Below, one piece after another: positions 1 to 64,000 of a DNA stretch of 64,000 nucleotides (position 1 is its first letter; the number at the start of each line of letters is the position of its first letter). Made by a program: the position numbers and the translations under genes. Origin of the DNA: Takakia lepidozioides. Taxonomy: Eukaryota; Plantae; Bryophyta. Location: assembly GCA_030704615.1 (NCBI GenBank), contig CM060731.1:72230001-72294000 (forward strand), given 5' to 3'. Under the pieces are notes generated by a model, which had not been told where the DNA came from, did not search any database, and saw nothing but the letters and a program-made list of their open reading frames with translations.

Positions 1-177
1 TCCCGAATGTGGATGTAGATCACAAAATATCATGCTCAAATTCATGGGCTGACCGATAAAAATTCAATTCATACTGAGATTCTGCAACTCTTCTGGAAGT
101 AATGCATTGGTTAACAGTACCTCAGGAAGCCATTGACAGACCCTAGCGTACCTAAATGGATTAGAACAGTTAAGTAA

Positions 178-2174
178 TCAACTACCACATGTGGTGTGTA
201 CATGGTTGCAATCCAATACTGAAAGTGCTTGTATCACCTGGCCCTGCTCACGGTCCATCAGCTTGGAAAGACCAAAATCAGAAACTTTCGGGCAATATAC
301 ATCATTCAGCAAGATGTTCTGGGGCTTAATGTCCAAGTGAATGATCACCTCCTGACACCCCTGGTGTAAGTAGGCTAATCCTCGAGCAGTCCCCAATGCA
401 ATGTTGAACTAGGTCTCCCAATTTAGGAAGCACTCAGGTTCATCACTGAAAAGCAATTGATCAAGGGAACATTGCCCATACACCAACAAACAGTGTGGGC
501 CTTGACAGCAAAACCCTCTTAGTCGAACCAAGTTGACATGATGGATGCTGCCAATAGTGGCCACCTCTGCTCGAAACTCTTTATGCCCCTGTTTTGCGCT
601 CTCTAATCTCTTCACAGCAACTCTGGTACCATTGGGGAGAACACCCTCATACACTGCCCCAACCCCACCTTCTCCAAGATTTTGACTGAACCCTTTGGTA
701 GCTACATATAGTTCTTGGAGTGTAAATCTTGGAGGTAGTCCAGGTAGAGTGTCCAGAAAGGAATCATCCTCTGATTAACCCTGCACGCCCTGCACGACTT
801 TTCCATAAACGCCACCACAAGGTGGAAAGAATGATGAAGAAAGCATCAATGACCCCAGTTAAAATAAGTGCCACGGTCAAGGATGATCGCTTTACGGCTG
901 TCGCCAACATTATTCTGTCATTTGCAACCTTGAGGTATGCAATGGATGTCAAATCATCAACTGCCCGCAAAGTCATGAGTGCTGCATAGGAAAGGTAGCT
1001 GGATCCATTGTACACGAAAGCTGCAGTACAACTGCAGTTCTGCAAGCAACTCTTCTTGTTCTCATCTGGCGTCAAGGGGACAGGGGCATCAAGATAATAG
1101 TTGGGGAAGTACATCACACCCACCACCTCCATAAAGTGTTGTCCAACTGGGTCCCCACATGTCAGGTTGCGGGGTGGGATACAGCCCTTAGAGCTGTTAT
1201 TTACATATAAGTAACGGAAGGAATCACTGGTACTATTGCCTTGTGGGCAAGTACATTGATTAGATTGACAGATCTCATAAGACGCACATGATCAGGGAAA
1301 ACATCAAAATCAGTGGCTCTACTGCTAGTTGATGACCATGAATATGTTCTGAGGTTGCCGTCTGATTCCAGCCTTAGAATCCTTACAACGGGAGTGGTAT
1401 TTTGATGGGAATATGAGAGCGTATTGTCATTTTGGGCGGGGTTAAGTGCACACAGGTTGGAGATATTTCGTCAGAGAATGCCTCAGACCCACTAGAATTC
1501 TGGTACATAATGATCTGCCCATCAAACACAAATTCAAGGGATGTTGGGTACTTGCATGTGCGTAGTACGGAGTAGGAATCATTCCTACCAAAGTAACCCC
1601 AAGACCAATAGGGCAGTGGCGTAAGCTTGCTCCCTGCCTGCTGCACCTGCATAATACCGACCTGAAGGCTTTGCCCTCCTGCCAGACTGTCGATTGGGTA
1701 GTCAAAACGTAAGAGGTCTCGAGGCCTATCCAGTCCAATTGAAATTCCCTCAATTCTACACTGTACCCATTTCTGCTCGATTTCTGTACACATAGTAGGA
1801 TCCGGTTCCTTGAAATTCTATACCATGAAATGTTTTGGCCACAGATTGGTAGCGTTCAGTAGCACATGTACCTGCCAGGTTGTCCACTGTGCCGGGAAAG
1901 TTAAGAAAGGTTGCAAGAAGAAAGGCATCAGCAGTGTAGTTGAGGAAGCCAAAAGTGAAGGTGCCATCTTGGTCGAGTGAAAAAATTGACTCAACTCCCG
2001 GTCCTCCGGATCAAGGGTAACACTATTCTGACCAGCAGTGCCAAAGATTGATCCACTTGGGACTCGATACTTGGTTCCGCATGCTCTATATGTTAGTAAC
2101 AACAACGAGATAAGTACGATACAAAGACAATGCAACCCCTCACACAGGTAACAGCATTGACTATGCATCCGCAT
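178..2174 (-). pseudogene. S-domain (B-lectin/EGF/PAN) receptor-like kinase pseudogene, SD2-like
   Basis: Domains are collinear but split over several ORFs: signal peptide-like start (2174), lectin/SLG-like segment, PAN-like CLQNCSCTAAF and a TM helix (764-1132), kinase VAVKRL..EFRAEVATIGSIHHVNLVRLRGFC, then [21 protein letters not shown]. There are frameshifts and an in-frame TAG at 409-411, and similarity ends just after DFG (no APE or later subdomains). Confidence 0.9.
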
Positions 2175-2612
2175 TGCCGCTAGTTACTCAGGTATAGGAT
2201 ACTCGGCCATACATGAAGTTCGTCCAATAGACTCTTGATCGTATATCATGTGCAACTGGAAGTGTTCTGGAAACAGAGAGAAAGGAAAATTGAGATACCC
2301 AACTGGGCTGCGGGAACAAGTCCTTCAGCAGCAGTGATTCCAGCGCCCGCAGCCTGAGCAGGGGAGCTCCCCCCCTTGTTTGTGCTCCTGTTACTACTCC
2401 CGCTCCATTGTGTTATTGATTGCTTCCCCCAAGCAAGGGTGCGAGAGCAGGGGAGCATAAACAGAGGGGAGCACTAAGCGAACAGGAGAGTGGGAGAGCG
2501 GGAACAGGGAGCGACACAACGAGAGCAAAGGAGCAAAGGGTTGGGAACATGGAGCATGGTATGTATGAATACGTATACGAAATATTATACGTATAGGGTA
2601 ATGCCCCTTGTC

Positions 2613-2683
2613 CGGTGCATTCTGCATTTCGGAATGCACTCGAGGGAGCTCATGGGGTGCATTCCGAAATGCAGAATGCACCG
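2613..2683. repeat. Perfect 27-bp inverted repeat with 17-nt loop
   Basis: CGGTGCATTCTGCATTTCGGAATGCAC (2613-2639) is the exact reverse complement of 2657-2683. Confidence 0.95.
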
Positions 2684-2698
2684 CGATGAATTATGCTT

Positions 2699-2894
2699 TT
2701 TAACGGCACGATACATACAAAGAAAATTTTGTGGCAGTGCTTTACGTATAAACGTAGATACCGGGAACGGCATCTGGGGCCGGGCGCAGTTGCCGGAACA
2801 GGGTGAGCAGGCGCTGCATTTCAAGTTGTGCTTCCCGCTCGGTATTGGCCCTGTAGCTCTCTTGTGTTTTGCGTTGGAGGTGCTGAGAGAACGG
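2699..2894 (+). promoter_or_regulatory. Possible MSA (AACGG) G2/M elements upstream of the MAPKKK
   Basis: AACGG cores at 2702, 2766 and 2890, within 240 bp of the inferred ATG. The motif is short and could occur by chance. Confidence 0.35.
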
Positions 2895-2934
2895 ATTGTG
2901 GAGATCATGCGCGATTTCTGAGAGTGTGTGCAAG

Positions 2935-5386
2935 ATGCGGGGCAATGGGAGTGGGAGGTTGGGAAGCCCCCGTTCGATTCGATGGCGGAAAGGCGAGCTC
3001 ATCGGAGCAGGTCAATCTCTTGCAGAGGTTTATGTTTTGCGCATTTGTTTTGGTGTTGCGTGCTGAAATACCGTTTCCTTGAGACCATTCACAGTATGCT
3101 ACTCTTAAAGTTACAATGCGCATGTAAAGGACCATACGATGATTGTCTGAAAGGAAGGTAGGCAGGCCACATTGACCTCATCAGAACAGGTATATTGGGT
3201 TTTCTCGAGAAGATCAGCCCGAGTATTTCCTACCAGGGTTTCAGGTGCAGCGGTCGTACTGCCAAATAAGTGCTCGGGTATTTCGCCTTTCGGAGAGATA
3301 CTAAGCATTTGAAACTTCTGGTAGGCGATGCCTGGTGTTTGGTCTCGGTTCCTTCACATTCCAGTGGACTTCTTGTTGCCAGGCATATTCTGTATGTATG
3401 GGTAAAACACGAAAGTGGTAAAATATTACAGGATTTCATTACATGATCCACATAATCAAGCCCTCGATGACAGTAGTGCAGAGTCTATGTAAGAAAATGC
3501 TCACACATTCTATTCGACAATGCACATTGTCCAGGCAGCAAGGTATATGAATCTAACCATTTGAAACTTAAAAGTGTGGTGCAGGTGCTTATGGTCGTGT
3601 TTATATGGGCCTCAATCTGGACTCGGGAGAGCTCATTGCGGTCAAGCAGGTTGGCATTGCAGTCAACAACAGCACAAAAGAGAGGGCGCGAGCGCACATG
3701 CAGGAGCTCGAAGAAGAAGTGAAGCTTCTGCAAAACCTTTCCCATCCGAACATTGTGCGCTACCTAGGGACTGCAAGAGAGGAGGAGGCCCTCAACATCT
3801 TCCTTGAATTTGTCTCAGGCGGGTCAATTTCTTCTCTCCTAGGCAAGTTCGGAGCATTTACAGAGCCTGTGATACGGATGTACACCCGGCAGCTGCTGCT
3901 GGGACTTGAATACCTTCATAGCAACCATATAATGCACCGCGACATCAAGGGGGCCAACATCCTCGTGGATAACAAGGGTTGTATCAAGCTTGCTGATTTT
4001 GGTGCTTCCAAAAAAGTAGTTGAGCTGGCAACAATTTCAGAAGCAAAATCCATGAAAGGTACACCCTACTGGATGGCCCCTGAGGTCATCCGGGGGACTG
4101 GCCATAACTGGCAGGCTGATATGTGGAGTGTGGGCTGCACTGTGATAGAAATGGCTACTGGAAAACCCCCATGGAGCCAGCAATTCCAAGAGGTGGCAGC
4201 CTTGTTCCATATTGGAACCACTAAATCACATCCTCCCATCCCTGAACATCTCTCCCTTCAAGGTAAGGATTTTCTTCTCAAATGCCTCCAGAGGGAGCCC
4301 AGGCTGAGGCCTAGTGCAACTGAGCTTTTAAAGCATCCCTTTGTGCTTGACTGGGAGACTCAAGGAGGGTTGGAGAGCTCTGAGGATTTGCTTCTTCCTT
4401 GTCAATCCGTTCAAATGGGGACTGGAATTGACAGTTACAATCCAATCTCAGAGCCCTCTTTCGTTGATGAAAGAAACTGGAGGTTGAATGGGACTGCAAA
4501 TGGAACGCTGTCTGCTGCACCCCTCGTCAAAAAGCTAGTGAGTCCGGAATCTGCGCACACTATGGAGAGTCACGGGGTGATGGGAAGGTCTTTACAGCAG
4601 GGGGATGAAATTGGGACGTGGAATGATAGTTTCAACCCTATCTCAGAGCCCTCTTTTGTTGATGGAAGCCACTGGATGTTGAACAGAACTGGAAATGCAG
4701 AATTGACTTCTGCACCCATTGAAAAAGAGCTAGCAACCCTGGGAGATGCACAAACTGTGGAGAGTCTTGGGGCAATGGGAACATCTTTACAGCAGGAGGA
4801 TGAAGATGAAGTTACAGAGTCAAAGATCCGTGCCTTCCTAGATGAGAAGGCTCTGGAGCTGAAGAGGCTACAAACACCATTGTATGAGGAGCTCTACAGT
4901 CTCTGGAATGAGAAAACTCAAACAGCTCTTGGACCTACAGAAAGCTTCATAGCACCTTTGAGCCCTGCAGTTGCCAGACCACCTGCTCCATGCAGCAGCA
5001 AATCACCCAGCAAAGGAAGTAGTTTGAGTGGGAGATCAGTGGGGATAAGAAGCAGCCAAGAGAGCGAGACTAGCGTGAGCTCTGGTAGCCCAAGTGGAAG
5101 TGGGGCGCCTACCAGTGTCAATTGCTCACCTCTTGTAGAGATTCCATCTCCCAGATTGAATGAATGGAGAGGGCTGCTTCATGATACCCAGCAGCCTTTA
5201 CCAAGCCCTAGCCTGAGTTCAAGTGAGCGCCAAAGGCTCTGGAAAGAGGAGCTTCAGCAAGAACTTCAAAAGAAACGGGAGGAAAAGCGTAAGCTTTCTC
5301 AACAGGTCTGCAATTCTCCATCCCCATCTAAGGAAAAGACCCTCCATCGATATGGCAGTCGCCTGGCTCCTATGCCCCAATTATAG
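2935..5386 (+). CDS. NPK1: NPK1/ANP-type MAP kinase kinase kinase; join(2935..3010,3585..5386)
   Basis: Exon 1 MRGNGSGRLGSPRSIRWRKGELIGAG splices via a GT..AG intron (3011-3584) in frame to AYGRVYMGLNLDSGELIAVKQV. Kinase motifs HRDIKGANILV, DFG and KGTPYWMAPE are present, as are ANP-type C-terminal motifs EVTESKIRAFLDEKA..LKRLQTPLYEE and SERQRLWKEEL. AATAAA at 5599. Confidence 0.92.
4418..4806 (+). repeat. In-frame 195-bp (65-aa) tandem duplication in the MAPKKK regulatory region
   Basis: ATCTCAGAGCCCTCT occurs at 4445 and 4640. The peptide DSYNPISEPSFVD...SLQQGDE recurs as DSFNPISEPSFVD...SLQQEDE. Confidence 0.92.
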
Positions 5387-6745
5387 GAGCTACTGTTCTT
5401 CAACCTCATTTTGACACCACTTGTTGACAGGTCTTGCCACCTGTGGGTGTCGATCATGATTACTTCTCCTCACTTTCACAACCCTCCCTCTCATAAGCTC
5501 CATATGGTAGGTCAGGTTTCTGTCACTCTTTCAATCAAGAGTTGTGGGTTATGTTAGCTCCCTCTTTTACTTTGTAAAGTCCTTGTTTGTTTCTCGCAAA
5601 TAAAGCTTATAGAGATGTTTTATTCAATCCAATGTATTGGAGTAGAAGCATATACACTCAGTGCTCACCTTGCAGTGGTTTTTGAGCAGAGTCGTTTGCC
5701 TTGTCACAGGGGTGCCCCTTTCCAGAGCCTCATCAGTCCTCCTTTCCTAAAGTAAATAGATTGAGAATGGGGCAGAGAGCTGCAGACCTGACCTGGTACA
5801 AGATCAGGGTGCCCAGAACCGGCAAGATGGTCATGCCCCAAAACATGCTAAAAGAAGAGCCAGCTTTTCTCAAGGACTGAAAAGTCCTAACCGCATATGT
5901 TTGGGTCTATGGCCACAAGGCTAGGTAGGGCAAACAAAGTTTCATGATTACATTCTACACTCATATTGGATAAAGGATGTTCGTGGCAGAAGCAGAATGC
6001 TGGGAAACTGATGGAGTTGAGAGCTTTGTGGTCTGAATTTGAGTGTTCAGTGGCATTTTACATGCTAGTTCATGTGCATTTGGTCATTGCTATGATTCCC
6101 TTCTGCGGTCTGTAGGAATGTCATGATATATGAAATCTAGCAGTGGTTACTGGATTGGACAATGCGGCATGTGATTGTCCATCAAGACAGGGCTGATGGA
6201 ATGAATGGTATCCACAAATACCCTGTAATCGCGTAATGACAGGAGCTGCATAATCTCTCTGCAGCTTGACACACCAATGAGACCACCTATTATATGCTCA
6301 CCAACAGCGGACCCAAAAGCATCCTAACATGAAATTGATCCAGTACGTAGCCTCAAAAGTGCATATAACAGGGTCATTGGGTAAGTCCATGTCTGTACTC
6401 TTGCGAGAATACTGTTTCCTCCTTTCATATTCAGCTCGTAGTGAGGCAGTCTACAGTCTAGACTTCTTCTCTCTGGTCTGAGTTTTTGTGAAAACCTTTT
6501 ACTGCATCCTACATGTATTCTTGATGCTTTTTTGGTTTGATCTGCAACACTCCACTGTCGGATTGTCTTCCTCCACGAAAGAGGCGTGATGAGGACTAAT
6601 TAGCAAGCAGGACAAGTTGCGGGATGTTGTTAGGAGGTTCATCCGTGAGGAACATCATTTCATCCATCACGTCACCTTGCGAAGGTCGCGACTGCGGAAG
6701 GCTCTTTCTCACGTTGTGGAGTGTTTATAGTTGTTTGAGAGCAGC

Positions 6746-9700
6746 ATGGGAGACTTTGCGGATGATGATGTATTTACGCGCCACCATATCCTAGAGGATT
6801 TAGAGCACGCTTGGGCAGGAGAGGACGCAATAGTTTCAGCAGAGGAGGCAATTGTTTCAGCAGAGGATGCAGGTCAAGTTTCAATTTGTCGTAGCTTGGT
6901 GGGAGATTGGCAGGGAACTTTCTTCGTAACAATTTGTCCAAATGTAGGAAAATGAGACTTGACGCTCAAGATTGGCGAGTGGAGACAAGTCTGGATGTGT
7001 TAACAGTATATTAAAACAGTTTTCTCTGCATTTTATCTCACGGCCGAAGGGTGCTGTTTCCTGCCTGAATGCATTCCTGCAAATATCCAGCGTTGATCAG
7101 GAATTTGTCTTTTAAATGTGGACAAGTACAATGCTAAACTGTCCATACAAAGATTGTGGTTCCATGCAGCAAGGAATGTCTGCCAACATTATATCGACTC
7201 CTACACTCGTCCACTCAATAAATGAAATTTCTCAGATCGAGATGGTTTACATAAGGCGCCACTACACATTGAATAGGTCCTGCCCCCGGAGTTAGCAAGG
7301 AGGCAAAATGGGAAGACGTAATGAAGGTTTCATATTTGGTAGGATTTATTCAAATTTCTTGAAGGTGCCTCGTTGCCTCTGGTACAACTCGGCTCTCACT
7401 GCATTTATTCGGGTACAGACAACGGCCAAGTGAAGATCAAGAAAAGAGGAGGTAGAAGGCACAAGAGTCAATGGATGAAGAAGCCAATGGCATTGTCTGA
7501 GGTCATTCTGGAGCTGCAGGATGAGGATCTGCGAGAGAACGCACTCCGATGCTTGAGTGGCCATCTCATTGAAGTCTCTCTCTCTCTCGTTTTATTGCTT
7601 TTGGGGGCTGGATGTTGGGGTCCCCACTATTCTGTCCTGTTTACTCTTTTTGCCTTTGCCCGTGGACGTTAGTAAAGTCACTCTCTGTGAGGGTTTTGAG
7701 GCTTTCTCAGTGTCTATTTTAACAAATGTAGCGCAATGTTTCTTGCAGAGAAGAGAGCAAGATGTTGACTACTATCGCAATGCCGCATTCCTTCTGTACA
7801 ACTCATGTAGTACTCTTGCAATCTTGCTTCAGGTACACAACATCAGTCTATTTCTCAGTGCAAAGGGCAAGCAATACATTGTCCTTCTGGTTCATTTGTT
7901 CTTTGGTAGACCAAGTGCACAATGTGTTGCCCTGCACATATTTGGACTGTCTTTAATATAAAGGGACATATTTAACATGTTAGAGTTTATCCTATTTTGG
8001 AGGCAGAAATGTGGCAGGCTCTTGATGGCACTTGTCTCGGTTCAACTTGGAAGCCTTTGCTTTCAGTCATAGAAAAATTGTTGTTGCTTTGCAGTACACA
8101 TTAAAACGAGAGTATATATTGACAATTGAAATGGCTCAGAATTCATCGTTTGCTTGCTAACTTGAATCAGCTAGTCAAGCAAACCTTTTCACCTTCATTT
8201 TATTGTTCAAATCTATCTGTTTTCTCGTCTGTATACCCTCCTTTAAGTTGCTGTGCTGTGCTGAAATATGGACAGTTCCATATACAGGTTCATGAGAACA
8301 AACTCTCACACAGTAAGACAATGGTTAACCACCAAAAGGTAATTTTGTTATTACTCTCCCTGTCACAGGAGATAGTTTCATCCTACACAAGACTTGCTGT
8401 AGGTGACCTGAATGTGAGAGGATCCAAGCGCCTGGCGAACGTGTTAACTCTTTTCCAGGTAGACAGAATTGCTCTGCCTCATTTATCAGTGTTCTCTAAA
8501 CAACATTTGAGATTACAGAGATATACTGGGCACTGGAAGTCTGTTAGCTTCTAGTAGCAATAGTTTTAAATTGCATGTGTGCAATTTGAGGTGTGACTGG
8601 TAAGAAGTAAATGCAGAGCATAGCTGCGAATGAAGAAACTCGCATTCCATATGTGCAAGGTAACTACTTGCCTAAATTGCCTCTAATCATATGTACACTA
8701 GCTCATTGTAAGTGGCTCTGCCTTATCTGGTAGACAATGGGGCTGCTAGTCAATAGTCATCAAACTGTCATAATTGGTCCTTGCCAGGTCTTGCCAAAAC
8801 GAGGTTAGCATTAGTCATTTACACTTGGTTTGCTGGAGACCTGTCATTCTGACCTGTCTATGGAATTGTAAACATTTTCTCTTTGTCTGCAGCTTCAGCA
8901 TCATTTAATTGGCAATTCCTATTAATCACCCTCAAAAAGACTCCAAATATTGTTCACTGATGCTTCCAACTTGCTCTGAAGCAAGCATGCCAGATCTTTT
9001 GCTTCCGTTCATCCTGTCAGCATACACAGAGGAGGTTTATGAGAATATCCGAATAATATCTCTATCCATCATCGATCTTACTTGCAAGGTCCTGTTTTCC
9101 TTGCCAATCCAAAGATGTCTATTTGTGCCATCAATCAATGCTAAATTGCATGCAGTTGTAGATGTGCTGCACTCTGTTTATGATAGTCTTGTTTTATCTT
9201 GGTAAACATGCTCGTTTTTGCTCTGCATACGATTTCACAGGCTTCCGAGGAGGAAGTAATTCAATGGGCGCTCAACAATGACCTCATTGCAGCTTGTGTT
9301 TATGCAATTGAAGTTGGAAGCAGGCTCTCAAAAGTGGTGATTTTTTCTTGTTTCCTTATATCAATGTGTTCTTTATCTATGCGAGAGGATGATCAAAAGC
9401 TGCTCATTAAGGACAGTCTATCCTGAGGAGAGGAAAAAGAGAGGAAGAGGGAAAGAGTCAATGGAGAAAGAGATGAAGATGTAATTGGATGATTGATGGA
9501 GGTGAAAAGACATAGGAGCGGGAATTATAAACATCAGGAGGCAGGACTGCTTTTGCTCTGAGCTACAACTTGTACATAGTCACACTGTCTTGTTTTCAAG
9601 GGACAAACAACCTCATGAGCATCTCGTAAACGTTCTAACAGTTTCGAATGAGAACTTACAAGGTGATGGGGTGACTCCACAGATCTCGATGTCAATTCTG

Positions 9701-11066
9701 GAATCAATACTCCGAGACAAAAGTGCCCTTGCTGCTATTTCTGATCCAACTTCCACTCTTCTTATGGACATCTTGAAAATGCTTGTAGATCTGGTGAGAC
9801 TTTCTACTTGTAAGTACAAATACTTCTGATGATGCCAGAAGTGACCAGACTGCAGCCTCTTGATTTACTACCAACATAATATCGGGTTGTTGCTCACTTA
9901 CCACCGCATAGGCAGAAAACATTTTAGCCCACCACCTCTGTTGTCTATTTGTTTCAAGGTGGCTGTATTGGCTGTGGCCCAAGACTTTTCGCCCCGCCTA
10001 ATATTTCATGTGATCCGAACCTATGTTCTACTTTGTCAGCATCCCAGGTATTCTTGAATGTTCTGCATAGACCTGATATTCTAGGCATGATTTATTGTGT
10101 CAGTTATTGGCTCTCAATACCCACCACCATATAGATCAACCCTTTTACAGATGGCCTACTCATGGGTCAATGTGGATTTTTTTCTATTGCAGAAAGAAAT
10201 ACCCAGTCTGGATGAGAAGTGCAAGCTTCTTATTCTCTCTGCTTGCTTTCCTCTCAACCAACCTAAATATTTGGAATTCCAGTCAACTTACCACTGCCTT
10301 GTCAGGCCCTAAATTCTACTAACTTCGTATGGACATTGCTGTGCCTGAACTCAGAGCTTTGGAGTTGGTCAAAGAGCATCTGCCGCAGCAACTGCTGGAT
10401 CATACATTCCATGATTTCAAAAAGGTATCATGGCTGCCAGTATCTTCCCAACAAGTAGCATCTTCAGTACTGGAGTGTCTCAGAAGTGGTTGATGGAGTG
10501 GAAGTCAGCTGAGCTTGTGCATACGTTGGCCACAGGCTGGCTGCTTAATTCACCGAAGTCTATGGATATGAAAAAAGAAGCAGGTGAGACAAAAGCCAAT
10601 GGGCACATAAAAAGTTAAAGCCAGCTAATGCTAATAACTGGTTGTTTCTTGTCAATGAATGTCTCGAGGATGATATCACTGAACCATTTTGAATGACATG
10701 TAGGTGTATCCACTTTTCAGAAATCTTCAGCACCAGCTGCTACTCAACACAGGGAAGGCCAAGACCTGTTTGCCTCATGTGTCACCAGACTCTGAGATTC
10801 AAAGCCCAGCAATTTCTCCACCCCTGGACTTTTGTGCTGAAATCATGATCAATCCATTCCCCAAATCGAGCCCTACTGAGGCCCCCAAAACCACTCCACA
10901 GACTCCATCTGATATGGCCACCCCACTGCGCCCTCTTGACCTGAACAAGCATGAGTGGTCCTCCTCTGCCAGGCTGGCATCAGCAATGGAGTTCTCACTG
11001 CTACTATCCAGCAAGCAAACCAATGATACTGCAGGGATTTCTGGATTGGAAAACATCTCATTGTGA
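6746..11066 (+). CDS. Divergent Rcd1/CNOT9 (CCR4-NOT subunit 9)-like protein, about 11 exons; N-terminus uncertain
   Basis: GT-AG bounded exons give LRENALRCLS / LLYNSCSTLAILLQ / EIVSSY..NVLTLFQ / SIAANEETR / LLLPFI..YENIRIISLSII / AIEVGSRLSKV / ESILRD / SPRLIFHVIRTYVLLCQHPRA / LPQQLLDHTF / LQHQLLLN. This is collinear with the Rcd1 armadillo repeats (LRENAL..GTIAALLQEIV..GSELSK..SRLLKHIIRCY). Confidence 0.8.
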
Positions 11067-11644
11067 GTTCATGGTCGAGATTTGTGATTGTGCTAGCCAA
11101 AGCTGGACGCAGGTACCAGTTGGTTATATTGCAAATTGCTTTGCCCGGCCCGGTGTGAGGTTTGTTGGTACATTCTACAAGCAGTGCTGGTAGGCAGGCC
11201 CCACTGACAAAATGCCATGAGGGATAGGGCCCCCAAATTTAAGTAGACAGTGTGGTCTCCCTTCAGTCTTACTTCCCAATCATGTCACTGCAGCATATGA
11301 TTCAACTAACTGACTCAAACTTCGGAACCCCAAGAGACTCTTCACAGCTGAGCCAATTCACCTTCTGGTGTCTTTTTTGAGGTGTGCATCTGACTGGGTT
11401 ATTGGAGTGTTTTTGTTCCATGGTATGAAGCTGGCGTGAGCCATCTGGTAGTACTAGTACCTGAGGAGTAATTTCCAAGTAGAACTTGTTCAATTAGTGG
11501 TAACTCGCATTTCTTTGGCTAGTGAGGAACTCACTTCTATTCCATTTTATGGTCCTGTGCACCCTGGCAGCAGACTGTTGTTGTGTCAAGGGTGAACACT
11601 CCAATTATTTCCTTCTTAGAAAAAATTTCAGGGGGTTTTGCAGA

Positions 11645-12544
11645 TCACTTTATCACGGTGGACGCAAGTGTGGGATTTTCCTGCAGAGGACAGTGCACCC
11701 ATTGCATGAACCCCTTGGGCTTCTTATCTTGCAGGTGTGGCTGCAGGTCCGTCCAGTGAGCACTGGGACGATAGCTAGCACTGTGCAGTTGCAGCGACGA
11801 CTCAAAGTAGGGAATCAAGCCCACTGTGAGAAGTCCCCCAAGCAACAGCACAACCACAAGTTCAATGATCAACATCTTCTTGAAACCCTTGTCATGGTAA
11901 GGCCTCTCGAAGTCATCCCATCTGGGCGAGTGAAGGCCACCGTGTTCATCATTTGCAACCGCGTTGTAGAGGGGATTATCGTTGTACAAAGAACAGTCTG
12001 GAGGGGCTCCCAAGTCCTTCTCGCATACGGGGCACCCAGCCCTAAAGCCTGAGAAAGGAGAGAGAGCTGTCACGCTTGAGACATCGACATCGCTTGCCTC
12101 GCTTGTGTCTGAGAAATTAGGGTTGAATTGTTCGCGTTTGAGCTGTGCATGCAGACAAAGCGGGGGCAAGTCCTGGCTCCTCACCTCCACGGTCGAATCG
12201 CAAACACTGCACTTGCGTGCATCAGGAGGAGGGGAGGGTGCAGCTGGAAGGGTAGGTTGGAGAACGAGACGTTTGCGTTTCGGGGTGGAGGGGGGGTTCA
12301 ACCTCGGAGCCCCTATGGACTTTCTCCCGGATATCCGCCGCTTCACAATCTTCCCTGGGAAAGCAAACTTAGGAAGGGCATAGTTGGGGCTGTCGGTTTC
12401 ATAGCTGAGATTTTCGCAGAAATGCATATGCCGGCCTTTCTCGATGCTGTTATTGCTCGGTACGCTGCAAGTTTCAGAGAAATCATAAGCATCTGCAGAT
12501 GCAAGCAAGGAATTTGGGTGATCGTTGCTGATCACCCCTGTCAT
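11645..12544 (-). CDS. Hypothetical single-exon protein (299 aa) with C-terminal transmembrane helix
   Basis: Long open frame with first ATG at 12544, preceded by a CT-repeat 5'UTR-like tract. It has basic clusters (KRRISGRK, PKRKR), two CxxC motifs and a hydrophobic stretch MLIIELVVVLLLGGLLTVGLIPY. No family recognised. Confidence 0.6.
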   Translation of the reverse strand: MTGVISNDHPNSLLASADAYDFSETCSVPSNNSIEKGRHMHFCENLSYETDSPNYALPKFAFPGKIVKRRISGRKSIGAPRLNPPSTPKRKRLVLQPTLPAAPSPPPDARKCSVCDSTVEVRSQDLPPLCLHAQLKREQFNPNFSDTSEASDVDVSSVTALSPFSGFRAGCPVCEKDLGAPPDCSLYNDNPLYNAVANDEHGGLHSPRWDDFERPYHDKGFKKMLIIELVVVLLLGGLLTVGLIPYFESSLQLHSASYRPSAHWTDLQPHLQDKKPKGFMQWVHCPLQENPTLASTVIK

Positions 12545-12677
12545 TCCCGTTTCTCTAACCTCCGTGGCTGACTGTCTCCGACAGTGCGTCCAGTACCGTT
12601 CTCCCTGTTGATTCTGTTTCACGTGAAAGTGAGAAGAAAAGGTTGACACCCTCTTTATGGAAAGGTCACATGGATCC

Positions 12678-12706
12678 GAGAGAGAGAGAGAGAGAGACAC
12701 ACACAC
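12678..12706. repeat. (GA)n(CA)n microsatellite
   Basis: gagagagagagagagagagacacacacac read directly. Confidence 0.9.
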
Positions 12707-13695
12707 GACGCCAACCGAAGTTAGCGTAAACGAGAGCCTCTTCCTCTCAGGATCCTACAAATCATTTGCAGAGTTTGTTTTACGTTGAATGCGGGAGAGA
12801 TGATCCTTGAGGGCCTGAGACTACCTAAAGGTCGCAGGCTGAACCGTCAATGGCTTCGTAGGGAGAGGGACCAAGTTCTAGTGACGACTGAATGTCGGAG
12901 ACTAGTTTTAGGGCCGAACCACACTAGCGGCACTGAATTTCGGACCTTCCTATTGGTTTGGTTTAAGGGAGGGTAGTGTGCCGCTCTGCTTGCCACACTA
13001 GCTGCGGCCGAGAGGCTCCGACCAGGCGCCTACATGTCACATTACCGTGAAGTACAGATTTCCAGGCACTGTCCCTTGGAAATCCACAATTTTAGGAAGA
13101 CATTTTGTCACGACGCAACTCTCCCGCCATTGCGAAGCTGGTCTCCCCCCCCCCTTTCGTGCGATGGTCTCTCCTACCTCTTTGTGTCTTCCTAGTTTTA
13201 GAATTGGTTATTCTTGGTGACATGGGCCTACATCATCCAACAATCCCTAGCTTGCAACGTCCACGTTAGTGCCGTTGGTGTGTCGCCAGTGTTGGTAAGG
13301 CCCCTTAGTGCAGAGCAGGAATAAGGTGCCATAATGCCATGTCATCATTGCCACGCTTAGTCGTCAATTTTTAAGCTGCCCGTATTGCCCTGAAAAAAAA
13401 CTGTCATTGTCGTTAGTTCTTAAGCTGTCTAGACGTAAATACTCAACAATATAGAACTTGGGGAGACTCCATAAGAAACACAAGAATCATCTTTCTTTGT
13501 ATACAAGGACAATAGGGCCCACCCCTGAAAAGGACAATGCCCCAGGCCTTGTAACCTCAACATGGAAGAGCGAAGTATAGAAGAAAACAAGAAACCACAT
13601 CAAAAGACTTGATACACTGCCAGAGATGAAGTGCCTTGTGATGCAGGTAAGCTGTCAGACATTTCTGGTCCTCAAACCTGAAGCTGATAGAGGGG

Positions 13696-14590
13696 ATATA
13701 CTCATAAAACATTGTTTGCCGTAGCTTTGTGGCCACAAACCCCACATCCAGACAAGAGGGAACAGACCCTACCTTTCTGAGGGCTCACTCCAGTAGTGGC
13801 TAAAACAATTGGTTCCGGCTTTCCAGATTTCCTTAGTTAAAAAGACCATGCTTTGTAACATTATTAGGCCCACCTTGGAGTAGTCATCTGCCGTGTGGGA
13901 GGGCAACTCCAACCATGCTAAAACTTTAGGATCCATTCAAACAGAGCATGTCAACATGCTCTAGAACAACTAATGAGGCTGTTTGGGACAAGTTTGATGT
14001 TGAGCTGTCAAGGTGCTGAACTGCAGGCCTAATACCAGATCGACTCTGTTTCTTGGAAGCAAGACCTTACTTAAATAAAGTAACGGAAGAGGAGATTTCA
14101 AGTACCTGAATACTAGGCAAGAGCTGACCCTGCTAAGTGAAGCTCACTTAAGGAAGAAGTGTGTAAGTCCATGTCAGAAAGCATAAAGAATGTCCAAACA
14201 AAATGAAGCCAGGCATGAAACTTTCCTGAACTTTACCTGTTTGTGACATGGGTAAGGACCTTAAGGATGATCTGAAGGGCCTACCTAGGTACCCTCGGCT
14301 CTACACTGACATTTAAACTCCGGGCGATCTACCTTTGCACAAAAAACAGATGGAGAGGAAAGAAAGATTGTCAACGTCCAATGTGCGGGTGGCCTGAAGA
14401 TAATATCCGTTTTCTGCTACAATGTCCAGGGTATTCTCATTGGAGATCGAATCTCTTTAGGACTCGTGGACCATCGAGAACGTAGTCCCTACACCTCTGT
14501 TCACTAACTTCCAAAATCTCGAAGCTGAGCTTACAGCCCTGGCCCTCTTGGGGCCTAATCGCTGGGCAGCTAACACAACACATTGATAGT
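13696..14590. mobile_element. Degenerate non-LTR retrotransposon copy: 3' end on the - strand (about 13696-13855), upstream part inverted on the + strand (about 13858-14590)
   Basis: The minus part matches the 3' end of the 30571-31479 LINE (ctcataa.ac.ttgtttgccgtagc.ttgtggcca). The plus part encodes IIRPTLE*SSAVWEGN...VCDMGKDLKDDLKGLP...FKLRA...PMCGWPEDNIRFLLQCPG...VPTPLFTNFQNLEAE, homologous to the same LINE. Confidence 0.85.
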
Positions 14591-15099
14591 ATTAATCCCT
14601 CATCAGTGGAAATATAATGAGACCCTCACCGTCATAAGGTCCTCCCTCTTTCAAACAATAACTCTAGCCATGGCGTAAGCCTCCTGCTTAACTTATCAAT
14701 CCTCTTGAAAGAATCTTCGATACTCTCAAGGCTCGTCCAGAATCTTTGGCACGGCCACCACCAGTAGCACCTGAACCTTCAGCAGCTTTCTCGCCTTTCT
14801 TCCAATGGATGTTATATTCCCGATGCTGGCTTAGGATGAGATTTATTGTAACATAGAGGCTTATCCTTAGTGGTACGAGTTGGAAAGGAAAGTGCTACAA
14901 ACTTTTCAACAGAGGTCGAAATGCTATAGACCTGCTATAGATTATACTATTGGGGTATAAAGGAGTAGTGGTGTATATTATACTATGGATTCCTCTTACT
15001 ACATACCCTATCCACTTTCTTACAAGGGACAGAAGAGCTATGGATAGATCAGTTAGCTTTAAGAAGTGGAGACAGCTTTTGTAGATCCATTACTTGCTG

Positions 15100-16850
15100 A
15101 AGACTAGTCAGACCAAGGGCTTCTCTAAATTGTGTAAATTTATGTTTTCCTATAGGCTTAGCAATAATGTTTGCAAGTTGATTTTCGGAGGAAATATGGT
15201 CTAGATCTATTTCCCCACCTTCTCTCTAATAGAATGTTGTCTTCACATCAAGGTGAGATAGCTTCCATTTGTTCTTTATGGCAAGAGCAACCAAAGTACG
15301 TAAAGGTCCCCCATTTAACCACTGGTGCAAACGTCTCATCGTAATCTATTCCCTCCCTTTGCTCATAGCCGCGTGCCACCAGTCGAGCCTTGTGATCAGT
15401 CGAGCCTTGTGTTTGACATGAGCACCATCTGCAGCTTTCTTCTCCTTGTATATCCATTTAGAGGAAATGGGCCGCTTCCTTGGAGGCAAATCCACAAGTT
15501 CCCAAGTTCTGTATTCTTTAATAGAGTCCATCTCTTCCTGCATTGCCTTGCACCAATTGTGATCGCGAGCAGCTTCTTGAAAGCTGACAGTTTCCTCACC
15601 ATTCGAGATGGCAGCAACATAATCCGCAAGTCGACGTGGTAAACGTCACTCCCTTGCAGGTAGAATTCGTCATTCTCTTGGAGCTTCCTGTATAGCTTCA
15701 TTGTTTGATTCAGAGTCACATTGTGAGTGATTCGAGTTGACTGAGGAGGAGCTGGTCTCTTCACTTGAATTTTGGTCTGAGGACGATGAAGAGTTGGGTG
15801 AGGTACTTCCTGTCTCAGCTAGAGCCGGTGGGAGGTTAGGTGGTACAAGTGCAGGTTGTGATGCTTCACGAATAGAGATAATGTGCAAGCATTCAAGCTT
15901 TGGAGAAGTAGCAAACCCAAATTGAGATTCATCGAATCTCACATCTCGAGAAATTAAGATCTTCCTAGACTGGGGGTGATAGCATCATATCCCTTACTTT
16001 CCGTGTCGTAGCCAAGAAAGTTGGCACACTTGACAGCCCTTGCTTCTAGCTTTTTAACGTGTTCTTTGTCAACATGCACGTAAGCTAGGCTGCCAAAAAC
16101 TCTCAGATGTGGAGTTCGTGCCTGTGTGAGCTAGTGGGTTATTCCGTGTGAATATTCCAAGTAGGCTCTCCAGACAAGAATTCTCCTCTTCTGTCTCTAC
16201 GCAATTTTGCAATTGAATTCTTGAAATGCTTCTCCACCATTCTCTTGAAGTTCCGAAAACATGTGAAGGCTTCGCTTTTCTCCCTGAGGAAATATACCCA
16301 AGTAAATTTGTTGTAATCATCGATAAAAGTAATAAAATAACTCTTTCCACCTTGCGATGGACTGACAGTGGCCCACAGAGATCGGAATGAATGAGGCAGA
16401 GTGTGTAGTCGCCCGTGAAGTACTGGACTTGGGTACTCTTTCACGACGCTTCTTGCCTAGTTGGCAGCCTTCACAAGTAGTTCCAAGATTGGAATGTATG
16501 GAACTCCAGATGCCAATTGCTTGGTTGTGAGTTGATGGACTCCTTGGAAGGAGCCTTTTGTGCTTGTGATTGGCGATATTTGTTGCCCCACTTATTAACT
16601 CGTTATCTGATTCTTCGAGAGCCAAGATTTCGTCAGGGTTTGTCATCGTTTCTAGGCCGTTACGAGCATCTCTTATGCCTTTCCCTGAGATCCTACCCGA
16701 TTTATCAAAGATGAGACATTTCCTAGAATCAAATATAGCAATTTGTCCTTTGTCTGTTAGAGATCGTACAGAAATCAAATTCTTGTGTGGGAGCCATAAA
16801 GAGCAAGAATACCTTGCTGATTTCCTCACAGACGCCACAGCTCAGTGCAA
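15100..16850 (-). mobile_element. Ty1/copia LTR retrotransposon pol remnant (PR-IN-RT-RH order), internally deleted
   Basis: KNLISVRSL (post-protease), CEGCQLGK (pre-integrase Zn motif), SYFITFIDDYNKFTWVYFL (integrase), FLGY..ISRDVRFDES, AMQEEMDSI..TWELVDLP..KWIYK and [24 protein letters not shown] (RT). It then jumps to the RNase H end QLANIIAKP. Many frameshifts. Confidence 0.92.
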
Positions 16851-16939
16851 AGAAGCCTAGAGTCCAAGAGACACAAACCCTAGTTTGGCGTGGCTAAACC
16901 CCTTTGGAGAAATGGCTAAACTGCCATGAACGGCCATGG

Positions 16940-17765
16940 ATGGGGCTGTGACAGCTATGGCCTGTGGGGCTGTGACCCTGTGACCTGTGTAGGGCTGTGA
17001 CAGGCTGTGGCCTGTGGGGCTGTGATGGACTGTGACTAGCTGTGCCCTATGCGTTGTGATGGGCTGTGACCTGTGACCTGTGTAGGGCTGTGACAGGCTG
17101 TGACCTGTGGCCTGTGGGGCTGTGATGGACTGTGACTAGCTGTGCCCTATGCGCTGTGATGGGCTGTGACAGGCTGTGACCTATGGGCTGTGGGGCTGTG
17201 ATGGGCTGTGACGGACTGTGATAGGATGTGACAGGCTCTGATGGGCTGTGACAGGTTGTGACCTGTGCCCTCTGGGGCTGTGACGGACTGTGACAGGCTA
17301 TGATGGGCTGTGCCATGTGGCCTTTGGGGCTGTGACAGGCTGTGATCTGTGGCCTGTGGGGCTGTGATGGGCTATGCCATATGGCCTTTGGGGTTGTGAC
17401 AGACTGTGACCTGTGGCCTTTGGGGCTATGACGGGCTGTGATGGGCTGTGATGGACTATGACTGGCTGTGACCGGCTGTGATAGGTTGTGACGGACTGTG
17501 ACCTATGGCCTGTGGGGCTGTGATGGGCTGTGACAGGCTGTGATAGGCTGTGGCATGTGATGTTGTGACCTGTCACATGTGTAGGGCTGTGACCTGTGGC
17601 CTGTGGGGCTGTGATGGGCTGAGACGGACTGTGACTGGCAGTGACAGGCTGTGCCTTGTGGCCTTTGGGGCTGTAACGGGCTGTGATAGGCTGTGGCCTG
17701 TGGCGCTATGATGGGCTGTGGGGCTGTGGCATGTGTAGGGTTGTGACGGCTATGACCAGTGATCT
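16940..17765. repeat. Degenerate ~10-bp satellite (GGGCTGTGA[T/C], GACCTGTG) with higher-order duplication
   Basis: Dozens of CTGTGA/CTGTGG-centred units; block 16980-17053 is repeated almost exactly at 17073-17153. Confidence 0.95.
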
Positions 17766-18589
17766 GTGTGGGCCTGTGCTGGTCTGTGGTGGTACGTATT
17801 GACCTATGGACGACCTGTGCTGACTCGTGGAGGCATTGATGGACTGCCTGAAGACTGACATGTGGTCTTGAAGGCCAAATTTCGAAGCTCGTGGAGGGCG
17901 GTTTGAGGAGTATTTTCATGATATTCCCATGGTCATGCAAGTGAGAGAAGAGAGGAGAGGAAGAGTGTTGGGATGAGGGCATGCTAGGGTTAGGCATTGC
18001 TTTAGCTTCTTTTCCTCGTAGTTTTCCACCCTCTCATTAGACCAAGACATTTCCGTAGGTGGAGGCAAGAGTCAGTCCGGGTTTGGGCTGGGGTGTCCTT
18101 GCAGGAGCAACATCGTGGAGTTGTTTTTGGTGTGGGGGAGTTGTCGTTCTGATTTATTGTGTTTGGATCCCCTCCATACCTACATGCTTGACTGTGCACC
18201 ATGTTAGTTTTGTGTGGGCACTTGTTTTTATAGGTGATTGGTCCGGATTTAATCACCGGCCAGTCCTAGAGCATGTTGTCGATGGTGAGGCTGGGGTGAT
18301 GACCAGTCAGACCATCATTGTTTCTCTTTGTGGTGAGGTTGGAGGTGATGACCAGCCAACCATAGGAGTGCTTGCGGTGGATGCAGGTGCAGATGTAGGC
18401 TATGTTAGGAACTTAGTATTCCAAACCATAAGTCGCAACAGGTTATCTACCCGATTACCTTGTGGAGAGGGGGTAGGGACATGTTCATGACCGGTTGAGT
18501 GACAGTTTGTTAACACGGAGGTGCCACTAGTTGCTGGGGACAGTGCCGGTTCAAGCACTAGCGATACTAGTGGGTACACGAGATGAGGT

Positions 18590-21500
18590 GTGCGGTTTAG
18601 GCCACCTTTATCTCATGTGTCTTCTACGGAAGGTTCTGATTCGGATTGTGAATCAGGAGGACTCACACCGGCGGTGCAAGTTGTTTCCTTGCCATTGTTG
18701 TGGGACACAATGGAGGAGATGTATGGAGCTACCAAGGGGCCACAAAGGTACTCTGGGGCGGTGGGCACCATCGAGTTGGATGACTTTATCCAAGAGTTTG
18801 ATAGTTGGTGTGACTTGCAGCAAATGCGCAATCCACAAGGGGGAGCGCATGGAACTAAGTGAGCTGTCACTCTTGCGGGATCTCGTCGTTCCACCGGAAC
18901 TCTTTTTATGGCATGGAAGGGGCTATTTCAGCACCTTGAGGGGCCGCCCATGGATGATTATCATGAGTTCAGGCGGGGGCATGAGGTTGAGATCGAGGAG
19001 TAGAGGATGTACTGGTCACCCAACTATGTCTCTGTCACTATGGGCACTAGAGCCACGAGGGCAGTGGCTACACTTGCCGCTGCACCGACAACTTCAACAA
19101 GCAGCAGTGGAAGTAGTGGGACTGGTGGTACCGTAGCTACGACGTCTACCCAAGCCACTGCCGCACCAGCACCAGTATCTGTGCCAGCCTTCAACCCTAT
19201 TGTGGAGTTCTTTGAAGAGTTGAGAGGGAACTACGAGGACCCCATGTCAAGAAGGATTGCCCAAAGAGAGGCAAAGGGCCGGCACATGCACAGCCTGCAC
19301 AGTTGCAGTGTGGGCATTGTGGCAAACACGGGCATGGAGAGGCCCAGTGTTATGGTTTGCATCCTGAGTTGCGCCCAGGCCACTTCCAAGGGAACAATGG
19401 TGGCCGGGGGCGAGGTGGAGCAGCCCAGAGATGACGAGGTGCAGGCCAAGGGCAAGCTCAACATGGCCAAGGACGCGGAGGTCAGGGTGTTGACCAAGGC
19501 ATGGCCAACCGGCTTCAGCAGCTAGAGTACAGCTCAGGTGGTACCGGCTCCAAGGCCAGATGGTCCACCTCTTGCTCCTGAGGGAAGAGATATGGGAGGC
19601 ATAGGATTCATGTGCAGGGAAGCATTACCACTAGTGCAAATGGAGTCGGCGGCGGCAGTGACCCGAGGAGCAACACGAGTTCCTAAGCCACGAGGTGCAG
19701 AGGTGGAGTTGGATCCACAATGTGGGGAGGCAAGCCGTCAGGCTAGGTTTCCTCAGTCATTCACATTGGCGGAGACAGTGTCGACGCCATCCATGGCACC
19801 TAGTTCTCGCCCGACTGTTACTGAGGCGGAGGTTACTATGCCATTGGGGAGAGCCACACGGGCAGCACCACTACCTAGTGTTGCCAAGGCTATGGCAGCT
19901 AGTGTGCTACTGGGGGCGGCCACATCTGTGTGTCAAGCTCCATTGTTCTTGGCTACCATGGTTGCGACGCCGGGGATAAGACCAGCTGAGGTGTTCAGGC
20001 TGGCAGCTACACTCTATGAGAGTGAGGAGGTTACTTCATCTTCTGCGGAGATAGTGGGAGGTATAGTGACGGAGGCCGGATCCTCGGATGTGAGGGTCAA
20101 GACTGCCACCGCGGCGCCATGACAAGCTGCAGCTGTCAGCTAGGCCAGCCATTGAGCGCGCCATGGTGACACCTGGGGTTGTCATGTTAGATAACCATGA
20201 TGGCATTTTCTGTTTGAATGGACCGGCAGGCAAGAGATACCGGCCACTGCGCGTCTTGTTGGACTCGGGAACTCAGCCATTGATGTTGGGCAGAGCTTTG
20301 ATTGCAGGCTTGGGCCTCACGGAGGCGGATATGGAGCCTTGTCATTTCCAGATACAGACATCTCTGGGAGGATCGGAGCAGGCTCGAGGCATGACACGGC
20401 GTGAGTTGGCTATCAGACTACGGCCGGATCACCCTACAGATGGCTCAGTGATGCGAGCCAAGGTCATTGTGACAGACGCGGTCTTGTATGATGTACTGGT
20501 TTGGTGGGGTTTAGGGTTTAGGGTTGCGCAGTGTTGTACCCCATGGGCTTGGGAGGAGTCAGCTTCCTATAGATCCGATGGCAGTCAGGGGAGGGCCGGC
20601 GTGTGCAGCTCCCTGTGACGTTCATAGGAGTGCGGTTGCCCAGCGAGGCAAGATGCCGACACTAGCAGCATTCACAGCTGTAGTGACTTGGCTTGGAGAG
20701 TTGCTAGAGGGCAACGTTCATTCAGAGGATGTGTCACCTCCAGCAGAGCAGGATGACATGTATGGTATGGCGGAGTTGTCTGTCATGATTGCTCAGATTC
20801 CATTGTACGAGCAAGGATTTGCAGCAGGTTGTTGATCGACGGGTGCAACAAACATGGGTAGAGGCTTTTGTACCATCAGGAGAGGAAGTGAGTGCGGGGA
20901 TTACACCAGGACCACCTCAGTTGTCTCCATTGGACACCACACCTATTGTGTGGCAGTATCCGGATGAAGGCATTTGTCTTCTGAACTTGTTTGGCGGGAT
21001 CAGCACCGGATTGGCTGTTGTGTTACAAGCAGGTGTACGAGTTCGGCGTTACCTATATGTGGAGAGGGATGAGACTACACGACGCATCTCCCTACATCAT
21101 ATTGCTCAGTTGGTGCAGCAGTACCCTGAGTTGTTGCCGGTGTCTGCAGTTCGTGGATATCAGCAGGCCTTGCCAGCAGACATTTCGTTGCTGGGGGCGC
21201 AGGATTTGGAGCGGGTTGGCTTAATTGATCTGGTAGTGGCAGGTTGGCCCTGCCAAGAGCATTCATCAGCTGGACATAGCAATGGATCGCAAGACTCGAG
21301 GTCGGGTCTGTTTTGGGAGATGGTGCGGGTTTTGCGCCACTTGCAGCTTCATCAAGCTGTATCTCCAGCATACATCTTGGAGAATGTGCCACTGATGGAC
21401 GATTCTCGGGCCAGGGTGATGGCCAATGTGCATCAAGTCCGGTCGTGGCTTGGCTCAACAGTGTTGCTGGATGCAGCTACAGTGGGGTCACGGGCTCATC

Positions 21501-23780
21501 GTCCACGACTATGGTGGACTAACTTGATGCCACCCGCACTGCTCATGTGTGCATTTGATGGGGTGCAGTGGCCAGCACACCTCACAGTGGATAGCATTTT
21601 GGACACAGGGAGGTAGTCTCAACGTGTGAGACACGATGACCATTCGCCTTTGGCAGTGGTCAACAAAGTGGGTCAACCACGAGCAACACTACCTACACTG
21701 CTCAGCTTCCTAGGATCGCATGCTTTCCGGGATAGTGGACCTGGCCTCCTCTGGGATGCTCAGCTACAGCAGTTAGTGGAGCCTAATGCCGACGAGCGAA
21801 AACGGGCTATGGGTTTTTCCACTGGGACCACGGCGGTGCCTTCTCTTTCTAAGGCATCACGTCGTCAGGTGTTGGGGCAAGCAATGGATCTCAATTGCTT
21901 GACCTGGATTATCAGCTTGGCTATGGCTGAGCAGCTCAGAGTACGGAGTATACTTCCCTCGATGGTCTCTCTGCCTACCGAGATGGTACAGGCAGCGAGT
22001 GGGGGCGAGCATGTGAGGACCACAGGGTGCAGACATCCATGGCACACATGGGAGGTGCTCGAGGTTCAGAGGGAGTTGGCAGCCAAGGTGGCGGTGATGG
22101 ATGCGGTTGGGGATTTTTCTCGGGTTGAGGAAGTCCTCGAGGATGAGATGATGGGGCAGGATGAGGCCTTGTCATTGACTGAGCAGGTATGGAATACTGC
22201 TCAAGATGTTGCAACATAACAACCACTGGACGCGTCCTCTACCTCTAAGCCCACTAGACTTAAGGTTGCAGTTACGGAGGATAATTAGGAACTGACATTG
22301 GACCCATTGTCACCGGAGGAGAGAGACGACGTATACGGGGGTTCCTGAGGGCTTACATGAATTGCTTTGCCTTCAGTTTGAAGAACTTGGGAGCACTGAA
22401 GGGTGAAGAGATTCGTATTGAGTTGGCTACTGACACACCAATTTTTTGGAGACCCTATAGATACAATGACATGGAGAGGTCTTTGATTCAGATAATGACT
22501 CAAGATCTCTGGAAGGCTGGTTTGATGGAGCTCTCTGGTGGAGAGTATGCTTCAGTCACAGTGATGCCAACCAAGAAGGATATCTATGGCAATTGGACGA
22601 AGAGACGTATGTGCGGTGATTACCGGCCTGTAAATCGTCAGATCAAGTCTGATAAGTATGTCATGCCAACACCAGAGGAGATCTTTGATGTCATCGGGCA
22701 TGCTAAGGTCTTTAGCACTTTGGATTTACGATCCGGATATCACCAGTTGCCGATCAAGGAGACGGACAAGCAGAAGACGACATTCTGGGGGATCAATGAG
22801 CACGGCAAGGATTGCCTATATAGGTGGCGGTTCTTACCATTTGGGCTTAAGAACGCTCCTGCAGAGTTTCAGAGAGTTATGGATAGGATTCTAGCAGGGG
22901 TGGACTTTGCTCGGTGCTACATAGATGACATCATCATCTTTATTACTACGGTGGAGGAGCATGAGAGACATCTTCAGGTGGTATTACAGCGCTTGAGAGC
23001 GCACGGATTGAAGTTGCATCCGGGGAAGTGCAAGTTTTTCCACTGGGGGTACAGCAGACTAAGGTAGAGGCCATTGCACAAATTCCACGCCCCACGGATG
23101 TGAGCCAAGTTCGAGCTTTCATGGGGTTAGCAAACTACTATAGACGGTTTGTCAAGGGATTTAGTGCTATCACAAAGGCTCTAACCAAGCTGACCAAGGT
23201 GGACTAGGAGTGGCAGTGGGAAGATGAGCAAGAATGAGTTTTTCAAGAGCTCAAGGTGAGGTTGACCTCGGCGCCTATCCTGAGACGATCTATCAGGGGG
23301 CGTCCCTTTCAGCTGCGGCTTGGAGCGGTGCTCACACAGGTGGATGATTAGGGAAGAGAGTTTGTAGTGGATTATGCTAGCCGCTCGAACAACGCTGCAG
23401 AGGCTAAGTACAGCTCATATGAAGGAGAGTGCTTAGCTGTAGTGTGGGCCGTGGCAGACTTCAGGTGCTATCTATATGGCAATCTCTTCACCCTTGTCAC
23501 GGATCATCAGCCACTCAAGTGGTTGATGGAGTCAGACAAGCTTACAGGGAAGCTTGCACGGTGGGCACTCATACTCTAGGAATATGACTTTCAGGTTGTG
23601 CATCAACCGGGTTTGGTCAATCGGGATGCGGATGGATTGAGTCGCAATCCATGCACGAGCCAGCAGGATGACACTGGAGCTCGGTGGCATGGTGAGACGG
23701 ACAAGAAGATGGTGCCGGGAAGGCACGCATCTGCATTTTTGTGTATCTTGGCATCGGGAGGTCAGGTTGGATATGCTCCT
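18590..23780 (+). mobile_element. Ty3/gypsy LTR retrotransposon remnant: gag(CCHC)-PR-DNMT-RT-RNaseH, truncated before integrase
   Basis: Gag-like segment with zinc knuckle CGHCGKHGHGEAQC (19309-19350); aspartic protease LLDSGT (20262); RT MCGDYRPVN..STLDLRSGYHQ..LPFGLKNAPAEFQR..YIDD (22918-22929); RNase H YASRS..YSSYEGECLAVVWAV..TDHQPL..DADGLSR. Confidence 0.93.
20970..21930 (+). pseudogene. C5-cytosine DNA methyltransferase domain embedded in gypsy pol (one premature TAG)
   Basis: Motifs in order: I LNLFGGISTG (F at 20990), II YVERD, III PADI, IV DLVVAGWPCQEHS (catalytic PC 21248-21253), V DSRSGLF, VI YILENV (21380), VII LDAA, VIII RAHRPRLWWTN (21500), IX ERKRAMGF (21794), X RRQVLGQAMD (21860). 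ORFs 20789 and 21626 share a frame and are separated by a TAG at 21614-21616. Confidence 0.92.
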
Positions 23781-24726
23781 TGGCTCCTTGATGCTCTCTA
23801 AGACAAGACTAAGCACTCCACAGCCTTTGTCAAGCTCCTGAAACCCTAAGGCTTACATTTCCAGCCACAAGACATTCCTCTTGTGGTGCAAGAGCTCTTC
23901 TTCCAAGCTCTGAAACCCTAGGTGCACATTCCATGGCCTTGCCGCACTTCTTAGCTCCTGTTCCAGCCCTGCTCTTGCCATGGCAAGAGCCCTCATACCG
24001 CTGGAGTTTCAGATTGAAACCCCCAACTCAACATAGCCGCAAATGCATTGGCTTGCATACAAGAGAAATCAACCATCTCTCTTCACTTATACCTCCTTAT
24101 GAGCTTGAAGTTGGAGCTCCTGATAACTGTGACTTGCATCTAACACCCTCACAGCTCCACACTCACCACACTTGGCTGCCATAGCGTTGAGCTATGCAAC
24201 ACTGCTCTTCAACACAGGCTGCCCGCCTCTATATCCATTGCAAACCTGAAACATGTTCGCCATCGCACCCTATCCGCTTTGGATAGGCTCATGCACTGAT
24301 CCCTGCACTCTAAGCTGAGTTGTTTCTCATCTGAAAACATACAAGTGCTAACAACTAACTCGTATCTAGAACTCATAGATACGAGCTGATCTTTCTCGAG
24401 TGATAAAGAAAAAGAATACAAGCACAAGCTCATGCTGAAGCATAAACTCATGCATATATAATCTCATCACTCAAATACAAGTCAAGCCAAGTGCACCCCA
24501 CGCCATGGGGAATCCACACTACGGCGCCATAGCTAGGCGCGGTGAGGCTCAACTCGAGAAAGATGAGCCTCCCGCGCTTGCCGTGAAAATAACCACTCCA
24601 GGGCCTAAATCTGCCTTGGCCCCTGGATTGACACTTGGGCCAATCCCAAATGTCAATATGTGAAAGCTAGCTATTTCCTAGCTAGTTTCACACTAGTGGT
24701 GAAATAACTTGACACCATAGTGGTTA

Positions 24727-24938
24727 GTTCTCAGGTCTGGTTTTTAAGCTGCTGTTTCTTTCAGTAAACCATGACTGGTGTCTTAGCTCCCCGTTGTGGC
24801 TCTGTTTTGCTTCAGGCATAGATGGTAGAACCCTCTTTCTTAGATTTATGCCCAAGTGCTTGGTTCTAAGGTCTGGTTTTTCAAGCTGCTGATCCCCTCA
24901 GTAAACTATGACTGGTTTTTTTAGCTCCCCATAGTGGT
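24727..24938. repeat. Diverged ~75-bp direct repeat pair
   Basis: gttct.aggtctggttttt.aagctgctg...tcagtaaac.atgactggt...ttagctcccc at about 24727 and about 24863. Confidence 0.85.
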
Positions 24939-25039
24939 GCTCATGGAGGTTCCCCCCCCCCAATTGTAACGCCTAATGGCCCCCATAAGGTTATTTTTTC
25001 CTCGTTTCTCAATTTGATTAAAAGGGCTCCGTCCCCTTA

Positions 25040-25193
25040 AATAAATATATAAATATATAAATATATAAATAAATATATAAATATATAAAAATATATATAT
25101 GATAATTTAAAAGAAAAACCTCGCCTTGAAGGCTTTTGCATGGGACACCGTTTACAACAGATTCGTTTACAACAGACACGTTTACAACAGATT
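25040..25193. repeat. AT-rich (AAATATAT)n tract followed by a 3x15-bp tandem repeat
   Basis: AT tract at about 25040-25100; CGTTTACAACAGA(TT/CA) three times at 25149-25193. Confidence 0.9.
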
Positions 25194-25306
25194 CTCCTCC
25201 TGCAGGATATTCAAATGAAATGAAATGGTATGTAGAAAATTCATGATGTGCGAAGGCTCGACTCGGGCCAGATCGCCGGATATTATTTGACCTACAGGGT
25301 CCATGA
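25180..25306 (+). repeat. ~120-bp dispersed repeat with an inverted copy at about 33368-33477
   Basis: Its reverse complement (tcatggaccctgtaggtcaa..tcgcacatcatgaattttctac..catttcatttcattt..ctgcaggaggagaatctgttgtaa) is present in a kinesin intron. Confidence 0.88.
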
Positions 25307-26123
25307 AAAAAAAAAAAAAAAAGTAGTAGAGTAGGATGGTACTAGGTAGCATACTAGTAGTATACTATAGTCTATACTGGGAATTTCAAACAGACGTAAG
25401 GTTTGAACTTTGAATGACTAACTTACATTGTGGAGTCTCATCACTGTGTTCTTTGAATGTTGCCGCCCGCTCTTTTCCGGCCACCGCACTTGGTGACCGT
25501 TATGGCCGTGTGCGCGCGCAAGCGATCCCCCACGCATCCATCGTCCCCTCACGCCTGGGGGGCCTCGGTTTGCAAACACATTGTAAGCGACAGAGAGAGA
25601 GAGAGAAAAAGAGGGAGAGAGATACGTAGATCTTGAGGAGCAAGTGACAAGTTGTAGGCTGGTGCATGTGTGCGTGTCATAGGGTAGTTAAATTTGTGCG
25701 AAGGAAAGAAACGTGGAGAGAGGCTTGGAGGGATCCTGCTTCGGCCTTTGTGGTGGATTGGAGGCATCGGCATTGTGATTCCTGTTTCCTCTACCCTTTT
25801 TTGGGGGTTCGTCAGGGAATTGACGGTGGCTTGAGCATTGTTTTTGGACTATTTTGGTAGGGTTGAAGATATGCAAACTGACTTGTTTGCACCGGCCCCC
25901 ATTGCTACCGACCGTATCCGTTCTGTGGGTCGCACCTCAGATTTCTGTGTTGAGTTTTAGAAGTTGATGGCAGATAATCAAGAAGTTGATCAAGGTCAAA
26001 CACTTCTTTGCAGTGCAGAGAGATTGTTCGATTGGTAAGCTCCATGTTACAAGTGAGGACAGTTTACATACGAGTGCGAAAGTGGAAAAGATTGGCTGGC
26101 ACACGTGAGAGAGTGAGAGGGAG

Positions 26124-29100
26124 ATGGTGACCAAAGGGATTTCACCGCTTCGTCTCTTCACACAGAACTCCCCAAAGAAATTACTCCAAGGGAATGGCAG
26201 TGAAAATTGTAGCAATTCTGGTAGTGATGCATCGTCAACAACCGCCCGGCATCCACTCTGTCCCATCCTTGAGGGTGCCCGCAATCCTTTGACCGAGTAT
26301 GCAGAACCCTCTCCCGCTAGAGTGACGACAGAACCGTCCACTCCTCGAGGGAAGAAACGAGGTGCATCAGGGTACACGCAGTCAGAGAACGTGGAGGGCA
26401 ATCGTTCAGCTTCGGGGACCCCTGAAAGGAATGTACTGTCCTCCTCAACACAATTGGCAGTGCCTTTGAACACAAAGGCCAGGTACACATGGCAATATAA
26501 GCAGCCTGCATCTCATGGCTTGGAGATTCCAGGAACTTCTGGAATAAGGCGCTCTCCATCACTCTCTCGCACGCTGCAAGAGAATAATCGGTCGGATAAC
26601 ATTGATGCGGCTACTCCTCCCAAGAACCTGCGAAACCCAGCCTCCACGGCTGAGCAGAATGTGAAGGAATCTTCCAATAGCAGTAGAATAGGGCAGGAAG
26701 GGGGCAACAAGGCTGCAAGTGATACTCTTCATGGAACTCCCCGGGCAGCTCGAAATGGAGGTGGAAAGCTCCCCGTTGATGCAGAAGCTGGTGCACTCCA
26801 CAAGTGGAATTCTTGTGGCCACCAAAATGCTGGAACCCCCAGCCGGAGTGTGACTCGAACACTGAAATACGGGGGGACACCATCCAATGCAAATGTTTCG
26901 GCAGGCGGTCTCTCGTGCACCAGGGGTACGGGGTCTATGGGATGCGTTGGGAAATCGATGGGGTCACAGAACGCCAGCCAGCACAGCCTGGAGCAACATT
27001 TTGAGCTTGAGGAGGACACAACTTTCTGGAAGGACCATAATGTGCAGGTGGGTGTTCTCTACCAATGTATTTATTCTCATGTTATATGCTTTCTCCCTGG
27101 TTACTGCCCTAAGCTACCCTAACCAGGCTGAGTGCCGGTTGCCCTAAGCTACTTGCAGACCTTAATATACTTCAATTTGTCCCTGCCACTTGTTGGTCAG
27201 TATCCCTTGTAAATCATTCTGGCATTCTAGTGTGTTATTTTCTAGCTGCATGTAACACCTCCATCGTATTTTGTTTTGAAAGTAACCAGAATTCTTTGAA
27301 TTTTGTGTGGGAATGTAAAGCTTTGACATGGAAACTTATGAGTTTTGGGTATTACATGGGCTTATTGCCACACTACAATGCTTCTGCAGGTATTAATCCG
27401 CACTCGACCAATTAGCAGTTCAGAATTGGTGACACAGGGGCTTAACAGATGTGTGAAGCAGGAGAGTGCCCACACTGTCACCTGGCTTGGCCAACCTGAG
27501 TCAAGGTTTACGTTTGACCATGTGGCTGGGGAAATGATATCGCAGGTATACTTTGCATGGAAGCTTTATTTGACATTCCTTGAATGCAGACATATTGAAG
27601 TTACCTGGTGCTAGCATTGAATTGTCTAGTATCTATGGCTTCAATTAGATCTGTGTCTATCATAATTGCAGAGAGGGTTGCCTTGGAGATGGCATGACTA
27701 TACAAAGTGCTCTTACTGTTAGTTTTGGTGGATGTAGGAGAAATTGTTTAAAGTCGCAGGATTGCCCATGGTGGAGAATTGCATGGCTGGGTACAACAGC
27801 TGCATGTTTTGTTATGGCCAGGTCAGCACCAAACTTGTTCTCTTATGCTTGTCTCTGCCACAGAGAAAGAAACAACACAATAACAAGAAATGAATGAAAT
27901 GGTATCTTATAATGTCCGTAGAAAGCTCAAAGAGCTTATGGGACAAGAGAAAGCTTGAAACAAAAAAGAGAGTGGGCCTCACAGAAAGTGGGGCACAAAG
28001 GTGGAAATTCTCATCCACATAAGCTGCTAGGCACTTCAGGTCCTCATAGCTAGAAAAGGCATCTGCCATAGAGAGGGACGTCCAAGCTATTGTGGACTGA
28101 GTATGACTAGTAAGATAACATGTTGCCTCTGATGATGTTGCTTTTTTCCTTTCATTGAAGCGAAATTCAGGTTGAGGTATATCATCTTTGAAACGGTATG
28201 TAGTATATATCTACCTTGTGGTTGTACTGAAACAACATGGTATGAAAATTTCCATCCATCTGCACACTTCTGAGGCTTGGAGGTTTATGACAGACGGGCA
28301 GTGGGAAAACCCACACAATGCTTGGAGACATTGTCGACCTTGACCATCGGCCTAGTGATGACAGAGGCATGACTCCGCGTGTGTTCGAGTACCTTTTTGC
28401 AAAAATTCGAATGGTACGTGGGCAAGGTGTGATATATTTAAAGTGTTTGAGCTTCAATTCCTAGTGTATATAAGTAGCTGTCCATCTCTGCCTCTCTGTC
28501 TCTCTGTCTCTGTCGCTCTCGCTCTCGCTCTTGCCTTTAGATGTGGGGGAAATTGGTCCTTACCTCTTGATGAGCACCACACTGCATGGTCTGTGATACA
28601 GCATTGGAGACCCATTGCCTTGAGTGGCTCACACATGCAAACAGTAGACACCATGGGATGTACAGATCAGTTTTCTAAGCAGCAAGCTATGTGGAATGGA
28701 CGCATGCTGCATGGGTAGTAAGGGTATGGTCTATTGATAGAAGTCACTGGCACATTGCAGGAGGAAGAAGTCCGCAAGCATGAGCACTTGAAGTATGTCT
28801 GCAAGTGTTCTTTTTTGGAAATATACAATGAGCAGATTACTGACCTACTCGAGCCCTCCTCTACCAATTTGCAGGTATGAAGTCTCCTTATCCTTACTAT
28901 GGTAGGCACTGCTGAAAGCTCAGACATGTTTTTGTAAGGCAGTTGATGCAACTCTTTGAATCATACAGTGGTGATTACATGGCAGGATTTCCCAGAATTT
29001 GAAGCTCATTGAGTTCTTAAGTTTCAGCTTACATGCTCTTGTCCATCTGGGGACCTTCTGACACAGATGCGAGAGGATATCAAAACGGGAGTTTATGTGG

Positions 29101-32100
29101 AGAACTTGTCAGAGCTTGAGGTGCAGAGTGTTCGGGATGTTGTCCGTCTCCTCCTCCTGGTAATATGCCTTCCTGAGTTCATGCAGTCAGGTGGGCGATA
29201 AAAGCTTGAAAAATTCTCGATGCTGCTTTGGTACTTCATGAAAAGTGGCCCTGACTTTCTATTTTTCGAAAATCACTTTAAACTTTTGGACCTAGAAGAT
29301 GTTCTTGAGGAAGCCTATGTATATCAAACCAAACTAGATCTTGGGAGCATTGACCAACTGAGGAAAGTTGGTCCATTTTGACCACATCTGATATACACCT
29401 ATGGGACCGAAGGAATAGAAAGAAAAAGAATTTTATAACGTCCACCAGAAGCTCTAAAGAGCTTATGGAACTATTCGAAGTTCGAGATGAAATCTTGAAA
29501 CCAAAATCCGGGACTCTCATTTAATGAGAGACAGTGGTTCGTATTGTACTGAAATGGAAGGAACTTCGTAGAGAAGAAATGAGATGAACTGATACTCTAT
29601 ATAAGGTTCCAATGGAGGAAAGGGAAGGAACGTTGTAGAAAGAACTACAATAAATTATTATGGTGGTGGGAGGAAAAAGCACCAAGGACACAAATTGGGA
29701 AATTGAGAGCTCACTTTCTATTGTGTCCTTTCAGGGAGCAGCCAATCGGAAAGTGGCTGCCACGAACATGAACAGGGAGAGCAGTCGTTCCCACAGTGTG
29801 TTTACCTGCATCATTGAAAGCAAGGTTTACCACTTCCATTTCCTCCAGCAATGAAGGCCGATCTTGTGTCTTTGCCTTCCTTCTGCCCAGTATTCTCACT
29901 TGTTTTTAAGACTATCGTCTGTGGTATTATCTTTTAAGGTGGTTGGGTCAGAGGTGGAGATATGTTCTTAAATAGTTGTGTTTGTTTGTGGACTGGATTT
30001 TGCGTATGCAGTGGGAATGTGAGTCTATAACCAACATTCGATTTGGGCGATTGAATCTGGTTGACCTGGCAGGATCTGAAAGGTAACCCTGTAGTGGCCA
30101 TTATCTTTTCGTCGATTGGTTATTCTGACTCTCATTGTCCAATATGTGGGAGTAAGCAAAACGAAGAAGGTTTACTGAACATGGGTAACAGAACCTGTGG
30201 GATGCTCAATGCAAACAGGCAGAAGACCTCAGGGGCTGAAGGCGAGCGCTTGAAAGAAGCTGTCAACATCAACAAGTCCCTCTCAACCCTTGGGTAAATG
30301 CAATTTGAGATTGTTGTAAATTTTCAGTTAGAGGTATAAACAGGTTGAATGCCAGATTGGTGGGAGAAGGAAGGAAGTTTATGATGTCCATGGAGCATAG
30401 CAAAGTAATACAGTGCCAGGGTAACAGGCCTATACCAGTGTATGAGACAGATCAGGTAAGTCTCTCTTGCCCAAACGGACCTGAAAATTGTCTGTATTTC
30501 AAAAATTTTACACCTTGCCAGTGATGAGCAGCTTGAAGAGATACTATATGTCTCTAAACAGGGCATGAGATTGTACTCATAAGACGTTGTTTGCCGTAGC
30601 CTTGTGGCCATTGACCCCGCGCCCAGTTTGAGCAGGAACAAAAGGGACAGAACCTACCTCTGTCAGGGGCTGACGTTGGTAGTACGACTTACCTCCATAT
30701 ATGGAATTAATCCGGGTTTTCCAGATATCCTCTAGAAATCCCTTCACACAAGCATCAATCTGCTGTGTGTGATTTGCCCAAAAACTAGGCCTCAGGAGGG
30801 CCTGGGCTTTTGGCTCAGCCTCGAGACTTTCAAAGTTGGTAAACAGGGGTACAGGCACAATACCCTTAATAGATTTGAAGAGAGCGTCTCTTTGGTGAGA
30901 GAACCCCGGACAGTGTATCAGAAAATGAATACTGTCTTCAGATTGCCCACACAACGGGCAATTGCACTCTCCCTTTCCTCTCTGCTTCTGTTTGCTGTTC
31001 AAAGGTAGGCTTCCTGCCCTGAGTTTAAATTTCAGTCTAGTGCCGAGAGTGGGTAGACCCTTGAGGTCATCCAAGATGTCCTCCCCCATGTCACAGACTG
31101 GAAACAAGTTCAGGGAAGTTTTCTGCCTAACTTCATTTTCATCAGACAATCTCATGGCAACAGACATGGCTGAGGACACTACAGCCTCTAAGTCAGATTT
31201 ATCCAGCAGGGTCAAGACTTGCGGATCCAGGTCCAGGTCCTTGAGGATCTCTTCTACTCTCTTCTGCCAGGACTTAGCCTGTTTGACAGGGCGGTCCTGT
31301 TTCCAAGATATAGAGTCGATTAACTTAGGATATCTGGTGTTGGGCATATGTTGCAGCTGACCCCACCATCTGACCTTGAATTCATCTCGTCGGGAGCTTA
31401 AGGACGGAATGCCAAACTCACCCCGAACAGCCACATTGGCTGTTGGAGCATGCTGACATACACTCCTTAAGCACCCCCACTCTAAACAGGGCATGAGAGA
31501 CAAAAAACCTGAGCAGGAAATCACATTTTTTGTATCACAGGCTCGTGATCATGATCCTGGTGGATGTAGCAAATGGGAAACAGCGTCATGTGCCATACCG
31601 TGATTCCAAGCTCACTTTTCTTCTTCAGGTGGGGTCACACAATCGAATACTGTGTGGATGCCTTTCCATTGTTTGTCTTGTCAGATTCAATTGCTGACAA
31701 ATTCTCAAAGTGATGAGTCAATTATCTTCATTTTCCTGACCGCAGTTTTCTCAGTGATTAGCATATTTGAAATATTGATGAATATTGCAGGCTATTGAAA
31801 GATGGAATTGTTGGAGTGCAGGATTCACTTGGAGGGAATTCGAAAACAACAATGATTGCAAATATCAGTCCTTCGAGCTGGTAAATTAGCTGCTTATTTG
31901 CTGTACATTTTGCTTTGCTTCTCTTCTCCATATTATCGTCTGCAGAGTTTTATAAGAATGACCACATCGATGCACAATCTTGGTGCATTTTGTTTTCTGA
32001 CATCAACCGAGTATGTTGTGATTGTGATATGTCTTGGTGCGTATTTACTGGATGTTCTTGACATGGCAGTTGTGGACTGGAGACATTGAGTACGCTGAAG

Positions 32101-35100
32101 TTTGCTCAGCGTGCGAAGTTCATCCGTAACAATGTATAAATTTAATCACATCTTCCCCATATTGCTAAATTCAACATCGTGGTTGTACTATAATCAGCTG
32201 AGCAATTGTAGATGGTGAAGAATCTCTTGTGTTGATTCCTGTGTGAATAGCAGCATGTGGCAAGATGGTTGGCTGCTCCTGTCTTTGAAACTGTTTTCTT
32301 TGACAGGCTGTCATTAACGAAGATGCCTCTGGAGATGTGAATGACCTGCGTCAGCAAATTCAACAGTTGAAGGTGTGCTGAGCACTAGGTGTTCCTGTGT
32401 ATGGCCCATTCTGTCCATTGCAGTATTTAGATATTCAAGACCTTTCCCTTATGTTCGTTTTGAAGTTTCAGGTGGTCTGTAGAGCTGTCTGTGGATTAGC
32501 TCTGTTGTTTTGTGGTTTGTTTCTTTGTTGTTCTAGAAGAGTCCCTTGGTGATTTCGGCTCCTTGCAAGTGTAGTAAATTTCTACCTTGACATGAGTAGG
32601 AGGAATTGGATCGTTTTCGAAGACAAAATGTATCAAGACCAGCCTCATTGTGGTCATCAGAGTCATTGCAAGATGGCATACCAGCAGGTGACTATGGATA
32701 TTGTAAATCCATGGTTTCTGCTGATGGGCTTGAGCCAGCTCGTTGCTCTTTAGACTCATGGGAGTTCAGCAAAGCTCTCGCTGGCCCACAAATATCATTT
32801 AAGAAGGTGTGTCCACAGTTATCTTGCTTCATTGCCTGTAGATATTGTTCGTTTACTGTCTACGATGTGCGGTGGTCAACGCCTGTTCTGTGAACTTCCA
32901 CATGGCAGCTGCTTGGAAATATTGGGAGAAAGTCATTTCATTTCTTAGAGAGGACCCCACTCTCTTGTTTCATGCTTTCTCTTGTCCCATCTGCTCTTTA
33001 AGTTTCTGCGGATGTTCTTAAGTACCATTTCATCTCTTTTTTGTTGTGTTATTGTTCTGCATATACAAGGTCTCCTGAACAACTCACATCGCAATCTGTG
33101 TGTTGGTTGTTGATGTGGTTGATTCTTCTACTGCTCATCTTAAGCTTTCTTAAGGGTATGGACATAGAACATTAATGACTGCATGAGGGGGTTGTAAGTC
33201 AGATGAAAGCAATGGAGGCAGTATTGGCAGGTGCTCTCAGAAGAGAGCAGGCAGCTGACCTCTATGCAAAGCGACTGGCTGCAGAGATTGAGCAACTGAA
33301 TCGCTTGGTGCGCATTTTCCCAACTTTGTCGTTGTCCATCTGTGTTTATTTCCTTGTTTTCTGCTTCTCATGGACCCTGTAGGTCAATATCTATCTGGCC
33401 CTCTCGCACATCATGAATTTTCTACCATTTCATTTCATTTAAATGTCCTGACTGCAGGAGGAGAATCTGTTGTAACGGATCTTACCGGAACTAATTAGCC
33501 ATGTCACCACTCACAAACTATACCTGTCCGATGGGCCCTCATGGTCCCCTATGCACGTTCCAAGCTCTTTGAGCTGTCCACAGACATTATAACGTCGCTA
33601 TATTTCGTTTTCTGCTATGAGATCAAGGGTAGATCATATTGCCTATTCTGAGATAGCCGATTTGTTACAAAGGTGTTCCACCAAGGATCAGAAATGCTAG
33701 GTGGCGTATCTGCATAGATGTACAGCAGAGACAATGGTTGTTGTTTTTGGGCTGCTTTCTGTGGCCTGACTCTTTCTTGTTTGCCGCTTTCACTTGTCCC
33801 AGAAGCTCTTATGCAGACATGATAAAGTGTCATTTCACTTCATTCATTTCTTCTTGTTTTCGCTCATTTTTGTTGGCAAGCAGAACGGAAAATGACCCAG
33901 GAAAAAACTCTCCCTCTTGCTCTCTCATCAAAACAAGCATGTGTGGCTTCAGTTCCTGCTTGTATTGGCTGCTGGTAATTCCATGCGGGATGGGCAGGGA
34001 AGGAATGTTTTCATTTTAAATGGAGAGAGTTTGGCAGAGAAATGAAATGAAATGAAATGAAATGATGCTTTATAACATCCGCGGAAAGCTCATAGAGCAG
34101 AGAAAGAAGGGCAACACAAGTGAAATTATGATTGGGTTCTTTTGTATTGAAAAGCTGAAGAGGAGGTCGTATGCCTTATGGTTACAGGTCAGGCAACGCG
34201 AAGACAACTCACAATGCAGCAAGATGATGCTTCGTTTCCGAGAAGAGAAAATCCGACGACTTGAGTCCCTCTCAGATGGTCTCTTGTCAGCTGAGACTTA
34301 CCTCTTAGAGGAAAAAAATGCACTGATGGAGGAATTGCAGCTAGCACGTGGGCGGATAGACCGCAATCCTGAGCTGACACGATTTGCAATGGAGAACATA
34401 CGCCTTTTGGAGCAACTTCGAAGGTTTGCACAACAAACTAATGTTATGTCTCAGTTGTAGCTTATATTTTAGACAGTTATCTTCACTTGTTAGATGTTCA
34501 CAAAGAAGATGTTAACTCTGCCCATGGTTTATCTTTTAACTGACATGTAGAAGAACATTGCAAAAGTCTGACCCATTAGCAATTAAAGGCACTCCGTTTT
34601 GTGCACATTATTTATAAGCCAAAATTGTCAGTTCAGGTTCCAGGACTTCTATTCTGATGGAGAAAGGGAGGTGATGGAAGAGGAGATCTCAAATTTGCGG
34701 GACCAAGTATGATAACTGTAGTTGTTTAATTGATCCATTTTTTTGGGTGATGAAAGAGGCAAGAAGTTGGGTTGTGAGGGTTAATTATTCGATTGGTTGC
34801 CGCTCTAGCGTTCCCTTGGGGGCAGGTACCTGTGAGATATTTGAAGGCCATTTTCTGTGTCTTCTGATAAGTTCATAACTTGTGTATCACTATTTTATAA
34901 TAGATCCTGCTAGTAAGGCGCTGACAGTCTAGCATTCCTGATGTATGATGCAGTTGCTGGCAGTATTGGACACCAATCTCTCACTGGATTCACTCACAAC
35001 TCCGCAGGTTAATTTCTTGTGAGCTTTGCTTTTCTACACATCGTGTGCTGTTTGATAGTGGTTCTGAGTTGATTTTTTTAACAACTAATTCTATGGGAAT

Positions 35101-38100
35101 CCTGGGGAAGCGTTGAAGATCCATCTGCGCAGGCAGGAAGATGACAATTGACTTTGATGTCTTGACACCTATACATGCTTACACAGAGGGAGGCATTGGC
35201 GCCTGATCTTGCTGCTGCTAAAAGAGAAATTGAGCTTCTCCGGATTGAGGTATCGTGCTGAAGAAAGGTGTTGGTTCTACGTAGCAGTTAGTTCATAGAA
35301 GTTTTATGGTCATAAATTCAAGTTATATGGGAGAGCCTTCCACATTTGGTGAGTTTGGATGTTGCTTGTTTCACAGGCCGACAACTATCGGAGAGAAGTT
35401 GAAGATTGCAGGAAAAATTTGAGTACCAGTCTAGAGTCCAATACAGAAATGGCGAGGTATGACCCTTTCTCACAATTCAAGAGCGGCTCAACAAATAAGA
35501 CAATGCACTTCCTTTTTTTACTCCCTGGGAAATTCCTACAATCAGCTATGCTAAATTAAGAAGGGATTTTCAGGATTCCACAGGATACTATTGAAGAGGG
35601 GTTGGAGTATCCTGAGATTTGCATAATTCCTTTCTGAGATCTTCTCATCCTTTTCGTGCCTGAATATGGCGATTGCTTCAATTTCATACACTCAAAGCAG
35701 GTTTGTGTACGTTTGGAGATCATCTCTGCGGTGCTAAGGAGTAGTGATGTCTGGTTAATTTTTGCAACATCCATCCGCAGCATCAAGAGAATTGGACATT
35801 GTGGGAGCCTTGGCCACAACACCTAGTGCTCATGCGGGCCTTATCCCATTTGCAACGCTTAAATACTGCAAAATATCTCGACCACCCAGCTTGAGATATT
35901 GCACAGTATCTTGAGCACTCTGAACAAAATGCTGTAAAGTATCCCAAGTTTAATGAACAAGATTTTACAGATATCAGTCAGATGGCCAAGCTAGCACCAC
36001 CAATTGTTTGTGGTACGCTGGTGTGCATCATGATCTTAAAGAGATGAAGATCTTTTAAGAGTCATGGTTGTTGGGAATGGTGGACAACGTCGAGTCCACT
36101 TTCGATATTCTAGTTCCACAATATGTTTAGTATCTGAGTATCTTTTGCCAAGTGTCTCCACTCCATGTGTCTCTTGCAAGGGTCCTGCATATTAGTTTGT
36201 AAACGGTGCATGATTGTTAGTGTAACTTAAGACATTCTCAAATATATCACTACAAGGAAAGAAGCTACAGTCCTGGTCTTACCATAAAGCCAACAGGTAA
36301 TGACAAATTTGTTTATCTGTGGCAGGCAACTGTACGAGGTGCAAATTGAGGTGTGTGGGTTGAAGGCAGAGTGCAGTCAACAGCTGCGAGAACTGGAGAC
36401 ATTAAAGGTTTCAGCCTATGGTTCTTTTTGGATGACGAATGATCGCGCAGGGTTCTTGTTTCATCTAACATGCTGTGGGGTGTTCTTGACCCAAATGAGA
36501 CATGAGGGTAACTCTGATTTTGGGCTTGGAGTAATTTGATAGTGGACCAAAATGATCTAGATTGTATTACACGCGTGTGGTCGCCATTCTCACCATCATT
36601 GATGATATGAGCAGGTGATATAAAGAGTCTTTCACTGTTCATTGACATGATGTGGCTGGTTTTTTCTACAGGCAAGAGCACTGGAGGTAGAATTGGAAAG
36701 CACAAGACACCTGAATGTTATATCTGAATTGAAGGCTGAGCTGCAGAAGGTGCCCACATCTTACCGAGTTCTAGTTTATGCAGTGTTTGATAGGACTTCG
36801 ACGTGCGACTGTTAAATTCCTGGATTAGGACCTCTGTCGGTAATGGTGATGTTTGTCAGCAGAGTGAGGAGAGGGCAGAGCTCGACACAGCCATTCAAAT
36901 GCAGCTCGATCAGCAGTTAAAGGTGGCCTTACAAGATGCAAAAATGCTTCAGATACAGCTCCAGGTAATTCAGTGAATACCATTTTACATGGACTATTAT
37001 TACAGTGTCAAGGTGTGATTATTCCGGTTTCTCGTTGTGCTTTTGTTCTGATGATATGCTGTACATGTAGGAATCCAAGGAGAGAGAGGTTGCAGTGGAA
37101 GCTCTTGCAAAGCAGTTGAAGAGTAGTGAAGTGAGCCTTGCAGTTGCTAAGGTGAACATCGATTTCTGTTTCAACGAGGGGTTTGGGGGTAGGGCCCACG
37201 AGCAGTTTAAGGAAATCAAAGAAGAATAAATATGCTCATTGGGGGCTTGGAGGGAGAGAAGAAATCAGGGAGAATGTTGCTTTTCTTGTATCCTGGAGTG
37301 TAACAGTTGTGGGGGCCCAACTCATAGTGGATATGTATCGCATTTTTTTCTCTTTCCTGTTCTTCCTGGTTTAGGATTTTCAGGTAAGGATCGAAGTGGA
37401 TAAAGCACATCATCTGATTCACCCCCTGGGTACAGACCAAATCTGGGAGATATTGGTGAAAGAGTCAGGGAGTTGTTTTGCTTGTGCACAAGCCTGTGCA
37501 CTCAATGTTGTTGCTTCTGATATGGGTGCAAATGAAGGGTTGGAAGAACAAGCCCATCAGTCTGATATGAGTTGCTTGGAGGAGTTGATGCAGCTACGAC
37601 CACAGGTGGTGTCTCTCGAGGTGGTTTTGGAGGAAGAACGAGTATCTGGAAAGCATCCGGAAGACAAGGTTGCTGATTCTAGCATGCACAAACATAATTC
37701 TCCCTTGCTTGATAATCGTGCAGGAGGGCCTGATGTACAAATGCAGGACCCTGTGATGGCCAGAGAGAGTGAACATTTGAATTCAATGGGAGTTACTTTT
37801 GAAGAGCAGTGTGGTCATGATAGAGGACCATTCTCGTGTTCGAGTGAGCAGCTGGCTGGACCAGGTACCGATAGTTACAAATGGAAAGAAAGTTCTCCAG
37901 GTCAACCACGGGTTGACAATGAGCAGCAGTCTTTTGATATGATGCAGCTGCAGTTGAAGTTGGTGTCAGTGGAGACTGCGTTGGAAGAAGAATGTGCCTG
38001 CCTAAAACAGGCGGAAGAGCAGAGTAGACACCTCAGGCAGCAGCTGGAGGAATCAGTGTGCAAGCTGGACCAGGAGAAAGCTGTCGTGGAAGCTCTAGAG

Positions 38101-41100
38101 AATCAGCAGCTGTTCTCCATCAACAAGCTTGAAACCTTGCAAGCAGAACATAAGATAGATTTAAAAAGGTTAAGGATAAGGGAGGAGAACGAAAGACTGC
38201 TGAAGGAAAGAATATCTCAGTTGGAGTGGCAGTTGACAAAGGAGCAAGAGATTCGAGGACCAGAAATGGAGTATAATTTGAAAGTGATAGAGGAGAATAT
38301 GAGTGGGGTTGTGGATGCAGATGGGATGTGTGGTTTGGAATTGAAGTTAGATAGAGCAAGGATAGAGCTAGAGAGAGCTCAAGGGCTGAACAGTAGGTTT
38401 CAGGGCCAGCTAGAATCCCACACAGTTCTAGAGCAAGATATGGATGCCACACGTTCTGAAGCAGAGACAGAAACCGCTCTGGCTATCACTTGTATGCAGT
38501 CGGAGCTGACAGACTTGAGGGATGAGGTCAATGCTGCAGTACGGAGTGAAGCAGTTGCAGAAGAGCGGGTGGCACAGCTTACCATGGAGCTCAAGTCAGT
38601 TGAACTTGTATTGAAGGATGTGCAGGAAGTGAGCCAGAGACAGGCTGGAGAGTATGAGACAATTCTCAAGGATAAAGATGCAGAGATAGATACACTGAAG
38701 AGACACTGGGACTGTTCGACAGCTAAGCTGGCTGAACAGCTAGCTGAAGGAGATCATGCCCTTACTGAGGCAGTTCAGGAGGTGGAGGAAATTTTTGGCA
38801 ACACTTTTTTTCCTAGGAAGACAGCTGGAAAGGACAGAGACTACCGGGAACTAGTATCCCAGATGGTGCAGAAACCGAAAGCAGTTGAATCCCTTCAGAA
38901 ACAGCTGCAGTGTGCTCGACAGCTGGTGCATGATGCTGAGTGCAAAGTGAAGTCCTTAAGGGAGGTTGCATCAGCAGAAGCTGAAAAACAGAAGGATAGG
39001 GAAAAGATGCTGATTATGGGGTTTAAGGAACATACGGAAGCTTTGCAGACAGAAGTGGTCTGTGGTAAGGTGAAGCTAGAGGAGTTGAAGAAGAAAGCAA
39101 CTGTTGTGTCTATTTTGGGTTGGTGGCTCTCCGAGAGAGCTGAATTACAGCAAGTGTCAGAGGATGGGATGAGAGTGGCACTTGCTAGTAGTCTTTTAGA
39201 GATACGTGAAAGAGACAGCTTATTGTTTGCCTTGCAATGTGACCTTGTACGTGGGAACACTCTGCTCGAGGACAAGGAGGTCAAACTGCAGCAACTGCTT
39301 GATGCTCAAGAGCAATTTATTGAAGAGAGGGGAAGGCAGATGCTGGATATTGAAGCTGCAAGAATGGAGATGGTAGAGAAAGACATCTTGCTAAGAGAGA
39401 TTCAGGAGGAAATCACTAGGCTGCAAGGCAACTCAGTGGCATTGGAAGAGCAGAGGGTGCAATTGACTCTAGAAAAGGAGATGCTTGAGAAGAAAGTCTC
39501 TGAAAGTGCAGAGGTACTGCCACCAGGCCTGCATGCACAGGAGAAGTCCAGTCTTGAGAAAGAGCAGACTGAGCGATTGGAAGCATTGCAGGTGCTTGCA
39601 GATGCTCTGCAGAGCCAGGTATCTCAGTTTCTTAGTTCTAGGATGTATTTGCAAAATAAGTTTTCCCCTCCCTTTATGTCTCATATCTCTCCAACTGTAA
39701 AATAGTTCAGTTCAACTAGCTGACTAGGTTAATCGTTGGTCTGTATTCTGTGGCAGCTGGAGATGAAAGAGCAGGAGGTTGTCAAGTTCAAGGAAGAATA
39801 TGCACAGAAGAATGTGGAGTGGGATGTAGTGAAAACAAACCTTATTGTTGCAGCACAAGAGGCAGATGATCATTCGTTGAAAAAAGATCAGGCCCTCACA
39901 TCTGTGCAGGAGAGTCTGGTCACCCTCCAAGCTCGGGTGAGTGATGCAGAGCTTCGAGAGTGTGCCTTGTCTGAGCGCATGGAGGAGCTTCTGATAGCAA
40001 AGGAGGAATGGGAGACAGAAAAGAAACTGTTTGAAAGGGAGGTTGCAGGTATGATGGGAGAGAAGGAGATGTTGACAGTGGATATGGAGCAAATGAGGTG
40101 TGAGTTCATTCATCGAGCGACAGTACTGGAAGAGATGCTTCAGAGAAACCAGGAGAAGGTTGCGGTTACAGAGAGTCAGATGATTGTAATACTCAGCGAA
40201 ATGGACAGTATCACGCTGGTGAAGGAGAGGCTGGAAATGGAGATGGGATCCATCAGAGATGCGATGACAGCGCTTGTATCTACTCTGGCAGAAAAAGAAG
40301 AATCCCTTCAGGTTATTCAGACTACACGTGAAAGAGCTCAGATGCAGGAGCTGGAGGATGCCAGGGATTTACTTCTTTTAGACAAGATCAAATGGGGTGA
40401 GCAGAAGGAGTTTTTAGACCTGGAACGGTGTGAAGCTGAAGAGCTGGCTGCAGCCGAGAAGACTAAGTTATATGAAGACCTAGTGGCTGCTCAGGGGGAA
40501 GTTAAAGTCATGGAAGAGAAGGTCATGGCAATGGCTACAGCCATGGGTGGATTGGAAATGGAGACAACGATGCTGAGCAGTAATGCAGAGTCTGCTAGAC
40601 TTATGCTTGAACAGAAAGAAGAGGAGGTTGCAGCAGCTCAGAGGAATCTAGTCAAGGTTGGAACATCCAGGAAGCAGACTGAAGAGAAGTTGGAGGGCTT
40701 TACAGTACTGATGGATGAGTTCTTGCTCAAAGAAGCGTGTTGGAGATCTGAGAAAGAAATCCTTAAAGCAGAGATTGAGAAGGTGAATTCATGTATGGCT
40801 AAGTTTGAGATGGAAGCTGCAGCTCTCCAAGAGGAGAGGGATTGGATTAAAATCTGCCTGCAAATAGTTCAGGAAAAAGAGATTATCGCTACAATGAATC
40901 TTCTGAGATTGGAAGAGAGCTTGGAGGTAATGGAATGCAAATGGTTCAGTGAGAAAGAACAGTTGTCCATTCAATTAGGCAAATTCCATGCCGACTTTTT
41001 GGAGAAGGAGAGAGAACTAGAAATCAACCAGGTGGAGCTTGCAAAGGCCCATGCGCTGTTGGCTGGTTCAGAAGAGAGAGTCAAATTATTTGCGGAAGCA

Positions 41101-44100
41101 AATCACTCTGTAAATGAAGAGTGGGCGACAGAACGGAAGATTTTGGAATGTAAGCAGGAATGTTTGCAATTAGAGCTATCAAGGTGGGAGCAGTGTGCTG
41201 CAGACTTGTGCAAGAGTGGGGCACAGACCGTCAGCCCTTGTAACAAAAATAGATCAGTCTCTGCTGAGAACAGAAGTAGCCGCAATGAGTATTTCGATGT
41301 GCTGAGACAGAAGGTTCAACAGATGAGGACTGAGAGCGAGACCCTAGAAGCAAAAACTCGAGAGGATGATAGCACCATTTTGGCCATGCGAATGGAGCTG
41401 GAAGTTGCAATTGCCAGTAACAAAGAGGCAGAGCTTGAATTGGAGAAGATAGTCCTGGAACAGGAAAACTTGCTGCTGATGGGTAATGAATGCAGACAGC
41501 AACTTAATGGTCTGACCTGGGAACTTGAAAATTCTCGTGGAGAGATTGAGCGTAGGCAAATGCAGGTCGAATTGTTCGAGTGCGAATTGGAAAGGGTGAC
41601 GAAGATGCTGAGGGTAGCACAAGAGGGAATGGATGAGGCAGAGGCGGAGTGGAGAAAGGTCCAAGAACAACTGGAAAAAGAGAGGGAGGAGGCAAAGCTG
41701 GATGCTGCAGCGAAGAGCACTGAAGCCACGGCTTTGCTGAAGAAGTTTGAGGATGGCCAAGCCACATTGAGGGAGGCAGAGTTGCTGGTTAATGCACTAG
41801 TACAGGCAAACGAAAGCGCCAAGTGCGATGCGATCAAGTGGAAAGTTGAAAAGGAGAGGATGGCCTCTGCGCAGGCAGAGGAGTCTGAACAGCTGTTCCT
41901 TGAGACAATGAGCATGATAGGGATACTTAAGGAAGAGGTTGATCTGACCATGGAACACCTCAGCAGGGAGTTGCAGGCCTCAACAACAGACATCCAAGAT
42001 CTGAAGATGGAGGTAAAAATGGATCTTCTGACAATGCCTATCAGGCTTCACCAAGATTTGAAGGAAGCTTTCGGGGTACAGAATGCTGAGGTGGAAAGAG
42101 CAAAAAATAGCATGGCGGGTGTGAATGATAAGGTTAGAGCTTTGGAAGCTCTAGTTCTTGAACAAGTGACTGAGCTGTCAAGGGTCCAAGGCAGACTTGC
42201 GGCCACGGAAGATGCTCTGCAGAAGTCATGTCTTGCACAGGAGGTAGCTGAGTCAGAGCTTTGTGCATGCCAAAACAGTTTAATAACTGCAGAGATGTTC
42301 ATGAGGGAAGCAAAGACGCGAGAAGTGGAAGGTGAAGTGACAAAGGCAGAGCTTAAATATTCTCATGGTGCTGTGGCTGATTTGCAGGCAGCTGTGGCAG
42401 AGAAGGAGGCTAATCTCTTAATCTTGCAGTCACAGCTGGAGCACAGCTATGGCCGTACAGTGGAGGCTGAGAGGTTTTCTACTGAAGCTGGCAGGGAGCT
42501 GCTAGAGAAAAGTGAGAAGCTAACAATGCTGACCATTCGATTGGAGGACTACCGAATGCATGTGGCTGAGCTGGAGAGGGAGAAGTTGGAACTGGACCAA
42601 GAAACTTCAAGGCAAGCAGCAGTTATTGAAGACATGCAGGGCCAGATTCGGAGACTTGTGATTGCTATTGCAGAAGAGGTAAGAGTCAATGAGGTAAAAG
42701 AGAAGGAAGCAAATCTCGTTTCTGCTCAAGACAGGAATGATTTACAAGATATCATTAACAGCCTGCAGACGGAGTTGGGGGATGCCAAACTGCAAGTCAA
42801 GGGAGCCACTGGAATGCTAGCTGCGAAGGAGTCAGCAATTACTATCCTACAGGTGGAGTTGGCAAGATGCCATGAAGAGACACTGAAGGCTCAGATGTTG
42901 CATGGTGAAACATTAGACGGCCTACGTCAGAATGAGGAGAAGGTTGCAAAGCTAACCATGGACTTAAGTCAGCTCTATGAATGTGTGAGTTCTTTGCAGA
43001 ACGAAAAACAGGGATTGCGAGAAGAAGCGAAACTGCTGCTGGGTACTTTAACAGAGTTGCAGAACCAATTATTGTGGCATGAGACTGCCCTAGAGGAGAC
43101 CAGGATGTCCGCTTCCAAGCTGGTTAAAGAAAAGGAGGCTTTGGTTGGTCTTGAACAAGAGAAGGAAACTCTCAATGCTATGCTCGTCAAGTGTGAGACG
43201 CGATTGGAGACCTGCTGCCAGGAATCTGAGGCAGATAAAGTAGCACTAAGGGAGAAAGAATGCAGAATCCATGCCCTGCATCTTGAGTTGGAGGCTAGTC
43301 ATGCACAGTGTAATGAAGTGCTCAAGTCCATGGAGGACAAAGTTGAGGAGGTGAATGTGCTGACAAAGCAGTTGGCTGACTCTCACCAATATGTCAGGAA
43401 GCTAGAGAGAGAGACTGTGAACTTACTGGAAGAAACTGTCAGTTATGAAGGCAGTTTGAAGGAGCTGGAGGCCGAGCTTCAAGAGCATATGAGTGCTGTG
43501 AAGGAAATTTGGGGTGAAATTCAGGGTTTCACTTTGGAAGTGGTAGAGGAGAAGGATGCCACTTTGCTGTTTGTGAAAGATGAGCTTAAAAAGCTCAAAT
43601 GTTTGGTGGCGAGTTTTGAAATCTGTTTGTCCACATTGGAGCGACGAGCTCAGGAAGCTGAATCAGCACTGGTTAACAGAGAATCAACAATTGCAGTTCT
43701 CCATGTAGAGCTTAAGGACTGCCATGAGCGTCTTGAGAAGGTGTCCATAGTTACTCATCAGCTGCAAGAGAGCCAGCAATACGTTGCCCAGCTGGATTAT
43801 GAGAGGGAGGGGCTGACCAAGGATCTCCAACGACAGGCTGCAGCTTCTATAGAGCTGCAAGATCAGTTAAAAAGGCACGAAAGAGCTTCCGAGGAACAAT
43901 CTCAGGCATGGCTGGACAAAGTATCAGATAGGGAGAAAGTCTTTCAAGCACTCGAAGAAAGGAATAGAGAGCTAAACTGTATGGTGGAGAATTTGAGTAA
44001 GCAGGTGACAATGCATCAGCAGCAAGGTGATGCAGCTGAAAAATCTCTCTCTGATTCCAGGATAGAGATAGACTGCTTGCAGAGGGAGCTGAAACAGAAA

Positions 44101-47100
44101 GAGGACCTGCAAAGAGGCCTAGAGGTTGACATCAGTCTGCTGCAAGTAGCGGCTGTCAAGGATCTGCATTTACAGCAGGAAGTTGTATCCTGCAAAGCCA
44201 CCATTCAGGCCCTTCAGTTAGAACTCGACTGCCAGAGGGAGGAGCTAGTGTCAATGGTACGTCAGAGGAGCAACTTAGAGGTGGAGGTTGCTAAGAAAGT
44301 TGCAGAATTGATTAAGATTGGGGAGGAACTGAAGGCCACAAATGCCAGCATTGCTGGGGATGCAGAGGAAAGTGAAGAGTTAAGACAGCAGGTGGCCAAC
44401 TGGCAAGGAAGGACTTTTGCTTTGGAGGAGGAACTGGAAATGAAGCAGAAAGTCATTGAAGGTCTGGAGGACGAGCTCCTTATGTTGGAACAAAATATGG
44501 CCCATGCCCTTGAAGATGCCTCTGGAGATTTGAAGGACCTAGAAACACAAAGGGACAAGCTTCAAACTGATTTGCTTGTGATGAGTGAGCAGCTGGAAAT
44601 GGTGCAAGCGCTTGCTGATGAGCGTGAAGCTGTTGCAGTAGAAGCCCGCCAGGTAAGAGGTTCTCACCTTGAACAAGGTGCATCTTTTCTTGATGTCCCA
44701 TCATGGCCTTTTACTAGTTTTTTCGCTGGGTTTTGAGAGCTGGTTTGTGGAACAACCAATACTTCAGAATACACTCTGTCCGTCCTAGCGAGGCATGGTT
44801 AGATACTATGAAACTATGAAACTATGATTATCTTTTGGTGCCATGTGTGATCAAATGAACCTCGTTCACTTAGTCTGAAGGATTCTATCCGACAGGTTGC
44901 GGAGCTGAGTAAGACACATGCTGAGGAGAAGGACGAAGAAGCAAACCTTCTTGGGAGATCGGTGGAAGAATTGGAGAGTACCGTGTATGCTCTTGAGAGC
45001 CAAGTATGTCATGACTGCCTTTCATGCAGCTTGTGAATGAGCCCTCTCCATGTCCTACTGTTTTTCTGCTTTGTCCTGTACAGACTTGGAAGTTCCTTCT
45101 TCTGTGTCCTGCTATTCTGTCGAAGGTATTATCTATGTGGCGATGGAAGCTCAAGTACTGTGTGTCGTCTGGGCAGCTGGGTATCCTGAAAAGGGAGACA
45201 GAAAGGCAGCGATTGATGAGGGAGGATATGGAGATGGAGCTTCAGGTTCTGAAAAATCAGATGTCTATCATGCAAGCTGCTCTTGAAGAAGCTGGAGCCC
45301 GGAGTGCTGAGGATCTTAGGGAAGCACTGTCTGCTAGTAAATTGACAGCGAGGTTGGTTATTGATATTACGTGCTCTTTCTCTTGTGGTGTGCATCATCT
45401 GCTTGATTGGGTCATGCCAAAGGTCAGCAAGTTTTGCGGAAAATGGAACAAGTTTTATCTAGCCTCTCAAGCTGTCTTGGTTGTGTGTTTCTCACTCCCT
45501 TTTTCTTCTGTTGTATGCATAGGAAAGTAGAGGAGAAGGAGGCGGAGTTATTCCAGGTGTGCAGGAAGCTGGAGAACCTCCAGATAGCCAGTGTAGACAA
45601 AGATGCCCAGGTACGCTATCACACCAAGGAAATTTCTGTATCATTAGATGCAAAGTCTTTCTGAGGTTTTGAGACATTTTTACATGTATGATACAGTTCA
45701 TTTTCAACTTCTATCGTAGAATTTCATGCACACAGACTGGAGTGAATGATCCCGCATTTTAGACTGCACGTGGAGCTAGAGCTGGATCAGGTTTTGGTGT
45801 GAACAACTGATTGTAGTGTTCTGGTGCCTATCCACAGATAAATGATTGCAAGGCCCAAATTTCAGACTTTCTGCTGGCTGCTGAGAGGCAAACGGCAGAG
45901 TACCAGCAAAAAGTATATACTCTCCCCCTACTGAATTGTCATTTCTTTGTTCCCTTGTACAAGAGTTGTTGTTTTGGATGCTTGTGGAGGGTCCCTTGTC
46001 TTTCTTGTTTCATGCTTGCTCTTGTCCCATAGCTCTTTGAGCTTCTTGCGGACATTATAATTATCATTTCATTTGTTCTACCCTGTCCCATAGGCCTTCG
46101 TGGCTTCCTGTGGACATTCTAAAGTTAGTTCTTTGACTGTCTGGTCTGCTACAAGTCGGTGGCCACTTCTGCTGCCTCTTCAGAGATAGCCAATCGCTGA
46201 CAGAATTTTCATCATAAGGACCCTGCCGGCATATCTCCATGATGCTCTCAAACTTGGAGAATGTCACAATGTGAAGACTAGGTTTTGGCTTCTTTCAGGG
46301 CACCACTTTCTTCATTGTTTCTTGCTTTCTATTGTCCCATAAGCTCTTGAGCTCTCTGCGGACATCATAAAGTAACAATTCTTTTCTTTTTCTTTTCTTA
46401 TGGAACAATAGTTTTTTATTTCTGGCTCTGATTTTGTCTCCTCTCTCTTGTTTTCTTCCACTTTGTCCCATAAGCTCTAAGAGCTTTCCGCGGACGTTAT
46501 AATGCACCATTTCATTTCATTTCATTTCTCAGCCTCTTTCTGTCTGGGCCTCCTGTGAACGTAATGAGTCTTCTCTGTTCTAGAGTTGCTATCGCACTCA
46601 GGAAGGAGAGACAGAGTAACATGTCTTTTCTCATTTCCTGCAGAACATGAGGTCTAAGGCAGATACTACTCTTTAGCGACTGCCTGTCTTTGGCAGAAGA
46701 TTCAGTTTTGACCACCCAAAGTGCCTGGGAGCTTGCCTTCAGCACTCATTCAATATTTTCTGAAGTGATTTTTGACTATTGATGAGTCGTCGGGCCACAT
46801 TACTCCTTTCATCCTTCTTCCTGAGCCAGGCTTGTCCATGAGGTTTTTGGGCTTCCATTGGTAGTTCTGAATTTCCATTGTTCTCTCCATTTGTCTCATT
46901 TACCATGCAGCATAAAGGGTTGGTGGAAGGATTCACAATGAGGTTCTAAAACAAGATTAGTTATAGTGATATTACAATTTACGAGGTGGTTTTTGGTCTG
47001 ATGGCAGTCTGTCACGGGATGATGGCTCAATATACCAAGATGAAAATGTAATTAAGATGTCTAATTGCATTGTCTTTATGTGTCATGTTTTAAGCAGCTA

Positions 47101-49921
47101 AAAGCACTGGAATGCATGGTGGAACAAGTAAAATTTGAAGAACGTAAGTCTCACCCAGGTTCTCAAACAACCCCCAGAGGAGGAGAGAAATCTGCACCCA
47201 AAGTCAAGGGTTCAGGGTCACCATTCAAATGCATTGGAATGGGGATGGCTCACCAGATGACTTCTGAGTCAGATGCTGAGCGGTTCTCTTACCAGCGTCG
47301 CATTGAAGAACTGGAAGCTTTGGCTTCCTCTCGGCAGAAAGAGGTACATTCATCTAAACACAAACCCTTCTCTGCACCACTACTTACAAATACCTGCTTT
47401 TTGGGGAGTCCATGCTGACAGCTGTTCAATAGTAGTCTTCTGACATGAAACCCAGACTACTTGGCATGGATCTAACTCTTGGTTCGCCTGAGTTGAAGGT
47501 TTTCATACTCAACACAAGGCTGGCTGAAGCTGAGAGCATGACACATGATGTTGTGCGAGATTTGGTTGGAGTTAAACTGGACATCAGCAACTATGCGGTA
47601 TGACACCTTTCTACATCTTGATGTATGTAATTTGTGGATTAGCTGGCTGTTGTTCATGTCTGTGTTTCTACCGTTATTAATCCTTTGATTATTTGATTTG
47701 CGCAGTCACTGTTGGGTCAACAGCACTTACAGCAGCTCACTCAGAATGCTCAGTGCAGAAATATTGAGGCACAAGAGAAGGTTGCTTCTGGGTCCATATA
47801 AATGCTACTTGTGGGCACCAGAACTATGTTCAGGGAAGCTTTGTACTGTTTTACCTAGAAGAGTTTAGAAGTGAAAGCTCTGCAATCTTGACACAAGAGC
47901 TGAGCCCTGCTAATGCCATGGAAAATACCATCACAGGGGAACATGTGAAGCTATCAGAAATGATCTGTTTTGAGATTTCCAGTATGAGATTACACTAGTA
48001 AATTTTAGAAATGTTGTAGCTATAACACCTATATCATTCTACATTGTAGATCTGCCTAACCTTCTCGGCGTGTTTACAGGAAACAGAATTGACCAGCTTA
48101 AGGTCCCAGATCAATGAATTCATTGAAGAGAGAGAAAGGTGAAACTGGAGACCTTTACCCTGTCTTTCCTCTGGTTGATATGAGTTGATTACAATTCAAG
48201 TTGATTACTATTCACCATTTCCTTGTATTCTGGGTCTGGGCAGCTGGCTGGAAGAAATTAACCGAAGGCAGTCTGAAATGGTAGCTGCCCGAGTGTCTGC
48301 CGAAAAGCTACGGCAGCATGAGCAAATGATGGTATCAGAGAATGGAAAGATCAAGGTATCCCCTTTGTTGTCTAAGGCTCTTTTCATGTGCTTCTGTTTC
48401 TTCTAAGCGTGGCTTGTGCCTATCCAACCTACATTGGCTGCCTGGTTTTCCAGGCGGAGAGCATCAGTCAGCAGAGACGGATAGGGGAGCTGGAACAGGA
48501 GGTCAAGCAGTTGTCAGGCCAACAAAACCTTCAGCAGCGCATACATCATCATGCCAAAATTAAGGTTCTAGACCACTTGTGACAATTTTGTTATATACAA
48601 GCAAAATAATGCATGTCTTTTCCCTGTTGTGCATTGCTTATCCCTTGGATATGGTTGATCAAAAGTGAAGGTCAGCCATACTCCTAAAGCTAGCAGTGAT
48701 GGCTTCCCATTCTGTTCTTTCCCAGTAGCTCTAAACCATCTCCCCATTTGTACCCTCAAATCCAATTGGCCGAGTTATATGGCCAGAGGTGTAAAGGTTC
48801 ATTAGGTTGCTCTCTCGGAACATCTATTGAACTGGTGGAGTTTGTAACCTCTACGAACTTCTGTGTCAGGATGAGAATATGTCACTCAGACAGCAGGCTG
48901 AAGAACTCTGTGGCAAACTACGGCGCACAGAGCTCTTGTTTGCACGTGTCAATGATGAGCTGGCACGGTATCGAGCTGCTGAAGGGAAACCCCCATTTCT
49001 CAACATTGATGAGGAGCATCTCCTCCGGGAGAAGCTCCAGGTGGGCATATCCCTTCCAAGCCTACTTCAAACTGTACACTCTTTTCTTGGAGCCCTCAAA
49101 CTTTGCCTGCTGCTTTTATTTTATGTACAAAGAAGTTTTGCCAGTGAGTTAATCTCACGGCAGAGCCTTTGATATTGGCTACTCTATGTGAAGATTAGTT
49201 GTTGGGATGTAGATAATGATTGCTTTGGATGGTGCTCTTTCTATATGGTACAGGAAGCAGACGACAACAGGATCCAAATGGCTCAAAAGCTTCTAACCAT
49301 GTGCACGGCCATCATGCAGGTATATCCAATTCTTTTGTTCGACTCTCCCTCCCTTTCTATGCCAGTTGTTGTCAGCTGTGTTTTCTCTCAATTGTTTCTC
49401 AAATGAAATTTTCTGTTTTTTCTTTCCACTTTCTGGTTGTACAGGCGGCAGGTGTTCCAGAGCCTGGAGAGATAGACCCCTCCGCGGCTGTGGAAGCTCT
49501 GCGGCAGCTGGAGGAACGGCTCCAGTCAACGGAACACGAGTTGTCAGACTTGAAACTCAAGGTACATGGCATGTCAGAGACAAAGGTGCCTAACTGTTTG
49601 AACTCATGGTTGATCTGTGTCTCCATGACTCAGATTTTTATTACTGTATGCAATGTACGCAAATGTTGAGCAGAGGGGGCTGGCATAGAATGGGGCTTGA
49701 TCATCACTTGGGTATATGTGGGGCAGACAAAGATTGCTGGAGAGAAAAGGCGGCTAAGTGAGCTTCGTGCTGTGCACTCCCCACTCAAACCCAGCAACTT
49801 CACATCCCTTCAGAGATCTTGCAGCCCTGGCCCTGCCCCCAGTGCCGTGCACTCCCCACTCAAACCCAGCAACTTCACAGCCCTTCAGAGATCTTGCAGC
49901 CCTTGCCCTGCCCCCAGGTAG
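26124..49921 (+). CDS. Kinesin-12, POK1/POK2-like (phragmoplast orienting kinesin); about 40 exons, about 3,900-4,000 aa
   Basis: N-terminal S/T-P-rich extension, then FWKDHNVQ|VLIRTRP, P-loop GQ|[39 protein letters not shown]|DSLGGNSKT and [18 protein letters not shown]. Two very large coiled-coil exons (about 37.5k-39618 and 39757-44652). POK-type C-terminal motifs [27 protein letters not shown] and [18 protein letters not shown]. Confidence 0.92.
27886..46527. repeat. Dispersed ~60-100 bp retroposon 3'-end/SINE-like family with (CATTT)n tail; about 10 copies in kinesin introns (span covers first to last copy)
   Basis: Consensus TTGTCCCATAAGCTCT(T/A)(T/A)GAGCTTTCCGCGGACATTATAA..(CATTT)n. 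Copies at about 27886(-), 29420(-), 32950(+), 33550(+), 33785(+), 34040(-), 45990(+), 46083(+), 46300(+) and 46440(+). Confidence 0.8.
30571..31479 (-). mobile_element. 5'-truncated LINE (ORF2 C-terminus) in a kinesin intron with a 19-bp target-site duplication
   Basis: CTCTAAACAGGGCATGAGA at 30552-30570 and 31480-31498. The uninterrupted ORF encodes [49 protein letters not shown], a post-RT region and C-terminal zinc finger. Confidence 0.92.
49767..49917 (+). repeat. 75-bp (25-aa) near-perfect tandem duplication at the kinesin C-terminus
   Basis: [25 protein letters not shown] followed by [25 protein letters not shown]. Confidence 0.95.
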
Positions 49922-50515
49922 TCAGGTTGGGAGGTGATAATGGTTTAGGGTTTATGGTTCAGGCTGGACGAGGGGTTCGCTCAAGGTAAAAAAGGGCCTT
50001 TATACCTGCAAGTTCAAATGAGAAAGTAGATTAGAACATGTACAGTGCCTTGTATCAATGTAAATTGATTGACGACTGGCTCTAACTCGAATTGTTAATG
50101 TAGTGCTCATTCGTCCTCAGTTTTGCACCTTTGGAGCAACATGATTTCAACTTCAATTAATCTACGAAACGCATGGACTTCTGGAAGAGTACTTAGTTTA
50201 TATGCCTGAACCTTTGAATCTCGTCAATGATGTACTTGTAGTTCCTCGAGTGTGCCTATCCTCTTCACATCCGCAAAATTCGCATTGGGAAATCCGAGTG
50301 TATTTTTGGGGTTTCCAGAGCAGTAGAGTATTGTAAATTTCAGTGTTGTGCAGGTAAGTGCGTGCAAGGTATCAGTATCAACTGTCAACCAATGTTGTCG
50401 GGCAAGTGGCCCCAAACCCATCTGTTCTTCACTCTTTTACCTCGACTCTCAATTTTGTGTAGCCTCGCCGTTGTACTGAGGCCGGTCGGGTGGGCAAAAT
50501 CCATGCGTCATCTGG

Positions 50516-51910
50516 ATTTTTATTTATTTTTTGGTAAAAGCAATGAGAGGTGGGGACACCGCCGTGTGACCACAAGTTTGCAGGAGAACAAGAAGACTAG
50601 AGGAACAAGACTTAGAAGATCAAGTTGTCAATTTAAAGACTACCCTGCTTTCTTTTAGATTGCTCAAAAGACCATTGAGCCTTGGACTTCCCTTTACGGA
50701 AGCTGCGTAGGTGGCACCAGTTTACTTCAGATTCATCACCAGCTATGGGGGCGTGCCTAGAGCTAAGTGAACTCCCGGCACGACCAGAGGGAGTTGTTCC
50801 ATTGAACTCGTAAGTGTGTAAGTCTCTTGCAGATAACATTTCCAACAGTTGTTGTCTTCTCTTGTCCCGACATCTGCATAGAGTTGGACAAAGCACACGC
50901 CAAGCTTTTTTTGGCCTCAGACCTGAGGTCTGGTCTGAGTAAACCCTGTGACGCACCTTTGTAACTGATGAAGGTGTACATATTCTCATAAAGCAACGAA
51001 CATGTTTGCTTCCAAATCTGCCAGAGGACACGTCCTCTCAATGAAATCAGACGCCAAATAGAACCTTCATGAGTATTCAACAGAAGGATCGAAGCAGCAA
51101 AAAATCCTGTCGCCAAGTAGCATAGATCCTAGAAGCATGAAACCATCTCAAGCTTGCAAAAGGAAGCAGAAGAAAGCAATGCTCAATAGTTCAGTGTGCC
51201 AGTTGCAAGTAGAGCAGTTAAAACCATTGTCAGCGAAGAAGGCTCCAACAAGAAAGATGCGGTTAGCAAGTTTCCAGAGAAACGCCGAGATTTTGGCTGA
51301 TCTGTGTTTCTTCCATATAAAATAGATTTCCAAGAGGAGGGGGAGGCCTACAGGTGTGGGCCCATTCGGCACACCATTTACGTCCATGGAAACAGGAGCA
51401 TAAGAAGAGAATAACTAACTTCAATTTTATAGGCAAAAATGGGTCATACTGGACATCCAGATCCATTCACAGGGGTCCAACTGAAGTATTCTAAAGAAGG
51501 CCGAAAGAAACCAGCTGAAATTACCAGCATAGGATTGCAAATCATCGGGAGGCATAGGGTTGCAACCTGTAATATTGCAGAAAACTCTAATAAAGTAAAG
51601 ATTATCAAAGATAGGGACTGAATGACGAGTGGGAGAACCCAAGCCAATAGGGAAAGTGCGAGCAACGGGTGAAGCCAAAAGAGGGGTCCATGAAGGGATA
51701 AGGTTTCCGGAGACCATTTCCCATCCCTTGGAGCAGAGAACCCAGGGGCACATACTCAGGGATAATGCCATTGTATGCCTCGTTCCAGATATGAGTATTG
51801 CGAGAGAATCCTGCCGCTTCCCGGAAAGACCATGGAAGGGCTTAGCTGGGAAAGATGTGGACGGAGGTGCAACTTGGATCCATTCAACCTCCTGCCTACG
51901 GCACAAATGA
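50516..51910 (-). mobile_element. Degenerate L1/Tx1-like LINE 3' fragment (zf-RVT region)
   Basis: SAKISAFLWKLANRIFLVG..CSTC (zf-RVT-like), VLWQIWKQ, and an A-rich tail on the - strand near 50516-50532. Confidence 0.7.
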
Positions 51911-51924
51911 TCTTATTCACCTAG

Positions 51925-54900
51925 CACACACATATCCATTTTGGTTGACATCAACTAAAGCTAGACGGACATAGGGTCTTTCTGCGTTAATAGGGTCTAC
52001 ATGGTGTGTAAATATAATTTTAACATATAGAAGGAGCTTTGCAAGGGAGAAACCTAAAAATACAAAAAGAAACCCCAATTTCGCTGACGAAACTCAAGTT
52101 CGGTTGCGAAACCCAATTTTCGGGTGGTTATTGGGGATGTTGTAAACATGTGTTTGTAAAAAATCATATATTGGGTTTTTAATGCCACATTGTTTAAGCT
52201 TGCTGACCTTTGAGTTCTGGCAGAAATACTTGTGGTTGTGCTCAAGTGAGTTCAACTTTAAACAATCAGTTTTGTAGGTTTATTTGTGGTGAGGACGGTT
52301 TTCATGATAATTTTGTATTTTTTTGGCGTGAGCGCCATTTGGTTTTGCTATGGTATGTTCTTAGGAATATACAAAATATGCCTATCTCCTCACGTAAGCA
52401 AGCTCACGCCAACGTGAGCACCTCCAACACTACATCTTCTTCTTCTTGGTTTGCCTCTAAAACGACATAATCTGCCTCAAAAATCCTGAGGTTGGATAGC
52501 GTATGAACAAGCTCAAGCTAGTGGGCATGAGCACAAAGGTATATTTCAAATATTCCAAAAAATTTTGGAGAATATGCATTTGCAGAACCAAAATGCGCTT
52601 ACGTGGTAAGAAATACGAAACTATCTGAAAATTGTGCTCACGCGAAAAAATTCATGGAATTAATCGTCCAAAGTTTAACTTGCATGAGCACAAAGACCCA
52701 CAAATATATCTGCCAGAACTCAAAGATCAGCACACATAAACAATGTGTCATTTGGTAACATTGTGTATAGAACATCCCCACCACCCAAAAACATAGGTTT
52801 TGCACGTGAAATGCAAACGGTTTAGGAGCGAAACTTGGATTTGTCGACGAAATTGGAGTTCGGTTTTGGTTTTGGTTTTTTTTTAAAGGTTTCTGCCTTT
52901 CAAGCTCGTTCTATACGTTTAAGAGTATATTTAGACACCATGGATACCCTATTCACGCAAAAAGACATACATATCATATCGCTGACATACATATCACTCC
53001 TATAACCGTAGATCCTGCTCATGCGGCGATTTTTTTTGTGCTCATGCTGTCCTCACACGACCAACCCCCAAAAATCCTTGGTGTATACTTAAAACCCATA
53101 CCCGACCCGCTTCATTTCACTGACCTAGGTAGGGAGTATAGCCAGTTTTGGAATCACTAGGTGGATCCGAGTTCATTGTTGAAATGAACTACGAGTCCGG
53201 GTCCAGGTATTTGAGGGATTGGTATGGAGTGAGCAAAGCGTGAGCACAAAAGAATTACCGCATAAGCAAGATCCACGGTTATACGGGTGATATGTAAATA
53301 CATATAATAGACGAACATAGGGTTTTTTTGCGTCAATATGGCTCTATGGTGTCTAAATATAATCTTAAACATATGATAGAATGAGCTTGAAAGGAAGAAA
53401 CCTTTTAATTTCGCAGACGAAAAGAAGTTTCGTTTTAAAAAATCCAAGTTTCGTTGCCGAAACCCAAGTTTCCCTGGCAAAAACCTTTGCATTTCACTAC
53501 GAAACCCATTTTTGGGGTGGTTCTTGGGGATGTTCTAAACACAATGTACCAAATGCCACATTGTTTACGTTTTCTGACAGAAATATTTATGAGTCTTTGT
53601 GCTTATGTGGGTTGAGCTTTGGACGATTAATTTCATGCATTTTTTTGCATGGTTTTTAGATAGTTTCATATTTCTTACTGCGTGAGCGCATTTGATTTCG
53701 CCACGCATATTTTCCAGAACCTTTTGGAATATTCGAAATATGCTTTTGTGTTCACGCCCGCTGGCGTGAGCCTACTTGCACGCTACCCAACCTTGGGTAT
53801 TTGGTGATGTTGTAGGTTCGGGTCCGGGAGATCAGCGCACGTAAACAATGTGTTAAGAACCACCCAAAAAAAGGTTTTGCCAGCGAAACTAGGATTTCGT
53901 CAGCGAAATTTGGGGTTTGGTTTTGGTTTTTGTTTTGCTTTTAAGGTTTCTCCTTTTCAAGCTCCTTCTATATGTTTAACATCTTATTTAAACACCATGG
54001 AGACCCTACTAACGCAGAAAGACCATATGTCCGTCTATTATATGTATTTCTGTTGACATACATATCACCCCTATAATCGTGGATCGTGCTCACGTGACGA
54101 TTCTTTTGTGCTCACGCTATGCTCACGCTGTACCAACCCCCCTTATTTGTTCATCTTTTTGTGGCAACTCCACAAAACTGTATTGTTCGTTCCCGTGGCA
54201 ATTCAAATCGGATGTCAAGTGTGGGTTCTTTAGTTTGGCATGCCTGGGTTTACCTTCGATGAGGTCCTAATGAGGTAACTAGGTAGAATGTGTTTCGCAA
54301 TTGTAAGAGAGATGTTGAGGCCTTCATTAAAATTAAAAGATGGGCCTTATGGGAGGCGGCGGACCTATCTCATATGATGAACTAAGTTATAACTGGCAGG
54401 ATTTCATTTCTGCTGCGTCTATGGCGTTGGGCTTCTTAGTCCGTTGCGTTGCTGTAAGCAGGATGTGGTTACCGTGAATATGTCTCTTTTTGGAACATGC
54501 TGCTTTCACAACCCAATCTTTTAAAATGAAATGCCCAAGTTGGTTGTGTTTCGGAATGCGATCCTCTTTGCCCACTATGTAGTGGTGCAACATAGAGATG
54601 TTTTTCACGGTTGCTGCTTTGAAGGGGGATTGGTATGGCGTGAGCACAACGTGAGCACCAAAAATACGTCGCATTGGCAGGATCCACGGTTATGGGGTGA
54701 TATGTATGCCAGTGGAAATACATATAATGGACGGACATTGGGTCTTTCTGCGTTAATAGGGTCTAAATGATGTCTAAATATTATTTTAAACATATAGAAG
54801 GAGCTTGGATGGGATAAACCTAACATTTAATCTTTAAAAAAAACCCAATTTCGCCCAAGATGCGTTTGCGTTTCGCTGGCGAAATCCATTTTTTTGGGTG

Positions 54901-55130
54901 GTTCTTGGGGATGTTCTACACACATTGTTTACTTTCGCTGACCTTTGAGTTCTGGCAGATATATTTGTGGGCCTTTGTGCTCACGTGACTTAGGCTTTGG
55001 ACTTAATTTCGTAAGTTTTTTCGCGTGAGTACGGTTTTCAGATAGTTTCGTATTTTTTTTTTCGCATGAACACATTTTGGTTTCGCTATCGCATGATTCT
55101 TGGGGAATATGTGGAATATGCCTCTGTGCT
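51925..55130. repeat. Cluster of five copies of a ~500-600 bp MITE-like family in alternating orientation
   Basis: Copies at about 51925-52430(+), 52487-53072(-), 53212-53800(+), 53830-54142(-, partial) and 54622-55130(+). Shared blocks: gacggacatagggtctttctgcgttaatagggtct, gctgacctttgagttctggcaga, and repeated GCGTGAGC(AC). Both ends resemble GGTTGG(G)TA..GCGT (imperfect TIR). Confidence 0.88.
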
Positions 55131-55149
55131 GTATTTTGCTCCGTTATCA

Positions 55150-56210
55150 GCTGTATAAATCCACTGCCTCCAGACGAGTTGTCTGATTATGCAAGTAATC
55201 TCAACTAGTGCTTATCCGCCCCTTTAAGAGACTTGCAATTCGACCGAGGCGAGTGGATTTGGATGTCCCCAGGACAACCCTTGTTTTGCCTACATAGTCA
55301 AAATGGGCTACAACCTCCTCATGCCACAACGATGGAGTCATTTGTGATTCCATCGCAAATGGACTACTTGGCTGGACGTCCCATTTTTGGGGGTCATGTT
55401 TGGTCTAATATATGGAAAACTCATAGCTCCACAAGGTCTTTGTCTCCTGTGGAAACTAATAAACAAAATCTTACATGTGGGGTCTTTCTTCCGAAAACGA
55501 CCCCTTCCAGCCGATTGAGATTATTGAACACTGCTTTTCAATGCCATATTTCTAAACTGGTTTGGACTTTCGCTGCAAGATTCTACTCTGCGTGGAGCGC
55601 AAATTTTAATTTCAATGAATCTGTTCTTCTGCTAAATATAAAAGAGGGATTAATTTGACACTCATGCCCTGTCTGGGAAACCCTTCGTGGAGACCGTCTT
55701 TGGCACATTTGGAAGTCTGGATGCGCTTCTGTCTTTGACGGCACGATACCTAATCTTCAAAGAATATTGTTCCGGGTTCACTCAGACACGATGTCTGAGA
55801 CTCGTGAAGCATGGCGGTTTGTATGTGCAGCATTATGCAGATACCTGGGTAGGACTAGACGTACACACCTGCTCACCGCCTTCAACTCTCCACGTGGACA
55901 ATGCAACGTCATCTCCTACATAACTTCTAGCTCGAGAGTGCAACGGCACGACTTGTCGACATGCTGGGAGCTTAGGCGCTCCCCTATTGACAGAGCGGAA
56001 TCTGCAATTGCAGGCATCGCACAAGCTTCCGCAAGGGAAAATCTCAAGCGGGGTTGTTCTCATCTCTTCCCTACTACTATGTTACGGGACGGAGGACCAG
56101 GACAATCCTCCGTCCCGTGTCCCCTTTAATTTTTATTTTTTTAACGATGGCTATACAGGGTTATTTTTTCCTCAACTTCCCCCACCCTTTTATTTCCCCT
56201 TGTGTTTTTC
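55150..56210 (+). mobile_element. Degenerate L1/Tx1-like LINE 3' fragment, same family as 50516-51910
   Basis: GEWIWMSPGQPLFCL vs CEWIWMSSMTHFCL; WKLINKILHVG vs WKLANRIFLVG; SVLLLNIKEG..LWHIWKS vs SILLLNTHEG..LWQIWKQ. Confidence 0.7.
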
Positions 56211-56295
56211 TCCAAAGACGGTCTTGCATGCTCATGACACATGGTGCCATGGTCCATGGGATGCAAGTACAAGAAAAGTGATTCTGAGTTGTGAC

Positions 56296-57213
56296 TAGTG
56301 TTGGGCGGTTACCTGCCGGGACCCAGGTTAACCGCCGCTTCAGATTCAGGTTAACCGGAACCGGACCGGAAGTGGGCCATTCCTCCATAACCTGACCCGG
56401 AACCGGAACTTGCCAATGGGAATCGGCGCAGAACCGAACCGGCTGTTCCTGCTGGGTGTGAGAACCGGAGAACTAGGGCGCACGGGGCTAAAAAGAGGTT
56501 CCGGTTCTTGAACCCTTGGTGGGCCTTGGCATAACATGGCATCACACTGGATAGCTGGTGGGCATAGTCGAGGCAGAGGACCATCCGGGAGAATATAGTC
56601 ACTGCAACTCTTGTAAGGTGATTCAAACTCGTCAAGTGGGCAAAACTTCTTCGATGTTCTCAAGCTCCCGAGATCCTGGGTTCAATGCTTGAAGGCCATG
56701 AGATTCTATGTTCAATGCTTCAGCGCCATGAGATCTTGGGTTCAATCTCCAGCTCCATGATGTCCTAAGTTCATTAATAAAATGTTTGAAGATGCCAATA
56801 CTTGCCTGGTAGCTGAATAGTACTTTCAACCCATAAAATTTTACCCATTTTCTTCTACCAGTTTATTTAGAATATTTTTGTTTGTATTTTTGTGTTAGTG
56901 AAAACTAACAAAGTCGCTGGATTTTAGTTCAAATATGTGAATACACTGCTATTTAATCTACCGGACTGATAAAATATTTTAAATCTAATTAAATTAAACA
57001 AATATATTTTTAAAATAGAACCGGAATCTAACCGGAACCAATGGTTTTTATCAGCAACTAACCGGTAACCGGAACCGCCCCCATGTTTAAAAGTTGGATC
57101 CGGAACGGGCTCAATAAAAAAAAATCGGAACAGGATCCGGAACCATCTCTTGAAATAATTGTGGAACCGGAACCGAAGGTTCCTTCACAAATGCAAGAAC
57201 AGCCCAACGACCC
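56296..57213. mobile_element. Non-autonomous hAT-like/MITE element
   Basis: Begins TAGTGTTGGGCGGTT and ends AACAGCCCAAC (imperfect TIR). Dense AACCGG(AACCG) subterminal repeats at both ends, an AT-rich core, and an internal 3x30-bp repeat at 56670-56760. No TSD resolved. Confidence 0.6.
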
Positions 57214-57620
57214 TTGGGTGGGAGCATGCAACGTCCAAGTTGGCGAAGGCAGCCACGTTCTGCCCTAGTCCCTCTCCCCTCGCTCTCTACAGACAGCTGC
57301 TGCAGCAGCTCACGCTGCAGCCACAGACAGTACGTTTATGGCAATGCCAGAAACTAAATATTATGCTTTATTCTTTGTCACCACAGCCCTAAGCAAAGGT
57401 TTGAGGGATTGCAGAGTCGAATCACAGAAAGGCAGTTAAGGGACGAGAAGTGGTGGCGGAGAAGTATCAAATTTAGGCAATAAGAGGTGAACTTGTTCTG
57501 TAGTCATTGAATTTATGTTTGTTGTTTGTCACAGACTCGGTGCTGCTGTGAAACAGTATTGTTCTTTCTGTATCTTCATTGGCCGTGCTGAAAGTAGTTT
57601 AGGGTGTGTAGCTGTCTGGA

Positions 57621-60600
57621 ATGGCGTCGCAGGGAAAGAGAAAGAGGGACTTGGAGTCCAATGGTATTGCGAATGGGGATTCACGGCCGTCAGAAAGCAG
57701 AGATGCCAAGAAGGCAGCAACTCAAGAGGTGGACCTCGCATTGCTGGAAGCTCTCGAGAATTCTAGTGAAGGTGTTGAAGTGCTTGATGTGCGGGGACTC
57801 AAAAAGATAGTCCTGGCTTTTGAGAGAAAACTGCGGGACAACCTTGAGGCACGTATGAAGTATGCGGAACAGCCTGACAGATTTATGGAGTCGGAAGTGG
57901 ATTTGGATGAGGAAGTGAAGAAAATGCATGCATTGGCTGCCAACCCAGATCTCTACCCCGAACTTATTAGGTTGAATGCAGTGCCTTCTATCATTGGCTT
58001 GTTGAGCCATGATAACAATGATATCGCCATCGGTGTTGTCAACCTCCTGAATGATCTCACAGATGAGGATGTCATCGGGGAGAGTGATGAGCCAGCTTCG
58101 GTTTTGGTGGAGGCTTTAATTGATAACAATGCCTTGGAGCTTCTGGTGCAAAATCTATCGCGAATGGACGAGTCTGAGACTGATGAAGCCGCCGCTGTCT
58201 TCAATACTCTTGCAATAGTTGAAAACATGATAGAAGTGATGCCAGCAGTGGCTGAGCTCGTCTGTGAAAGGACCAAGTTGCTGAAATGGCTTCTGAACAG
58301 GATAAAAGTACGGGAATTCGACAGCAATAAGCTATATGCAAGTGAAATTCTCGCCATTCTGCTACAAAATAGCTCGTTGAATCAAAAGCGCCTGGGACAA
58401 CTCAATGGCGTGGACACTATCCTTCAGTCCGTTGCCTTCTACAAGTCAAGGGATCCGAAGACAAGTGAAGAAGAAGAGATGCTTGAGAATCTCTTTGATT
58501 GCTTGTGTAGTGTTGTGATGCCGGTTGAAAACAAGGATCGATTTGTTAAGGCTGAGGGAGTGGAGCTTATGATCATCATCATGAAGCACAAGAGGCTGGC
58601 CTATACGTCTGCAATGAAGGCTTTGGACTTTGCAACGACTCGGTGGTCTGCGGCCTGTGAACGATTTGTTGATGTTTTAGGGTTGAAAACACTTTTTGCG
58701 GCCTTTATGGGAAAGGTGATTCCCTTCATGCTCCTCAGTTGCATGAGTGAAATTGGTTACCAATCTGTCTTATTTGCTGCCCAGGTTTTTTTTCTTAAGC
58801 TAACCCAAAATTTGCAGACATTACTTGGAGGTTTCCTGTCTCACAGCCTTCAATTTATGATGACATCAGTGGGAGGTGTCTTCTCCTTCTATTCAACTGG
58901 AAAAAAGAAAGAGAGGAGGGTTAAGGACTGTTGGGGTCAACTAATATACTTAAACCCCCCTCGTTCTCTATTGACTGCATGACGTCTAGTTATATTGTAC
59001 TGTTCAGATGACGTCTGATGAGCCAGTTGGCTCTGGTTTGGGTGTTCAGGTCCCAGTAAAATCAAAGAGTCGGGTTGGCAGGTCTCAGGAGGACGTAGAG
59101 GAGCGCGTTATCTCCTTGATCGCCTCTTTATTTGGTAAGGACTGCTTCCTTCTCGCATGCTGCCACTGGCACTCTTGGATTCCCCACTCTTGGGTTCAGG
59201 AGTGCATGAATGTCCCACCTTGCCAAGAGAAGAAGTGGGCAATTTAAGAAAAGAGAGACACTCAGGGGGCCCAGGTGTGGGGCAGGGGAAGAGTTGTATC
59301 ACTATGAGTTTTGGACTTACGTATCTCATTGATTTGGGCATGGCTTTGGTAGGTGGTTTATCGCGGGGGTCTAGAAGAGAGCGCCTTCTGAACAAGTTTG
59401 CAGAGATTGAGTTTGAAAAGATCGATCGACTGATGGAGCTGTATGTGAGGTATGTGTCATAAAAACTACCACATAGTTCCTGGAGCCATGCCAGGGATTT
59501 GGTTACCTTCCAGGTAGCTGAATGCTAGCTGCTGACCCATCCCACACAATGGGAAAGTTATACACGTAGAGTGTTTCTACCTTTTCTGGAGGTTTGAGCT
59601 CCTACAAGCTACATCGATATAATCAGGGCCTCGGTCTTATGAAATGACCCAATGGCTTCCTGTGTAAGATTATAACGCTATCTCACATTGTGAATGGCAG
59701 ATACTCAGATCGTGTGAAAGCAGAATCAAAGCGCCTTGATGGACAGCAGTTTGAGGGTGTGGAGGTTGGGTCTTTCCTTTTTTTGAATCCTGTTTTGTTT
59801 CCTTTCGCTTCATGGATGGTGTTCTAGTCGTCAATCATCTGCCAGGCAGACTTTTCCTTGAGCTTTACTTGTGACCCAGTGCATGATCATGAATTTTATT
59901 GCTTAGGTTAAAGTGCATGGACACGTCCAGTTCTGCAAAGCTAATTAAGCTGGAAGGAAATGCCCATACACAGCTTGTAATATTTGGAAATAAGAAATCC
60001 GTAGGTTAGTCCCTTGTCCGCAAAATCAACAGCAATAAGTATTCACTTGTTTGGTAATTTTTCTTTTTCTTTTTGTTTGTGGATGCAGATGGATGAGGAA
60101 GAGAAGTATTTAGCTAAAATGGAAGCAGGCCTGTATACCCTGCAGGTAAGCCCTTCTTCTCTGCATGTGTCTTGCCACTCACCTGTAATCAGCAGCGAAG
60201 TGATATCTCTATTCATATTAGGAGCAAGGTGATCATGTTAGTACCCATGCTTCATCCATGAGTGGGTTTGGTCAGGGCGCAGGACCATAGTCTGATGCCC
60301 TTGGTTCAGTTTGTCCTTTGAAATTCAATGTGCTTAATTGCTTCTCATGGTAAGGTGTATTAAGTCTTGCAATCGTTTTACTGCGCAGCTAAAGGAGCAT
60401 TTTTTAGAAATGTATGCTAGTAATGTGCTTTAGTTGTTAAAAATGAAGCCCTGGGAAAGTATTCAACCGGAGTTACAGTTTCGGTACTTGTAGGTGATTC
60501 TCAAATTTTTGCTAAGTGTGGGAGGTTCTGTACTGTGCAACGTAACTTGTAGTGTGTTAAGAGATGGTGGAATGCTGCCATGGGACAACCTTGCCGTTTT

Positions 60601-61757
60601 CTATGTCATGATAGACTTCATGTGTCTGACATTTTGGTCTGTCTTTGCAGCTGCTTGCTCTGATCATAGCACACATTTGGTCTGCAGAGTATGTACTTCT
60701 TCACCAGATTGTACCAAGGCTTGTAGTACTTTCTCTTATTCATGTTCTCCAGATGAGAACTTCAACTTTACAGCAATCCAGTAAATCAAATGCTTCCAAA
60801 GAGATGTTAGGGATTCTTTATTTGTTCTTCCCATGTCTTCGTTGTGTGCCGGTCAGCTTGGTACGAGAATGATTGACCCTCTCTGTCTGTGTCAACCACA
60901 GGCACGCTGAAATGCGCGAAAGACTAGGGTTGCTTTTGAAGCAGCGTCGGCTATCTTGGGAGGATGTGAAAGCTGTGCTCCAGGTCTGATTACAATCTTC
61001 TCTACTAGGAGCTCCAGCTTTTGTTCCTCTGTGATATGTTCAGCTATGACTACAGTGACGCTCCTACATCACTACGGTAATTTCTACAAAGGAAGGTTTT
61101 CTGGCTAAATGGTGCCGTGTTGAGTAGATGCCGAGGCCCATAAGTATCTCACTTTTGTTGTTATATCTTTTCTTGCTGTGGGTAGAGACCGTCCTCTTGC
61201 AGGTCGGATCACCCTGTAGACTGACCACCCCTGTACCCATTTAGTACGAAATAATTTACCTGGTGGCTCCCATTGCAGCTGGCTTGACTTCATGGGGCCA
61301 CCCAAGTCAGGCCACATACCCCAAACACTTGACCATCTGTTGGAAGCTCCCAGACCCATTTTGAGGTACACTGAGCTTCTGCTGCTGGACAGGTGATGAT
61401 CGGCATGTTAAGTGTGGATGGACGCCTGATTCTGGTCATCTGCTTGGAAACCACTTTTTGCATGAAGTGGGTGAAAGATTCTGTTTTGTGTTCATTAGGA
61501 AGCATGTTTGGTAACATGCTCATAGCCCACCCAAGCGGAATATTTCATGATTCTGATTGGCCATTGTGTTGAAACTGTTTAAGCACAGTAACAAAACTCC
61601 ATAACTCCAGTGGCTGTTGGGAATTTGATTGGAGCTTACAGCCAGGCCAGGTGGTTGGTTGGTTCAGGAGTACCATGACTACATAGGGGACATGGACGGA
61701 CCTGAGGAAAGAGACAAACAACGGAGTAAGATAGCAAAGCTCATAAGCTCGATGTGA
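57621..61757 (+). CDS. CTNNBL1: Beta-catenin-like protein 1 (PRP19/NTC spliceosome-associated), about 8 exons
   Basis: LAFERKLRDNLEARMKY..PDRFMESEVDL..LLSHDNNDIA..NKLYASEILAILLQ..EEEMLENLFDCLC..EGVELM..FAAFMGK. Later exons give EERVISLIASLF, EFEKIDRLMELY and LAKMEAGLYTLQ; the terminal exon 61668-61757 reads EYHDYIGDMDGPEE..ISSM*. Confidence 0.93.
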
Positions 61758-62296
61758 GTTATTGAGACCATAATTGAGTCCAGTATGCGATCTGCAGGAA
61801 GTACATGCCAAGTGAGTTCAGGACCAGGCAAGCCTAGTTTCACACCAAAGACCACAGCCGAAACAGCTGACCCTAGATCAGTGTCCATTGAGAGTAGAGC
61901 CCCCCCTGTCTCTGTCTTTCACTTTCTTTTCCCCAAATGGATATGTGAGGGAGCTTATGGCCTGTCTTTTCTCTCCATTAATCTGCCCAACAATATGAAG
62001 AGTAGGTCTTTCAGTGGCTATGAAAGAGAGGATACCTGCCCAATCCTCAAGTTGGAAACAGCAGAACAAGAATTCGATTGTTTGTCTACATGCGAGTGGT
62101 GTTAGTCTTGCGTTGTGCTGTGCCACTCAGCTGTATCATCTCAATTTTATCAATGTCTCCAAAGAGAACATCACATGGCCCACAAGTCCGTAGGTATGCT
62201 CATAAAGGTCTGCAAAAGTGTACCAGGTAAATTATTCCGTGCTTCTGGGCTAAACTTCGGGATTCACCACAGGAGCATTCTCCTGAAACATAAACC

Positions 62297-62394
62297 TGCG
62301 GTCATACCTATGCTACAGCCATCCCATAAGTTAAGCACCTTTGGGCCAGGATGGTACTGGGATGGGCGGCCTCCTGGAACTGCACCCTCTTTTC
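62297..62394 (+). pseudogene. Degenerate 5S rRNA-derived sequence (pseudogene or 5S-SINE head)
   Basis: TGCGGTCATACC..ATCCCAT..AGTTAAGCACCTTTGGGCCAGGATGGTACTGGGATGGGCGGCCTCCTGGAA..TGCACCC followed by T-runs. This matches the plant 5S 5' end, box A and box C, with internal deletions. Confidence 0.75.
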
Positions 62395-63281
62395 AGACCC
62401 TCCACTACGACTGTTGCACCGGCTTCCTTTTTTTTAGGCCTTCTTTCATATGCATCAGATGCGGCCAGCATAGCCATGGACCCCTTTGGGGGTTAGCAAT
62501 TTGAATCGGGTAATAACAGAGAGAGTGGAATAACTCGCATAGGGTAGAAGAGCCTTTTTGAGTAGAAACTCCTCCCCGTCCACCTGGTTATATGCCTCCA
62601 GTGTTGGTGGTTATGGAAAGATCAAATCCTGTGGACATGGATACTTCTCTGAATGCAGTTACGCCCACTGTCTGGGCCCCTTTCTGGGCCCCTTTCTTCA
62701 AAAAAATCAAAAGAAAACAAAAATAGGTAAGCCAAAAATTCTTGGAAGTAAGTTATCATGGAAACGTCTCCCAAATGGAAAGAACAGATTCCAGAGCATA
62801 ATTGAGTCAAGCATATTCAAGCAAAAATAGCAGCTGGGACCTCCTTGTACATGACTCAGATGGGGAAGAGGTGAGGCATGAACAATTTTGCTGGCTATTC
62901 ACATTTTGCCATGCAATAGATCTTGCTAAAAGCAAATAGCTAACAGCAACTATGGCAAGACTGCCTAACTTTGGTACCATGTTTGATCTCATACTTGGAT
63001 CACACACATTGGGGCCAAGGCAGGCCCATGAGCAAATCGAGAAAGACAAAAGTGTGCGCAACTCCAAGTTATAGACAGTCAATTTGCATAGCCTCATTCA
63101 TTAGAGATCCAAGGGTGCTAGAGCAAATTGAATGGAATGTTGCCACTCAAAGCCACGTGGTCTGTTAGGGTTTAACCTAGACCTCAATATGCATTATATT
63201 GAATTCACATATTGTTATGATCAGTACCTAAAACAAGTATTGTTTCCTAAACAAGAAAAATGTTGCGCATTTGTTCCTTAG

Positions 63282-64000
63282 GGAGGTTGGGTAGCTGCGT
63301 AAGTAGGCTCACGCCAGCAGGCGTGAGCACAAAGGCATATTCTGAATATTCGAAAGATTCTGGAGAATATGCAATTGTGAAACCAAAATGCGCTCATGCG
63401 GTAAGAAATACGAAACTATCTGAAAACCGTGCTTATCTGCCAAAACTCAAAGGTCAGCACACGTAGTTTTCGCCAGCGAGACTTGTATTTTTGCCAACGA
63501 AACTTGGGTTTCGTCGGCAAAATTGGGATTTGGTTTTTCTTTTTAAATTAGTTTTTAAGGTTTCTCCCTTTCAAGCTCATTCTATATGTTTAAGATTATA
63601 TTTAGACACCATGGAGACCCTAATAACGCAGAAAGACCCTATGTCCGTCTATTATATATATTTCCGCTGTCATACATATGACCCCTATAACCGTGGATCT
63701 TTTTTGTGCTCACGCGATACCAAGTAGACTCTGCCTTCTAGTTAAAATTACTAGCTCAAGAGGTTGGGTAACTGCTCACACCAACGAACCTGAACACAGA
63801 GGCATATTCTGCATATTCCCCAAGAATACTTATAATATGCAAAAGCGAAACCAAAATGTGCTCATACGAAAAAATGCGAAACTATTTGAGAACCGTGCTC
63901 ACGCGACAAAACTTATGAAATTAATCGTCCAAAGCTTTAACTCACGTGAGCACAAAAATCCACAAATATGTCTCCCAGACTTCTCAGGTCAGCACACATA
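63282..64000 (-). repeat. Two further copies of the 51.9-55.1 kb MITE-like family (second runs off the window)
   Basis: Starts gaggttgggta at about 63283 and about 63759; shared blocks include aagaaatacgaaactatctgaaaa, ttagacaccatggagaccct and aattaatcgtccaaag. Confidence 0.88.

Follow-up and report, generated by a model that had tools for sequence, protein, structure and literature searches.

A Ty3/Gypsy retrotransposon family of the moss Takakia lepidozioides with a DNMT3-like domain ahead of a conserved in-frame stop codon

The closest described counterpart of the element analysed here is KnitGypsy-Dnmt3 of Klebsormidium nitens, a Gypsy element with a DNMT3-type DNA methyltransferase (DNMT) domain (de Mendoza et al. 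2018, PMC5890265). In yeast the Klebsormidium domain produced no methylation, a result that its authors call inconclusive, and the DNMT3 domains of SymbioDIRS carried out de novo CG methylation (PMC5890265). The question why retrotransposons keep an enzyme of the host's own silencing system dates from 2018, and its study is hampered by known carriers that do not lend themselves easily to manipulation. We analysed a stretch of 64,000 nt of T. lepidozioides (contig CM060731.1, positions 72,230,001 to 72,294,000; hereafter the window), where a preliminary description had noticed a DNMT inside a Ty3/Gypsy element. All features given below lie on the + strand, in window coordinates.

The depth of assembled contigs of the family places a decayed Ty3/Gypsy copy at 16798–24714 (left boundary approximate, within about 10 nt), making it larger than the 18590–23780 first proposed. 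Summed contig depth in run X1, which does not equal copy number, was 1e5–1e6 within the element versus 52–105 in the outer flanking bins. The right end is fixed by a run X10 contig that departs from the window at 24715. CCAT flanks the copy on both sides (16794–16797 and 24715–24718) and may be a target-site duplication or a chance match. No Copia frame continues in the flank after 24718, thus simple nesting of the element in a Copia element is unsupported. Self-BLAST of the window copy detected neither a pair of terminal repeats between its two ends nor A-coding-B-A-B repeats. DIRS-like repeats of this kind, described for KnitGypsy-Dnmt3 (PMC5890265), are complete in four of the 27 related loci compared with themselves (L030, L062, L063 and L072), and two further loci have the 3′ half of the arrangement. 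The ends of L030 and L062 are TG..CA with 4-bp duplications; their repeats are split, not twin LTRs.

The 5′ leader contains a TGTGA-type tandem array common to other copies (16935–17800, unit of about 10 bp) and a likely GT..AG intron (17941–18386, alternative acceptor 18365) that is absent from some genomic copies; the corresponding joints, 17940>18387 and 17940>18366, were present in X1 contigs among the 15 of 271 joints listed. It is followed by a decayed Gag region (18710–19380, CCHC knuckle at 19309–19350) with a 65-nt insertion at 18839–18903 and about 150 codons absent near 19235, by a linker (19637–20053) homologous to residues 436–565 of Marchantia ORF1, and by an aspartic protease (20133–20573, DSG at 20262–20270) with a frameshift near its end. 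Of 12 window ORFs scanned against Pfam four were matched; the protease gave a weak Asp_protease_2 match under the cut-off (E 0.027), while RVT_1 (E 6.8e-30) and RT_RNaseH (E 4.1e-25) were clear. Between protease and reverse transcriptase (RT) lie the DNMT domain (20960–21946), a 90-codon coding tail with an HPWxxW motif present across subfamilies (21947–22216), and a stop codon followed by CAA-CCA (22217–22225). A short linker and RT (22226–23043, YIDD at 22918, with a private stop and frameshift near 22286–22291) run into the RT C-terminus and RNase H (23034–23771). Other copies continue past 23771 into different sequence, so the integrase and PHD domains have been deleted here (in relatives, H2C2, rve and PHD come after RNase H); the window copy has no integrase and is dead, as originally stated. 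The element closes with a 3′ non-coding segment (23772–24714) that is present at high copy and has TGACA as its last letters. Positions 18710–22057 are colinear with the Marchantia ORF Mp4g09160 (five blocks, 45–54% identity), and 22297–23750 with Marchantia RT-RH models.

The DNMT motifs listed in the preliminary description are all present on one strand, in one frame and in unrearranged order (I–X), without introns; a DNA_methylase match (E 1.2e-13) in the ORF at 20789–21613 answers the profile search suggested there. The only internal stop (21614–21616) is private to the window copy. The codon of the catalytic Cys is at 21251–21253; in a set of 93 DNMTs this Cys is kept in 86 and the Glu of ENV in 91. 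Aligned by eye with the DNMT3A recognition loop, the element's loop is missing the arginine that reads CpG in DNMT3A. An AlphaFold model of the stop-free DNMT domain of a related locus, L002, has a pLDDT of 93.8, and all Foldseek matches listed for it were DNMT3A/B/C (best TM 0.73), suggesting a DNMT3-like fold; the preliminary description had found motifs VIII–X closer to DNMT3 than to MET1/CMT; the ESM Atlas returned generic DNA_methylase clusters only. KnitGypsy-Dnmt3 likewise has a DNMT3-type domain, free of introns and unrearranged, within its Ty3/Gypsy polyprotein, with catalytic residues kept and purifying selection (PMC5890265). We consider it quite probable that the DNMT of the present family is catalytically active in live copies. 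CpG observed/expected ratios are 0.56 in the DNMT, 0.49–0.60 in other parts and 0.46 across the window; CpG depletion is not specific to the DNMT.

Heavy decay of the window copy and the lack of introns in its DNMT would also fit a one-off insertion, or a processed copy of a host DNMT3 gene, in a dead element with a stop produced by decay. The data on the family make this highly improbable. Among 49 longer homologs 17 are named as Marchantia, one as Calypogeia and two as Sphagnum, the genera of the close relatives; metagenomes provided 80 loci, nine close ones of which extend through integrase to PHD. The order PR-DNMT-RT recurs in mosses, liverworts, Closterium and Mesostigma, and chlorophyte elements have the order RT-RH-DNMT-IN. 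Within the family of the host itself, contig coverage is as deep over the DNMT as over RT. Between the window copy and the commonest moss subfamily, S1, pN/pS values are 0.207/0.744 for the DNMT and 0.175/0.745 for RT; purifying selection on the DNMT, as estimated from these values, equals that on RT. Plant host DNMT3 genes have exons and introns, and those of non-flowering streptophytes encode a C-terminal DUF3444 (PMC6453930); the DNMT here is intronless, and DUF3444 was not detected in the 12 window ORFs. The DNMT is a family trait of the element, in agreement with the proposed ancestral polyprotein, and family-wide position, equal depth, selection and the shared stop described below lead us to reject insertion into a single copy and recent processing of a host gene alike.

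We found that one of the stops that were first seen to break the coding region has a different status. The C-terminus of the DNMT is present in 41 close loci, nine of which lack the site, owing to an insertion (L005, L006), a contig end (L007, L009, L024, L041, L070) or a deletion (L020, L045). Of the remaining 32, which include at least four near-identical pairs and with the window represent four subfamilies only, 31 have an in-frame stop at the position homologous to 22217 (24 TAG, 7 TAA) and one has TAC. CAA directly follows in 30 of these 31, nearly always as CAA-CYN; as a background, CARYY follows TAG or TAA in 180 of 21,569 cases. An exact CAR-YYA after the stop, with the ORF beyond it in the same frame, occurs in the window (TAA, where most copies have TAG), L002, L021, L039 and L040; most S1 loci have CAA-CCC, one base off the consensus. 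In eight in-frame copies compared over 732 columns this column alone has a stop in all eight (runner-up, two). The host family has TAG at the site in 185,166 of 187,664 of contig depth and, among the 40 of 122 differences listed, shares none of the remaining stops of the window copy. In L002 the stop at this site is one of just two across about 2,160 codons; liverwort and unnamed proteins terminate at the same position, seen as protein ends and not in DNA. Judged from sequence conservation, the stop at 22217–22219 is a feature of the family, not decay. In the RT tree, the elements that carry the stop group together as a single clade (support 99/98); open-junction elements do not. Since the DNMT and RT trees have no outgroup (neither host DNMT3 nor bacterial enzyme; near-duplicate proteins left out), direction of transfer and single origin cannot be read from them.

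Because the conserved stop follows the DNMT, ORF1 is Gag-PR-DNMT. Thus the DNMT does lie between protease and RT, as first described, but as the last domain of ORF1 rather than inside pol. CAR-YYA directs readthrough in plants, also at TAA, with 6–10% in stable Arabidopsis lines (PMC2754532); in Tca2, the flanks of a similar stop were insufficient for readthrough (PMC2194720). We think it likely that readthrough at 22217–22219 gives access to RT-RH-IN-PHD.

Removal of the stop by splicing, re-initiation or an internal promoter could also serve RT-RH-IN, the DNMT still being made with Gag. In Ogre elements an intron is spliced between GAG-PROT and RT (PMC6317226), gene models of Marchantia and Sphagnum skip the stop region, and S1 has an ATG three codons downstream of the stop. 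These routes appear unlikely, since the frame is kept across the stop although subfamilies differ in linker length (upstream 75 or 90 codons, downstream 16 in S1 and S2), and S2 has its first in-frame ATG after the stop only at codon 48. Three joints span the stop and none of them shows GT..AG, although leader joints of this type appear in the same run, and one contig of run X10, presumably RNA, reads through the stop region without a splice. Against readthrough, no significant RNA structure or stem-loop was found 3′ of the stop at seven junctions (z −0.5 to −2.2).

Under readthrough, most ribosomes would terminate at the stop and release Gag-PR-DNMT, while occasional readthrough would give a smaller supply of RT-RNase H-integrase-PHD; methyltransferase would thus be in large excess over the replication enzyme, the DNMT being produced in Gag-level amounts. 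In sister lineages (P0057, P0058, P0208 and L060 among them) the DNMT-to-RT frame is open and the DNMT shares the ORF with RT, so not all elements require such a supply. Packaging of the DNMT in the particle, at near-Gag amounts, and its release by the protease are probable. The enzyme may then methylate the element's own cDNA, and new insertions would carry the mark from the start; that cDNA is its main substrate we regard as evenly balanced. An abundant DNMT could instead act mainly in trans on chromatin (its own LTRs, rival elements, host DNA) or serve as a non-catalytic DNA- or RNA-binding helper. Gag-level synthesis would exceed the need of one cDNA, the Klebsormidium homolog by itself showed no activity in yeast (PMC5890265), and relatives have a PHD reader on the integrase. 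Retained catalytic motifs speak against a purely structural role; fusion with Gag-PR would point towards the particle and the K. nitens methylome is ordinary and plant-like (PMC5890265), which makes action in trans rather unlikely too.

As a whole, we favour with some reserve a dead copy of a high-copy Gag-PR-DNMT3-like/leaky stop/RT-RH-IN-PHD family whose DNMT is packaged near Gag amounts and likely methylates its own cDNA. A broader scenario is speculative: a single DNMT3-bearing Gypsy lineage might be as old as green plants, one branch having gained the leaky stop, with the DNMT becoming Gag-level cargo in many copies per particle, new insertions methylated and the element's enzyme contributing to the host methylome in bryophytes with large families. 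The conserved stop offers a quantitative clue, as DNMT is apparently tuned to Gag-like and RT-integrase to low amounts. Marchantia polymorpha, a transformable model, has long open Gag-PR-DNMT frames (Mp4g09160, Mp8g17980), so that DNMT activity, sequence context and substrate become testable. Some DNMT ‘genes’ in bryophyte annotations are ORF1s of such elements, whose predicted introns probably serve to get the gene model past the stop.

In our literature search, mostly outside subscription journals, neither the land-plant copies nor the leaky stop turned up in any paper; none of the homolog matches, most of them unnamed, carries the name Klebsormidium, and none of 37 pattern matches in viral contigs was a relative. 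SymbioDIRS-Dnmt3 and SymbioLINE-Dnmt also are retrotransposon-borne C5 methyltransferases but belong to other retroelement orders (PMC5890265); the retrotransposon-borne EpiLTRs of Cymbomonas and Euglena have a DNMT4-related domain with DAM and a chromodomain (bioRxiv 10.64898/2026.05.21.726589). The parts of these reports available to us describe no leaky stop, which is present here as a candidate. In TatI/TatII elements the extra domain between PROT and RT is an additional RNase H (PMC6317226), where the present element has a DNMT, and the preliminary statement that canonical Gypsy elements have nothing at this place was overstated; in the available main text of that survey neither DNA methyltransferase nor PHD is mentioned. 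Ogre also has a regulated break between GAG-PROT and RT, but by splicing over a long spacer (PMC6317226). Abundant and rare products are divided by an in-frame stop, as proposed here, in SIRE1 (pol/env) and in Tca2 and MuLV (gag/pol) (PMC2194720), and the 3′ hexamer is of the TMV UAG-CAR-YYA type (PMC2754532); unlike in these four systems, the stop here is placed between DNMT and RT, downstream of both the protease and an accessory enzyme. In KnitGypsy-Dnmt3, said to be acquired ‘in the K. nitens lineage’, DNMT, RT and RNase H share an ORF (PMC5890265), whereas the present element occurs in land plants at high copy, has relatives spanning green plants, and its DNMT closes ORF1, with a stop before RT in the same frame. 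Judging by the sources at hand, a Gypsy-borne DNMT3 is already known from Klebsormidium; the land-plant copies and the conserved stop appear to be new.

The decayed Ty3/Gypsy element of the window carries, all on the plus strand, Gag remnants, an aspartic protease (PR; DSG at 20262, weak Pfam match, E = 0.027), a C5-cytosine methyltransferase (DNMT; 20960-21946), reverse transcriptase (RT; RVT_1, E = 6.8e-30) and RNase H (RH; RT_RNaseH, E = 4.1e-25); Pfam matches were found in 4 of the 12 window ORFs scanned. The one-strand order Gag-PR-DNMT-RT-RH, read from motifs in the preliminary description, is borne out by these matches, including that of the suggested DNA_methylase profile (E = 1.2e-13), and by the colinearity of the region with Mp4g09160 (a Marchantia Gag-PR-DNMT ORF of 1,278 aa) and with Marchantia RT-RH models. 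The DNMT3-like character proposed there holds as well: DNMT3A is the best solved relative by sequence (E = 5.7e-10; HhaI, 1.8e-4; DRM2, 2.1e-3), and a Foldseek search with the predicted model (pLDDT 93.8) of a stop-free domain from the metagenome locus L002 gave DNMT3A/B/C throughout the matches listed.

Contigs of the same organism stack over the window from ~16.8 kb to 24714. Their summed depth (71,571 pieces, one run), which is not a copy number, is 1e5-1e6 within the element versus 52-105 in the outer flanks and is similar for DNMT (0.70-1.05 million) and RT (0.64-0.94 million); it marks an abundant family carrying the DNMT. Integrase (IN), already described as missing, was lost internally in this copy, since the sequence of other copies departs from it beyond 23771; IN and then a PHD finger are reached in nine close relatives. 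The likely GT..AG leader intron at 17941-18386 is absent from some genomic copies, as expected for copies made from spliced RNA. A decayed Ty1/Copia fragment of single-copy depth (15248-16790, minus strand; RVT_2, E = 9.9e-9, and an integrase motif) adjoins the left end. Host genes of the window comprise those of a receptor-like kinase (412-2183, minus strand) and of a kinase in one 604-codon frame (3572-5383), a long gene with very long coiled-coil exons that we take from its motifs to be kinesin-like (~25870-49170) and CTNNBL1 (57612-58979). In a tree the CTNNBL1 protein falls with Physcomitrium, Ceratodon and one further protein (support 91/93, below the threshold for a well-supported branch), which makes a moss the likely host. 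A cluster of direct and inverted repeats (51947-55058 and 63301-64000) resembles nested non-autonomous DNA transposons.

Between the window's copy and S1, the commonest moss subfamily, pN was 0.207 and pS 0.744 for the DNMT (18 pairs), and 0.175 and 0.745 for RT (16 pairs). Of 93 DNMT domains, 86 have the catalytic Cys and 91 have the Glu of the ENV motif. DUF3444, described in the available text of PMC6453930 as part of host DNMT3s, was not found in the window (Pfam, 12 ORFs). Selection on the DNMT and absence of DUF3444 rule out that it entered this copy alone as a single insertion or derives from a processed gene of the host.

The stops in this copy had been attributed to decay, which stands for those at 21614 and 22286, private to it judging by host-family depth, and fails for the TAA at 22217. 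At this position, 77-99 residues past motif X, proteins of Marchantia, Calypogeia and others in the databases terminate; those of a deeper group terminate 134-163 residues past the motif. Among 41 close metagenome loci with a DNMT C-terminus, 32 cover the site, and 31 of these have a stop (24 TAG, 7 TAA). The remaining locus has TAC, a codon for Tyr, which TMV-type readthrough also inserts; the agreement is probably coincidental. The 32 loci include at least four near-identical pairs and form, with the window, four subfamilies, near synonymous saturation where measured. In eight in-frame copies the site is the sole column of 732 with stops in all eight (runner-up, 2/8), and in the host's own family TAG occupies it in 98.7% of the depth. 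The nearly intact L002 has 957 + 438 codons, the conserved stop and 766 codons up to the contig end. The RTs of ten stop-bearing rows form one clade (support 99/98); sister lineages have an open frame from DNMT to RT.

CAA directly follows the stop in 30 of 31 loci; three subfamilies carry the hexamer CAACCA or CAACTA, and most members of the fourth carry CAACCC. As background, CARYY follows only 180 of 21,569 TAG/TAA triplets in the same loci. CAR-YYA is the TMV readthrough signal, functional also at TAA according to the available text of PMC2754532, and SIRE1, Tca2 and MuLV are cited as retroelements with in-frame stops in that of PMC2194720. Readthrough is the likely route to RT. Three points weigh against it: the most frequent hexamer differs from the signal at one base, an ATG lies close by the stop in S1, and no downstream RNA structure was found. 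Production of RT-RH-IN by splicing or re-initiation appears quite improbable; as to splicing, of six joints the three that cross the stop lack GT..AG ends, which leader joints in the same run do show. With readthrough, most ribosomes would halt after Gag-PR-DNMT and a few percent would continue into RT-RH-IN-PHD; the protease would free the domains inside the particle, where the DNMT could methylate cDNA before or at integration. Action of the DNMT in trans or without catalysis is conceivable, if unlikely. Expressed in yeast, the domain from Klebsormidium gave no methylation, which the authors of that study regard as inconclusive; SymbioDIRS DNMT3 domains gave CG methylation (PMC5890265).

Permuted A-coding-B-A-B repeats were identified in 4 of 27 related loci; self-comparison of the ends of the window's copy found none. 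In two metagenome loci, L030 and L062, the ends are TG..CA; both loci also show 4-bp duplications and a G-rich tract ahead of the first B. Their B|A joint (L030:10238-10805; L062:10605-11298), directly after the G-rich tract, brings together two inverted ends with 2 nt between them (..CACGACA-NN-TGTCAT..), like two integrase attachment ends at a circle junction. An integrase-bearing element with such repeats may use a circular or tandem replication intermediate.

By name, the 49 longer homologs include 17 from Marchantia, 1 from Calypogeia and 2 from Sphagnum; 20 further proteins looked up in the same half of the tree include 7 from Closterium and 1 from Mesostigma. Hariotina, Haematococcus and Cymbomonas have another order, RT-RH-DNMT-IN-PHD, as do 18 of 23 very long matches; 146 new cluster representatives comprise 58 of this order, 18 of the window's and 70 fragments. 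The DNMT tree (quick method, 50 rows) splits the two orders with support 98; all trees are unrooted and contain no host or bacterial outgroup. Most of L050-L080, from the same metagenome collection, represent a second DNMT-bearing Gypsy family (DNMT 31-40% identical to the window's) with an open DNMT-RT junction and similarly split repeats. Other Gypsy copies are inserted within the DNMT domains of L022 (2676-5141, minus strand) and L068 (4055-8790, minus strand), the latter copy itself carrying a DNMT.

De Mendoza et al. 2018 described a DNMT-bearing Gypsy kind in Klebsormidium nitens only, and 'Marchantia' is absent from the main text (PMC5890265). The available text of PMC12344493 cites the same report, and that of a 2026 preprint mentions 'streptophytes (Gypsy-DNMT3)'. 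In the literature searched, neither copies from land plants nor the conserved stop are described, although figures and preprint supplements may include bryophyte sequences, and four Marchantia gene ids are not mentioned; the accessible portions of PMC7466625, PMC11982613, bioRxiv 2021.11.30.470311 and 2022.06.16.496473 contain nothing on element-borne land-plant DNMTs. The legend's layout of the K. nitens element, KnitGypsy-Dnmt3, is the A-coding-B-A-B layout of L030 and L062 (PMC5890265). KnitGypsy-Dnmt3 has a single ORF, whereas in the window's element the conserved stop intervenes. Because this feature differs, the window's element is classed, by its features, as a variant of the KnitGypsy-Dnmt3 kind rather than a strict member.
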